Assembly (NCBI RefSeq): GCF_001194135.2
Contig: NC_069000.1
Location: forward strand, 9,361,843 to 9,425,842
Source of the DNA: Octopus bimaculoides
Taxonomy: Eukaryota
Direction: 5' to 3'
DNA: 64,000 nt
The position numbers and the translations under genes were made by a program. How positions within the stretch are numbered: position 1 is the stretch's first letter; each line of letters opens with the position of its first letter. The notes below the pieces were generated by a model. That model was not told the origin of the DNA and ran no database searches. It saw nothing but the letters and a program-made list of their open reading frames with translations. Shown piece by piece: positions 1 to 64,000 of the stretch.

Positions 1-599
1 TACAAAAATATTTTTTCACTTTTCAATATAGTTTTGAAATTGATTGGAAATATATATTTTCTCAATATCTATGTTTGTGTTTGTAGAATTCAGCAAAAAT
101 ACAACAAAACAATAATGATATACAACATATTAGTGAGAATCAATTGTACATTCAGAATCAATTGTATTTTACTCACTAAATATTTTTAAAAATTCATATT
201 TCCTTTCTGTGTTCAGCTATATTATTAAAATTTATCTCAATATGATTTTCAACATTTTTCCCCATAGTTTGTTTTTATCATTCTTGCACTAATACTGTCA
301 TGTAGATACACTTAAATGCACTTGAAAAGGGAAAAAAATGTTTATGTTTAATACTTAACTGCTAAATCTTTTTTTATGTGCATCTATTTTTGCTTCAAAG
401 TTGACTGGATAACCATAGGAAGGGCATCCAGCTATTTTTCAACTGTATGCGAAGAATATCTCAGCAATACAAGTATAGGGGAAAACGATGTAAAGCAGTA
501 AGCAAAGTTATATGAGAAACTGATAGTAATTGTTTGATAACCATAAATAAAAATTATAAATTGCTCAACAGAAGGTATTTTATAAAGAAAGAGATTAGT

Positions 600-826
600 T
601 TAACTCTTTCGTTACTGTATTTATTTTGAGATGCTTTGTGTCTTTCAATTACTTTAAATATAACAAAGAATTTAGTAAAATAACTTTGTTATCATTTAGC
701 TAGTGTTAGGAACTTAAATTGTGACTAAGGTTTGGTCAAATATTTTAATTCAGAAGTTTAGAAAACAAGACATTTGTACTACAGAGCCAGAGTCGATTTC
801 AGCCGGGTTGGTAACGAAAGGGTTAA
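600..826. mobile_element. piggyBac-type MITE
   Basis: TTAA at 600-603 and 823-826 flanking 12-bp TIRs (CTCTTTCGTTAC / GTAACGAAAGGG, 11/12 match). Confidence 0.8.
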
Positions 827-1349
827 GTGCTTATCAAACATACAACCACTAGAATGACAAACCCACTACTCATCAAAACCTTTCATCCTCTGCTCAATAT
901 CATACTGTCTTTACTCTAGTTTTTCTAGCACAAGCATAATAAACAGCTTCTGTTCTTTAGAACGTTCTCTGTACATACCAGCTTTATTTGAATTGACTTT
1001 TTACACCCACTCTCTTGTCATCACTTCTACTCAGTTTCTCTTCCTCACCAGATATTATGTGCAGTTCTTCATTCCAAAGAGTACCACTCAACAACTCACT
1101 TCCTGCAATATAATAACCTCCTACTTTGCAACTATTGTATTAACAACACTTAAGTGATTCTTCCCTAATATCTGATGCAAAAGGCCCTCCCATACTCAAC
1201 ATGCAATGCTTCTCCTTCATAGTAATGCCAATAAAATTTTACACGCACACACACACACACACACACATTGTAACTTACAAAAGAATATGAATGTTATTCT
1301 GAAAAAATACACTGTGAATGATTTTATTATCATTATTATTATTATTCAG

Positions 1350-1480
1350 AAATCGATTTTACTTTTCATCCTCTCGGGGTCAACGAAATAGATACTAGCT
1401 GAGAACTGAGGTTGATGTAAATGATTACCCCCCCCCCTCCAATTTTTCAGGCCTTCTGCCTATAGTAGAAAGGATTATTA
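1350..1480 (+). mobile_element. tRNA/CORE-type SINE family B, 3' part
   Basis: tttcatcctctcggggtcaacgaaatag...ggttgatgtaaatgatt, homologous to the copy at 45925-46140. Confidence 0.65.
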
Positions 1481-2677
1481 CTACTATTAAGAGTAACAGT
1501 TTATGGTGTACATGAAGCACAAACATAACTCTGAGATCAGCAACATCTCACCAAAAAGTGCCTGACATATTTTATGTAATAAAACACATACGCAATTAAT
1601 GTTTTCAAAAACTTGGAAGGGAGAGGGTTGAAAAGAACAATTTAAAAAAATATATTCCAAAAAAGTTATATTCAATTAATAACAGCCTATTTTTATTCAT
1701 ATTCAATATTGTATTTTGTTTAAATATTGATTAATGTAACTAAGTATACATTCAGAGATAACACAATCAATATGAACACATTTTGTGTATTGTATGATGA
1801 CAAATCTATCCACCTATATTGATTTCATAAATATATGACCAAATATTAATTGATGAGAGATAAGGGAGTTTTGTGACATTCACTTTTTCCCTATTGAAGC
1901 ACTAGAAACTGTTACAACCAGAATGGAAACTGGCTTTCAGGTTTAATTGAGAGTTTACCATTCTCACACTCAGGCATGATTTCTTTTCCAAAAGTATATG
2001 GTCAATTCTTCAAAAGGTTATAGTTCAGTGAATCAACCCCATTTCATAGATCTTAGCAAAATGGAAAGTAAATTTGACTCTAACAGAGTTTATTTAGACT
2101 CAAAAAGAAAAGACAAAATACTGTAAAGCAGGCAGTACTTTCAATTTCAAATTGTAATAAGTGTATGATGATATAAACATGAAAATTAGTAAATAAATTC
2201 TTTTGCTTTAAAGCTTATATGTTCAAAGATGCCTGTCAATAAGCATAAGATAGTCATAGCTAGAAACCCTGATCCAACTTCTTTTTTGATTAGCCATCTT
2301 GGTGTCAAATGTTAGCCCAGAGCTAATTTAGAGCTAAATAACAATGTCTGTAGCATTCTATGAACTTCATTCCATAAGCTAGATGCCTTAGTTACCTCAT
2401 CAAAATCAACCAACACTTCACTTTCAATAAAAGTATTACTAATTCTTGATTCTCATACTGGTATGAAACAGGATTTTTGAATTTTTCTAGAAAATATTAT
2501 CCTGCTTTTTCTAGGAACATTAGAAAAATAAATAAAGTGAAGCATTTACAATCAGGAATCAAAGTCAAATTGTAGGCTCAGTTCACTGAGAAATCACAGT
2601 AACTTGCAAATGGTAACAGCAATAATACCAACAATCATAGTAATACTAATTTCTTTTGACTAGCATCAAAGAGCATA

Positions 2678-3555
2678 GACCTACTTGCCTTCATGTCCAA
2701 CAGTGGCCACTCTTATGCAGATGATATGGTCCTTCATTCTTCTTTAAGCTTCTTCACTCAAGTGTCATCCACATTCCACTTCACTCCAAACCTGCACTGG
2801 ACTCCATAAACAGAGACCACAAATGCATCCACCAATGGAGCCATATTAATCCTGTCTTTTTCAATAGCAAAAAAAACACAAGCACTGCTCATACCAAGAA
2901 AACATCTTTGCAGCTCACTCCTCTTAAACACGGACAGCACCCAAGAGCCCATGCAATCACTCCAAATAGCAAATCCTCATCTTTAACTTCATAGCAAATA
3001 CTCATCTTTAACAATGCTAGAACTGCATCTCAAAACTGGTCCGTCTCTTCAGAACCAGAAAATACATCAAGCCATAATAATTACTAACCCTCTACAAAGT
3101 CCAGATGAGACCCATACTGGAGTACTGCTCCATATCTGTGATAGTATTGCTGCAAATACAGACCACTTCCAGAGAAAGGCCACTCAATTGACTGGCGTAA
3201 GGTCACTCACAGACACACTTGAACCAAAGACATGATATCTCCTCTCTCTACCTTTTCTATCAATACTTACAATAGCCTCTGCACCTTGGATCTCATTGAT
3301 CTATTCAGGTACTCATTTTTTACTCATCCTTTCATCATCCATGTTATGTCCAACTCTTGTAGGCTCCTCATTAACCACTACACCTATTCCTTCTGCCCAA
3401 GAAAACCATCCCTTTGAAATTCCTTTCTTGCAATCATTGATTTGTAATAGCTTAAACAGAATGTTAACAACATTATCTCATCAATCACAAAGGACTTGCA
3501 GAGGCCATGGATACTGCTTTCTTCCCTTAGAACTAGCAACTAAAAGCAAAAAAAA
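2678..3555 (+). mobile_element. 5'-truncated, degraded CR1/L2-group LINE (RT C-terminus and 3' end)
   Basis: DLLAFMSNSGHSYADD (YADD at 2714-2725), FNSKKTQALLI, and LYKVQMRPILEYCS (3090-3131). Multiple frameshifts and stops; A-rich end near 3545. Confidence 0.85.
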
Positions 3556-5509
3556 CCTAACCCTGGTGAAATTTGAACTATGGTCATATAAGAACAACAC
3601 TAAATGTTGAAAGTTATTCAGTTAAAAGCTCTGCCATTTCTATTCACTTAACACCCTAAATTCTATATTACAATGCCATTTCAAGAACATTATCCCTCTC
3701 ACTTAGTGCAAATAAACTCAAAAACATATATACAAAAATAGGAGGAACATAAAATCTAAATAGAACTCAATTGCAGTATATCTTGAACACCAGAACAGAG
3801 GAATGAACCTTATCATTTAACTTATTGCCTATGTACCATAAGGCTCCTCAATAAATGCTAGTTGGGTTGCACAACAACATATCACTCTCAGTAATAATAA
3901 TATTAATATCAAAGAAAACATATAAAAATGTTCGTCAGTAAAGAGAATTCACAAGAACCATTAACTGTTAATACACAAACCCAATTATTTAATTGCAGCT
4001 GTTATGCTACAATATATAACACACAAGAAGTACATACATAGAGAGAGAGAGAGTTATTACAAAGACTATCATTTTACTATAGACACTCTAATTTGCAGTA
4101 GTTGCAATGCAATCACACACAAACGCATACATCAGCCATTAAATTATTTATTTTAAAGTAAATTCAAGATTTTCTAGATAAGAGGATAAGAAAATTTCAG
4201 GTATTATCAACTAATTGCTGAGTTTAAAATTTACAAAAATATATGTTCATGCATTTCTTAGAAACTTTAGTGAAATCAATATATGTTTCTCTACACACTA
4301 GGTATGTAATATTAAACAATGATAAAACCACAATAAAGTGATGTTTTTTGTACGAAGCATAGAATATGTAAAAAAAAAATGGCTCAGTCACAAAAATAAA
4401 CAGTAAGGCAATTACACTGAATTTCTTTCTAGAAAACTAAGTATGAAATACGATAATAAAAATATAGCTAGATTAGACCTTGACAACATATGAAAAGAAT
4501 CTCAGTTGGACATAAATAAAAGAAAGATTCTAAATAAATCAGAAAAGAGAGTCAATTCAACTCTTGTTCAGAAGCCTAGTTTTTAGAGCATGTGCTAAAC
4601 AATCATGATGAATGCAGTTGTTCAAACATCTTTCTAGATCAACTAAAATTTTTGAACCATCAACAGAACATTTTACAATTTTAAGTTTGAATTTGTTGAA
4701 ACTTGACTTAACCCAAACACAGAATCTCAGATTGGTAAACTATTCCATTGCCAAAGCATTTGAATAACCCCCCACCCCCCACCTCCACATAAAAGATTAA
4801 CTTTAGTGTTGTTCAACAACAGCAGTAAAATGTAATTCATACGTGACTGTGATATATTGAAGATTTTCTGAACAATAGTATAAGAAATTTGAAAGTAACT
4901 ATGAATTAATTATATAACCTAAGTTAACAAACCAAGCTTCGTAGGAAACAATGTTTTTAAATCTCAAACTAAATATGAAATATGATGATAAAAAGTACAG
5001 CTATATTAGACCTTGACAACATCCTCTTAAATAATCTACAATGTATTCATTTCCTCCATAATATCAATGATCGCTGATGTAGAGACTATAATTTATTTAA
5101 CAGGAATATGAAATCATTTTTATTTCAAAGTTTTATCAGATTAGAATTTTTAAATGTACAAGACTTATTTTGGTTTTAAAAGAAAAGTTTATTTATCTAT
5201 ATGTAATTAAAAATAAATATTTTGCCCTAGTTTTGATTTGAAAGAATGAAGGCTACTGCAAGCTGAAATGAAGAAGAAAGGAAGAGAATGTGATATGACT
5301 GGAAATTAAAACACGAATATATTTTGATTAACTACAAAATTGTTTAATTTACTATTTTATATCACAATGACTATTATGTAATGGTATCACATTAATATAC
5401 ATGATATTATACCAAGCAGGATACAATTATTTGTTTAAAGGTACAGCTAGCTCCCTTTGTCTCCTCATAATAGAGTGTAACTAGATTTCAGATTCTTTTC
5501 TTCTTACAG

Positions 5510-5518
5510 ATGTGTACC
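5510..5518 (+). other. Candidate 9-nt microexon
   Basis: ttcttttcttcttacag|ATGTGTACC|gtaagc. Confidence 0.2.
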
Positions 5519-7007
5519 GTAAGCATTTACAACTATAAAAACTGGTGCTCATTTTTATAACATGGCATATAAGATTAGTATAATCTATGATATTTATATG
5601 CAACATATTCTGTTAAATATGTAAAGGATTTGAAGTTAACTAAAGAATATATTTTTGTGTTTTCATATGGCATCCTACGAGAAAATTTTTTGAAAGTTAG
5701 TAGCTAAAGCATGGCTAGTGTAAGCATTTCAGAGGGATAGAGAAAAATAAAGTAAAATATTTAGTATAACATATAGAAGGATAACATACAGTGGAGGCAA
5801 AAGAAGGATAACAGGTTTCACCAGAGTTGGTAACCAACCATTAAGATGAGAGAAGCAGAAACCATTGCATTGCTAGAAAAAGAAACTGATCAAAGACGAA
5901 GCTCAAAATGAGCCAGTATTGCTGAGTGATATTTTAACAATCAATTAGGTAGACTTTTTATACAAGTTATCAAGTATTTGAGTCAATGGTGAGTTCACCA
6001 TCCTAAATATGTCAGCCCTTTGTTGAGTAAAAAAGGAATATTTAGATATTTTACTCATGCTAAAGAATTGTAATCCATTAGGTCATTTCCTAACTTATGC
6101 TAATAGCTACTGTATAAACCCTTTTTATATGAGGGCTTCTGTGCACAATTTCATCTGTTTAGAATATAAATAGTAAAGTATTTATTTAAGATAAATTGAG
6201 GTAATTTAGCAAAACTACACACTTCTTTACTTTGAAGCCAATTATAGAAATAATAATTCTGCCTTTTTAACAAAAGTATATGATATATCTGACCAGTTCT
6301 ACCATTCAACACACACTGAAACCAATACCACAACTAAAAAGGGGATGAAATATCTCAAATAATATCAAATTAAAATGTGAAGATGCTTTAGATAGATCAT
6401 GTGTCTAGTAGTTATTTAGAGCAAAACATTTATTCAACTAAATTCATACAGATGCCTATCAAAACACAAACTAAGGTAACATATGGTTTGGAGCTATAAA
6501 TTTCAGTCAAAAAATAATATATATCTACATGCTAAGGTGCAAAATCTAGTACTAACAGACTGGCTTTGTAGGATAGCTTCATATTAGTGCTGATTGGTAT
6601 CAGAAAAGAATAAATTCAGAAGGAATGTGTTAATGTTACCATTCACTTTGTTTCATTCATCTCTGGATATGACACTTTAGGAGAACATTTTGCTGAAGTT
6701 CCCATAAAAAACTTTATGTATGCACTATTTATTTACTAAATTTAGAAATGTGAGAGCATCAGCTATATTGTTGATTACCCAACTTTTTTAACATTTTCTT
6801 CATGATACATAATTTCCAGATCTCTCTCCCTACAGCATTACTTTGAAAGAGGGGGTCTCAAAACACTATTAAAAAAATGATCTAACAAGAACTTGTTAAA
6901 CCCAAAGCTTAACTTAACTCACTGTTTATCCTCAAATGGGTTTTTTCAGACATAGTGCCCACTTAAGCCATCTCAAAATCCTTTGTAACTACACATAAAT
7001 ATAAACC

Positions 7008-7200
7008 AAGAGAGCCTCCACATGGTCAATCAACTTGCTAAAAATAGTAGCAGCCGAATCTGCCTCAAAATTACACCATATAAAGGGAAACTACATCAGA
7101 AAATGTAATCCTATATATTCCTAAAAAGACGGCGTGGTCATGGCTGGAATGCCTTTGATAACAGGTCTGCTTAAGGGTCAACTGAGTCTTAACAACATCC
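7008..7200 (+). mobile_element. Interspersed repeat family D (tagaaatagcagccaaatc...acctggggctaaacaacaac), probable SINE
   Basis: Homologous segments recur at 9990-10290, 10351-10558 and 62183-62343. Confidence 0.6.
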
Positions 7201-8726
7201 AAATAGACAGACGCTTTCCTTCAAATTTAATCTCAATGCAAATTTGCACATCACACAGTATTTCTACCATCCTTTTATGCACCTCTATATTACTAATTCG
7301 TATTTTATTCATTCAAGATTTAAAATGAATCTAAAGAACTCTGTCATAGAGCTATCAAGTCTCTCTGATGCTCTATTAATAAGCCATCGCCTAAATTAAG
7401 TGTAACTTGGAATCAAAGTTCGCAGAGTGCATTCTTTCTTAATCTTGTAAAAAGAAAATCAGAGATCAATCAGTTTTCTATAATTTCCCCACACCAGTTC
7501 TGGCAGGAATTTTAGTCATCAATAGATGTTCGGAAAGTAATATAATGACATATTAGAAAGAAAAAAAAGGTGGTATAAATGAAAATGAATGAAGTTAAGT
7601 AATTAACAAATAACATGTTAGTAGCGAAATCAGTTAAAAAATGGGAAAATAAAGACATGTTAAAAGAAATAAACTGAAAGAAACTAAACTAGATTACAAT
7701 ATTTAAACATCTGATCTTATGATTTTGTTTGGTGGAGTTAGACCTATTTATTGCAAGATTCCCAACAATTAAAACACTAAAGTCATTGATATGATTGAAA
7801 GTAATGCAAACACCCATTAGGACCAGGAACATATTTCCATACTTAGTTATGGTTACATGATATGAAGGGATGAGAGATCAATTTTTCTTTCAATAGGATA
7901 CCGATTTATTAAAAATAACAGTCTCAGATGATCAGATACCTATTCCTGAAATGAAATGATATCAGTATTCTACACAGAAACCCAAGAAAAGGAATGTACC
8001 TGATTTGAAATTGTGACCTATTGGTATGTGGCCTAATACATTATCCATTTAGCCATCTGCCTCTTCTTGGCAATGACCTTATTTAATCATGTTTTTTTTA
8101 AACTATTTACCACTCAACTTCTCAGGCTATCATTCAAATGGGTTGGTAGTTTTACAACTGGATATATTTTGTTGATTCTAAGCACTCCACCACAAAGGAC
8201 TGGAACACATATTTTCAGCAAGACAAACTGAGGCAAGAAAAGAAACTTGTTATAATCCAATGGTTGCAGGTAGGTTCCAACAATATTTCAGCATATGATG
8301 CTAGTTAATATTCCTCATGAATAATTTCTTAGTAGTAAATAAAGGTTTAATACAGTTTCAGCTTTGCAACAACAAATATATTTTTTAATGGAGATCATTC
8401 CTTTAACAGTGAATGTCTACATGCGATAACTTTAGCAACTTGTAACAAAGTAGGTTGAGACAAGTGATGACCACTTGTCTGATTGGAATGATTCTGGCTC
8501 CACAGGAGATCAACTCAATATTGTAAGCTTATAAATCGTTTGATAATTTTGAAAGGATGCTTGCAGTCATCAGTTGGTCATAACATAGGCTACCACTTTA
8601 CAGCTAGGAGGACTGGGTTATAAGAGTCAGGTGTCTTTGTTACAAGCAAACTTACATGAATGACAATATATGATGCTGACTGTGCCCCTACTTCTCTATG
8701 TATGTGTGTGTGCATGTGTGTATATA

Positions 8727-8925
8727 TCACCATCATCATTTTACATCCACTTGCCATACTGGCATGGGCTGGACTGTTTGAAAGAATCTGACAGGTTGAA
8801 AGGTCAAGTCTTGCTTCAGCATTTCAGTCTGGACTTGTTTTCTAGAGCTGGATGTCATTCCTAACACCAGCCAGTACACTTTACAAAGTGCAGATTGTGC
8901 ATCTTTTCATGGCACCAGCACTGTA
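8727..8925 (-). mobile_element. RTE LINE 3' end fragment with (GAT)n tail
   Basis: Reverse-complement homology to the 3'UTR at 40230-40420. Confidence 0.65.
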
Positions 8926-9260
8926 GTGTCTTGCTCTAGACAAAATTGCATTTTCTCTACATGACTCATCAACTCTTACAAGAAGGAGGAGACTGACCAA
9001 CATATAACATCATCCCCCTTTTAACATCTACTTTTTCATGAGATGAGACTTAGTAGAGAATTTTCTATGGTCAAATGCCCTTCTTAACACCAAACCTCAC
9101 CTGTTTTCAAGCAAGGTAATAATTTCCCCTGTCTATTAAACAATAGACACCTTGAACATGCTTTCACAAAAGACTGCATGCAAACAACACTGCTTGTATG
9201 AATGGTGATATTGCCCCAGCATGGCCACAGTTCAATGACTGAAACAACAGGTAATAGATA

Positions 9261-9312
<52 letters not shown>

Positions 9313-9989
9313 GACAGACAGACATATAGAAAGACACTTTTTACTATTACCATTAACTCATCAAATATAATAATAATTTCAAACTTTTAAAATGGCTGAT
9401 TTCTTTTGATGAAGCATAAAGCTCACTCTTAAGGGACTATCTAAATTAATATATCTCAATACATTATTGATACCAGTTTAATCAACTTCTAAATGTTAAC
9501 ATCAACTCAGTTAAGACTTATATTTAATAAGTGGTTCTGCCAGACTAATTACAGTAAATCACTTAACCTCATGTGTTCTACTGTCATCACTATCATTTTT
9601 ACCCTAGAAATAGATATTATATAAGTTAACTCAGTCAACACTGAACCCTACAGACAGATACAATCTGGCGCTTATATCACTTGAGATTGAATGACATATC
9701 AATTATCTTTCTTGAAGAATTTAACCTTTAAAAGTTAACATCTATGCAAGTGACATGGATACTAAGTACAATAAATGGGTCATGACTACTGCAACCAATT
9801 ACACTTTACAATCGTTTTAAAAGAAACTAGAAACAAGCCAGTGAAGGATTCTCTCTATCTACCTGGTAGAGATAGAAGCAGAGTCTGCCTCTCTTGATCA
9901 TCTAAAAAATTAATTCATTTAAAAATAATACATTATACATGAAAAAAAAAAGTGGGGGGAGATTAAATAAGATGAGTTGGTCAGACCTG

Positions 9990-10558
9990 GAATTCTTTCC
10001 ATCATATTCAACTGAGTAGAGATAGCAGCCAAATCCCCCTCACCTGACCATCAAAAAAAAATGAATTCATTTAAACATGAAACACTAAAATGAAATAATT
10101 TGAGATGGTCAAAGCAGGAATGCTTTCGATTATAAATTTCCTTGAATGGGCTGACAACAACAACAGAAAGTAACACATTGCATAATGTAGTCTTAGATAT
10201 ACTATGGCAAAAATTAAAGGATAATTGTTGCCACAACACCATTGATCAAAGGTCGGCAGGATCAGATTAACCTGGGGTTAAACAACAGATAACCAGAATG
10301 GTTCACATCTAAGTTATACACTTACAGTTACATGTATATGCAAACAGTAAGGGAACCTCCATGCACACTCACAACCTGCTAATAATAGCAGCCAAATGTA
10401 TGCCTCAATTCATATACCCTAATGTCTTAAATAAATAAAATTAAAAAATAATAAAAAAATAAACAGGGCACATACAAAAAGGAGATGATGATGATGGCTA
10501 GAATGTCTGCTTATTAGTCTGCTGATCAGGGTTGACCTGGAGTTAATAAACAACAACA
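9990..10558 (+). mobile_element. Cluster of family D repeat copies
   Basis: gatagcagccaaatc at ~10020 and ~10385; acctggggttaaacaac-type tails at ~10270 and ~10535. Confidence 0.6.
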
Positions 10559-11079
10559 GTTAATACAAAATACAGAGAGAATAAGGAAGAGATGTGATGA
10601 AAAGAAAGAGAAAGGAACAAGGATCGGTTTCAAATACTTTTCAGATTTTATTATATTATATTATATATATATATATATATACTTTTTTTTAATTGAATTC
10701 TAATTTTGTTTTCTGAATTCATATTGAAAATTTATGACTTGAATAAATTTCATTTATTATTATTATTTTTTTTTGTTTTTTAAATTTAAACAGGATGTCG
10801 TTGATCAATTAATCTTTCAATTTCAGTACAAGACAAATCATTTTTAAAAGTAATGCTCTAGAAACGAGTTTATACATTTTGATGATTTTTTTTTTTTTTT
10901 TTTTCCAAGTTTTCAATTAAGACTGAAATGGTTTCATAAAAACCACCTTATTTAATAGCAAAATGGAGTTGGAAAAAAATATATAAAGCAAGTAAGCAAA
11001 AGTGAGGTTTGTAAGGGAAAGGAGTATAAATAGCAGCACAAGCTAAATTCAAGCAACAAAAGATGACAAAAAATATTGA

Positions 11080-11263
11080 TGATAATGGTAGTAGTAGATG
11101 ATGATGATAATGATGATGGTGAGGACTACGACTATGATGACGATGATGATAGTGGTAGAGGAACAGATGACAACCATAATATGGAGGATGATGGTAGTGG
11201 TAGCAGTAGTGATAAAGATTCACCATGACTGGTCATGGTGAGTCTTTTGAAGTATTGACAAGA

Positions 11264-11297
<34 letters not shown>

Positions 11298-11663
11298 GGT
11301 GGTGGTGGTGATGATAGCAGTGGTAGAGGTGGTGGTGGTGGTGGTGATGTGTTGTTGGAGGNNNNNNNNNNNNNNNNNNNNNNNNNNNNNNNNNNNNNNN
11401 NNNNNNNNNNNNNNNNNNNNNNNNNNNNNNNNNNNNNNNNNNNNNNNNNNNNNNNNNNNNNNNNNNNNCTGAAGAACTAATAATCTCAGTTCCCATAAAT
11501 CTCGAGATGAGGAAGAGGAAGAGAAGGAACATAAGTAGTGATGATGATAAAGCTGTCAATGTTGCTTGGGCTTTGACTTGAGGAACTGGTTCAAGAAGAG
11601 GAGGCAGGAGATATGGAGATTGGAGGGAGTTATGATTTCAGTAATCTTGCTAATCACAGCAGC

Positions 11664-11705
<42 letters not shown>

Positions 11706-11760
11706 TGTTGTAGTAGTAGTGATGGTGGTGGTGGTGGTGGTGGTGGTGGTGGCGATAGTG
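11080..11760. repeat. Compound trinucleotide microsatellite field (GAT)n/(GGT)n/(AGT)n spanning an N-gap
   Basis: Directly visible. Confidence 0.95.
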
Positions 11761-12432
11761 TCGTTTGAAAAGAAATGAAAATGATGTCAAGGGAAACAAT
11801 GACAATGATACGAAGCAAAGGTGACAGCAGCGGAAAGCTAGCATGCTGCTACTGATGCTTACAATAATTTTTATAATTAATGTAGTGCAATGCCATACAA
11901 TTTTCGATTCCCCTCACCACTCCAAGCACCTTTATTTTATTTTATCTTTTAATGACAACATCGGTAACATGACAGGAAGTGAAGGGAAAAGCTTGTAAAG
12001 AAGTATTGGTAATAGGATGAATCATATCCAGACTAATGTCAACATAAACAAACAGCAGCATGAAGGTGTAAGATTTTTACAATTAAGAGCCTGAACTTAA
12101 CATTTTGAAGAGGAATTCAAAACATTGCAAGCAACTGCTAAAATAATAAAAGGTCTATGCAATGGTAACATACTGTTTATTTCATACACAACCTATTTTA
12201 GAGATTTCTGCTAAAAGTGGTACCATAAATTTACTGATGGCTTTGATTTAATTCTCAAATCTTTTCAAATCCATGTTCAAATGGCAAAAATCCATTGATA
12301 AATTTCTAAAAATATAATTTTTTTTTTGCTTTTTTTTTTTTTGCTTTTTACTCTTTCAACTGTTTTGTGACAAGTGTTCATGTAACTATGATGAATGTGT
12401 ATGCAAAGGTATGTGAGTATATATATAGAGAG

Positions 12433-12471
<39 letters not shown>

Positions 12472-13432
12472 GGGTGTTTGATAAAAAATACCTATAATAT
12501 CTTCTAACGAATGTATCAATCAGCATCTTTAGTATGAGCCTTGATTAGCTCGATTGAATTGATATCAAAAGATATATTTGCTTTGAATTAAAAGAAATTG
12601 GACACATGAAAAAAAATATGATGAAAAAAATGTATGTATCACACATTAACTGTAAATGGAAACACACATTTTTATGAGCATATTATCAAATTGAAAAAAT
12701 AATATCTGAAATCAGTTGACAACATTTAATTAAGACAATAAAAAAATATAAATAAAGAGCTGAACTTTAATTATGTCTCTTTAAAAGTTTTAATTTAAGC
12801 TTGAAAATTTTCAATGTACATATTTTTGTTCGCTTTAAAAAAAAAAAGGAAAAAACGGAAAAACTTGATAAAATCAGTTTTTAGTATGTAGACTGAAATT
12901 TTAGCAAAAAAAAAATAATAAAGAAAATCAATAAGCTCTGAGGTTATGCTATTCTTATTAAGGAATTCTAGCTGAGCAAAAGTCATGTTCCCTCTATAAT
13001 ATCACTAAAATATATATTTATCTTGTGTTTTAAACTTACAGAAAAAAAAAACTAATTTAACAAAAGAAGGAATCTTTAAAAAATATCAGCTAATATATAT
13101 GTAAAGTTTCTTCTGTTTTTTGTTGCGCAAACTAAATAATAAGTTCTTAATAATTCCATGATATTTATTATTGCAATAAACAGTGATTCAAATGTAGTAT
13201 TCTTTGAAATGGTATCAATATCTTATAGATAGAAGAATAAAAATGAAGATCTGTATGAGTTGGTAATATTTGCCAATCTTGTTAATGCATAGATAAGTGG
13301 GCACCATTTTCATGTTAAAAATATACAAATGGGTATATTTACCAGTATAATATACAGGTATCAATTTTGTAAACGGTACTTTCTGTTGATGTTATTTGAC
13401 AAAATGACCAGCCCTGTTTCTTGATTTTATAG

Positions 13433-13519
13433 TGACATACATTTGTCATTGACAACTGGAAACATTTTATTGGGCTTGAAAACGGTAAGGAAATGGATGA
13501 AATGCTCAAAATATTACAG
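13433..13519 (+). other. Candidate 87-nt internal exon (phase 2-2)
   Basis: ccctgtttcttgattttatag|...TTACAG|gtaagg; single open frame DIHLSLTTGNILLGLKTVRKWMKCSKYY. Confidence 0.2.
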
Positions 13520-14495
13520 GTAAGGTTGAAATCATTTCACTTTCATCATTCACCAGCATGCTACCAACAAGACAATGAGGACTATGAGTATACCAAGAGT
13601 ATATCAAGAGGCTCACATCTACACAAGAATTTATATAGATTATCTGAGACTGCAGTTTAAATGAACTAATAAAGAGTATGTACAAATGATGAGAATTACC
13701 CAAATTAGAAACAATTTTTTTTGTTTTGTTTTATTACAAGGACAGTTTTGTTTAGTTTTTGAATGATCTGCAAAGACCAAAAGATGCAAAGTAATTGTGT
13801 CTTAGATAAAATATGCTACAAATATAAACCAATATGGTTGTAGGTGAAGATCAATTTTTGTCGGCTTCAAATTTACAGTACATACTTAAACTAACCAGAA
13901 AATTTATAGTATGTACTTCAAATTGACAGCACACACTTAAACGGTCAGAGAATAATTACTATATAAAGGAAAAATGTTAGAAAAAGCAGTTTAGAAAGAT
14001 CTAAAAATAAGAAAGTTATTTGAAAACTAATCAAATTTTAGTCTTCCAATAATTGATTTTACAATATAAATTGAGCTTGTCATTTTAATTTTGGATAAAA
14101 ATGTTTTTACCATTTAGGAAATGAATTATCAAATGAGCTTTTTGAAAGAAGGTCTGTATTTTAGGCTACATAAACAACGAAATCTAGCATAAACAATTAA
14201 AACTGTAAAATCATAAGTAAATATTATAATATGCAATTGAAAATTAAAAATCTAAAAACAAAATAATTCAAAACAAGAAATTAAATTCTGCTGGAAATGC
14301 AAGTTAGAATCTAAATCTAAAAAACAAAGCAGCAAAAGAATTTGAATAAAAATTGAAAGTTAATTTTATTTTTAAATAATACTCTGCAGAAAATGTTTGT
14401 AATATGATGTAAAATTTTCCCCCATGTACAGGTATGGAAAACATTAAAAATAGTTCAATAAAAATCTAAAAGTTAACATAGTCAAGAGCTCTTAC

Positions 14496-14501
14496 TTTAT
14501 T
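14496..14501 (-). terminator. Candidate AATAAA polyadenylation signal for an unspliced form (another at 14365-14370)
   Basis: First minus-strand AATAAA I found downstream of the stop (~610 nt). The motif is common in AT-rich DNA, so this is weak evidence. Confidence 0.2.
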
Positions 14502-15111
14502 TACCCCAACCCTCTCTTTTTAAGTAGATGATTGTGTTCAAGTTGGTGGCATGCTTTAGCCCACAAGTAGGAAAGGGCCAAATGTTTAGAACAATTCCGA
14601 GCATGGACAATGGACTTCTCTGCAGGGTGTCACCAAATATAATGCATCACACACAATTTTACAAGTAAAAAAAATCATTATTTCTCTTTTGAGAAAATAA
14701 CATTTAAAGTTGATGTCTATTGATTATGATAGATAATGTGAAGAATAATTGTCACATACAAAATACTATAATCTTTTTAATAGAAAATACTTAGAACCAA
14801 GATTGTTAGCAATAATTTTGCTAACATCTATTCCAAATGTCCTGCATGTGTGTTCTTCAGTTTGCATACTTAGATGCACTTTTATCTTCAAACTGTATGG
14901 TTCGTAATTTTACGTAAAGAATTCTAGAAGTTTGAGAGTCTTAAAGATCCCCTGCAGCAAGTCCCAATAACAGAATCCAGTGGCAAGGAGTTTGCATGCG
15001 AACATTCAGGCTAATGGTAGTAGTAGTAGAAATGTATGTCTGTCGTAGAAAGCTTTTGAGGAGGGATAACTCCAAATATAGGACACACCAAAATACAAAG
15101 CAGTTAAACAA

Positions 15112-17691
15112 CTACAGCATACCTTCCTCTGTTTGAACTTGGTTTTCTCCATTAGGAAGTGACTGTACATCCTGTGAATGACTTATCACATTGGACTCAT
15201 TGTCCATATCTGCAGACACAGAACTGCTATTTTCAGTTGGAATTGTGGATTTCTGTACAGGTAATTCCTCCTTTGCAACAGTTGGTTGCTGAGAAATTTC
15301 AGAATTATCTTTGACTACAATAGATTCTTTGTCATCATCAGCAACAGGCACTTGTTCAACAGAACCAGAAATGTCTATCTGCTCAGCGCTGCTTGGACCA
15401 TTTTCTGTAGATTTATCATTTTCAGTATTTGCTACCTCATTTTCAGCTGTTACCTCCTCAGTGTGACTGTCACCCTTTCCAGGTGCATTAGCAGTATCTT
15501 GTTCTGAGACTGCTTCTGATGTAATTTCACCTGCTGGTGTTAATTCTGTTGCTATCGTCTCTGCTGCTTCTTTTACTTGTTCAGCTTCATCAGCTGATGC
15601 TTTCTCTTCCACTACATCACTGCTATTATCCACATTTGTTTTGGCTTCTGATGGTGTTGTCTTTTCAATTTCAACTAAAGCTGCCCCTTCTTCTGTATGT
15701 TCAGACTGAGCAGTTTCTTCTACAGCTGGTTGTTTTGTTTCCTCTTGTTTTTCTTCTGATGGAATTTCCTCAACAGTTTCTTTTTCTACTTCCTGTATTT
15801 CCTTTACAGTTTCTTGAGGTTCTAAATGTTCTTCAGCTACTGATTCATGAGGTTCTTCAATAACAGCCTCTTTGGGTTCCTCAACCACAGACTCTCCAGC
15901 CTCTGCCACTTGAGATTCTTCAACTGCAATTTTTTGCTGTTCTGCAGCTTCATGTTGCTTTTGCTCAAATTCCTGCTGAACTTCTTCCAATACTGCTTCT
16001 ACTAAGCTCTCTTCATAAGGTTTTTTAACAGGTTCTTCAACAATAGCAGTTTTCTCTTCAGTATCCACTAAAACTGGGCTTTCTGTTGACTGCACCTCTT
16101 CAGCTACAGATTTAACAGCACTAGCTGCTTCTTCTGTTGGTAGTATTAAGTCCTCTTCATAGGCACCTTTAGGAGAGGGTAATGCTGAAGGTACTTCAGC
16201 TGTCATCAAGTCAGCTGACAAAATATTGTTAGATTCAGTATGTTCACTCTTGAAGATCTCTTCAGTTTTCTCTTCATCTTCCACAACTGGTGGTGGAGGA
16301 GGAGGTAAGCTATCTTCGACTTGATGAGCAGCGTCTTCAATTTCTTGCTTCACAGTATCTACAACGGTGTCTACACTGGTCTCGGTGATGGCTTCAACAA
16401 TGTTTCCACTGTCAACACTAGTTTCTTGGAGTTCAACCTTAGGCATAACCAGCGCATCAACACTAGTTTCAGTAGCATCTGGTTCAACAATTTTGCCACT
16501 ATCTACACTAGTCTCAGCAACATCTATATCCAGGGGAACAGCTGGAACATCAACAGGCTCTTCTTTAGAAACTTTATCTTCAACAAGTTCTTTAACATCA
16601 CTACTATCAACATTAGATGTCAATACAGTAGACGATTCAGATTCTTTATTAGTGGGAAGAAATTTATCAACTAAAGAGGAGGGCATTGACTTAGAAACAG
16701 TTGAAATAATAGTTGATACTTTCTCTTCAACAACAGGAACAACCACTTCTTCAACTTTATCAGCAACTTTAGACACACCTTCTTTTACTTTTTCTGAAGC
16801 AAAGCTTACAATACCGGCATCTTTTGAATCACTTTCAACCTTCTTCACTTCAGTAACTGTTTCTGAAACAGTAGTGATAATTGGCTCAGATTTAATTACT
16901 TTGCTGGACTCCTCAGTGAAATGTTGAACCTCAGTAACCAAATCCTCTTTTGCAGGAACTGAGTCAATTGCTGAGCCAACTGAGTCAGTAAATTTACTAA
17001 CAGACGATGAAACTACAGTTTTATATTCTTGAGTGGAGCTACTGGTAATTTTGCTCACTGATTCAGTTGCACTGGTAGTAAGTTTGGTTACTGATTCTGA
17101 TACATTGTTACTAAGAGTCTTCATGGATTCATTAGTACCAGACACAACTTTACTAACTTGCTCAGAAGCACTGCTTGTAATTTTGCTCACTTCTTTTGTG
17201 ACCATAGTCTTACATTCCTCAGTAACTGATTTCACAACTTCAGATGCAACCTCCATTGCAGTTGCTTTAATATCTTCTGCAACATCTTTCTTGTCAACCA
17301 TAACAAAATCTTCCTCTTTCTTTTCCAAAGTAGATTTAACTTCTTTAGTCACATCTGAGACAGTTGAAGCAGCTTCAGATGTAGCAGATACTGCTTCATC
17401 TTTCTTTTCCTCAATCGCAGCTTCAACTTTAGCAGCTTCTGCACTTACAGCCTCTCCCACATCTGTCACATTTTTCAGTATGTCCAACTCTGTTTTATCT
17501 ATTTGTATATCTGCAGTTCCTTCCTTGCTCACCTCAACACTAACCCCTTGGAGAAGTGGCTCTTGGGCATTTTCCCCAGAAGCTGCAGGACGTTCAAATA
17601 GCACATTTTCTTCATTTTTTTCAACAGGCTTATCTACTAAATTTTCTTCTTCAGCCTCTTTTTTGGCTTGTTTACCCAAAGAACACCCCAT
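15112..17691 (-). CDS. Uncharacterized 859-aa acidic, low-complexity, probably N-myristoylated/palmitoylated scaffold protein; AKAP-like (gravin/AKAP200-type architecture, by motifs only); may be a giant first coding exon
   Basis: Only long ORF in the window. Start context AAAC-ATG-G, with an in-frame TGA 30 nt upstream. N-terminus MGCSLGKQAKK. E/S/T/V/K-rich with no Trp and one Arg. Contains internal 11-mer and ETSVD repeats, AKAP-consensus helices, a LIR and a polyproline motif. The CDS is well supported; the function is inferred. Confidence 0.88.
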   Translation of the reverse strand: MGCSLGKQAKKEAEEENLVDKPVEKNEENVLFERPAASGENAQEPLLQGVSVEVSKEGTADIQIDKTELDILKNVTDVGEAVSAEAAKVEAAIEEKKDEAVSATSEAASTVSDVTKEVKSTLEKKEEDFVMVDKKDVAEDIKATAMEVASEVVKSVTEECKTMVTKEVSKITSSASEQVSKVVSGTNESMKTLSNNVSESVTKLTTSATESVSKITSSSTQEYKTVVSSSVSKFTDSVGSAIDSVPAKEDLVTEVQHFTEESSKVIKSEPIITTVSETVTEVKKVESDSKDAGIVSFASEKVKEGVSKVADKVEEVVVPVVEEKVSTIISTVSKSMPSSLVDKFLPTNKESESSTVLTSNVDSSDVKELVEDKVSKEEPVDVPAVPLDIDVAETSVDSGKIVEPDATETSVDALVMPKVELQETSVDSGNIVEAITETSVDTVVDTVKQEIEDAAHQVEDSLPPPPPPVVEDEEKTEEIFKSEHTESNNILSADLMTAEVPSALPSPKGAYEEDLILPTEEAASAVKSVAEEVQSTESPVLVDTEEKTAIVEEPVKKPYEESLVEAVLEEVQQEFEQKQHEAAEQQKIAVEESQVAEAGESVVEEPKEAVIEEPHESVAEEHLEPQETVKEIQEVEKETVEEIPSEEKQEETKQPAVEETAQSEHTEEGAALVEIEKTTPSEAKTNVDNSSDVVEEKASADEAEQVKEAAETIATELTPAGEITSEAVSEQDTANAPGKGDSHTEEVTAENEVANTENDKSTENGPSSAEQIDISGSVEQVPVADDDKESIVVKDNSEISQQPTVAKEELPVQKSTIPTENSSSVSADMDNESNVISHSQDVQSLPNGENQVQTEEGML
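15117..15126 (-). other. Candidate 5' splice donor GAAG|GTATGC at the end of the big ORF (exon would end at 15123, phase 1)
   Basis: Minus strand reads GAG GAA G|GT ATG CTG TAG; the stop lies three codons into the putative intron. Confidence 0.45.
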
Positions 17692-18149
17692 GTTTCCTAG
17701 CTTACAGTAATTTCTATTTTCTCAGAAAATCTCACAAAAATAAGTTTGTATTTAGCTTCACGTTCTCCTTTACTTTCTTTACTTCTTATTTCTCTTTCAA
17801 AGAAAAAAAACTTACAGATCAACAAATAACTTTGAAGAAACAGAAATACTTCTATTTTTTTCCCTTTCGTTGTAAATTATTAAAGATATAGTGGACTTCG
17901 TTAAAGCATACTTAATTCAACAAAACAACAGTAAATCATTCAAATTACAAAATCCAACAAAAATATGTATGCAAAGTCTTTCAAAGGAGGATATTTGTCA
18001 TGGATAAAGCAAATATTTTCTCAACTGAAATACTAAATCCAAATAGAAGGTACTCCAAGTGTTTAATGTTTCCAATTTAATTCAAAAGTAGAAAATTCCA
18101 GGTTTCTCTTTTAGTTAGGTATTCAATCAAGAGAAAAAAAAGTTGTGTA

Positions 18150-19414
18150 AATCCACGTGAAAGCCACAATTATTGCAACTAATTAACAGAAGCTAAGTGA
18201 GGAAAACCAACTCACCAAAAAAAAGTTGTAGCAAGAATTCTTGAAATGCAAATTGAAAATTTTTTTTTACACAATAATATAAGAAAAAGTATTCTTTTTT
18301 CTCACTTTTTAGCACGTGTGATAATAAAAAATGGCTTATCCAGTACTGCAATTTCTTTTTCTAGTAAAGAATAAATCTCCGAAATGTAAATATGAAATAA
18401 TCCGAGAGTGTAGAATGAAGAAATCAGTCCAAGTTGGTGTTATAAGGTGTGGGCTTTTTGCTTTCTTCAAGAGCCAGCACAAAACATATACTGCTATCTC
18501 CTCGACAATTATTGCAGATAAAATACAAAGGTATATCCCAGCAGAAAAACTGTAATCTTTTTACCAGAATTTGATTTTCATGAAGTCTTAATTAATTGAT
18601 TCCAGGATGCATTTCTAACATCACTGCTATAAGACAAACCTTCTGTCAAATTAAGGAGTTCTGTAGTGTGTGCGCGGCTCTGATATGCAGTCTGTAAGCA
18701 CAGACAAAACCAGGCAATGTAGCTGACTGCTCAGGAGGAAAGCAGAGGGCAGTAGTGGCTGGTTAGAAATCCTAGCTGCCACTCCTAACAATGTATGAAG
18801 ATGGTAGCATAGAGAAAAGTGCTGAGAAGAGAGAAGATTCTTTTCCCATCAGTAAAAGTGAGTTGAGATTAACAGCTATCTAGTCTGAAGGCTAAACTAC
18901 TACTGCTGTTGTGAAGGTAAAAGTTATGGTAGGTGTAGTAATGACAGAACTGGCAGTGTTGCGAGTAGTTCTTATAGTAGTGGCAACAGCTAATGCTGGC
19001 TACTGCTGCTCACTAAAACTAGTAGTAGTAGTAGTAATAGTAGTAGTAGCAGCAACAGCAGCAGCAGCAGCAGCAGTAGCAGTAGTAGTAGTCGTAATAG
19101 TAGTAGTAGTAGTAAGGATAAAAAAGGGAGGAGTATGTCTAAATACACACACACATACAGTACACAAACACACAAACACAAAGAATATCCATCCACCAAC
19201 TGACTAGGTGTCTGCGGCTATGTCAGGGAGAACTGACTGTCTCAGAAAATGGCTATAGTCAGTGAGTGTTATGTTTCCTTTGCAGTTTCCACTTCTTGCT
19301 TGTCTGACAGACTGACTGCCTGTCTAGTTTGATGCCCCTCTCTTCACACATCAATTCCTTTATCCATTCAGTACACCATGGACTTGTACACTACTCAGCA
19401 CCATTCAATCAGAT

Positions 19415-19446
<32 letters not shown>

Positions 19447-19480
19447 ACTCACTCTCTCTCTCTCTCTCTCTCTCTCTCCC
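18150..19480 (-). promoter_or_regulatory. Candidate promoter/5'UTR region of the big ORF
   Basis: CACGTG E-boxes at 18154 and 18313. GC-richer patches at 18660-18790 and 19200-19410. TCAGTY Inr-like motifs on the minus strand at 19198, 19231 and 19310. (CT/GA)n GAGA tract at 19414-19478. No transcript data. Confidence 0.25.
18900..19130. repeat. (AGT)n/(AGC)n microsatellite
   Basis: Directly visible. Confidence 0.9.
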
Positions 19481-22418
19481 TTCTCAAATGTTGTAGAGAA
19501 TTGAATTTCAACCAACAGAAACTATGAGGAGGGAAAAAATATAGGGAGTAAATTGAGAAGAATGGAAGGGAAATAGTAAAGAAAGGGAAATCTAAAGACA
19601 AAAAAAAAAAAGAAAAAAATATCAACTTCCCTATGGAAAAGAATACCAATGAGACTAAGTAGTAACAGAGGGGTGAGAGAGAAAGAGGAAAAAAGTATTT
19701 AAGAGAAGGATATTTTCAAGTAAGAAAGGAAATCAGCCTTCTCACTAACAATAAAAAAAAAAACACCCAAGTGGAAAATGCATTCAAGAGAGGATCACTT
19801 TAAAATCACCCCTCTCTTTTTCTTTATTTCTCTCCCTCTCTCTCTCTCTTTCTTCTTCTCCATCTACATATCTGCCTATCTAACTGCATGTCTCGCACGT
19901 CTATTTTCCTTTTTTATGCTTTTATTTCAGGATATATTTGCTTTATTTTTGTTCTTAATAATTGATTAGAAAGTTGCTCCTGCAATAAGGTAACAATTAT
20001 TAGCTCATTAATTATTTCCCCCCACTTACAGCTCCGAAACCCCACCGCCAGCTACCAACCATTTCCCTCACCACACACACACACATACACACACACACAC
20101 ACACCTACATCTACACCCACTATATAACAGAACATTCATCAGTACACCACCACTCTCTTTGGTTGCTCTATTACTAATGTGACTTGCTCCTGATTTGCAT
20201 CATTATCTCTATGCTACACTAACAACATATTTTGGAAAGGATTTTTGTTTTTAGGTCCTCTTTTTGTAAAATATTGAGTTAACTGAAGAATTCAGGCATT
20301 AAAAATTCCCAAAATTATTTTGGTCTAATTATATTGCTTTGCAAATAATTTTGGTTCAGAGGAGTCACTTTTGGAGGAGTGGAGGGATGGCAGTGTTGGT
20401 GCTTATTTATAGACATCAACTACTTAGATGTGTCCACTTAAATTCTTATATACATACATATACATATATATATATATATATATACAAACATGCATAGCCA
20501 TTTTCTGGCATATATGGCATGCAAAGATGTACATTAATGTATTCTGCTGTATATTATAATGAACAGTAATAATGATGTGGATGAAGAATGAAGGAAGGAA
20601 TAGAAAGATGAAATATAGTTATTTTGTTAATCAACATTTTGAATATTAAATCAAAAGCTATCAATTTATGAATTCTAGAGCAACTATACCACTCCAGTTT
20701 TCAATATCTCTCTATCTCTAGAGAGAAATGGATAATTTGACCACACATACACACGCGCGCGTGTGTGTGTGCGTGCGTGTGTGCGTGTGCACTCTCATAA
20801 ACCATGCTTTATTTAAAAATGTATGTGAGCTACATTTCATACTAGTTATGTATACACATCATTCACATTACACACATAATAAAATAGATACACTACATAC
20901 CGCCACACAATATACATTATGCACCCACCCACTTTGGTTCTATTTTCTAGTTGGAAACCTTTCACTTTTATGTTGTTAATACTTTTGGAAAAGCATGAAT
21001 GCCACAATATCAGACAAACTCAGAGATTATGAAAATATATTCATTTAAGCAACTATGTGTGTATGTAATGTATATTATGTATGTATGCATACAGTATACA
21101 TACAGAGAGAGAGAGAGTGTCAGAGACAGAAAGAATGAATGATATTAGACAGTACAGAAATTTATCATTCACATTTAGTTGATTTAATGCAGGTTATATT
21201 CTAAAATATAGGGCAATATACACATTAAATACAAAGTCATATATTTCATACATGTTAGTCATGGTCATACATAACAGAAACTTTTGTTTCTTTTTTATTT
21301 GCTTTTTTTTTCTTTTCACAAGAGTAGATATACATATGCATACAGATACCTAATAAAATGCATGCATTTTACGTTTGATGTGTAGCAGTTAATATGATTA
21401 AAGCTTTTGGTGGGGGCAAGGAGGAGGGGCATAAAATATTGTTAGTCATAATGGAATGACCATGCTGATTAGTAAAACTGTAAACAGGATTTTCAGAGCC
21501 ATTTACTTGGTATCAGTTAGCATTTATTATGAAGTGACATCTTAAAGCCACTGCTGCTGAGCTTCCAGAAAAGGACAAATAATATAAATGGCAGGTATAG
21601 GAGCAGGGGAAGGGAGAATAGGGTAAGAAGACAGAGCAAGGATGGAAATGAAGGCTGAAAAAGAAGTAAAAAAATAAAGCTGTGATTTGATGAATGAAAT
21701 TAGTGGGAATGAAAAAAAGAAACTGAAGGAATGAATACCAGGTAAGAATTAAAAAGAGAGAGAGAGAAGTAAGTTGGAAAGAAAATTATGATAAATATAA
21801 GGAAAAAAGGCTCCAGATTTAGAAGAAATTGTTGCTTGATTCCTTGAGTCATTTTCACATGACTTCAATTATTTGGGTTTTAAATTGGAACCGAATTTAA
21901 AATTATTTAATTGTATTACGAAGAGAATATTTTAAAAATCTATATATATGTGCATAACTATGAATAAAAGATTACATGTGATGACACAATATAATGATAC
22001 GCACGTGATGATAATTCATGTGTGTAAGGGTTCTTGTAAGGATATGCACATGTGGTTGTGTATTTCGATGAGTGTTTGTATGCTAAAGTGTGTCTCTATA
22101 AGCATTATTATCAAACATGAATGTACAATAAAATAGCTATTTTTCACATTTTATCAAGTATACAGGTGATGGTTGTAAAAAAAGATTCGATAGTTATGCC
22201 AAAGATTGGTCCAGTTGAATTACTTTCAGACTTATCCATCATACATTACAGCCACAGATATATGACAGATATTGCATATAAAATTATGCAACTGAAACAC
22301 ATATATACACATCTTTATATAAATATATACATACATACATGCATACATATTAATGTAATAAAACTCTGAGTAGTAACAGAGAATAATCTCAGCACACCAA
22401 TAAAATACATTAATATTC

Positions 22419-22471
22419 ATGTGTGTGTGTGTGTATATATCAATATCTTTCTATTTATCTCTCTCTCTCTC

Positions 22472-22512
<41 letters not shown>

Positions 22513-22672
22513 NNNNNNNNNNNNNNNNNNNNNNNNNNNNNNNNNNNNNNNNNNNNNNNNNNNNNNNNNNNNNNNNNNNNNNNNNNNNNNNNNNNNNNNN
22601 NNNNNNNNNNNNNNNNNNNNNNNNNNNNNNNNNNNNAATATATACACACACATATATATATACATAAATATG

Positions 22673-22720
<48 letters not shown>
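22419..22720. repeat. (GT)/(CT)/(TA)/(CA) compound microsatellite with N-gap
   Basis: Directly visible. Confidence 0.95.
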
Positions 22721-22721
<1 letters not shown>

Positions 22722-22751
22722 TATCTCACTCTTTCTCCCACTCTCATTTGA

Positions 22752-22905
22752 GCTTCTTTCAGTTTCCATCTACCATATCAACTCACAAGGCTTTGCGGTT
22801 AGTCTGGGACTATAATAGAAGACACTTTTCCTAAGGTGAGACGTAGTAAGGCTGAACTTGAAACCATGTGATTCAAAAGTGAACTTTTTAACCACAGTTA
22901 TGCTT
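22752..22905 (-). mobile_element. tRNA-derived SINE family A (Octopus OK/OR-type), 5' half
   Basis: Reverse-complement homology to 32227-32350 (ccttgtgagt...ggtagatggaaactgaaagaagc). Confidence 0.75.
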
Positions 22906-23143
22906 ACATACATACTTGCTTACAAGAAAAAATGCTCAACAGGATATATAAGTTCATCTCCAAGTTGATGATACATTCTGCTGTGATTCTTTAGTCACCT
23001 GAATGAATCCACACAACTAAGAAACTCAGAGTAATGACAAAGTGAGCCATCAGATTCAAAAGTATAAATACACATATATGTGCGCATATATTTTTTTCAC
23101 ATCCAGTTTCTATGCTGGCATTGGTTGGAGATATACATATATT

Positions 23144-23153
23144 TGTGTGTGTT

Positions 23154-23186
<33 letters not shown>

Positions 23187-23189
23187 GTT

Positions 23190-23260
<71 letters not shown>
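23144..23260. repeat. (GT)n microsatellite
   Basis: Directly visible. Confidence 0.95.
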
Positions 23261-23263
<3 letters not shown>

Positions 23264-23667
23264 GCTTCAGAAAAGAATAAATTTCACATAGTTCAAAACT
23301 TGTATTCTACAGCTGTTTCATAATGATAAACACCACCAAATTTGTAATTACATAACTGTCAATGATATCTAATTTAAATTAATTATGTACCACAAATATG
23401 AAATATAGTTTTGATGTTTATCTTAATGAAACAGCTGTCAAACACAAATATGAATTACATGTGAAATTTCTGCATTTCTGTTTTTATTCAAAATATGTTA
23501 CTTTTAAAGATTGCTTTAGCTGATTATGTAAATACATGGCCATTGATCCTATTTGGATTTACTACAAAATAATAATGTGTTTGAGTCTAACAATCTGTTA
23601 TTAATTGGGCCCTTAGTTATCATGGATTTATTTTTTAATGTTTATACATCAATTTTCTATATGGCTG

Positions 23668-23771
<104 letters not shown>

Positions 23772-23799
23772 ATATACATGCACACACACATACACACAT

Positions 23800-24450
23800 A
23801 CAGTTAAGCCCCAACACTTCCTGTAAAGTCTATGCTTGGTGTCTAGAAAAGAGATGAAAGGATAGATGTTGTTGAGCCCAAACTAGCTGAAGAACTGTAT
23901 GGTTTTCATCCAGAACACAGTACAAATGACCAGATATTCACTCTACAGCAGGTCTTGAAGAAATTGTGGGAATATTGCCAAGAAGTGTATGCTTGGTTTG
24001 TAGACCTCAAAAAGCATATGACCATGTGCCACAGGACATGGCATGGAGGGTTCTGCAGGAGTTTTGAGGTTCAATGAGCAACTTCTGGCTTCCATGAAGT
24101 CTATATGCATACCCAAATGTTTGTCTAGGATAAATGGTGTTAAGTCAAAGCCTTTCAATCTGGGAGTTGGACTTAAAACAAAGGTGCATATTATCACTCT
24201 CTTTTTCATAATTTTTATGAATTGGACTGGCATGTAAAGCAATTGTGGAAGTGGCATCACAACAGGTGAGTGTCAGATCAGTTGGCTGATAATTGCAGAC
24301 AACCTGGTGCTACTAGGCCCATCAGGTGATCTCCAGTATGTACTAGTTTCCCTATTAAGTGCTGCAAGGCAAGGAAGACAATTAGTGCTGCAAAGACTGA
24401 GATATTGGTCCTCTCAAAACAGCCTTCTCAGTGCACTCTGCATTTTAATG
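23800..24450 (+). mobile_element. Degraded RTE-clade LINE reverse transcriptase core fragment
   Basis: Frameshifted translation VEPKLAEELYGFHPEHSTNDQIFTLQQVLKKLWEYCQEVYAWFVDLK(K)AYDHVP...GVGLKQRCILS...IADNLVLL...AKTEILVLSK, matching RTE RT motifs with a decayed catalytic YADD. Confidence 0.85.
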
Positions 24451-24453
24451 GTA

Positions 24454-24558
24454 TCAATCACAAGGCACTGTTTAGCCCAGGGCTGTAGGAGAAAACATTT
24501 GCTCAAGGTACCACCCAGTTGAACTGATCTCAAAACCACATGGTTGCAAAGAAAGCTT
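24454..24558 (-). mobile_element. SINE family A 5' fragment abutting the RTE fragment
   Basis: tcacaagg...ttgctcaaggtaccac...aaccacatggttgcaaag, homologous to family A heads. Confidence 0.65.
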
Positions 24559-24580
24559 TGCATGGTATGTGTTGTGTTGT

Positions 24581-24701
<121 letters not shown>

Positions 24702-26846
24702 TTTTAACAGTGACTTTGAAGTTTCACCTTATTAGACATCAACAGTTTGATGACAACTAGTAAACCAAATCTTCAAAGTCACAGTCAGCCTTCTTGTAAA
24801 AATGAATAAATGTGGTTCTCTAAAAAGTATTTTCAACTGTTTTTTATACATAACTTTACATAAACATTAATGTATGCATGTGTTTGTGAATACATGTATA
24901 TGCACATATTCACAGACACACTCATATACACACAATATACACAATCATATATAATTAACTGTTGTATGTGAACAAATTTTATCAGGAAACTATTTATTTG
25001 TAAATGTCATAAGAAATTTAAGTAGTGGAAGCAAAATATTATGCAACAAGTCATTGTATAATTAAGTTCAATCTGGAGTTGGCTGGATGATATTTTAGAA
25101 AATGAACCTGAACTATAGGACAATGTACAGTATAGAACAGCTGAACAGTGTAACATATAGATAGATATAAAATATAATTGATCTATTGTGAACAGGAATG
25201 ATTAACTGTTACTCCCTGCCATTGCTGCCACCACTATACATACATACAAACAAACACACATGGTTCACACTTGAAAGAATACAGGGAAGCAACTGTTATA
25301 TTGTACCTCCTAAACAAAGAAGGAGTGTGATCTCAGAGAATGGATCAACATTAAAATGAATGGTAGGAGCTGGCGTATATGTCAATCTAAATCACAATGG
25401 GTGAAACTGCACTCATAAAAACATGTCCCACTTCACTCACCCATGTGTGGAGTAGTAGCAGTGGTAGTGGTGGTGGTGGTGGTGGTAATAATATGTGTTC
25501 ACTGTCAGCTGGCAGTTGACAGCAGCTGGGACATTGGGTAGGCCAATTAAGACTTAGAAGTGAAGTGGTAATTAGAAGTGACCATAACCAAGTGTGCCCA
25601 TCACTCTCTTAAAAAAAAAATCAATGAGAACAGGAATAATAGGGTGGTGGTAGGGAGAGGAGAAGGAGTAGGATGTTGATGATAATCATGAAGGTGGTGA
25701 CACTGGGGGTATGTGCTTGGACATTAAATTGTATCCTGAGGCAAGGCATATTTGTCTACTTTAGTAAGGTACAACTTAAAAAACAGAAAAAGTGGTACTT
25801 AGTCTGACTTAAAACTTCATATTATTGCTGAACAATTAAAAAGGCCATCAAGATGTGTAGCAACAAGTCAACAACTTCAAACATAAAAGGAAGTCTTAAA
25901 ATTTACAGAAATCATCACCTGATGCTTGCACTGGAAAACAGACATTAAAGTTGAGAAAAAAGGAATGCACTCATTCTCTTACAAGATAATTCAATCTGAG
26001 TTATGTGCATTGATCAAGATCCAGTACAATACTTTGAAGGTCTTAATAGTTCCCAACTCATCAGTTAAAACAAAATCATAGCAAATGCTGAAGTAGCCAT
26101 CAGTGATTTGCTATCTTCAATTACAATGAAGACTATATCCAAGAAGTGTGTTACATTTGAGAACTGGATCACTTAAGGTGTTTTTCATTAGTTACTGTGA
26201 GAAGGAGCAATGCCCACAACTTTTTGTAGAGCTTCCCAGATTGAAGGATAGAGATTGCTGAGCAAATTCAATTTAGATATGTTTACTTAAATCTTTGTAT
26301 CTTGTTGGGTAGAGAGACAACATAGGTCATGGGGAAATTCTATAAGACTGTGCTTTTGGGAAAAGGGATTGGAAGAATCAACAGTATTCACTTTCAAATA
26401 ACTTAGGTTTATAACATTTATAAACCCAAGTTTATAGCTCTTTTATTACAAAATGAAAGATAAATTTATAAAAGGTATTTTGCATGTGAGATTTAAATGA
26501 CGTCTAGAGATGAGTGTTAAAGGTGTAATATGGATTCCAATAATAAAAATATTTTTATCATGAGAAAGACAATTATTGCCAATTACCTCTCATAATAGAT
26601 ATTTTATTATTCTCACTGATGACCAAGCAAGGTGTAATAACATGATAAAACAGTGTCTGTAAAACACTCCACCACATCTTCCACTTATGGATCATCAATA
26701 TCACTGCTTCATTTAACATCTGTTTTTTCAATGTTTGCATGGCTTAAACTAGCATTACAAACTACATCTGTCACCAGAGAAACTATACAGAAATCAGATA
26801 ACATTTTCAGTTTTCCCTCCAGTATAAACTGGAGCAAAAGACTTAC

Positions 26847-26873
26847 ATGACTGGATATTCTTCCTTGTATCAG
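26847..26873 (-). other. Candidate 27-nt in-frame microexon
   Basis: Long pyrimidine tract + TGC + TAG|CTGATACAAGGAAGAATATCCAGTCAT|GTAAGT. Confidence 0.3.
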
Positions 26874-27515
26874 CTACAGTATTGATGAGAAATGTGCAAA
26901 GAATAGTGGGGGGAGGTATAGAAGGATTTGGAAAAAGATGGAAAGAAAAAGAAAAAAAAAAAAAGAAAAACAATGAAGAGAAAGTTAGCAACACAAAGAA
27001 AGAGAGGGACGTGTAACAGATCAGAGTAAAAGCATGAAGTAGAAATAGAGGGAGAGAGAGAGAGAGAGAGAGATTGGGAGAAAGAGAGACATAAGTGGTG
27101 ATTGGGGAAGAGATAACATGAAAAATAGAAGAAAGACAGAGAGGGTGGAGAGAGAGAGAGAGAGAAAGAAATAGGAGTAATGAAAGGGAATATAAAAAGA
27201 ATCAGTTCTGTTGAATTCCTAGTGTACTTCCAATCTATACAGAATGTTAAAAGCTGACTACCCTAACTATGCAGATGTAAAATTCAGAGTTGAAGGGAAA
27301 AGCAGCTAGCTTCTGTGAAAAAAAAAATCTACATGTTACTATATATTTAAAGACAGCAAAAAGATTTATTGGCTGTAATCTGTCATTGTATTATGTACAT
27401 AGTTAACAACACATCAATTTAACTGTTTAGAATTTACAACTTGGAGCCAATTTACATACACTATCCACATATAATTAGTCATTTCATTTTATTTGATGTG
27501 TTTGGGGTTTCTAGG

Positions 27516-27568
<53 letters not shown>

Positions 27569-28001
27569 NNNNNNNNNNNNNNNNNNNNNNNNNNNNNNNN
27601 NNNNNNNNNNNNNNNNNNNNNNNNNNNNNNNNNNNNNNNNNNNNNNNNNNNNNNNNNNNNNNNNNNNNNNNNNNNNNNNNNNNNNNNNNNNNNNNNNNNN
27701 NNNNNNNNNNNNNNNNNNNNNNNNNNNNNNNNNNNNNNNNNNNNNNNNNNNNNNNNNNNNNNAAAACTTTATCATTAGGAATGTACAGCAGTGAAATAGA
27801 TAGTATTAGCAACACGACAACATAAATAAGATTAACACATTTTTCTAAACTCAGATCAATAAAAGAGGTACCGGTAATGTATTGGAACAAGTAAGAGAAT
27901 CTAGTATATAAATTTTAAAGTGGCTTCTCAGAATTAACTTGGGTAACTCAATAACAGCCGTTGTGATTTGAGTTTTTGAAGGAACATATTCTGAATGATG
28001 A

Positions 28002-28178
28002 TATTCTTTTATTCTTTTACTTGTTTCAGTCATTTGACAGCAGCCAAGCTGGAGCACCACCTTTAGTCAAACAAATCGACCCCAGGGCTTATTCTTTGTA
28101 AGCCTAGTACTTATTCTATTGATCTCTTTTGCCAAACCGCTAAGTTACGGGGATGTAAACACACCAACATCAGTTGTC
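28002..28178 (-). mobile_element. SINE family A, 3' half (young copy)
   Basis: High reverse-complement identity to 32425-32600. Confidence 0.9.
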
Positions 28179-29952
28179 ATATGTCGTTCTTTCACATAAT
28201 ATGAGCTGTGACTTGAACTCAGTCTTTTACTGAAGTTTTACAATACTAAGAGTCCTATTCCTCAGTTGCATTGTCTTGTATACTTGAGTACAGACAAAAA
28301 CAAAAAGTTACTGACTCATACTCTCAAATACACAAACAGAACAATTGTTTACATTCAGCTTGTGGAAGTGGATAAATACTTCTGCAAGAGGATAATGGTA
28401 TTATTTAAAGTGTTAAATGAAATAGAACAAAACTCATTAAACAAGTTCCTTCAGTTGAATAGGCAAGAGCAGATAGTTCAAACTGTGTTTTTTACTGACA
28501 GAAATACTGATTTCATGACATTTATATCCAAAATAAATATCTCATAATAATACAATCAACATTTAGAGATCTGATTTATTTGTCTCAGTATAATAAAACA
28601 ACCTGAATGACATTGAATATCAATCTTAGCTCAATAGTGATTGTCTAGAGAAAGAGAAGTTTAAGAAATTTATTGTGTTGTTTTCTTTAAGTACAGAGCT
28701 TCTACAATAGTTGGAGAGAAAGCAAATTGAGTATAATCTGTTGGGTGTGCAGTGTTAACAATCAATAGAAATCAAGAGAAAGTGAAATGAGAAAGCAAAT
28801 GAGTATAAATGTGTTAGTTGATATCTACAGTAGACACAAACTGCACTCACTGATATGGACATATGATGTAAGTAAGTAGTGTTGGGCACAAAAACAAATG
28901 TTTTGAGTTAAAACATAAGTTTATATCTCAGAAAGAAAGATTTCAGAAGAAGCAGTTAGAACGAGGTGCACTGAATTCATTACTCCCTTTTACACTACTA
29001 TCTCACTATTGGGTGCCTTTACATGCTTGTGGAGTTCATTTTGCACCAAGTCTCCAGCCTGAGGATAATACAATATCTTAGCACACAGCTTTTTACATCA
29101 TGAGTCCACAAATCATGGGGTTTCTTTACTTCCTTTCCCTTCAGCAATTTCAGAGATCTTACAGAAGTCATGGCTACCTCCTTTCCTCCTTTGATTAAAT
29201 CATGATAAAAATGACTGAATTGAGAACATTATATTATGTCTTACAAGATAGAAATGTGCTGTATTACAGTTTTATCCAAGACATGCCAGTGGGAGAAAGA
29301 TGGGTCATTAAAAAAATGGTAACAATAGTGATAGCAATCCAGACGAAAATAATAATGAGTCGTCTGTAGATAATTATTATAAAACAGATAAATTGAAAAC
29401 TGCCCAGTTGATAAGATTTTATATAAATTATCAATAAACCTGATTGCTAATACATCTAAAATCTCAGCTACTAAAAATTATTTCATCAACAAAGCCCAAT
29501 ATTCTCAGGTTTGGTTTTGTTGCTCCACCCCAAGCTTTATTTGATAACTTCTACCATTGATATAAATTATTTCATTGCCTAACTTTGAAGTATGTTGTAT
29601 CTTCTAAAAGGATTTTTTTTCTCAGATGGAAACTGTGTATATACATTAAGTATGTCATATAGATAAAGATTTTATTCTAGACCTGTTTCTATTGCATTAT
29701 TCAAATACAGACAGACAGTCTGGTATAGTTATGTTGCTCAATTATCAGCAGTGATGTTAAAATTTTCCTTCATAATAAATCATCTGATTGCTTTGTGCCT
29801 TTTAAGACATGAGAAATAAGGGATCCCTTAATTGAAAATCAGATAAAGTTTAGCAACAAGAAATGCATTCAGCTGTAAAACAAACCTCAATAATATATTC
29901 TTCAAATCAATGATAGCATGGAAAAAAATGAACAATATATATATATATATAT

Positions 29953-30130
29953 CATCATCATCATCATCATTTTAACATCAACTTTTCTATACTTGCATGA
30001 GTCAGATGAAATTCAATGAAGCAGGCATTCTATGGCAGGATGCCCTTCCTGTTACAATCCCTCATCAATTATCAAGCAAGGTAATATTTCCCCCCTGCCT
30101 AGACATGTTTCTCTTGGATGACTGGAAATG
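29953..30130 (-). mobile_element. RTE-type 3' end fragment with (GAT)n tail
   Basis: (CAT)n-tttaacatc...ggatgcccttcctg motif shared with 55021-55172. Confidence 0.7.
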
Positions 30131-30444
30131 AACAACATTCTTCTTTGCGCAACTGTACTTATCCATACACATCAGATGGCCAAACCAGTGTAGTCACCTC
30201 TCTTGTACACAACATCTGATTCCTCTTATGCCTAACTTTTCTCTCATTTGCACTTTGTCATACATGCACACTATAGCATTGATAGTACTTCTACCTGGTA
30301 CAAACCCAAACTGCATCCCATCTACTCTAATTCTGCTTCTAATTAATTAGGTTATAACTCTCTGTAATACTTTAAATATATATTTTAATTATATAGAAGG
30401 AAACACTGCTAATGATTATAATAGAGCTGATAGAGAGAACACAG

Positions 30445-30770
30445 AGGCATGGTTGTGTGGTTAAGCATTTTGCTTTAGAATGATTGAGATGTTCCCTTCA
30501 TAATTATGGGGTCCAATTCCACTACATATCTTGGGCAAGTGACTTTTAACATAGCTTTGTGTCTACCTTGTGAGAGGAACTGGGTAATCAGAAATACTAT
30601 GGAAGCCCATTAGATGGACTGCACCAGTAATTCATAGAACCAACTTTGTCTCATTGTGTCGTGCTGATTCTGCTTGGAGATTATATTAAGGGTACGAAAT
30701 GTCTGTGGAATACTTAGCCAATATAATTCAATGAGCAGGCAATTCTGTTAAACAAGGAACTGGAACGCAC
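30445..30770 (+). mobile_element. SINE family A head followed by a family C 3' segment
   Basis: ggcatggttgtgtggttaag...ttgggcaagtg, then gtctgtggaatacttagcca shared with 48125-48260. Confidence 0.6.
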
Positions 30771-32226
30771 ATCACGAAAACCAACAGTAAATTATTCATC
30801 ATCATATAAGGGAAAGTTCTTTTCAATAATATGATCGTGATAGACATTCTGTGGAGAAACTAATCTTATTTTTATTCCTCAAAAAATCGTTAATGATAGA
30901 GAACACAAAGTGTAGGCTGTCAACCATAAGCTTCAGACCTATAGATTCCATGCAATGTTTTACAATGTAAACTTGAAGAAATCAATTTCATTTAGTGAAA
31001 CTAAACAAAACATGTTTTATCCAATGAACTAGAGACCAATGTACAATGAAATGATAGAATTCCACATATAACAGTCTCTGCTATGACTGAGTCAAATATC
31101 TGACCTTTTTTTCTGTTTTTTTTCTCTTGGAGCTTATTTATAAATCATAGAACACAGTTCTCACAGATATTAAGTTTATGAATTTAAACAGGTTTTGACA
31201 GGAACAAGTGTAAATCACTGGCCAAACTGATCAATTATATGCTTTAGATTGGTTTACATAATCTATGTGCAGGAAAACAAAAACAGGCATATATAAATAT
31301 GCACAACCCAGCACATAAATATAACGAGATAATAGCATATGCACAAATTTGTACAAAACATTTTATTGGCCTTCAAAGGGTAATATTATACACCTTTCTC
31401 CATCATGTAGCTGCTATTCATTTCAACACTGCTAGAGCTTTAATGCTCTCTGCCTCTACCTCAGCCTTTGTGTATGTGTGTATCTGAATATTTGCGTATG
31501 TTTGTTTGCGTGGGTGTGTACATGCATATCACTCTCTCTTTCTCTTTCTCATAATAAAACGATGCACGAAGATAATAAGATACATAATTTTAGCAAAATA
31601 TTAAATAAATTTCATCATGAGATTTTTATATTTCAATATTTTAGCCTAGAAGTCTTTGAAATAATTGCAAATTACAATAAATTGCTGCTTAAAATAAAAT
31701 CACGTAAGTTATGCAACAGCAGCAAACTAAACTAATAACTTAATGGGAAACTTATCTGACTACAAATCAGGTATTTTATTTCCCTAGTATAGAATGAATG
31801 GTTCCACAAAATGTTTAAGTATTTGCATGAATTGTTGAAGTATATATTTTATGGCTAGCTGTTTTCCTGTCAACTATGAAACAACCTCATAGGTGAAGCT
31901 GTACTTATCTGTCAAGACTAACTGGAGTAAATATTGTGCCTTGTCTAAAAGACAGGACATTATACTAGATGTGCTATAACTTCTGTTACCAATCTTCAAT
32001 ATGCTTTAATACTCTTGAATTTGAATAACTACATGTAAAATGACAATAAATGTACAGAATAATCAACATTATGAAATCATAACATTAGAAGGTACACTTA
32101 TGCTTTAGTATTACTGAGAAAATATCTTGTTCTTGTTTTATTTTTATTCTTTATCTCATGTCATCTCTGATCAAATATTCATCTGATGCTGGAAAAGCTC
32201 TTCTAAAATGTTTTATTAATAGTGCA

Positions 32227-32600
32227 TTGCTTACCAACCACATGATTCCGGGTTCAGTCCCACTGCATGGCACTTTGGGCAAGTGTCTTCTACTATAGCC
32301 TCGGGCCAACCAAAGCCTTGTGAATGGATTTGGTAGACAGAAACTAAAAAAGCCTGTCGTATGTATGTATGTATGTATGTATATGTTTGTGTGCCTGTGT
32401 TTGACCACCCCCTACCATCGCTTGGCAACCGATGTTGGTGTGTTTATGTCCCTGTAACTTAGCAGTTCGACAAAAGAGACTGATAGAATAAGTACTAGGC
32501 TTACAAAGAATAAGTCCTGGGATTGATTTGTTTGACTAAAACCGGTGCTCCAGCATGGACGCAGTCAAATGACTGAAATAAATAAAACAATAAAACAATA
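32227..32600 (+). mobile_element. Near full-length SINE family A (young)
   Basis: tRNA-like B-box ccgggttcagtccc, internal (ATGT)n, and 3' gcatggacgcagtcaaatgactgaaa with an (AATAAAAC)n tail. Confidence 0.92.
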
Positions 32601-34149
32601 TATATATATATATATATATNNNNNNNNNNNNNNNNNNNNNNNNNNNNNNNNNNNNNNNNNNNNNNNNNNNNNNNNNNNNNNNNNNNNNNNNNNNNNNNNN
32701 NNNNNNNNNNNNNNNNNNNNNNNNNNNNNNNNNNNNNNNNNNNNNNNNNNNNNNNNNNNNNNNNNNNNNNNNNNNNNNNNNNATATATATGTATGATATT
32801 TATCTTCATGCATTGCTCAGCCTATAGGCTCTGTTGTCTCCTAAACTTCAGCCAGGTCTTCTTGTACCTCCCTGCTGACACATCTGGGATATTCCACCAG
32901 GTTAATCAAATGTAGAAAGGTTAAGAAGGTATCTGTATCTGTTCACTGCAATTTGAAGGAAGTTCTTTCTTGTGTATTTACTGCCATGGGAATAGTGCCC
33001 CAACTTATTTTTTCTCTTGATGACAAAAAAACAAAAAACAAAAGGCTATGAGGGAGAAGCTAGGATTTGAAATAGAAACCTTATGGCTTCTAATTAGATG
33101 CTCATCTAGTACATGTAGCTTTTAGTATTAGGGAAGAAATAAAGTAAAGGAAATTTATATGAGTAAAGTTAAAATAAAGTGGTTCTTTAGAATGTAAGAT
33201 AAGCAAATTCAAAATATATGTTCATTCATTATAGACACAGCCATGAGAGAATGAATAACTTCGCTGTGATTTTCTTTCAATGTTGAAACGGAAGTAAAGG
33301 TCAGGCAGGGTTGGAACTAGATGTTCTATGATTAAAAGCATCAATGGTCTCTTTTATAACTAAGAATAGCAAAGTTGTTGTTTCGATTTTTGTTATTACT
33401 ACTAGTGTCTTCTTTTCAAATGGCTCTTCTTCTCTTACAAATGCAAAGCAAAGGAAGAGTCAGATTAAATGAAAAAGACTTTTGTTCTTCATGTAGGATA
33501 TAATGAGAAAAATCTACAGAATGTTTGAAGAACAAAAATACTTTAGTATTTATCAACAGAAGCAATGAAGAAACCATATAGATGGAATTTAATTAATTAA
33601 ACATCCAGCTAGCGAAAACAGTTTAATTGAACCTAAATGTAACTAAAACAACCCTATTTTCTAAGTCACTATTCCTTTTACCTTTCTGACTTGGAATTTT
33701 TTAGTTTATCTTTCTGTTTCACTTCCTTTTGCACTTTTTTTAATGGATATTTTCAAATTTCTTAGCTTTATTATATTTACTTTTGGAGCAAAATATTGTT
33801 TCTTATTACCAAATCAATCAATTGGTCTGGGACTGGTACGTAACCAAAAGTTGGTGGGATGTAACAAAATATTTCAGTTTATTCATAGGATTTCAAATAG
33901 ATACTTAAACCACTCAGCTATCACTATTCCAATATTATGTTATCAGGTGTGACTGATATATAATATATGAGTGAGAATATATTAAGCAACACGGTCATCA
34001 ATCAGCTAACAGTAACAAAGGACCTCAGAATTAATTTAGCAAAAGCCAAAGTCTTAATTAGTAGGAAAGCTGACAAATCACATATCACTTCAGGTAGATG
34101 GCCCTGTTCATACTTTTTCCATGTGTAAAGGCAGGCAAACAGAAATTGC

Positions 34150-34237
34150 TGAGACAGATTTTATAAAACTGGATGCCCTTCCTATTGCCAACCCTCACTT
34201 GCTTTCAAATAAAGTAATATTTTCCCATGGCCCAACA
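34150..34237 (-). mobile_element. RTE-type 3' fragment
   Basis: ctggatgcccttcctattgccaaccc motif. Confidence 0.55.
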
Positions 34238-34334
34238 TCACATGATGCCGAGACAAGAAGACACATGTAGACATATATATGTATATACAAACACACACAT
34301 GTATATATACATTCACACGCGCACACACACAGAG

Positions 34335-34479
34335 CAGGCTTCTTTTACCAAATCAACTCACAAAGCTTTTGCCAACTCAGGGCTGTAGTGAAAAGCACTT
34401 ACCCAATGCCAAACAGTGGGACTGAATCTGAAAGCATGTGGTTGGAAAGCAAAAACATTTTATCCACACAGCCATGCCT
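34335..34479 (-). mobile_element. SINE family A, 5' half
   Basis: Reverse-complement homology to the family A head. Confidence 0.75.
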
Positions 34480-35448
34480 ATAAATATGCACACACACACC
34501 TAGCAGTTGCAGTAGCAACAGCATCACTAACCATAAGCAATGCTAGGATGCACACCACCAAAAATAAACACTGAAAGACAAACAATTGCTGCTTATATGT
34601 CATGGCACTACTGAAATAGGGCTGGCTGAGGCTACAGTAGAACTAAATTACTGTTTACACTAATACAGCAGTAAGCAGAGAACAATCATAAAACACATAG
34701 CAAATAGGAACAATAGCCAGCAATAAAATCATCACTCAATTTACAAACGGATATCATCATATCTGTGCATCTGATGAGGTGATGGAAGAATAAACATTAA
34801 ATAAAAGAATAATGAAATGAGATTATATTACCAGTAATATGTTATCGCTATCTCTTTCTCTAATTTATTACCTATTGATATTTAGGTTCTATAAATACTT
34901 TCCTAAACAGCTTTAAGCTTAGAAAATGTTGAATTAGATTTCTGTTCTCATTCCCTTACCAATGTTCTTAACACAGTTTGTTCTTCTGCAAGTTATATTT
35001 TGACTATTCCAGATTCAAAGACAAAATTGCAAGTCAGTTCAAGTGAAGTGCTTTGTCCAGCACACATTACATCCCTTGAAATGTGACAGGCTATGTCTGA
35101 TATAATGAAATATCATTATCACCATCATTATTATCATCCTCACTGCTACTACTATCCTCCTCCTCCTGTGTGGGTATTTTATCTGTTAAATTCATCATTT
35201 CATTCCCTTCTGCCCACTCTGGCCACTGACCCACTATCAACACTTCTCTCCACTTTTTACCCATCCCTCCTAACATGTGTGTGTGACATTCCTAACAGCT
35301 TCTCATCACTATCTACCACTACCTCATCCCTAAACACTGCACTTTATCACTCTGTCCACTGACTTATTATCTAAATGCCACTTACAATTATATCCCAGCC
35401 CCTCCCTCAGTGATTTATTATTTTTTTAAATATACTATCTATACCCTC

Positions 35449-35482
<34 letters not shown>

Positions 35483-36324
35483 CTCTCTCTCTCCAAATAT
35501 ACTACCTCAAAACATCAATTGAAAACATTTTTTGTCTTCCAGCTGTAAGGACAGTTTCAAAACATCAGATTACCCTCATCCCACCACACAACATAGAAAC
35601 TTTTCAAGTTCACTAACTTCACTATAATCTTTACCTACAAAGACCACCTCCAGTTAAAAAAATGAGAAATAATTTTCTACCCAGATAAGATACTCTTAAT
35701 ACTTGATGTTCTGGTGCCTATTATTGACAGGTAGATAAAGAGGTGCAGTGCAGAATAAAATGCTCTGCCCACAAACAGTGAAAAATTCCCATAGTGTGAA
35801 CTTATGAGTTGGTAATCCAAACTGTCTCAATTTCTCTGCATGTAGCCTATGTCCAGGTCTGACAAATTACTCACAAGATACAATAAATAAACAACTGTTT
35901 TAAAACAATATAATCCCATTCAATTACATTTTATCATGCTTAGAATGGATTCGTCACAGTAGTGATGTTATACATGAAAATTTTTTTAGCTGCTTTAACT
36001 GACAAGCATAACTATCCCTCAAAGACCTAATAGTTCAGAAGTAAAAACACTGAATTTAAAACTTCTCAGTTTTAGCTTCAAGAATACATAAGGGATTACT
36101 CTAAAGAATGTGACTTGTTTTTTAAAAGAAATATAAAGAACAAAACATTATTTATTGTGGATGTATCTTAGTATAAATTCCAAGTGTAAAAAGCATAAGA
36201 AGGAAAGCTATCTCTTTTTTTTTTTTTACCTCTTTCTAGCTAATTACTGTGTAAGAGCAGGTTCAGAGAAGGCTTGCATTGTTCAACAACTCAAAGTAAT
36301 CTCAAATTTTTAACAGAAATTTGA

Positions 36325-36446
36325 AGTAGTAGTAGTAGTAGTAATAGTAGTAGTAGTAGTAGTAGTAGTAGNNNNNNNNNNTAGTAGTAGTAGTAGTAGT
36401 AGTAATAGTAGTAGTAGTAGTAGTAGTACTAATAGTAGTAGTAGTA
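36325..36446. repeat. (AGT)n microsatellite with short N-gap
   Basis: Directly visible. Confidence 0.95.
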
Positions 36447-37119
36447 GATGAATAGAGTCTGTCAGCTTAAAACAACTAAACTATTGAAAGTTTTGTTTGA
36501 AGTTGTTATATATTATAGTCATACCCCAAACCCTTTGCACTACACCCCACTCCCTATCCCATTAAATATTGTATATCACAAGCTCCCAATTCTAAACATG
36601 ACTAGACATCTTATTATGCATCATTTAATTGAGCCGCAATGTTTTATTTCAGAGATGAGGCATCGTTCTTAATACCATGTTGCTGAGAAAAGATTAAATA
36701 GCAACAAGGCAGCAGCACAAACTACTTGCTAATTTGAAATATAATGTGAAGGCTAGGAGGTAGACGATGTGCTGTTGAATTAAAAACACACCCCGACGCC
36801 CACTTTTTCGTCTTATTTGTTTCCTAATCTATTTTCTTTTTGATACATTTTTTTTTTGCTTGCTTTTGTGAAAAAAAATTTTCAATTTCCAGTTTTCTGT
36901 TTCCCACTTTCTTAAAGGACAAGTAACCATTTATTATAAAATCAGTTTTGAATTAATGATGAGTATGTGTATGTAAGTAGGGGAGGGTAAAGGGAGAGAA
37001 AGAACAGAAGCAAGCAGCAAGCAAAAAGGTAAGTTGAGAAAGTGAAAGGTATCACAACCAGGTAGAAAGCACAGGGAGTGCTAGGCAGAGAAAGTTACAG
37101 GCAAAGGTATGGGTCACAT

Positions 37120-37510
37120 AGGTGCAGGTATGGCTATGTAGTTAAGAAGCTCACTTTGCAACAATGTGGTCTGAGGCTCAAACCCACAGCACAGCCCTCT
37201 GGGCAAGTGTCCTGTAGTAGAGCCCAGGGCCAACCAATCAAAGTCTTGTGAGTGAATACAGTAGATGGAAACTGTGTGGAAGACCATCATGTGTGTATAT
37301 TGTATACCCCCATACCACCACCATCGCTTGACACTTGTTGGTTTGTTTACATCCTTGTAACTTAGCAGTTCAGCAATAGTGCCTAATAGAATAAGAACCA
37401 GACATATTTTTAAAAATCAGTGCCAGGGTTGATTTGTTTGATTAATTCCCTTCAGGGTACTGCCCCAGCATGGCCACAGTCCAATAAGTGAGTCAAATAA
37501 AAGATAAAAG
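37120..37510 (+). mobile_element. Full-length older SINE family A copy
   Basis: aggtgcaggtatggctatgtagttaag head through gcatggccacagtccaat...aaagataaaag tail. Confidence 0.85.
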
Positions 37511-37996
37511 AAACAGAAAAAGAGAATCACATAAAAGTTGTTACTAAAAAGGGGTGATTTATCAATATTGCTGAATATACTTCTTAACAAAAAAGGCAGA
37601 ACTTCACTAAGTTAGATGACATAGGCAAAACAGTGATATAAAATTCAATGGGTGCACTTGGAGGCCATTTTAACAGGCAAGTTAGCTGAGTGAGTAGTCA
37701 CAATGGTATCATATACACTAATACACACTTAAGTATACATACTCCATTACACATATACCACTTCTCATATAACTATATATATGTCACTACATATGCAAGG
37801 ACAGACTCGCACTACACATACTCTATCATACACACAACTGCATATACCACAATACATGCACCACTACAACACTCACATCACCATAAGACAAGTGTATATG
37901 AGAGAGCATACAATCAATCTGGATTCAGTTTGCCTCCTAAAATGACCAGTGCTCTGTTCCAGTACATCCTTATCTAAATTGAGCATTACTATTTAG

Positions 37997-38327
37997 CAAA
38001 CTTGGGTACCAAACCGTTAATCATTAATTAACAAAGTTAACATTTTCGTTATCAATCTAACGCTCTTAACAATTCTAAAGCTCTTCAAAAGGCCCCAAAA
38101 GGCTGATTTTCATAGTTTTGGCACTTTTTGAAGGTGTTTTTAGGTGACTTTAGAGCAAAAACTGATTTTTTGTTTTTTCTATAATAAAAATTAACGTTAA
38201 CGGTTTATCAATAACTTCCATTACAATTTTACAGATTTAACTGATTAATGGTCATCAAAGTTAACTTTTTGGTTAACGGATAAACAGTTAACGAAGTTAA
38301 CTTTTTGATTAAGGGTGCCCAGCTTTG
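37997..38327. mobile_element. hAT-type MITE with GTTAAC subterminal repeats
   Basis: Perfect 8-bp TSD CTATTTAG (37989-37996 and 38328-38335). TIRs CAAACTTGGGTACC / revcomp CAAAGCTGGGCACC. Six GTTAAC copies. Confidence 0.85.
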
Positions 38328-38425
38328 CTATTTAGACACCAGAAAAAGGTAGCTGGTGAAAAATAAAAAGGGTGATACAAAGTTGGGATAAGAGAGTGAG
38401 AGGAGCAGCAAATGAATGAGGGAAG

Positions 38426-38464
<39 letters not shown>

Positions 38465-39894
38465 TTGGAATGGCTGCCTTTACATCAAATCCTTTGAATT
38501 AAATTACCAGACAGGAGTGGTGGGGGGTGAAGTGGGAAATATTTCTGAACTTTATAAGGTTTGTATGTTTCTTACTTTTCTATTTTTATTATAACTATGA
38601 TACACTCCTATGGACACATCAGCATGGATATACATGAGTCGGGCATCCAACAAAAATCTTTCATCAGCAAGGGATGTTACCCAGCTGACTCCTTCAACAC
38701 CCTGCATTAAGTTGCACAAATCTGAGCATGCTAAACTAGCTAACTGTAATCTTAACTTTGTTTTTGTTTATACTTTAAAAACTTTACATTATTGATATAT
38801 TAGAGGAAAAGCAAAGCAAGAAGGAAAAAATATGTTGGGAATTTATCAACATGAATACATAGCAACCATATAAAACTCTAGTTGCTTTATATTTAAAACT
38901 GAATAATAAAGAAAAAAAAACAATGATACATACTATTATTAATTGTATTACAATCATCAATTTAATTGTACATAAATTGTTTTGTGTGAAAGAAGGTCTT
39001 ACTAAAAATATTTTTAGCTGTTATCAGCCAAATGATGAAATCAAAACTTCAAGATCCTAACCACTACTTTCCTCCAAATTTCCAAGTATTACAGAGGAGT
39101 GAGATTAAGGAGGCAAACATTACAGTAATGATAAAAGAAAGCTAGATTACATGAATGTTTAAGGCTAGAGAGATATAGGAGAATAATTCCAAAGTAGGAC
39201 AACTTCTAGCTTTACATATGAAGATAAGAATTGCTTTAGGTAAAAAATTTATCTTCTGAACAACTCTCATCAGGTCAGATTCTTTTGTGTACTTTCTAGA
39301 AAAGAAACAAAATATAATCTGAATGATTAATTGATAGATAATCTTTCGACTTCATTTTTCAACCATGCAAAGAAAGTTAATATTTTAAAATAAGTTAACT
39401 ATTAGTAGATGTTCAGAGAGTTTCATTCTGCAATAATGTGCTAACAAATGTATCATTAGATTTCTAAAGTTAATGGTTGGAATATTTTTCAAAGATGGGT
39501 GTGGTTTGTCTGGTTCCAACTAAATGACCATAAAGAGCACTCTCCTTACACAGACATAACACACATTTTAGGTCACCTGATAGCAAAGGCCATACCAACT
39601 AACAACATCTAGTTATTGGTCTGTGATATTTCTAAAACCACTACAAAACGTTTCTATTCCTCTGAAAAGCAAGCTACTCAGCATTCTCACTTGATACTAT
39701 CCCTTGTTTTCGTTCTCACCTCACAGACACTAATTTAAAACTCTTTTGATACCAACTTGCCAGAGTCTGCTCCTAGTTCTATGATGCAAACTTCCTGTCT
39801 CAAAAGTGATCTTAACTAAAATCTTCCATCAACTTTTCATATATATTTATTCCAAACATCAGCAATGTAGACAACTCCATAAAGAAGCACAAAT

Positions 39895-40385
39895 CACTCA
39901 AAGCGGATAGAACTTATGGAAGAGAGAGACCCAGAAAAAATGGGACAATGTACTGAAGAGCAATCTTAGGACCTTAAGGAGAAGATGACAAAGGACTGAG
40001 ATATCTGGCACTTTGCTATACTCAAGAAGATTTTCCCTCTACAGCAAAAGTGTTAATGTTGCTCCCCCTGCTGAAGAGGATTGGCTTGCAAGAGCCTTGT
40101 GCCAGTGCCATGTAAAAGGCACTTGTGCTGGCACCATGCGGGAAGCACTTGTGCTGGTATCACATAATAGCACTCATGCTGGCACCATATAAATGCACCC
40201 ATGCCAGTGCTACAAAAAAGCACCCAGAACACACTTTGTAAAGTGGTTGGCATTAAGAAAGGCATCCAGCTGTAGAAACCAAGTGAAACTAGACTGGAAC
40301 CTGGTGCAACTCTCCTACTTACCAGCTCTGATCAAACTGTCTAACTCATGCCAGCATGGAAAGCAGACACTAAATGATGATGACA

Positions 40386-40420
<35 letters not shown>
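39895..40420 (+). mobile_element. RTE LINE 3' terminus (ORF2 C-terminus, 3'UTR minisatellite, (GAT)n tail)
   Basis: Frameshifted RTYGRERPRK-KWDNVLKSNLRTL...MTKD*DIWHFAILKK resembles the RTE C-terminal GRGRPRKTW motif. ggcatccagctgtagaaac 3'UTR; (GAT)n tail at 40375-40420. Confidence 0.8.
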
Positions 40421-43400
40421 AGGCAGTGATTTAAAATTAAATTTAAATGTTGATTTGCACGACTGAAGATTTACTTCCACAAAATCTTTATTTACTTCAC
40501 TAGAATTATTCTTATCTCTTCCACTTAAAAAAGAAAAGATATCTACCAAGTTTAACACAGTACAGGCTAATTCAGTGGAGCTGTCATTATATATTCCAGG
40601 AAAGATAAATCATTTAGCTTAACACGGAAATGGCTGTTGCATGCCAACCATTATGTGCAGCTTGCAAAATCACATATATTCAATGGCAATGATTGGTAGA
40701 CATTGGTTTGAAGCTAGCATTCCAGATGATCTCTGACTTATACCCAGCGTTTACATGGACTGTAAAAATAAAATGTTCTACACAGCAATAGGATAACACA
40801 CCAACAGAAGATTTGAATACACAACTCAATGATAAGTGGAATAACATCTTATTCAGTTGACCACCTTAACTTCACACATACATACTAATACCCACATGTG
40901 TATAAGTGCATACATATACACGTGTACACACACATACAAGTATATACATGGTAATTGTAAACCTTGGATTAATGGTTTGTAAAGTTTATCAGCTTCAATA
41001 AAATTTGATATTTCAATCTACCTTTCATAGTGAGTAACGTTTCCTATTCTCTCGTTTTGCAGCTTTCTGCTAGCATTCACACACACGTGTGCGCACACGT
41101 GTGTATATACATATATACATACACACACAAAGACACACACACGTGAGTATAAAAACATGTGCATATACACATTTTATTCTAAAATATAAATTGATTCTGC
41201 AACAGAATATTTAAATAAAAGTCAAGTTTAAGAGAAAGTAACTTGTTTTTATGTCCTTAGTGATTTCATGTATCCATATTCAAATTATTTTAGCACCTTT
41301 GAAGAATTGATTTGCTAAATGTACCTGGATAGAAAGGATGAGATTCAGAAAATGGTATGATATCAGCATATTATTATATTTGAATGTTAGGTAGATGGCA
41401 TCTGAATATGCTGATACTATTTTTAGGTTCATCCCTTTTATTGAGATACATTCAGCAAAATCAGTCAAATAAAGTTGCTAAAATATAATAACATTTTTTT
41501 TTTTAAATCATTGGGGATATAAGAACAGTTATGGAATAAAATTCCTGATACCAAAGATGTCAATGACTTGGATATTGTTAGAGTAACTATATGGAAAAAA
41601 AATTAAGCTTATGTTAGAACTGTTTACATTTTATATAAGCAAAGAAAAATTAGCTTTCAAATTTATGTATATTTCTTTTATGATTAAAGTTACATACATG
41701 TTTCATAAAGTTGGAAAAGAAACATGCTTTTTGATTCTTTTCATCATGTTTTGATGTTTTTATTAATAATTTATTTTCACAATTCTATAAAATCTTTGAT
41801 GATAACAGCCAATAATTTTCTATTTCTCATTACTATGGCAACACAAATTTTGATAAGCCTGCACACCATAATTTGAAAGCAAAAAAAAAAAAAGTATATT
41901 CATAAAGTGTCCTGATATGTTATCATTCCTTAGGAGGTCACTAACTAAGCATAAAAAAGATGTTTCTTTTATAGTGTCTTGTTTATTCCTCAGGCACCAA
42001 AAGCAAAAAAAAATATATATATATATATAGTACTGTATATACTATAAATTCTCAAGTCCAAACAGAGATCTTCAATTAATACATGAGATTTTACTGAGTA
42101 ATCTAAATATCTTACTTCTAAAAACAACAAAAGGACAAAAGAGTACAGAAATACGTTTAGGTTAATGGTGATGATATATCATTTTTTAAAAATTTCCTTT
42201 TTTGCTGATGAACTAATGACTTTGTAAGCAAAAGTAAGTTATCATATGCACTAGTGCAAAATGATATGACATCAGTTATTTGACTTCACATGGTCAGATG
42301 CATCCATCAATGGATAACTAACAATATTGAATTTAAATTAAAAATGAAGCTCATGCTTTTTCTCTAGTCATTAGTAGCTAAATAAGTACAGTAGTTTGCA
42401 AATCTTGAATTGAAATTGGGTCGTATACTCAGCTTACCAACATCTTATCACCTCAAATTCTACGGCATTTACCAACTAACCAACCAACCAACCAACCAGC
42501 AAATATAGATGTAGATCATGATTTGTGTGATTTTTGCATCTTGTTTTTTTTTAAATTGTTTGTTTTATCTTTTATTATATTTATCTGTTTATTTTTGTTA
42601 ATTTAAACTTTTTTTCTCAGAGAAAAGTTGTTCTGCTTTTTAATTTTTATTTATCAAAAGCAAATGCAAAAAATACTCATTTATTACTATGAGGGCATCA
42701 ACATCACTGAAGACAGGGTTTGGGGACTTGTTTTTACCACATTCCTGACAATAAAATTTGTTAAATTCCCTCCAAGCTTTTATTTAATTGTAGTTTTTCA
42801 TTTTTTTTTTTTTTCAGTCAGGATATAATTTGAATACATATAGAAATGGATGGAGTTGGGGTAGAATTCATTTGAAGTTATATTTCAAACCATATAATAA
42901 AATCCCTCGCTATTCATACAACAGCCACTGATACTATAAAATCGTTGAGTGAATATTACATTATTTAAAATAAATAAATAAATCCGCCAATAGTAAGTTA
43001 CTACACAGAGAGAATCTTGTAATTGCAAGTTTAGCAGAAACCTACAGGGGTTTAGTTAGCCTTTCATCTTTCAAAAGGGTGATAAAGCGCTTCTTAGATT
43101 CCAGGATAAGCAGCTAAATTTCTATATATATATATTATATGACTAGTAGGAGTGACATCCATCTCTTCAACAGAGCAGGATGAGAAAACAAAAGAATAAA
43201 CATCTAAAAGGTTAAGCTGAAAAACATTTTATTTAATGTTTGATATTATTCTTGATGGACCACAGTTTCAAGAAAATTTTAAAAGCATTACATATTATTA
43301 AAAACAAAGCAAAAAAATATGTCAAGAAAGGAAAATATTATGACAGTAGGCAATGAATGCAGTTTCTTGTTACAAAAATTGAGCTGCACTTGGCTTTTAC

Positions 43401-43929
43401 TTAGGGTGCGTTTGAAAGTGTAATCTACCATGCACACTCTAATTTTAACAGATATGTCAATGTAACCTGGTAGCTAAATATCAGCAGCAATGTGCATAGA
43501 ATTTAGAAAAGAAGAATTTAATCTTTATTGTATGGAGTACATTGTATGCATGCCTCTGGATTTTAAGTTATTCTTTAAAAAATAATAATAAAAAAAAAGA
43601 GAACCTAAAAAACTCCAATATTTTTCATTCATATACTTTTACTTTCATTTATTGATTTTATTTAGAAGTTTGACATATTTCATATCTAACATCTTGAATA
43701 AGACTTTAACATTAACAAAATACTTTAATATAAAGTTTTGGTAACAGAAATAACAACAGCAACAACAAAAGTATAAATCTTCAAGCAGATCAATGTATGC
43801 AACATTTGAAGTGGCTAATAAAACTGGGTTTTCTGACTTAGTTCACTATGACCACCACTGCCACTATCACCACCACCAACAAGTTTTTCCTGATTAGACA
43901 GAAAACTAATTTTCCAGTATGAAATATAA

Positions 43930-44215
43930 AGTCAATTGAATCTATTCCTATGCAATACTAGGAAGGGATGAAAGTTAACACCACCCCAGTGAAGTTTTGA
44001 TTCAGAATATAACAGGACATAACTAAATAATGATTTCTAACAAAGGCATAATACCACAAACTTTAGGACAGAGAATAGTCAATTAGATTGATTGTAGTAC
44101 ATGACACCCACTTATTTTATTGACTTTGGAAGGATGAATGACGCAGCCAACTTGGGTGTGATTTAAACTCAAAATGTAAAGATAAATAATTAAACACCAC
44201 TAGGTATTTTATCCA
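43930..44215 (-). mobile_element. Two degraded family B SINE fragments
   Basis: ggaagggatgaaag / ggaaggatgaatgac...aactcaaaatgtaaag segments, homologous to 45925-46140. Confidence 0.5.
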
Positions 44216-45924
44216 CTATCCTATCAGATCTGCCTTTTAATTTGAAGTGCTAATTATTCTAATATAAGCAGCAAGGTTAGAGAATACAACAACTATATGG
44301 TGATAGGAAACAGCCAATTTGAGAAAACATACAAATATTTATCTATTTGGAAAAGAATAGATACTCCAGATATTTATTTTGCACAGTTACAACACATTAA
44401 ATTACTAGGGAACTAACAGTGCTTCTATTCATGTTAACTAAAAAAACAAAAGTTAATTATATTATTAATTTCTTTAGATGTTAATAAACCATTATGCTGA
44501 AACCATCCAAAGATAAACTATTAGCTAAACAATAAACACTTTATAATGTGCAAATTAATTTTTAGGTAAGTTGCACATGAAAATCAAAAACAAAAATCCG
44601 AAACATTATCATCATAAATAGTCAAATTGAAGCCATTTATTATGAATAAATAGAAAAACCTATTATACAACCAATATACATCATAACTAAAATACAGAGT
44701 GAAAATATATGACAGTGAATAAGAGTGGTGTGATTGAGATAAAGTAGAGACTAATGTTTCTAGCAGCACCCTTCCTCACAGACTTACACTAACCAAGAAA
44801 TGCTAGTATCCTTTTACACAAATCAGTAAGAAAATCTCTAAAAAGCTGATTAACCTCTTAGAAACAGCAACCAAATTTCCTTCAAATCATACCATACAAT
44901 CTTTAAAAAAAAAAAGCTGGTCATAGCTGAAACATCTTTTGATCATTGGTTTGAAACAGCAGTAACAACCCTTTTAACATTGAATGCAACATATCATATT
45001 TTTAAACTCTCCTACTGTGTCCTTTGCTTTAAACAGAAGAGAGGTTCCACATTTTATGGTTGAGTGGTCAGAAGTAGCAAAGGCATTCAACAAATACTTA
45101 CTACAACATAGACAAATAACCAAATTCTTTTTTACATCCATACAAATTCAGCTATAAAATATTATTAACCAGACAAAAAAAAATAGTAATAATAAAACCT
45201 AACTAGGTTATATATATATCTAACATTTCATTCTTTCACAAAAGTAAAAAAAAAAAAACATCACACTGTTGGTTTTGTTTATCTGTTTAACCATTTCATC
45301 TCCTATCTAAAAAGTTATGCATCCTAAAAGTTTTGTTGAGAGGTGTTGTTGATAGTATAGCAGCATGGAATGTGGCAGATTATTCTGTTCATGAAGTAAT
45401 GAAAGATTGCTGTGAATTTACTGTAAACTAAACAGAGGTGGTGGTGGTGGGGCTACTGAACAGCAAAATACAGTGTATCCTAACCATAACTTCTGCTCTA
45501 GAGGAAATGCTTGACGTAAAAAACACATATATAAGTTAATGAGTTGCATGCATTTCTGGTAGGAAAAGGTATCAAATTTTGTTCATGGGGTTATGTATAT
45601 GAGGAAAGCATTTTGTCTATTTTGTTCACAATTACAAATAACTTTCATTCCTAATCCTATGTTGGAGGATAGTTGTGAAACTATACTGGTCACACTTAAA
45701 AGAGGACAAAGATACCTACATTTGACTAATAACAAAGTTTATACCAAACATTTTCTTAACATGGAATTACAAATGTAACTATTTTTAATCCCAGAGGTCA
45801 TCATATAAATCAAGACAATAAATTTAGTTTATAAATATACATAGAAACTAAGAGGTTTTTGCTTCTATGAGACTTGACCCGTTGAATTAAAACAAATTTA
45901 CAGCATACTTTTACAAATGTAAAC

Positions 45925-46140
45925 AATCTTATCCACTGGAGGTGCAAAGCCTGAAATTTGATGGGAGGAGGCTTATCAATTACATCAACCCTAGTGCTCA
46001 ACTGCTACTTCTTTTATCAACTCAAAAAAGATGAAAGACAAAGTTAACCACAGCAGAATTTGAACGCATAATTTAAAGTCAGAAGAAATACTGCTAAGCA
46101 TTTTATCTGGTGTTCTAACAATTCTGCCAGCTCGATGCCT
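45925..46140 (-). mobile_element. tRNA/CORE-type SINE family B, near full length
   Basis: Revcomp gagctggcagaattgttagaacaccagataaaatgcttagc...gttcaaattctgc...ctttcatc head and core. Confidence 0.85.
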
Positions 46141-46701
46141 ACAAATGTAAATAATAAACAGCCAGTGTAGATAGTTTATTATACATTTTAAGTTATACAT
46201 GTAGAGAATTAAATGTTATATTAGATTCAGACCAGCTAAAAAGCCATAAACAATAAAAGTAATTGCCTAGTTTCAAATGAAAAACAAAAACAGATCAGCT
46301 ATCAACATAGGATATGAAATTAGAATAATTTGCCTGATATGAAATATAGTTTGTTCATGAAAACACTGATGGAGTAGTTTATTTGCCTATCTCTTCATTT
46401 TAAGTCAGTAGAGTATATCTTAAGAAATATTTCCCTAAAACTTGGTTAAATTATCTAGATAGACTCCCCCAATCAGCGATCATGTCACTATTAACTAGGC
46501 TAAAATACTGTGTAACTGATCTGATAAAGACTTATATCTCTATCCAAGCTCTTAAGAAGAAAATATATTTCACAAAAATACTAAGATAAATCCTTCTGAG
46601 CCAAAAGTGAAGCTTCCCACAACAGAATTTTGATAGTACTCATACAATTTCTTTAAGAGAAAAATAATTCCATTTATTATTTGAACGCACACATTTTAAA
46701 T

Positions 46702-47017
46702 CAGTGGCTCCCAAATCTTTTCAAGCTGCCACCTCCTTGATGCCCAGGCCACATTCCTAGTGCCCCCACTCCAACTAACCATCAGAAACATAGACCTCTT
46801 TCTGAAGCAAATTCAAAGCAACTGTATTTCACAAATAAAATTTAACCTAATCAACCCATTATTTTGTTGTTTTTACATGAATTGCTATCCCACTATTGCA
46901 CCGCTTTTTATATGATCCGCTACTCCATTATCACCCCACTTTTCTTCAATGCCCCCTTGGAAGTTTCCACTGCCTCCAGGGGGGGGGGGGCAATACTATC
47001 CACTTTAGGAACCACTG
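46702..47017. mobile_element. hAT (Charlie-like) MITE
   Basis: TIRs CAGTGGCTCCCAAA / revcomp CAGTGGTTCCTAAA (12/14). Perfect 8-bp TSD TTTTAAAT (46694-46701 and 47018-47025). Confidence 0.88.
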
Positions 47018-47167
47018 TTTTAAATCTTTCATCCAAAACCATTTGATTCTTATAGAGATGTTTTTTTCTCCAAGTTAAGCCTGAATGAATAAATCTATAA
47101 TCAAAGGCATCCCAGCTGTTAACCATCACTCTTTTTTATCCAAATATATTGTAACTAATGGTTCTAA

Positions 47168-47335
47168 GGCAAATGCAAAATGGCCAAATGGTTAAGAAGT
47201 TTGCTTTGCAATTATGAGGTCCTGGTTTTGATTTTACTGTAGCCATCTTGAGTGCCATTTTCTACATCCTTGGTCAACCCATACCTTGTGAGTGAAATCA
47301 AGTGTATTTCTCTGGGGGAGTAGTTGAACTATGAA
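47168..47335 (+). mobile_element. SINE family A, 5' half
   Basis: tggccaaatggttaagaagtttgctttgcaa...ccttgtgagtgaaat, followed by (GT)(GA)n. Confidence 0.65.
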
Positions 47336-47359
47336 GTGTGTGTGTATGTGTGTGTGTGT

Positions 47360-47413
<54 letters not shown>

Positions 47414-47424
47414 NNNNNNNNNNN

Positions 47425-47497
<73 letters not shown>
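47335..47497. repeat. (GT)n(GA)n-gap-(GT)n microsatellite
   Basis: Directly visible. Confidence 0.95.
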
Positions 47498-47499
<2 letters not shown>

Positions 47500-47798
47500 A
47501 TATAAATATAAACCATATGTATCTTAGAAGCATATTACCCTATTAAACATCAGAGTCCTCAATATGTAAATATAATTCTTCCAACACAAAAGATGTATCA
47601 AGTTGCATATGTTCTAACAGCAGTGCTTTTATTGACCTACTATTTATTTTCATTGCTCTTCTGCTCTTCCCGCTCTGTGTGTGTGTAAGATCAAGAAAAG
47701 TAATGAAGAGAAAAGCGAGATTCCTAAAATTACTTCAGCTGTTAGAACCTAGGCAACTAAATACATGCTTTGTGCTCTTCCAGTTAATGTAATGATGG

Positions 47799-47983
47799 TT
47801 AACCCTTTAGCATTCAGATTACTCTTTCAAATGTAATGTGTCATTCATTGACATTGTTTTGCGTTAATCATGCATTATCTCATAGCTTCAAGATACCAAT
47901 TATATGATTACTTATTTTTACAAAGACACTGTAAGGTAGGAGTGAGAAGCCAGATCTGGCCAGTTTAAATACTAAAAGGTTAA
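47799..47983. mobile_element. piggyBac-type MITE (second family)
   Basis: TTAA-CCCTTTAGCATT ... AATACTAAAAGG-TTAA (TIR 10/12). Confidence 0.75.
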
Positions 47984-48124
47984 ATTCATTATGGGAAGTG
48001 AATAATAAATTTCATATATNNNNNNNNNNNNNNNNNNNNNNNNNNNNNNNNNNNNNNNNNNNNNNNNNNNNNNNNNNNNNNNNNNNATATATATATATAT
48101 ATAAGTAAATGGGTCTTGGTCAGA

Positions 48125-48260
48125 ATTTACAATCATGAGTGTTCAGCTGTTCTATCAACTGAGCTACTAGGCTCACTGAATTAACTCATAAGTGGCTGAG
48201 TATTCCACAGTTACATGCAACCTTCACGTAATTCTGAAGTGGAAACAGCATGACACTGGG
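48125..48260 (-). mobile_element. SINE family C 3' segment
   Basis: agtggctgagtattccacag is the reverse complement of the segment at 30700-30722. Confidence 0.55.
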
Positions 48261-48314
48261 AAAGGGCTGAAACCTTAAATTACAGATGCTATCCATCTGA
48301 GAGTCTTCTGTACT

Positions 48315-48462
48315 GTTTCCAATTAACTAATTTCACTCACAATGTATGCGATGATCCAAAGATATGGAAAATGACATTTGCCTAACGTATCACACAGCAG
48401 AATGAAAACCAGGACTTCATGGTTACAAGACAAACTTCTTAACCATTTGACCAAACTGTGCA
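48315..48462 (-). mobile_element. SINE family A, 5' half
   Basis: atttcactcacaa...aaacttcttaaccatttgacca; reverse-complement homology to 47168-47335. Confidence 0.65.
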
Positions 48463-48676
48463 TATATATATATGTATGCATTTGTGTATGCGTGTGTTTG
48501 TGTGCATGTTTGTGAAGTTCTTCAGCTTCACTAAAACTCCATAGTTAACTCTACTGTTGGTATTCAAGTGCTATTTTCTCCACATTGTTTTGCACTTATG
48601 CGTTTGCACATATATAACTATGTACATTCACACACACTATATGTATATATGTACATATATGTATGTATGTATGTAC

Positions 48677-48709
<33 letters not shown>

Positions 48710-50907
48710 TATATATATATATATATATATATAAAACCATAGCTATTCCATAATCAAGTTACAAAAAAAACAACCTTCACCTTGAAAACTGTAAGAAAAG
48801 CACAATGTGTATGTGTGTGTGTGTGTGTGTGTGTGCATGTGTATGAGAGAGAGAGGGTGTGAATGTGTTTGTGTGAAGTGTCAATATATGTACATATACA
48901 TTGACACACTTCATCGTACACACAGACACACTCAAACTTGCATGCAATATACAAGCATGCATCCACCTAAAGGAAAAAATCTGAGAGGCTGTGTGTATGT
49001 AAATGTGCGTGTACTCCTATGTTTTCACAAGAACAGGCTTTTTCTATTAAAAATATCTGATAAATTGCTAGCAGCCACTACCAATACATCATACATCTAT
49101 AAATATTATATTCTATTTAAAATAGATGCATGTATTATTTTCTTTTCTTAATCACTTCAAAAATATTTGAAATATGACTTATAATGACAACCACATTTAT
49201 AGCAATATAGCATTACCAATGCTGGAGCTCAGAATTAGTACATTTATTGTTGGATTGAATTGTTCAGAATACTTCTTTTACATATTCTAAACTGAAGTCT
49301 TAAAATCTTAAAATGAATTTATTTCTCTGTTGTAATTCCATAACCGCTAACATTATTTTGTCTTTTCAGATACATGTATTAATTTAACTCAGGATACAGT
49401 GAAGACAGAACTAAACTAGTTTTCTCTATGTATGATACTGCTTAGCTGTAGACATCTTTCATCTACAAATAAAAAAATTCCAAAGGCCTGAGATCTAGAA
49501 TATCAATTCTGAGGGTATTGATTGGAAGATTCTTAATCACTGAGTCAATCGTGAATATTGAATATCAAGTCTTGCATTTGTAATAATACATTTTTATTAT
49601 ATATATATTTTTTGGGGAGAGTTACAATGAATAACAACCTTAAAAATATTCAATTCAGAACACAGATTTGGGTCAGTGGTTTGAAAATGTTAAAATAAAA
49701 GTCAGTTACCAAAGTAAAAAAAAAAAATATTGGCTATGTTATATATTCCAATGGTTGAATGCAATTAAATACAGGTACACACTAATTTTCCAGCACGTCT
49801 TCTAATCTAGACATAACAGTGAGTAGACCTATGAATTTCGCATGACCCACTAGACTAGTTAACTGGGTGGCCACAGAGGGAACTGTGTATCATTTATGTT
49901 TCTAAAGAATAAGCAAAGGTTTTTCGTGAAGCTTTGCAAGAGAGATAGCTATGAATCACATGGTGATGGTCCCTTAGAAATACACTCTGACTTATTATTC
50001 TGTGATTCCTGTTACTCCAGAAAAATTAATAATATGGCATTGCAAGGAAATTAGTGGTACACAGTTAAGAATATACCATTAAAGTCTGGAAACTTACTAG
50101 AATTACTATAAAGCCAACCAAGAAGTGGCACATATCTAAGATTTTGATCTTACAAATCAAAATACTGTTTGTTTGAAATTCTACATTACTTGCAGCAATG
50201 GTGAAATTAGCAAATGAAATATTATGTGTGATCAGAAAACAGAACATGTTACAGTTGAATACATCTTTGGACAAGTTTGGTAGAGAAGAAAAACTTGTTT
50301 GGTTCAGTATTTAAAGAAAAAATGGATTGATAAGCTATTTTTGCATTGGTTAACACAAAAAATTCCCTAAAGTCCACTGATTTGGCTAATCAGAACCAGT
50401 GGTAATCAAAACTCTAATCAGGTCCCAAATCTAAACACATGCTAGTGATATATATATTTTACAGAACATTTTAAACTTTCAAATTAAAAACTAATAATAA
50501 ATTCTCTTCTTATAAACTGAGCTCGCAGGCCATATGTTTGGCATCCTTGTTCTATGCCACTGCATCCCTACAAAACCCTCATTCTATTCACATTTTCTTT
50601 ATGAACACAAATATCATGCTAGCCTTACCATGATACTAATCATGCTAGCTTTACCCAGTTTCATTCTTATGATTTAGTCTAAACAGACCTGAACATTTAT
50701 GAATACTGATTCTTCTCTTCAAGCTAACAAACAAGAAAACATCTTGTTTTACTTCAAATGTTGCAAATCATCATACAATGCTGTTATACTACATTTCACT
50801 CATTTCAAGTACACCCCCACAAAAAAAGAGGGGGCTTTTTTTTAAACTGAAGTCAAACTCTGAAACTACAACTGCAGAATATAAATATATTGAATTAAAT
50901 ATAGCAT

Positions 50908-50940
<33 letters not shown>

Positions 50941-53429
50941 AATGAATAACATAGAGAAGTAGGACACAGAAGAATAAAACAAAAATAACAATAACAATAC
51001 TCACAGATGAGTAAATATGAAAAGAAGCAATTTATCAAGCAATATCAGTTTATAATTCACTAATAACCTGGTCAAATATGTTGAACCATCAACAGCTGTC
51101 AACCAACTTATTTATCCCAAAGTTTACATTATACAGCTGACAAATTTTGTAGAAGAGATGACAATACTGCAAACTGAGCATGAAGTGGCTTAGCAAAATG
51201 GATAATATTGTAAGATTGTTAAAGGCCAAAAATAGAGAAACTAATTTATTCTACTAAAATTATTATTCAGCTTTAATCTAAAGCATATGTATTAAAGAAA
51301 TAGAAACAAAAAAAAAAGATATTTTAAAGAAACTTATGAAATAAAATTCTTACAATAAATAAACACAAAATTAAATTTAAACATTTATTTGTGTTATCTG
51401 TAACATTTTATTAAAGGAGATTTTCAAACTCTCATCATTATTCAAGATAAATGTGCCTTAAAAGTTGACAACCATGAAAAATTTCAAGAAGATTGATAAA
51501 AATGTGAAGATATATATTAATGATTCATCTTACTTTCAAAACAAGACAGAATTAAAAAAAAAAAAAAAGAAGATAAGCTTTCAAGATCCTAACATGCCAC
51601 AAACTCATTATACCCCTACAATCAATACAACACCGAGAATAAAGAATTTTGAAATAAATGTGCTTGTTATAAAACATTTCTTTTAAGACAGATAGGCCTA
51701 GCTTACTCCATAGCCTCAGATATCTTAGTAACATACCAGAACACAATTATCATTCTAAATCCCTGTCTGCAATTTAGCCTAGAAAACTTTACAATGTAAA
51801 CACTGGAATAGCTTTCATATTAATTCTAGCTCATTGCTCAACCTCAATGCTTGGTTACCAGTCTCACTGATAAATCCCTATATAATCATTGCTTAGCAAC
51901 TAGTTCCATCATGACCCCTTTGATTATAGAAGTGATGAAAGAATATTAAAACAGTAGCTTGTTGAGCAAACCATGAGTGTCATACTTTACCCCACACAAT
52001 GAAATAATCAAATAATAGAGAATGCAGTATGGCACAGAACAAAATTAAAACATAGAATATCTTTTAGTTGGATCTTTTGTTCACTCATAAATATTAATTA
52101 CTCTCATAACATAAGTCTGCTCAAGCAGAACTGACTTCAGCTACTTGACAAAATTCACAAAACATGTATGTGTACTGTTGCTGCTTGAATATAGCCAGAT
52201 GTCTGAGATAAATTATTATTAGTATTGATGGAGAAATACTTTGGACTGTTAATGTCACCCCACTATGTTCCAAACAATTTGGCACCAATTCACCAGATCT
52301 GTCATGTCTATTGCACTAGATTCAAACTCATCAACTTTTATTTTAAATGTTGGAACTCAGCATGAAATATATATCAATGACATAGACACCAAACCATTCA
52401 ACACACACTCAACCAGAACAGAACAAACAGAGTGAACATTAAAAAACTCCATTAGTAACAATGTTTTGACTTTTATGTTTACCTCAAGCATTTAGATATG
52501 CATATAAATGCATAATTACTCCAATTTATGTAAACTTTTGTAATAAAAAATAAATCAAGCCTGTATAAAAGAACCTCTATATGTAATAGAGAAAAATCAG
52601 AAGTACATATCAATTTGGAATTTTAAATCACAAAGAAAAAAAAATAACTGAAAGTTGTTTGCAAAAGTAACAATATAGAAACAGCTTGACAGTATCATTT
52701 CCATGTGTATCCATTCAAGGATGTTACTTTGCATATTAAATAAATTGTTTAGTGGGTTGAGTAGGTCTCTTTTTAGCTAGTGAAATTCATAAAAGCAAAT
52801 CAAAAATAAAATCTCTTCAATGGACACAATATGGCAAGAAAGACCCTGCTGTTGATTTTATAAATGAAACTTACTGTGTTTTCAACAAAGCTTACTAAAT
52901 AGTATTTCACACATGTGAAGAGATTATTTTCAGATGTCAGGGATTTTCACGATAGACCCAATTTAATATTAAAAATAAATAAGTAAAAATAAAATAAAAA
53001 ATGAAAACAACATTAATATAGTTTTTCTAGCCATAAAAAATGAATTGATTTTCTGAATGTAGTTCTTATAGTAGTTGTGGGTGATACAATAAATATAACT
53101 AGATGGAATGAGAGAGTAAAAGAGTGAAGACTATTCAAGAATGGAAACTGGACTAGATAAAAATTTCCTCACTCCATTGAATATTTGAAAATAGAGCCTT
53201 GTTTAAAGAGTATAGCACTATCTATTTTTGAGTCTTACATTCCATCAAATCAGCTACTTTTAATAATGCTCTATAATAGTACACTTTACATGGTATCAAG
53301 CAAGGTTAGATGTACTTGAAAATGAACTTTTCATTTTCAAGCCAGTTTTTCTATTAATTCACCATTCTGAATGAATTTTCATATAGTTGTTTGTTTTTGC
53401 TTTCAATTTCTGTCACATATATTCAACAG

Positions 53430-53453
53430 CAGGCTTATTTCAAACTACAATTG
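53430..53453 (+). other. Candidate 24/21-nt microexon with NAGNAG acceptor
   Basis: gttgtttgtttttgctttcaatttctgtcacatatattcaacag|CAG|GCTTATTTCAAACTACAATTG|gtaagta. Confidence 0.25.
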
Positions 53454-54447
53454 GTAAGTAAATGTATGTTTATCTATAATCTGCCTGTAACAATAATTTA
53501 TTCAGAACTAAAAACAAAAGGGAAAAATACTAAGCTAAATATCAAATGTCACTAAAATGGCAATGATGACAAATGCACCTAATGAAATGCATGAATATTG
53601 ATGAAACATTATGGTAAGGAGGATAGCTTATAAAAGCAAAAACATTTAAAAAATCTTGATAAATATATCATGTTCAGATAAATCTAACATTGAAGCTTTC
53701 AAATCTAAACACAATATATTGATTAGCATATGGACTGAACATCAGAATTCAGAGAATATTAACCTTGTTCATTTTACAGATTCACTGTTGCCAGAAGGTA
53801 ATTTTTATACCATTAATATGTCTACCAAATTATACAAGTGACCTGTAAATGAACCTACGTTATCTTTGCTATCTCATAATGGTTAGTCATTTAAGTCACG
53901 AGGGAATTTTAAAAAACTTTTTTTGCCTATCTGTGCAAGTGTACTTCATATTTGAGTGATAAACATTGTTAAATCACATATGTTACAAATTTTACTACAT
54001 TATACCACATTTTAAATTCATTTGTTTCAATAAGTTATATTTCAGAATGGTTTCTTTCACATATGACAACAGATGTTTCAGTGCTTTCCTTCACATTTTG
54101 AAATAGTTGTAAATGTTTAAAAANNNNNNNNNNNNNNNNNNNNNNNNNNNNNNNNNNNNNNNNNNNNNNNNNNNNNNNNNNNNNNNNNNNNNNNNNNNNN
54201 NNNNNNNNNNNNNNNNNNNNNNNNNNNNNNNNNNNNNNNNNNNNNNNNNNNNNNNNNNNNNNNNNNNNNNNNNNNNNNNNNNNNNNNNNNNNNNNNNNNN
54301 NNNNNNNNNNNNNNNNNNNNNNNNNNNNNNNNNNNNNNNNNNNNNNNNNNNNNNNNNNNNNNNNNNNNNNNNNNNNNNNNNNNNNNNNNNNNNNNNNNNN
54401 NNNNNNNNNNNNNNNNNNNNNNNNNNNNNNNNNNNNNNNNNNNNNNN

Positions 54448-54482
54448 ATATATATATATATATATATCATATTATATTATAT

Positions 54483-54548
<66 letters not shown>
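54448..54548. repeat. (TA)n...(GT)n microsatellite after the largest N-gap
   Basis: Directly visible. Confidence 0.95.
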
Positions 54549-54549
<1 letters not shown>

Positions 54550-55020
54550 CAAAGCCTATAAGGAACAATTGGAATTGGCATAATCTTCAAAAGTTATATG
54601 GTGAGTTAGAACCCAATCCTTATCTAATTACATGCAACACATTTCTTAACCCTTTTGAAACACAGTGTTCTGGTATGTGTAGCCAAAAAGACCAAAATGT
54701 TTTTTCAGATGAGGTTGAAAATGATGGGTGTATGTAGAAAACAAAGTATAAAGTGCCTGAAACTGCTTTATTAGTATGCAAAACTATATATATTATATAG
54801 TTTTATATTATATCTACTGAAAGACAATTGCTGATTAGCTATTGCACTTCAAAACGTTTGTTTCGTCGGCCGATGGATTAGCCTCAAAGTCTTTTCAGCT
54901 GTATCACTTGAGCCAATCAATTGGCCCGGGTGTCCCAAGAATGTTAAAATATTAGAATTTGCTCTCAGACATAAGCTACTATAGAAATAATTAAATACTG
55001 GTGTTAATCTTAATACAAAG

Positions 55021-55172
55021 ATCATCATCATCATCGTTTAACATCCACTTTCCATGCAAGCATAGGTTGGACGATTTGACTGAGGACTGGTGAAACCGGA
55101 TGGCAACACCAGCCTCCAATCTGATTTGGCAGAGTTTCTACAGCTGAATGCCCTTCCTAACGCCAACCAGTC
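55021..55172 (-). mobile_element. Young RTE-type 3' end with (GAT)n tail
   Basis: Revcomp tggcgttaggaagggcattcagctgtagaaactctgcc...gtggatgttaaacgatgatgat. Confidence 0.85.
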
Positions 55173-56549
55173 AGATGATTTTACAAAAATATGCTCATGT
55201 TATATGTTATATCTAATTATGATTAATATAAATAAAATTAGGGGAAGCAGTGACAAGTAGAAGTTATAATGCTGTTCTTCCTTATAAAAAACAAATGTAC
55301 ACAGACGGATGGGTGGATGGATGGATGGATCCAACATTGAAGGAAGACTAACAGGGAAGTAGAAATTACATTAGAGTGATGAAATGAGTTGTACCCAATG
55401 CAAAATAGGTAATCCTCAAATAACATTACCAACAGTACATTAGCAGTAACAAAATATTTAAATATTGCTTGGAAGCAATATAGAAAAGAATATATGCTGT
55501 AAAGAATTATTGACGTTTTAAGTAAGTTTGATAATGATATGTTAGTATATTACTATCAGAGTTTTATTTTTGTTTGTATTACATTTTTCATTTACAATAT
55601 CTGGGTTTTTACAGAAAAGAAAAAAAAATCATTATGGCTTTTAGTTAGGCTTAAACAAACATGATAAAAGTTGCATTTAAAAATTGTTGTTTTCTTTTAA
55701 AAGTTATCCTTAAAATGTTTGCACTTAGTTTTTTTTTTTTTTATATACATAACAACATAAAGAAGTCATTAACAGGCATTCATAAACAAATTTTTTTAAT
55801 ATCTTATGATTTTTAAAACAAATAATATCAGAAATTTCCTGTCTTTTTCTTATAAGTACAACAGTATTTCACTGATGTTCAGTGAGGAAGCTATTCTGAA
55901 TTTCACCTTGAATAGTTAAAGTGTGAAGATTTTAATATTATAGCAGGTGGTACTAACTGTCACCTCATCACTTCAAGCAGATGTTAATTGTTTGTTGATA
56001 TACTAAAAAAAGAAAAAAAAAATTTAAGCACCACCAAGGCATCATTTGTATTCCATTGACCAAGTTCATAGAATGGAACAGTACTGTATGTTATTCTATT
56101 TAGGTTTGATAGACTATTTGTAGAATATCATTAGCTAAATTATTAATTTCGCCCATGAAAGAGGCAGCTGTCAAGAAAGGATAAAGGAAGTACATCCTTT
56201 CAGAAACAATAAGGGTCAAAAAGGCAAGTAGATAAAAAAACAAGTCTCTTCCAAAGAAAGGCCTGCTACCTACTCTCCAGCCAGGCAAACCAAGGTAACA
56301 GAATTCAGTGCTCTGCCCAGAGAACCAATGAATGGATATGAAGTCTTAACTGATAAATTGATGGAGTTATTTAAAATGTACAAAAGACCAGTACTTTTCA
56401 CACATTTTAAATTATCCTCTCCTTTCTTTTATCAACACTTTTCCTCAATAACTTAGATTGGTTTAGGCCAAGACTATAACTCAATAGCACCACCTGAAAA
56501 TACACCAGAAAAAATTGCTGCCTACAGGCTGATCACCATCAAAAGACTA

Positions 56550-56690
56550 TTGGGAATAACATTCCAACCACAAATATTACCAGACAATCTGCATAAAAAT
56601 TGAAAATATTTGTGAAAATTAAGGCAGTTAAAAACTGCATATTTATAGCTCCCACTTACTGCTACCCTTGTCCCCACTAATAAAATCTTC
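56550..56690 (-). mobile_element. Possible very old CR1-like RT remnant
   Basis: Minus-strand DFISG.. / RVAVSGS and FYADCLVIF resemble FLSGRxQRVxVNG and YADDLVIF motifs; heavily decayed. Confidence 0.3.
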
Positions 56691-58760
56691 CCTCACCCTC
56701 AAGGAGTTGGAACTATCTAGTTTGAGAAGCACTGATATATACACTATTAACCTCCTCTTTTATTTTGATTCCGCCATTCACTTTTTATTTTCAGATCCTA
56801 AATTTCAACATACTTACAGAACTCTAAGTTAAGTTCAGATTTAGAAACTATTTATAACACAAGGTTCAATGTCACAACCGTAGAATATTATTAACACAAT
56901 GGTTAAGAACATTGAAATTTTTTGTCAGAAATAAATGAAAAGAAAATAGTAAAGCTGAGTGATTCAACATATATAATACTGCCATATTTTTCATTATCTT
57001 GGATTTAAGCAGATACCAGAGAGTATTTGCTTATCACTCTGTTCCTTCTCTCATATAGTTACCACAAATAATGAGACAACTTCTTTCCTTTTCTTTTTGT
57101 CAATAAATTTCATAGAAATATTGGCAGTGGTACTAGTGTTGGTGGTGGTGGCTTTGGAGATTATCGCAACAGCTACATCTGTTACAGCTTTTGTTGTTGA
57201 TGACATTGTGAGACAGCTTCAGTTATTTATGCTTCTTAGTGCAGTAGCCAAATGAAAGTCTGAGAGTAATCCATTGGTTTGGCAACCTAGATATGCCACA
57301 CTTCAGTCTAACCTCAGACCACATTACAAAATATGCCATTAAGATGTTCTCTCATGGAATGTATTCTTAGATTCTCTAATTATGGATTTTGAATGGCAGC
57401 AATGTTTTGGCGAAAACAGTATTTTATACGAAAGTTTCCAGTGATATGTCAGGAAACTGTGACAGAAATAGCCATGCAGGTTATATGGAAACAGATTGAG
57501 AGACAAGAAGACAGTTAAAGAAAGAAAAGTTGAAACCAACAGTGAGACAACTAGGGAGATATATAGATGGAGCTAATCAGAAATGGTGAAATAGACAGAA
57601 TGACAGAGAGATGATTTAGAGAACTGACAGGCACATTCTCTCAGAAACAATATTAATGATTGAGGATGTTACACAAGCCAAGTCCAGAATGAGACTGCTT
57701 GATCAATTAGATTCAGTGAAATTTGGAAACATCCTCTATATTCATAAGCCCATCATACAGGTGCCTATATACAGTAAGACAAAAAGCTAGTTCATAGGGC
57801 TTAGACAGTTGTTGAAAGCAAATCTAAAACTGAGTCTAAAGGGGAAAAAATCAAGTTTCAAAATCTAACAAACCTAACAGCATTATTAAAAGGTAAAAAA
57901 GATATTCAAACAATCCATCAACAAGGAAAAATAAAAGACAAAGAATAAAACATGTAGGTCAAAGAAATATACTGCAATGATAATTTAAAGATATTTTTTT
58001 TTAATATGCTACAATTATTTTGATTAAATTACTGAAATCAATTTCTCACACTAGTTTGCAAATCTCTCCTAGAAATAATGATATCAGGCAATTCAAAAGA
58101 AATAAGGAGGTTAAAGCTATGAGATAATGATGAACAACCAAACTTTTCGTGTACTCTTTAGCCAATGTAATAAAAAGAAGCCAGTTCTCCTTGAGCAGAA
58201 GCAATTTAACTAGCAGAATCTTCATGAAGCAGCCAGATAATGCATCTTGTCATGGTTCCAGACTTATTAAATCAGGCATTTTTTCTTTTTTTTATAGAGA
58301 AACGATTCTTATTTGACTTTATTATTCCCAAGACCTTTACCCCATTCAAGATCATTAGAATGAATGGAAAGAATGAATCAATAGATATTATAAAAATGTG
58401 GCAGAGTAGTGAAGGAGAAAAAAATGTGATATTAATGATACAACCAAGGATGGGAATCATGTAAAAAAAAGAATACTATTTGGCAAACATTCCATTAATT
58501 TTGTGAACAAATATTAAAATACTCAAAGAAAAGTTTTTAGCAAAATATCTCTTAATATAATGAAATGATCTTTCACAAATTGTATTTTTTTTAAAGCTGT
58601 TCTATGTTCTTAAATTTAATGAATTTGAAAATCAATAAAAAATTTTTATCAAAAGATCACTATATATATTGCCCTACTGGCGGTTTTCCACTAGTCATTA
58701 TAAGGATGTGTGTACGTGCGCGTGCACATGTGTGTGTGTGTGTATGTGTGTTGTGTGTAA

Positions 58761-58990
58761 GCATGTGTTTTAGCAGTTAAGGTGTTGAACTCATGATTGT
58801 AAGATTGTGGTTTCAATTCTTGAACCAGGTGACATGTTTACCTGAACAAGGCACTTCATTCCACATTGCTCCATTCCACATTGCTCCATTCCACTCAGCT
58901 GACAAAAATGAGTAATCCTACAACAGATTGGTATCACATCCAAAGGGGAATATATGCACCACCAAAACTGGGAAACTTGCCCTATGAGTC
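58761..58990 (+). mobile_element. tRNA-derived SINE with V/CORE-like body and an internal 15-bp tandem duplication
   Basis: gcagttaaggtgttgaactc...ggtttcaattc...gaacaaggcacttcatt; CATTCCACATTGCTC x2 at 58857-58886. Confidence 0.7.
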
Positions 58991-59050
58991 TATATATGAC
59001 TTGGGTAGGGTCTTTATCCTTCTATATATATATAAATGGCTTCAAATTTT

Positions 59051-59139
59051 GGCAGAATTTGAACTCAGAACATGAAAACGAGATGAAATGCCACTAAGAA
59101 TTTTGTCTGGCATGCTAACAATTCTCCTGATTCACTACC

Positions 59140-59198
<59 letters not shown>
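59051..59198 (-). mobile_element. Family B SINE 5' part next to an (AAT)n microsatellite (59141-59198)
   Basis: ggcagaatttgaactcagaac...gcatgctaacaattct. Confidence 0.7.
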
Positions 59199-59200
<2 letters not shown>

Positions 59201-60313
59201 ACATACACCCACTTAACTGTCATATTTTATAATTCTTCATGTCCCATGTTACATGGAAGTTATTTATTATGTATTGCATGCAGTCAATAGAAGAGAGAAG
59301 CTTAATGAGATTTAAGAATAAAAAAAACTTTCTATGTGCCAACCCCAAACAAGAAAGAGAATGTCTTAACAATAAATTAACCCCATGATATTGATTAAAA
59401 GCAAGCAAATGAAAGAAGTAATAAAGACCTATTTTCTAAAATTCTATTGATGTTTAATACAAAGAACATCATTAGTATCTCGAGAATCTACTCAAGTTTT
59501 AGTCTGGAGATCTCTACTACATACATCTATTGTATCACCAAAGTGAGATATGATAGTATATTTAGACATGACTGAAATTATTTGATCAATTCTGAGTTAC
59601 TATAATGAAACATAAATCTTGTAGACAATAGATTTTCACTGTAAACATGCACAGTGTAATTGTAGTGTGATTTCATAAAAACCACATTCAAAACAAAAGA
59701 ACTTAAGGCAAATAAACTATATTATTTTTCATAATATCAGAAAGGCTGTACGGCTTAGTTAAACAGCCTGTCAATACATTAGACCAGCATTTTATATATT
59801 ACACTAAATGTGTGAGTGAAATTGCATACAATTGGTTTAATTAAATTTAATAAAAATATTTCGATAAAGAGTCTTACAATAAAATCTCTAATATATTATA
59901 ACTAAATTACATTATTCATGAAACAATGGCACCATAAATAGTCAGAAAGTAGAATACAAAAGAGTCAGTCCCCAGGTTATGAAATCACAAGTAAAAATAG
60001 TACTCTTGACAATTTACCCCTTAATGCATTTAAATGACATTATAGACCAATGTACAGAATTTCTAATGTTTAAAATGTTCTTGACTGCACACCCTCCCAT
60101 ACACACACACCATTATTTGTTGCAATTGACTCTACCACTTGTGTCAGACGTAGGGTAAGCAAATACATATCAATCAGCAAAATAACTGGTTACATTTCAC
60201 TCAGCAAAATAATTACTTTGACTAAAATTTCAATTTTTGTTTTAACTTTCACTATATGATTTATGTTCAGAGAAAGGAGGGCTTTATGTATGTTACTAAT
60301 GTCATCAAGGTAC

Positions 60314-60350
<37 letters not shown>

Positions 60351-61992
60351 AAAAAGTACTTATGATACTGACTTCAAAATCTGAGAACTGCAATGATTAA
60401 AACACACTATCTCCAACATATCTCATTAAAGGCATACCACATAACAGATAATGAATTAGAGAAAGAGAAGTGATAAAAATATTAATTACAATCCAATAAG
60501 TTTATTTGTTTCCCATGATGTTAAAGGCATTATCAAGTCAAACACCATATTTATTTACAAATAAGTTTAACCTTTTTAGTTATACACACTACTTATTCAC
60601 ATAAATTCGGTGCAATTTTATTATATAGTTATTTTGAACCAAAGAGCCTAATGACATGAAGAGGCAAATTTTAAAGACATTATGATCTTAAGTCATTAGG
60701 TTAATTGACAGCACTCATAATTCAGTCTACTGAGTTGAAAATATGAAATGTATGTGATTAAAAAAACTATATTCCCTATTGGATATAACTGGTAAATAAA
60801 ATATTATTTCAACTTAAGACAACTCTGCTTGAAAACACTTACTTAGGAATTCTTGCAAATTTCTGAATCTTGAACTGCAAGCCTGTTTTCATATTAAGCA
60901 AGCAACAAATGTAAATATTGTAATCATAATCCTTATTTTAAAACTACTTTCTCCTACTGGTATAGCTTGGCCAATATTTTTAATACACTATCTCACCATG
61001 TCTCTTTAGTATGTTTCACATTATTTCAGAAGACCAAAACATTCTCTTATTTAACTTTTTCACTTTTCTCCAAACTTCTTTATCAAATTCTGTCATGGCT
61101 ATCTATCCCTGAAGTACAAGCAACCAAATCTTCCTCAAACTTATCCTACCAGCTTAAAAAAAGATGAAAATATTAGATTTTTTTTAATAAGATAGTTAGA
61201 AGCAAAGAAAGATTTACACATTTTCTTTGCAGGCCTTAAACAGTTGAGATTTATATAGTTATATTCAGCTTGAGTATCTGTAGGTCAATGTCTATAGAAA
61301 ATGTGGGTTGGGAAGGAATTCTAGAGGGTTACAGTTCTGAGGAAGAAAGATTGGTAAAATGACTAATCTGGAGTTTGAGTGATGAAACTTAAAATAGTGA
61401 TGATGGGTGACTCTAACTGGATAAGGCATGCAAGTGACAAAGCAATTAGAAAATGCTCCAATATTGAAGCAACTATTCATTTAGATTTAGTTTTCAAGAT
61501 TTTCTACACAAGAAAAGATAAGTCAAGTGTTAAGATCCTTAAGCAAGGATTGACTGAAGTGTCAACAAATGCAAGCTTCAGGTAAACATATTTTATTGAC
61601 TCAGAAATGTTTATCTGTAACAATTCTATTGCTAACTGCTTAACAGCTGATAATGTTTGAGCTGACTTATTTGGATACCCAATAATAAACACCAACTTTT
61701 CATCAAAGTGACTTATAATAATAATAATAACAACAATAACAATAATTAACAAAACATCACATGCTTTTGCTCTTGATTCTGAACACTTACATAATATAAC
61801 CTTGCAGAAGGAAAAAAGTATCTGAGAAAAATAATAAAATATAATTTCTTTTCCATTTATACCTCCAGGAGTGAATATATTTAACAATAAACAGAACCCT
61901 GTAAAGAAAACAGTCATTAGATTGCTCTTTAATTAATTATTGCAGCTTTAATTGGTTTCGGACATCCAGATATTGACTATTTTGTTGTGACA

Positions 61993-62023
<31 letters not shown>

Positions 62024-62182
62024 CACATGCACGCACGCACACACACACACACACACATATATAGATATGCAGTGAATGTTTGGCTGTACAAATGGAAGCA
62101 GGGGTATTCAATATATGTAGTAAAGTTTATTTTATTCTTTTGATGCTGTCACAATTTGTTTTTCATTATATGATAAACCACT

Positions 62183-62343
62183 GAGAGACCTTCTATGTAG
62201 TTGCTCAGCCTACTAGAAATACTAACCAAATATCCCCTCAAATTACACCCTACCTTCTCACAAAAAAGAAGAAAAAATACAAGATAGTCATGATGGAACC
62301 TCGTTGATCATGGGTCCCGGCTAAACAACACAAAAACAACAAT
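62183..62343 (+). mobile_element. Family D repeat copy
   Basis: ctagaaatactaaccaaatatcccctcaaattacacccta...ggctaaacaacac. Confidence 0.65.
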
Positions 62344-63091
62344 ATATGAAGTGAAAAGTCTTAAGTAATACTCCAATATTTTCTTCATATAAGAAACAAT
62401 GACAATACAAAACAACTGCATCCACGAACAAACTAGTTCGGTATTCCTACTTATTTATTAATAATGATAAGCACTTACTAAGGGATAATGCCACCTGTAT
62501 ATGTTTTGCTTGGAGGCATGATAGAAAATCCTTGATGACCAGTTCATTAATACTCTAGAAGAAACTCAAACTTCAACACCCAAGTTGAGAGGGGAATGTT
62601 TTGTCATATACATAAATGTTACAATGTACAGGTTTTCTATTAATATTATGAAATCATTTTGTTAACTCACAAAGAGTAATTGAAAATACATTTAACGCAT
62701 CAGCAACATATTAAATATGTCTATATACATTCTTCTTCAGTAACCTACTTTCGTTTTTTTTTTTACCTTGTTTAGTCTTTAGCAACAAAATGTCAAGAAA
62801 AGCATAAAGAAAACTCAACCAAATATAAGAGATTTATTTAGTTACTGAATCAATACACTTACCACATAATAGGTGTATCATGACAATAGCTAAAACTGCA
62901 AATTATATGCATATTTCAAATAAAACTGAGATTAATTATAATTGTTTATCTTACTATCTTTGTTATATATACATATTTTATTATATTCTGCACCTCACAT
63001 ACAAAATAAGATCCAATAAACACATTGTTTTTTTTTTGTGTGTGTGTGTGTGTGGTGGGGTGTGTGGATAAAAATAATGGATACTTCTTAC

Positions 63092-63147
63092 CTCAAAGGA
63101 TTCATTTATTAGTTGAACACAAAACAATTGAAAAGTATTTCTTACCT
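63092..63147 (-). other. Candidate recursive splice site (AG|GTAAGA) with a 54-nt cryptic or real exon
   Basis: ttttcatttttctttctattaaatttctag|GTAAGAAA...CCTTTGAG|GTAAGAAG. Confidence 0.35.
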
Positions 63148-63224
63148 AGAAATTTAATAGAAAGAAAAATGAAAACCATTAATTTAGCTTAAACACACAG
63201 ACACATACGAACTCATATATATCA

Positions 63225-63310
63225 CCATCACTCAATGTCACTTTTTCCATGCTAGCATGGGCTGAACGGTTTGACAAGAACAGACAAGCTAGAGGGCTCT
63301 GCCAGGTTCT
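63225..63310 (-). mobile_element. RTE-type 3' fragment
   Basis: tttttccatgctagcatgggctgaacggtttgac motif. Confidence 0.55.
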
Positions 63311-64000
63311 ATGCCTACACACACACATGTCATAACTTTTTGTATGAAAGTATGCAACCTGAAAAACCTGTCATTGGTCTTGTATTAATTCTATGAACAG
63401 AGACCTTAAAAACACCTTATGGAAACATTACAATTTATTCTCCTTTTGTAATAACACCACCAAACCGCCTGAGGCCAACTTTGGTTCAATGACATAAACT
63501 TCTTGTTTTAAAGTGATCGAAATTAAAACATTCCCTCAAAATCTCTTAATAATTTATCTATACTTCAGCTTAATTGCAGCAATGTTATTTTGCTAAGTTC
63601 TTGATTCTTTTCAAATTTAATTGAAATAAAAGTAATGTATTTCAACAGAAATATGGTAACAAAAGAGTTAAATATCAAGGTAACAGTCATGTGCTGCATC
63701 TCATTTGCACACAAATGACACACAACTAAATTCCACAAAATTTGGTGCAAATACCAGGCCTAACAGTTGGTGATGGTGTTTTATGATGACCACATATCAA
63801 TAACATTGTACATTTTTTTAAAAACAACTAGCAGCATCCTAATTACTAGGCTTCCCTCTTCAGAGCTAGACATTTCTTGTACCTTGATTACATACTACCT
63901 GATCCCCTGTCCCCTGCACTAACACATAATACAAGCATTGCCAGCCATCCCTGGCTGAAGACTACTTCTGGGCATGAAACATTAGTAACAATACATAGCT

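What the first reader, a model, noticed from the sequence alone, without database searches (positions are those of the whole stretch)
15112..17691. Candidate membrane-anchored, multivalent PKA scaffold with an autophagy (LIR) motif: a possible cephalopod PKA/lipid selective-autophagy adaptor
Seen: one 2.58-kb exon carries, in order, MGC dual acylation, an acidic EEDFVMV LIR (126-132), a D-AKAP1-like helix (139-159), 7x11-mer amphipathic repeats (167-243), a second 11-mer block (290-334), 4x ETSVD, an acidic LPPPPPP, two more AKAP-consensus helices (520-533, 560-571) and a long acidic tail. Established: gravin/AKAP12 and fly AKAP200 are myristoylated acidic disordered AKAPs; mammalian AKAP11 uses a LIR to send PKA-RI to autophagy; perilipins and synucleins bind curved or lipid-droplet surfaces through 11-mer helices. 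Inference: this protein may combine these modules, tethering PKA to membranes or lipid droplets and linking it to ATG8 and to Ena/VASP actin. I do not know this combination from any characterized protein. Short motifs are permissive and each could be chance.
Basis: partly seen in the sequence, partly recalled or inferred. Interest (0 to 1): 0.8.

Follow-up and report, generated by a model that had tools for sequence, protein, structure and literature searches.

The report
Expanded acylated first exon, octopus Sp17-like gene
The ORF is real, abundantly transcribed and under purifying selection, but it is best read as an octopus-specific, roughly 30-fold expansion of the short myristoylated alternative first exon of the molluscan Sp17-like (RIIa/IQ calmodulin-binding) gene, not as a demonstrated PKA/autophagy adaptor.

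Summary
Every listed feature is at the stated position in an 859-aa ORF (window 15112-17691, minus strand).

**What it is.** The ORF ends three codons past a phase-1 splice donor (GAA G|GTATGC). In O. sinensis RefSeq models this exon joins at "E|TGHDP" to an Sp17 core with 3-6 IQ motifs. The RIIa exon of Argonauta and other molluscs joins at the same point. So do 23-60-aa "MG..." first exons in Haliotis, Ruditapes, Lymnaea and Biomphalaria. The finding is therefore their positional homologue, expanded to 856 aa.

**How it is expressed.** In the octopus RNA runs examined the donor is read through. The result is an unspliced mRNA for a 92-kDa, pI 4.2 protein with an N-terminal acylation signal and mostly predicted disorder. 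Its flanking UTRs are 98-99.7% identical to O. vulgaris, against a background of about 91.5%.

**Tests.**
- dN/dS is 0.29.
- The 11-residue periodicity, the ETSVD repeats and the proline run exceed chance.
- The LIR and AKAP-consensus matches do not (expected 0.47 and 2.6 per shuffled sequence).
- The motifs are no better conserved than their flanks.
- No AKAP, perilipin or synuclein family matches.

PKA and ATG8 binding remain untested. The gene's sibling isoform carries the fold that AKAP helices dock onto, which is a curious lead and nothing more.

The parts
15112..17691 (-). Complete CDS of the 859-aa read-through product (92 kDa, pI 4.18). ATG at 17691-17689 in the context GGAAACATGG, TAG at 15114-15112.
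   Evidence: dN/dS 0.29 against O. vulgaris. In-frame indels only in a divergent relative.
17671..17691 (-). MGCSLGK: N-myristoylation (Gly2) plus palmitoylation (Cys3) signal.
   Evidence: Matches PROSITE G-{EDRKHPFYW}-x(2)-[STAGCN]-{P}. The positionally equivalent first exons in Haliotis, Ruditapes and Lymnaea fit the same pattern. Residues 1-65 have no amino-acid change against O. vulgaris. Acylation itself is inferred.
16660..17496 (-). Residues 66-344: nearly continuous low-confidence helical region, with the highest pLDDT (60-65) at about 90-170.
   Evidence: AF2 single sequence. Omega about 0.50, the least constrained region.
17296..17316 (-). EEDFVMV (126-132): candidate LIR, sitting in the break between two predicted helices.
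   Evidence: Expected 0.47 such matches by chance. Unverified.
16933..17262 (-). Residues 144-253: ten rows of an 11-residue amphipathic repeat with hydrophobic columns 3, 6 and 10 and an S/T-rich polar face.
16690..16824 (-). Residues 290-334: second amphipathic block (KVKEGVSKVAD KVEEVVVPVVE EKVSTIISTVS), carrying the highest hydrophobic moment in the protein.
   Evidence: moment 2.23 at 300-317, lag-11 autocorrelation 0.46. Helix 296-335.
16357..16521 (-). Residues 391-445: four ETSVD-containing repeats with a period of 14-15 residues (30 for the double unit).
   Evidence: Unchanged in O. sinensis. Lies in the most constrained region, 345-560, omega 0.12.
16288..16308 (-). LPPPPPP (462-468) between acidic flanks (codons CCT x3, CCA x3): a candidate proline-recognition (EVH1/profilin/SH3-type) ligand.
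   Evidence: Function inferred only.
15919..16011 (-).
15124..15918 (-). Residues 592-856: acidic disordered tail with E/V/P-rich degenerate repeats. This is where the in-frame length variation between species lies.
   Evidence: Net charge of residues 561-859 is -64.
15115..15123 (-). Phase-1 5' splice site GAA G|GTATGC. The last exon base is 15123 and the intron GT is 15122-15121. When read through it encodes G-M-L-stop.
   Evidence: The O. sinensis isoforms continue ...TEE-E-TGHDP from here. Lymnaea has the same phase and the same 'G|', as does the octopod RIIa exon. The sequence is identical in O. vulgaris.
14264..15111 (-). Proximal 3'UTR of the read-through mRNA, with AATAAA at 14501-14496 and 14370-14365. 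Contigs from four runs end between 14264 and 14413.
   Evidence: Window 14400-15111 is 99.7% identical to O. vulgaris against a background of about 91.5%.
11469..14263 (-). Distal 3'UTR of longer transcript forms. Contigs reach about 13166 and about 12449, and there is an AATAAA at 13169-13164. Conservation decays here from 97% to 95%. The lower bound of this part is an assembly gap.
17692..19049 (-). 5' leader, continuous with the CDS in RNA contigs. A contig break and depth step at about 17,900 suggest a second, proximal start. One uATG in the proximal 227 nt and eight more upstream.
   Evidence: 98.2-98.5% identical to O. vulgaris.
19116..19485 (-). Conserved stretch upstream of the (CTA/CTG)n microsatellite at 19020-19115. 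It is a candidate promoter or distal leader. Elevated conservation stops at about 19,485.
   Evidence: 97.8% identity against 91.3% further upstream.

Best explanation
The ORF is the octopus version of the alternative, N-terminally acylated first coding exon of the molluscan Sp17-like gene. That gene has two mutually exclusive first exons. One encodes the RIIa docking/dimerisation domain. The other encodes an 'MG...' lipid anchor. Both join in phase 1 to a shared exon beginning (E)TGHDP, which is followed by igloo/GAP-43-type IQ calmodulin-binding repeats.

In Octopus the anchor exon has grown from about 23-60 aa to 856 aa, apparently by local duplications: the 11-mers, the ETSVD units and the acidic E/V/P repeats. 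Its splice donor is mostly read through. Translation then stops after Gly-Met-Leu and the RNA ends at poly(A) signals in the former intron. The main product is therefore a stand-alone 859-aa protein.

The inferred mechanism is as follows. Gly2 myristate and Cys3 palmitate tether the protein to the cytoplasmic face of membranes. Residues 66-344 form long, weakly hydrophobic amphipathic helices that can lie on membranes or self-associate. Residues 345-859 form a strongly polyanionic disordered brush carrying short ligand motifs. This design resembles BASP1, GAP-43 and MARCKS. A minority spliced form, known only from O. sinensis models, would in addition hold calmodulin at the membrane through 3-6 IQ motifs.

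Shown here: gene identity, exon homology by position, transcription, read-through, selection, periodicity, and predicted lack of a globular fold. Inferred: acylation, membrane binding, and any partner.
For: **Gene identity.**
- The exon is 94% identical to residues 1-835 of the O. sinensis isoforms, which continue into 3-6 IQ motifs. Pfam IQ gives E=1.7e-34 with 6 stretches.
- The IQ tail finds Argonauta (62% identity) and many molluscan RIIa+IQ proteins.
- The RIIa N-terminus finds vertebrate Sp17 (39% identity over 97% of the query) and insect igloo/neuromodulin-like proteins.

**Same junction.**
- RIIa exons and MG exons of 23, 28, 35 and 60 aa all precede TGHDP.
- Haliotis rufescens isoforms X2 (MG) and X3 (RIIa) share one gene and the same sequence after TGHDP.
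- Lymnaea genomic DNA shows AAT G|GT ... CAG|AA ACT GGA CAT GAC, the same phase as the window's GAA G|GTATGC and the octopod RIIa exon's ACA G|GCAAGT.

**Octopus-restricted body.** An exhaustive phmmer search of 1.84 billion representatives returned only the query.

**Read-through.**
- Depth is flat across the donor, about 75 in X24, about 45 in X29 and about 10 in X23.
- No joint or reportable loose end was seen at the donor.
- Contigs of 3.5-6.6 kb are collinear with the genome.
- O. vulgaris annotates the same GML-ending protein.
- A divergent relative also reads through.

**Function of the unit.**
- dN/dS is 0.29.
- UTR blocks are 97-99.7% identical against a background of about 91.5%.
- Contig depth is 538-672 in two runs.

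**Physical character.**

**Class analogy.** GAP43, MARCKS and BASP1 are fatty-acylated neuronal signalling proteins (PMC6478813). Igloo and GAP-43 are grouped as calpacitins (PMC9618489).
Against: - Homology of the octopus exon to the short MG exons rests on position, splice phase and the shared acylation signal. There is no alignable sequence beyond 'MG'.
- The spliced Myr-IDR-IQ isoforms are RefSeq models that I could not verify with reads. In organism A, 10 of 99 reads at the donor fit only partly, so a few per cent of spliced transcripts cannot be excluded.
- The octopus RIIa exon was not linked to this locus. It is not in the window, and the one octopod RIIa exon found (L001) is of unknown species.
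- No poly(A)-tailed reads were seen at the proposed 3' ends.
- Unlike GAP-43, MARCKS and BASP1, there is no basic effector domain, only KQAKK.
- Tissue and subcellular location are unknown.
- Acylation was not tested.
Confidence: 0.65

Rival explanations
1. First reader's model. The protein is a membrane- or lipid-droplet-anchored multivalent AKAP that binds PKA RI/RII through helices at 139-159, 520-533 and 560-571, and delivers them to ATG8 through the EEDFVMV LIR.
For: - The motifs exist.
- Residues 139-159 and 561-591 are predicted helical, and the LIR sits in a helix break.
- All are unchanged between the window species and O. sinensis except A530V.
- Acylated acidic AKAPs exist, such as gravin/AKAP12 and AKAP200 (from my own knowledge).
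Against: - Matches are at chance frequency for this composition: LIR expected 0.47, AKAP regex 4 observed against 2.6 expected.
- The motifs are no better conserved than their flanks.
- The 66-344 region has the highest omega, 0.50.
- Residues 520-533 are not helical in AF2.
- Residues 139-159 are simply the first two rows of the 11-mer array.
- No AKAP family or PDB AKAP peptide matches.
- Nothing here bears on lipid droplets.
Confidence: 0.05
2. Intra-locus docking pair. One or more amphipathic helices of the expanded exon bind the RIIa (R2D2) four-helix bundle of the sibling Sp17-like isoform, or an Sp17-ROPN1L heterodimer, rather than PKA itself. This would tether ciliary or flagellar-type D/D proteins and calmodulin-loaded IQ tails to membranes.
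For: - The exon alternates with an RIIa exon in the same gene family.
- SPA17 D/D domains do bind AKAP helices: 9.6 uM as a homodimer and 82 nM with ROPN1L (PMC8339350).
- Candidate helices exist.
Against: - The chance-level and conservation arguments are the same as for the AKAP model.
- Co-expression of the two isoforms is unknown.
- The RIIa exon was not located in this window or linked to it.
- This is association only.
Confidence: 0.06
3. The biologically relevant protein is the spliced Myr-IDR-Sp17core-IQn isoform, a giant igloo/GAP-43-like membrane calmodulin store. On this view the abundant read-through RNA is mainly a regulatory or by-product transcript (premature polyadenylation) whose 859-aa product matters little.
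For: - The O. sinensis RefSeq models X2-X5 all use the donor.
- The donor is perfectly conserved and sits exactly at the ORF end.
- Other molluscs use the equivalent exon only as a spliced leader.
Against: - No spliced reads were detected at depths of about 75 and about 45.
- The 712 nt downstream of the stop are 99.7% conserved, and longer UTR forms are conserved too, as expected for a functional mRNA.
- O. vulgaris annotates the short protein.
- The tissues sampled are unknown, so a tissue-specific switch remains possible.
Confidence: 0.15
4. The ORF is not a functional protein-coding sequence. It would be a chance ORF, a TE relic, or a long non-coding RNA with an incidental ORF.
For: - No Pfam domain.
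- No homologue outside Octopus.
- Biased composition that also opens antisense ORFs.
Against: - It is an 859-codon ORF in AT-rich DNA, and the only long ORF in 64 kb.
- dN/dS is 0.29 with P about 2e-6.
- All ten indels are in frame while a UTR indel is not.
- The start context and acylation signal are conserved.
- There are no TE domains, and reads do not map to a second place within the CDS stretch.
Confidence: 0.01

Closest known systems
Short 'MG...' first-exon isoforms of the molluscan Sp17-like RIIa/IQ gene: Haliotis rufescens isoform X2 (MGGKLSRLADIVNKRRKSDSTTE|TGHDP), Ruditapes, Lymnaea, Biomphalaria. These are uncharacterised RefSeq or genome models.
   Same: The first coding exon starts with a myristoylation-type MG signal. 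It ends in phase 1 with G, joins the same (E)TGHDP exon and replaces the RIIa exon.
   Different: Those exons are 23-60 aa. The octopus exon is 836-857 aa, acidic, repeat-rich and mostly not spliced, and it gives a stand-alone protein without IQ motifs. No residue-level similarity exists beyond the N-terminal signal.
Sp17/SPA17 (sperm autoantigenic protein 17), the prototype R2D2 docking/dimerisation protein
   Same: It is the same gene family as the exons downstream of this one in O. sinensis: an Sp17 core TGHDP..DRxYN plus IQ. Argonauta and other molluscs have the RIIa N-terminus, and the vertebrate Sp17 hit is 39% identical over 97% of the query. Background is in PMC8339350.
   Different: The product encoded in the window has neither the RIIa domain nor an IQ motif. 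It substitutes for the RIIa exon. Molluscan versions carry 5-10 IQ repeats. Vertebrate Sp17 has one, as seen in P0132.
Calpacitins: Drosophila igloo, vertebrate GAP-43/neuromodulin, and arthropod 'neuromodulin-like' proteins (for example the mite protein MGCTAST... with 3 IQ motifs)
   Same: The spliced octopus isoforms would combine N-terminal acylation, disorder and IQ motifs of the AATKIQA(S/G)FRGH type. The IQ repeat unit (E-E-x-DIDL-x-DPE...KIQ) is shared with igloo. The family grouping is in PMC9618489.
   Different: Igloo and GAP-43 are small (about 150-240 aa) and always carry the IQ motif. The dominant octopus product lacks it and is 859 aa. Homology concerns the downstream exons, not the exon in the window.
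BASP1/CAP-23 and MARCKS (acylated, acidic, natively unfolded membrane proteins)
   Same: This is a likeness of design, not of descent: an N-terminal lipid anchor on a long acidic disordered chain, expressed at high level (PMC6478813).
   Different: There is no sequence homology, no polybasic effector domain, and the protein is much larger. It has an 11-mer amphipathic region that, to my knowledge, those proteins lack.
Gravin/AKAP12, Drosophila AKAP200, AKAP11
   Same: Acylated or acidic disordered scaffolds. Short amphipathic helices fitting the permissive RII-binding regex are present.
   Different: No family-level similarity. Motifs are at chance frequency and not preferentially conserved. 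Binding is untested.
Perilipin, alpha-synuclein and apolipoprotein 11-mer amphipathic repeats
   Same: An 11/3-type periodicity with a narrow hydrophobic stripe and an S/T-rich polar face. 'KVKEGV' at 301-306 recalls the synuclein KTKEGV unit (from memory).
   Different: No Pfam match to the perilipin, synuclein, apolipoprotein or LEA families at E<=10. The resemblance is one of convergent architecture at most. Lipid-droplet or curved-membrane binding is untested.

Membership tests
AKAP (A-kinase anchoring protein) | A 14-18-residue amphipathic helix that binds the RI/RII D/D dimer | tested here: inconclusive
   Four regex matches (145, 522, 560, 706) against 2.6 expected in shuffles, P=0.27. 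AF2 predicts helices for 134-215, 561-591 and 703-716 but not 520-533. Binding cannot be tested with these tools.
AKAP (A-kinase anchoring protein) | Sequence relationship to a known AKAP family or to AKAP peptides of solved D/D complexes | tested here: not met
   No AKAP Pfam family at E<=10. Nothing in the exhaustive phmmer search. No PDB AKAP peptide hit for three candidate segments at E<=10.
AKAP (A-kinase anchoring protein) | Anchoring helices conserved above background among orthologues | tested here: not met
   Substitutions are 3.6% inside and outside the motifs. Omega is 0.22 against 0.33, P=0.43. The test has low power, as the orthologues are about 96% identical.
LIR-type selective-autophagy receptor (AKAP11-like) | An acidic-flanked [W/F/Y]xx[L/I/V] motif in an accessible segment | tested here: inconclusive
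   EDFVMV at 127-132 fits the xLIR regex and lies in a helix break. About 0.47 such matches are expected by chance, with P of at least one = 0.39.
LIR-type selective-autophagy receptor (AKAP11-like) | Direct ATG8/LC3/GABARAP binding | not testable with these tools
   This requires a pulldown or a multimer model.
Perilipin / synuclein / exchangeable apolipoprotein 11-mer proteins | Tandem 11-residue amphipathic repeats | tested here: met
   Lag-11 hydrophobic autocorrelation is 0.62, P=0.018. There are ten rows with columns 3, 6 and 10 hydrophobic at 0.9, 0.8 and 0.7.
Perilipin / synuclein / exchangeable apolipoprotein 11-mer proteins | Match to the family profile | tested here: not met
   None of these families appears in Pfam at E<=10.
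Sp17/SPA17-like RIIa-IQ gene (gene membership of the exon) | The exon is spliced to the Sp17 core (TGHDP...DRxYN) and IQ exons at the junction used by the RIIa exon | tested here: met
   The O. sinensis isoforms do this. Argonauta, Haliotis, Liolophura and Crassostrea RIIa exons use the same junction. The phase-1 G| donor is shared with Lymnaea and the octopod RIIa exon. It was not seen in organism A reads.
Sp17/SPA17-like RIIa-IQ gene (protein membership of the 859-aa product) | RIIa (PF02197) domain and IQ motif present in the protein | tested here: not met
   The ORF has no Pfam hit. There are no RIIa or IQ exons in the window. The product is not an Sp17 protein, although it is encoded by the Sp17-like locus.
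Calpacitin (GAP-43 / igloo type) | N-terminal acylation signal | tested here: met
   MGCSLGK fits the myristoylation pattern, with Cys3 adjacent. This is the motif only.
Calpacitin (GAP-43 / igloo type) | IQ calmodulin-binding motif in the same polypeptide | tested here: not met
   It is absent from the 859-aa read-through product that dominates the RNA. It is present only in the modelled O. sinensis spliced isoforms.
GAP-43/MARCKS/BASP1 functional class (acylated acidic IDPs) | Lipid anchor, natively unfolded acidic chain and basic effector domain | tested here: inconclusive
   The anchor motif and predicted disorder are met. No polybasic effector domain is present, only KQAKK at 7-11.

The most novel reading that the evidence does not exclude
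One locus encodes both halves of an anchoring pair. The ancestral Sp17-like gene makes an RIIa (D/D) isoform, and in Octopus its alternative lipid-anchored first exon has expanded into an 850-aa scaffold. Amphipathic helices of that scaffold (for example 134-165 and 561-591) would dock the D/D bundle of the sibling isoform, of ROPN1L-Sp17 heterodimers, or of PKA-RII. Intronic polyadenylation would then release this scaffold as a separate, abundant protein. On this reading an AKAP-like anchor was born from the leader exon of a D/D-domain gene.
Probability: 0.06. Interest if true: 0.8.

Novelty: new variant of a known kind. Interest (0 to 1): 0.45.

Why it matters
The finding shows how a new, abundant protein can arise inside an old gene. 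A 20-60-residue lipid-anchor leader exon grew about 30-fold through internal repeats. It then became a stand-alone coding unit by read-through of its own splice donor, with UTRs now more conserved than the coding sequence.

It also links three literatures that are usually treated separately. In molluscs a single gene carries an Sp17-type RIIa docking exon, a myristoylated alternative exon, and igloo/GAP-43-type IQ repeats. I found no paper describing this arrangement or this octopus protein.

For cephalopod biology it flags a highly expressed, lineage-restricted, membrane-tethered polyanionic protein whose tissue and partners are unknown.

For the scan, it is a caution. LIR and AKAP consensus strings occur at chance frequency in V/A/E-rich disordered proteins.

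Tried and rejected
- Pfam and PDB searches of the whole ORF found nothing.
- My first idea, on seeing the IQ tail, was a plain GAP-43/igloo orthologue. I revised it when the tail's homologues turned out to carry RIIa, making them Sp17-like. Igloo similarity is confined to the IQ repeats.
- I looked for the IQ and RIIa exons inside the window by tblastn and found neither.
- Genomic loci for the O. sinensis isoforms and the Haliotis MG isoform are not on record. The Argonauta gene, at about 270 kb, is too long for its DNA to be served.
- An exhaustive phmmer search for squid, cuttlefish or Nautilus orthologues of the exon returned only the query.
- Runs of organisms B and C hold nothing at 80% likeness or above.
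- I looked for poly(A) tails at the 3' end and none were reported.
- TRF does not detect the protein repeats at the DNA level because they are too diverged.
- Rfam and tRNA scans of the window found nothing.
- No A-to-G editing signal was seen in the CDS at the thresholds used.
- A literature search by accession number gave no hits.

Full report
**1. The observation**

The window holds one long ORF, at 15112..17691 on the minus strand, 859 aa. It is the only ORF above 225 aa in the 64 kb, apart from its own antisense shadows and an N-run artefact.

The protein is 17.7% Glu, 13.6% Val and 12.0% Ser. It has 202 acidic and 73 basic residues, a mass of 92 kDa and a pI of 4.18. The ATG has a good context (GGAAACATGG) and an in-frame stop lies nine codons upstream.

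**2. Which features exceed chance**

Shuffling the sequence gives the following:
- An extended LIR match is expected 0.47 times per sequence, and one was observed (P of at least one = 0.39).
- The permissive RII-binding regex is expected 2.6 times, and four matches were observed (P=0.27). I wrote that regex from memory of the published consensus.

The 11-residue periodicity, in contrast, is real:
- Hydrophobic autocorrelation is 0.62 at lag 11.
- Identity at lag 11 beats the best of lags 2-30 in only 1.8% of shuffles.
- Stacked in register, ten rows (144-253) have hydrophobic residues in columns 3, 6 and 10 at 0.9, 0.8 and 0.7 and at 0.3 or less elsewhere.

Its hydrophobic face is somewhat broader than in the later rows.

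AF2 without an alignment gives mean pLDDT 41 and pTM 0.26, so no globular fold. It predicts:
- low-confidence helices at 66-127, 134-215, 220-242, 250-287 and 296-344, a short one at 363-375, and isolated helices at 430-459, 561-591 and 703-716;
- a break at 128-133, where FVMV lies;
- no helix at 520-533.

**3. Transcription**

Eighteen runs of 'organism A' hold all sampled words of the ORF. Contigs of 3.5-6.6 kb are collinear with the genome from about 19,049 down to 14,413-14,264, and in two high-depth runs (538 and 672) down to about 13,166 and about 12,449. At 19,049 a (CTA/CTG)n microsatellite breaks the assemblies. No splice joint lies inside the region.

The ORF ends ...ACA GAG GAA G|GT ATG CTG TAG. 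Read depth does not fall across that GT, staying at about 75 in X24, about 45 in X29 and about 10 in X23. No loose end of 3 or more reads is reported there. In X24, 10 of 99 reads fit only partly, so a few per cent of spliced molecules cannot be excluded.

Depth then drops about ten-fold between 14,470 and 14,380, near AATAAA signals at 14,501-14,496 and 14,370-14,365. No poly(A)-tailed reads were reported.

**4. Gene context**

The only sequence relatives of the ORF are Octopus proteins:
- an 838-aa O. vulgaris 'hypothetical protein' that also ends in GML;
- O. sinensis RefSeq models X2-X5, which carry misleading automatic names such as 'golgin subfamily B member 1'.

An exhaustive phmmer search of 1.84 billion representatives returned only the query.

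The O. sinensis models follow the exon to ...QVQTEE and then continue E-TGHDPVTTSAALTDRQYN... with 3-6 IQ motifs (Pfam IQ E=1.7e-34). Searching with that tail found Argonauta hians (62% identity) and many gastropod, bivalve and chiton proteins with an N-terminal RIIa domain (PF02197) followed by TGHDP and 5-10 IQ repeats. The RIIa N-terminus in turn finds vertebrate 'sperm surface protein Sp17' (39% identity over 97% of the query) and insect igloo/'neuromodulin-like' proteins through the IQ repeats. The downstream exons therefore belong to the molluscan Sp17-like gene.

SPA17 is the prototype R2D2 docking/dimerisation protein. It binds AKAP18 at 9.6 uM as a homodimer and at 82 nM as a heterodimer with ROPN1L (PMC8339350).

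**5. A conserved alternative first exon**

Several molluscan isoforms lack RIIa. They begin instead with a short exon that joins at the same point:
- Haliotis: MGGKLSRLADIVNKRRKSDSTTE|TGHDP, 23 aa. H. rufescens X2 pairs with the RIIa isoform X3 of the same gene.
- Ruditapes: MGNNFSLFQGCTSKKKNSGKSTPPTVEE|TGHDP, 28 aa.
- Lymnaea: 35 aa.
- Biomphalaria: 60 aa.

The Haliotis, Ruditapes and Lymnaea exons fit the PROSITE myristoylation pattern, as does the octopus MGCSLGK. The Biomphalaria exon starts with MG but does not fit the pattern.

In Lymnaea genomic DNA the exon ends AAT G|GTTGGT and the acceptor reads CAG|AA ACT GGA CAT GAC. This is phase 1, with the split codon giving Glu, exactly like the window's GAA G|GTATGC. 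An octopod RIIa exon recovered from a Logan assembly ends ACA G|GCAAGT, also phase 1.

The octopus exon is therefore the positional homologue of this lipid-anchor leader exon, enlarged from 23-60 aa to 836-857 aa. That the ORF closes three codons after the donor is what read-through of a former intron would produce.

Neither the RIIa exon nor the IQ exons lie in the window. The Argonauta gene spans about 270 kb, so this is unsurprising.

**6. Selection**

- Against the O. vulgaris locus, Nei-Gojobori dN/dS over 838 codons is 0.287 (31 synonymous and 32 non-synonymous changes, P=1.7e-6).
- Against a more divergent relative present in a metatranscriptome (X28), dN/dS is 0.29 for residues 469-859 (P=2e-4).
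- In X28 all ten indels within the CDS are multiples of three, while a 2-nt indel lies just upstream of the ATG.

| Region (residues) | Result |
|---|---|
| 1-65 | no amino-acid change |
| 66-344 | omega 0.50 |
| 345-560 | omega 0.12 |
| 561-856 | omega 0.40 |
| Everything else | omega 0.33 |

The motif against non-motif difference is not significant (Fisher P=0.43). Amino-acid substitutions against O. sinensis are 3.6% both inside and outside the motifs. The caveat is that these species are only about 4% apart.

The non-coding parts of the transcript are more conserved than the CDS:

| Block (window coordinates) | Identity to O. vulgaris |
|---|---|
| 19,485-19,116 | 97.8% |
| 19,019-17,919 | 98.5% |
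| 17,918-17,692 | 98.2% |
| CDS | 96.3% |
| 15,111-14,400 | 99.7% |
| 14,399-13,166 | 97.2% |
| 13,165-11,469 | 95.2% |
| Flanks on both sides | 91.3-92.2% |

The donor, the GML stop and the next 40 nt are identical. This argues that the unspliced, read-through mRNA is a selected unit and not splicing noise.

**7. What it most likely is and does**

*Shown:*
- The exon is an acylation-signal-bearing alternative first exon of the Sp17-like RIIa/IQ locus.
- It is hugely expanded in Octopus by internal repeats: 11-mers, ETSVD units with a period of 14-15 residues, and acidic E/V/P units that vary in length between species.
- It is expressed mainly as a stand-alone mRNA.
- It is under purifying selection.
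- It is predicted to be helical-amphipathic at 66-344 and disordered and polyanionic thereafter.

*Inferred:*
- Gly2 myristoylation and Cys3 palmitoylation tether it to membranes.
- The weakly hydrophobic, S/T-rich 11/3 helices lie on membranes or self-associate.
- The acidic tail, with the most constrained segment at 345-560 (ETSVD repeats and LPPPPPP), presents ligand sites.

The design is closest to the acylated acidic neuronal proteins BASP1, GAP-43 and MARCKS (PMC6478813), but there is no basic effector domain. The spliced isoforms modelled in O. sinensis would add a calmodulin store of the igloo/GAP-43 'calpacitin' kind (PMC9618489).

**8. The AKAP/LIR hypothesis**

Nothing here excludes binding, and two candidate helices are plausible amphipathic helices. 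However:
- the matches are at chance frequency;
- they are not preferentially conserved;
- one of the three is not predicted helical;
- one is part of the 11-mer array;
- no AKAP family or solved AKAP peptide resembles them.

There is one new and intriguing circumstance. The exon alternates with an exon that encodes the very fold AKAP helices dock onto. That is association, not evidence. I give the resulting 'intra-locus anchoring pair' idea about 6%.

**9. Novelty**

I found no paper on these accessions or on this arrangement. I rate the finding a new variant of a known kind: a lineage-specific expansion and partial emancipation of a conserved lipid-anchor leader exon. It is of moderate interest, mainly as a case of new-protein origin and as a link between the Sp17, igloo and GAP-43 families in molluscs.

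Noticed in passing
window 14400-15111, 17692-19485 and 11469-14399: The non-coding parts of the transcript are more conserved between this species and O. vulgaris (97-99.7%) than the CDS (96.3%), and far more than the flanks (about 91.5%). The 712 nt after the stop differ at only about 2 positions. The cause is unknown. It could be a regulatory 3'UTR, control of the choice between splicing and polyadenylation, or RNA structure.
   Followed up: partly
P0009/P0011 (Haliotis), P0036, P0072 (L002 10001-10103 and 15235...), P0080, P0138, P0073: Across molluscs one gene alternates an Sp17-type RIIa first exon with a short first exon starting MG. A mite 'neuromodulin-like' protein starts MGCTAST and an amphioxus IQ protein starts MCGCTSS. 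The IQ repeat unit (EE-x-DIDL-x-DPE..KIQAGF[KR]G) is shared with insect igloo. This hints that protostome igloo/GAP-43-like proteins and Sp17 share ancestry at one locus.
   Followed up: partly
window 19020-19115: A (CTA/CTG)n trinucleotide microsatellite (read on the gene strand) lies in the 5' leader. It attracts enormous multi-mapping RNA depth (up to about 1.5e5 word depth) and breaks all transcript assemblies at 19,049.
   Followed up: no
runs X25-X27 ('insect metagenome') and X28 ('invertebrate metagenome'), laid on window 15060-17720: Metatranscriptomes labelled insect or invertebrate hold 37-80% of the exon's words. X28 is a diverged octopus-like sequence, sharing six of the listed amino-acid changes with O. 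vulgaris/sinensis. The X25 contig carries an in-frame length variant in the acidic tail (skips 69 nt, inserts 12). This is probably prey, contamination or mislabelling.
   Followed up: partly
window 16367-16927 (+) and 17033-17710 (+): There are antisense ORFs of 186 and 225 aa opposite the CDS. They are by-products of the GAA/GTT/TCT-rich codon usage and not independent genes. The unstranded coverage gives no sign of separate antisense transcripts.
   Followed up: no
window 15044, 14971 and 16816: Polymorphisms between individuals: C/T at 15044 (about 40% of reads in X24) and at 14971 (X23 and the X15 contig) in the 3'UTR, and 16816 G>A, which is synonymous (Ala292 GCC>GCT). No A-to-G (T>C on the + strand) editing-type differences were seen in the CDS at the thresholds used.
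   Followed up: partly
window 11362-11468, 22513-22636, 27569-27762, 32620-32782, 36372-36381, 47414-47424, 48020-48086, 54124-54447: There are eight assembly gaps (N runs). The one at 54124-54447 is followed by (AT)n and (TG)n microsatellites and creates a spurious 156-aa 'ORF'. The gap at 11362-11468 limits where the conserved 3' block can be said to end.
   Followed up: no
The cause presumably lies in 19400-21500 and may be a simple repeat or a contaminant-like segment. I did not examine it.
   Followed up: no
L001 537-690 (Logan assembly of run ERR3431203): An octopod RIIa exon, 90% identical to Argonauta, uses a GC-AG type donor (ACAG|GCAAGT). It was called as a 129-aa protein by reading into its intron. 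The species is not shown, and its linkage to the window locus is not established.
   Followed up: partly
window residues 301-306 (about 16774-16791): 'KVKEGV' at the start of the second amphipathic block resembles the alpha-synuclein KTKEGV repeat core (from memory). There is no Pfam synuclein match, so this is probably convergence.
   Followed up: no
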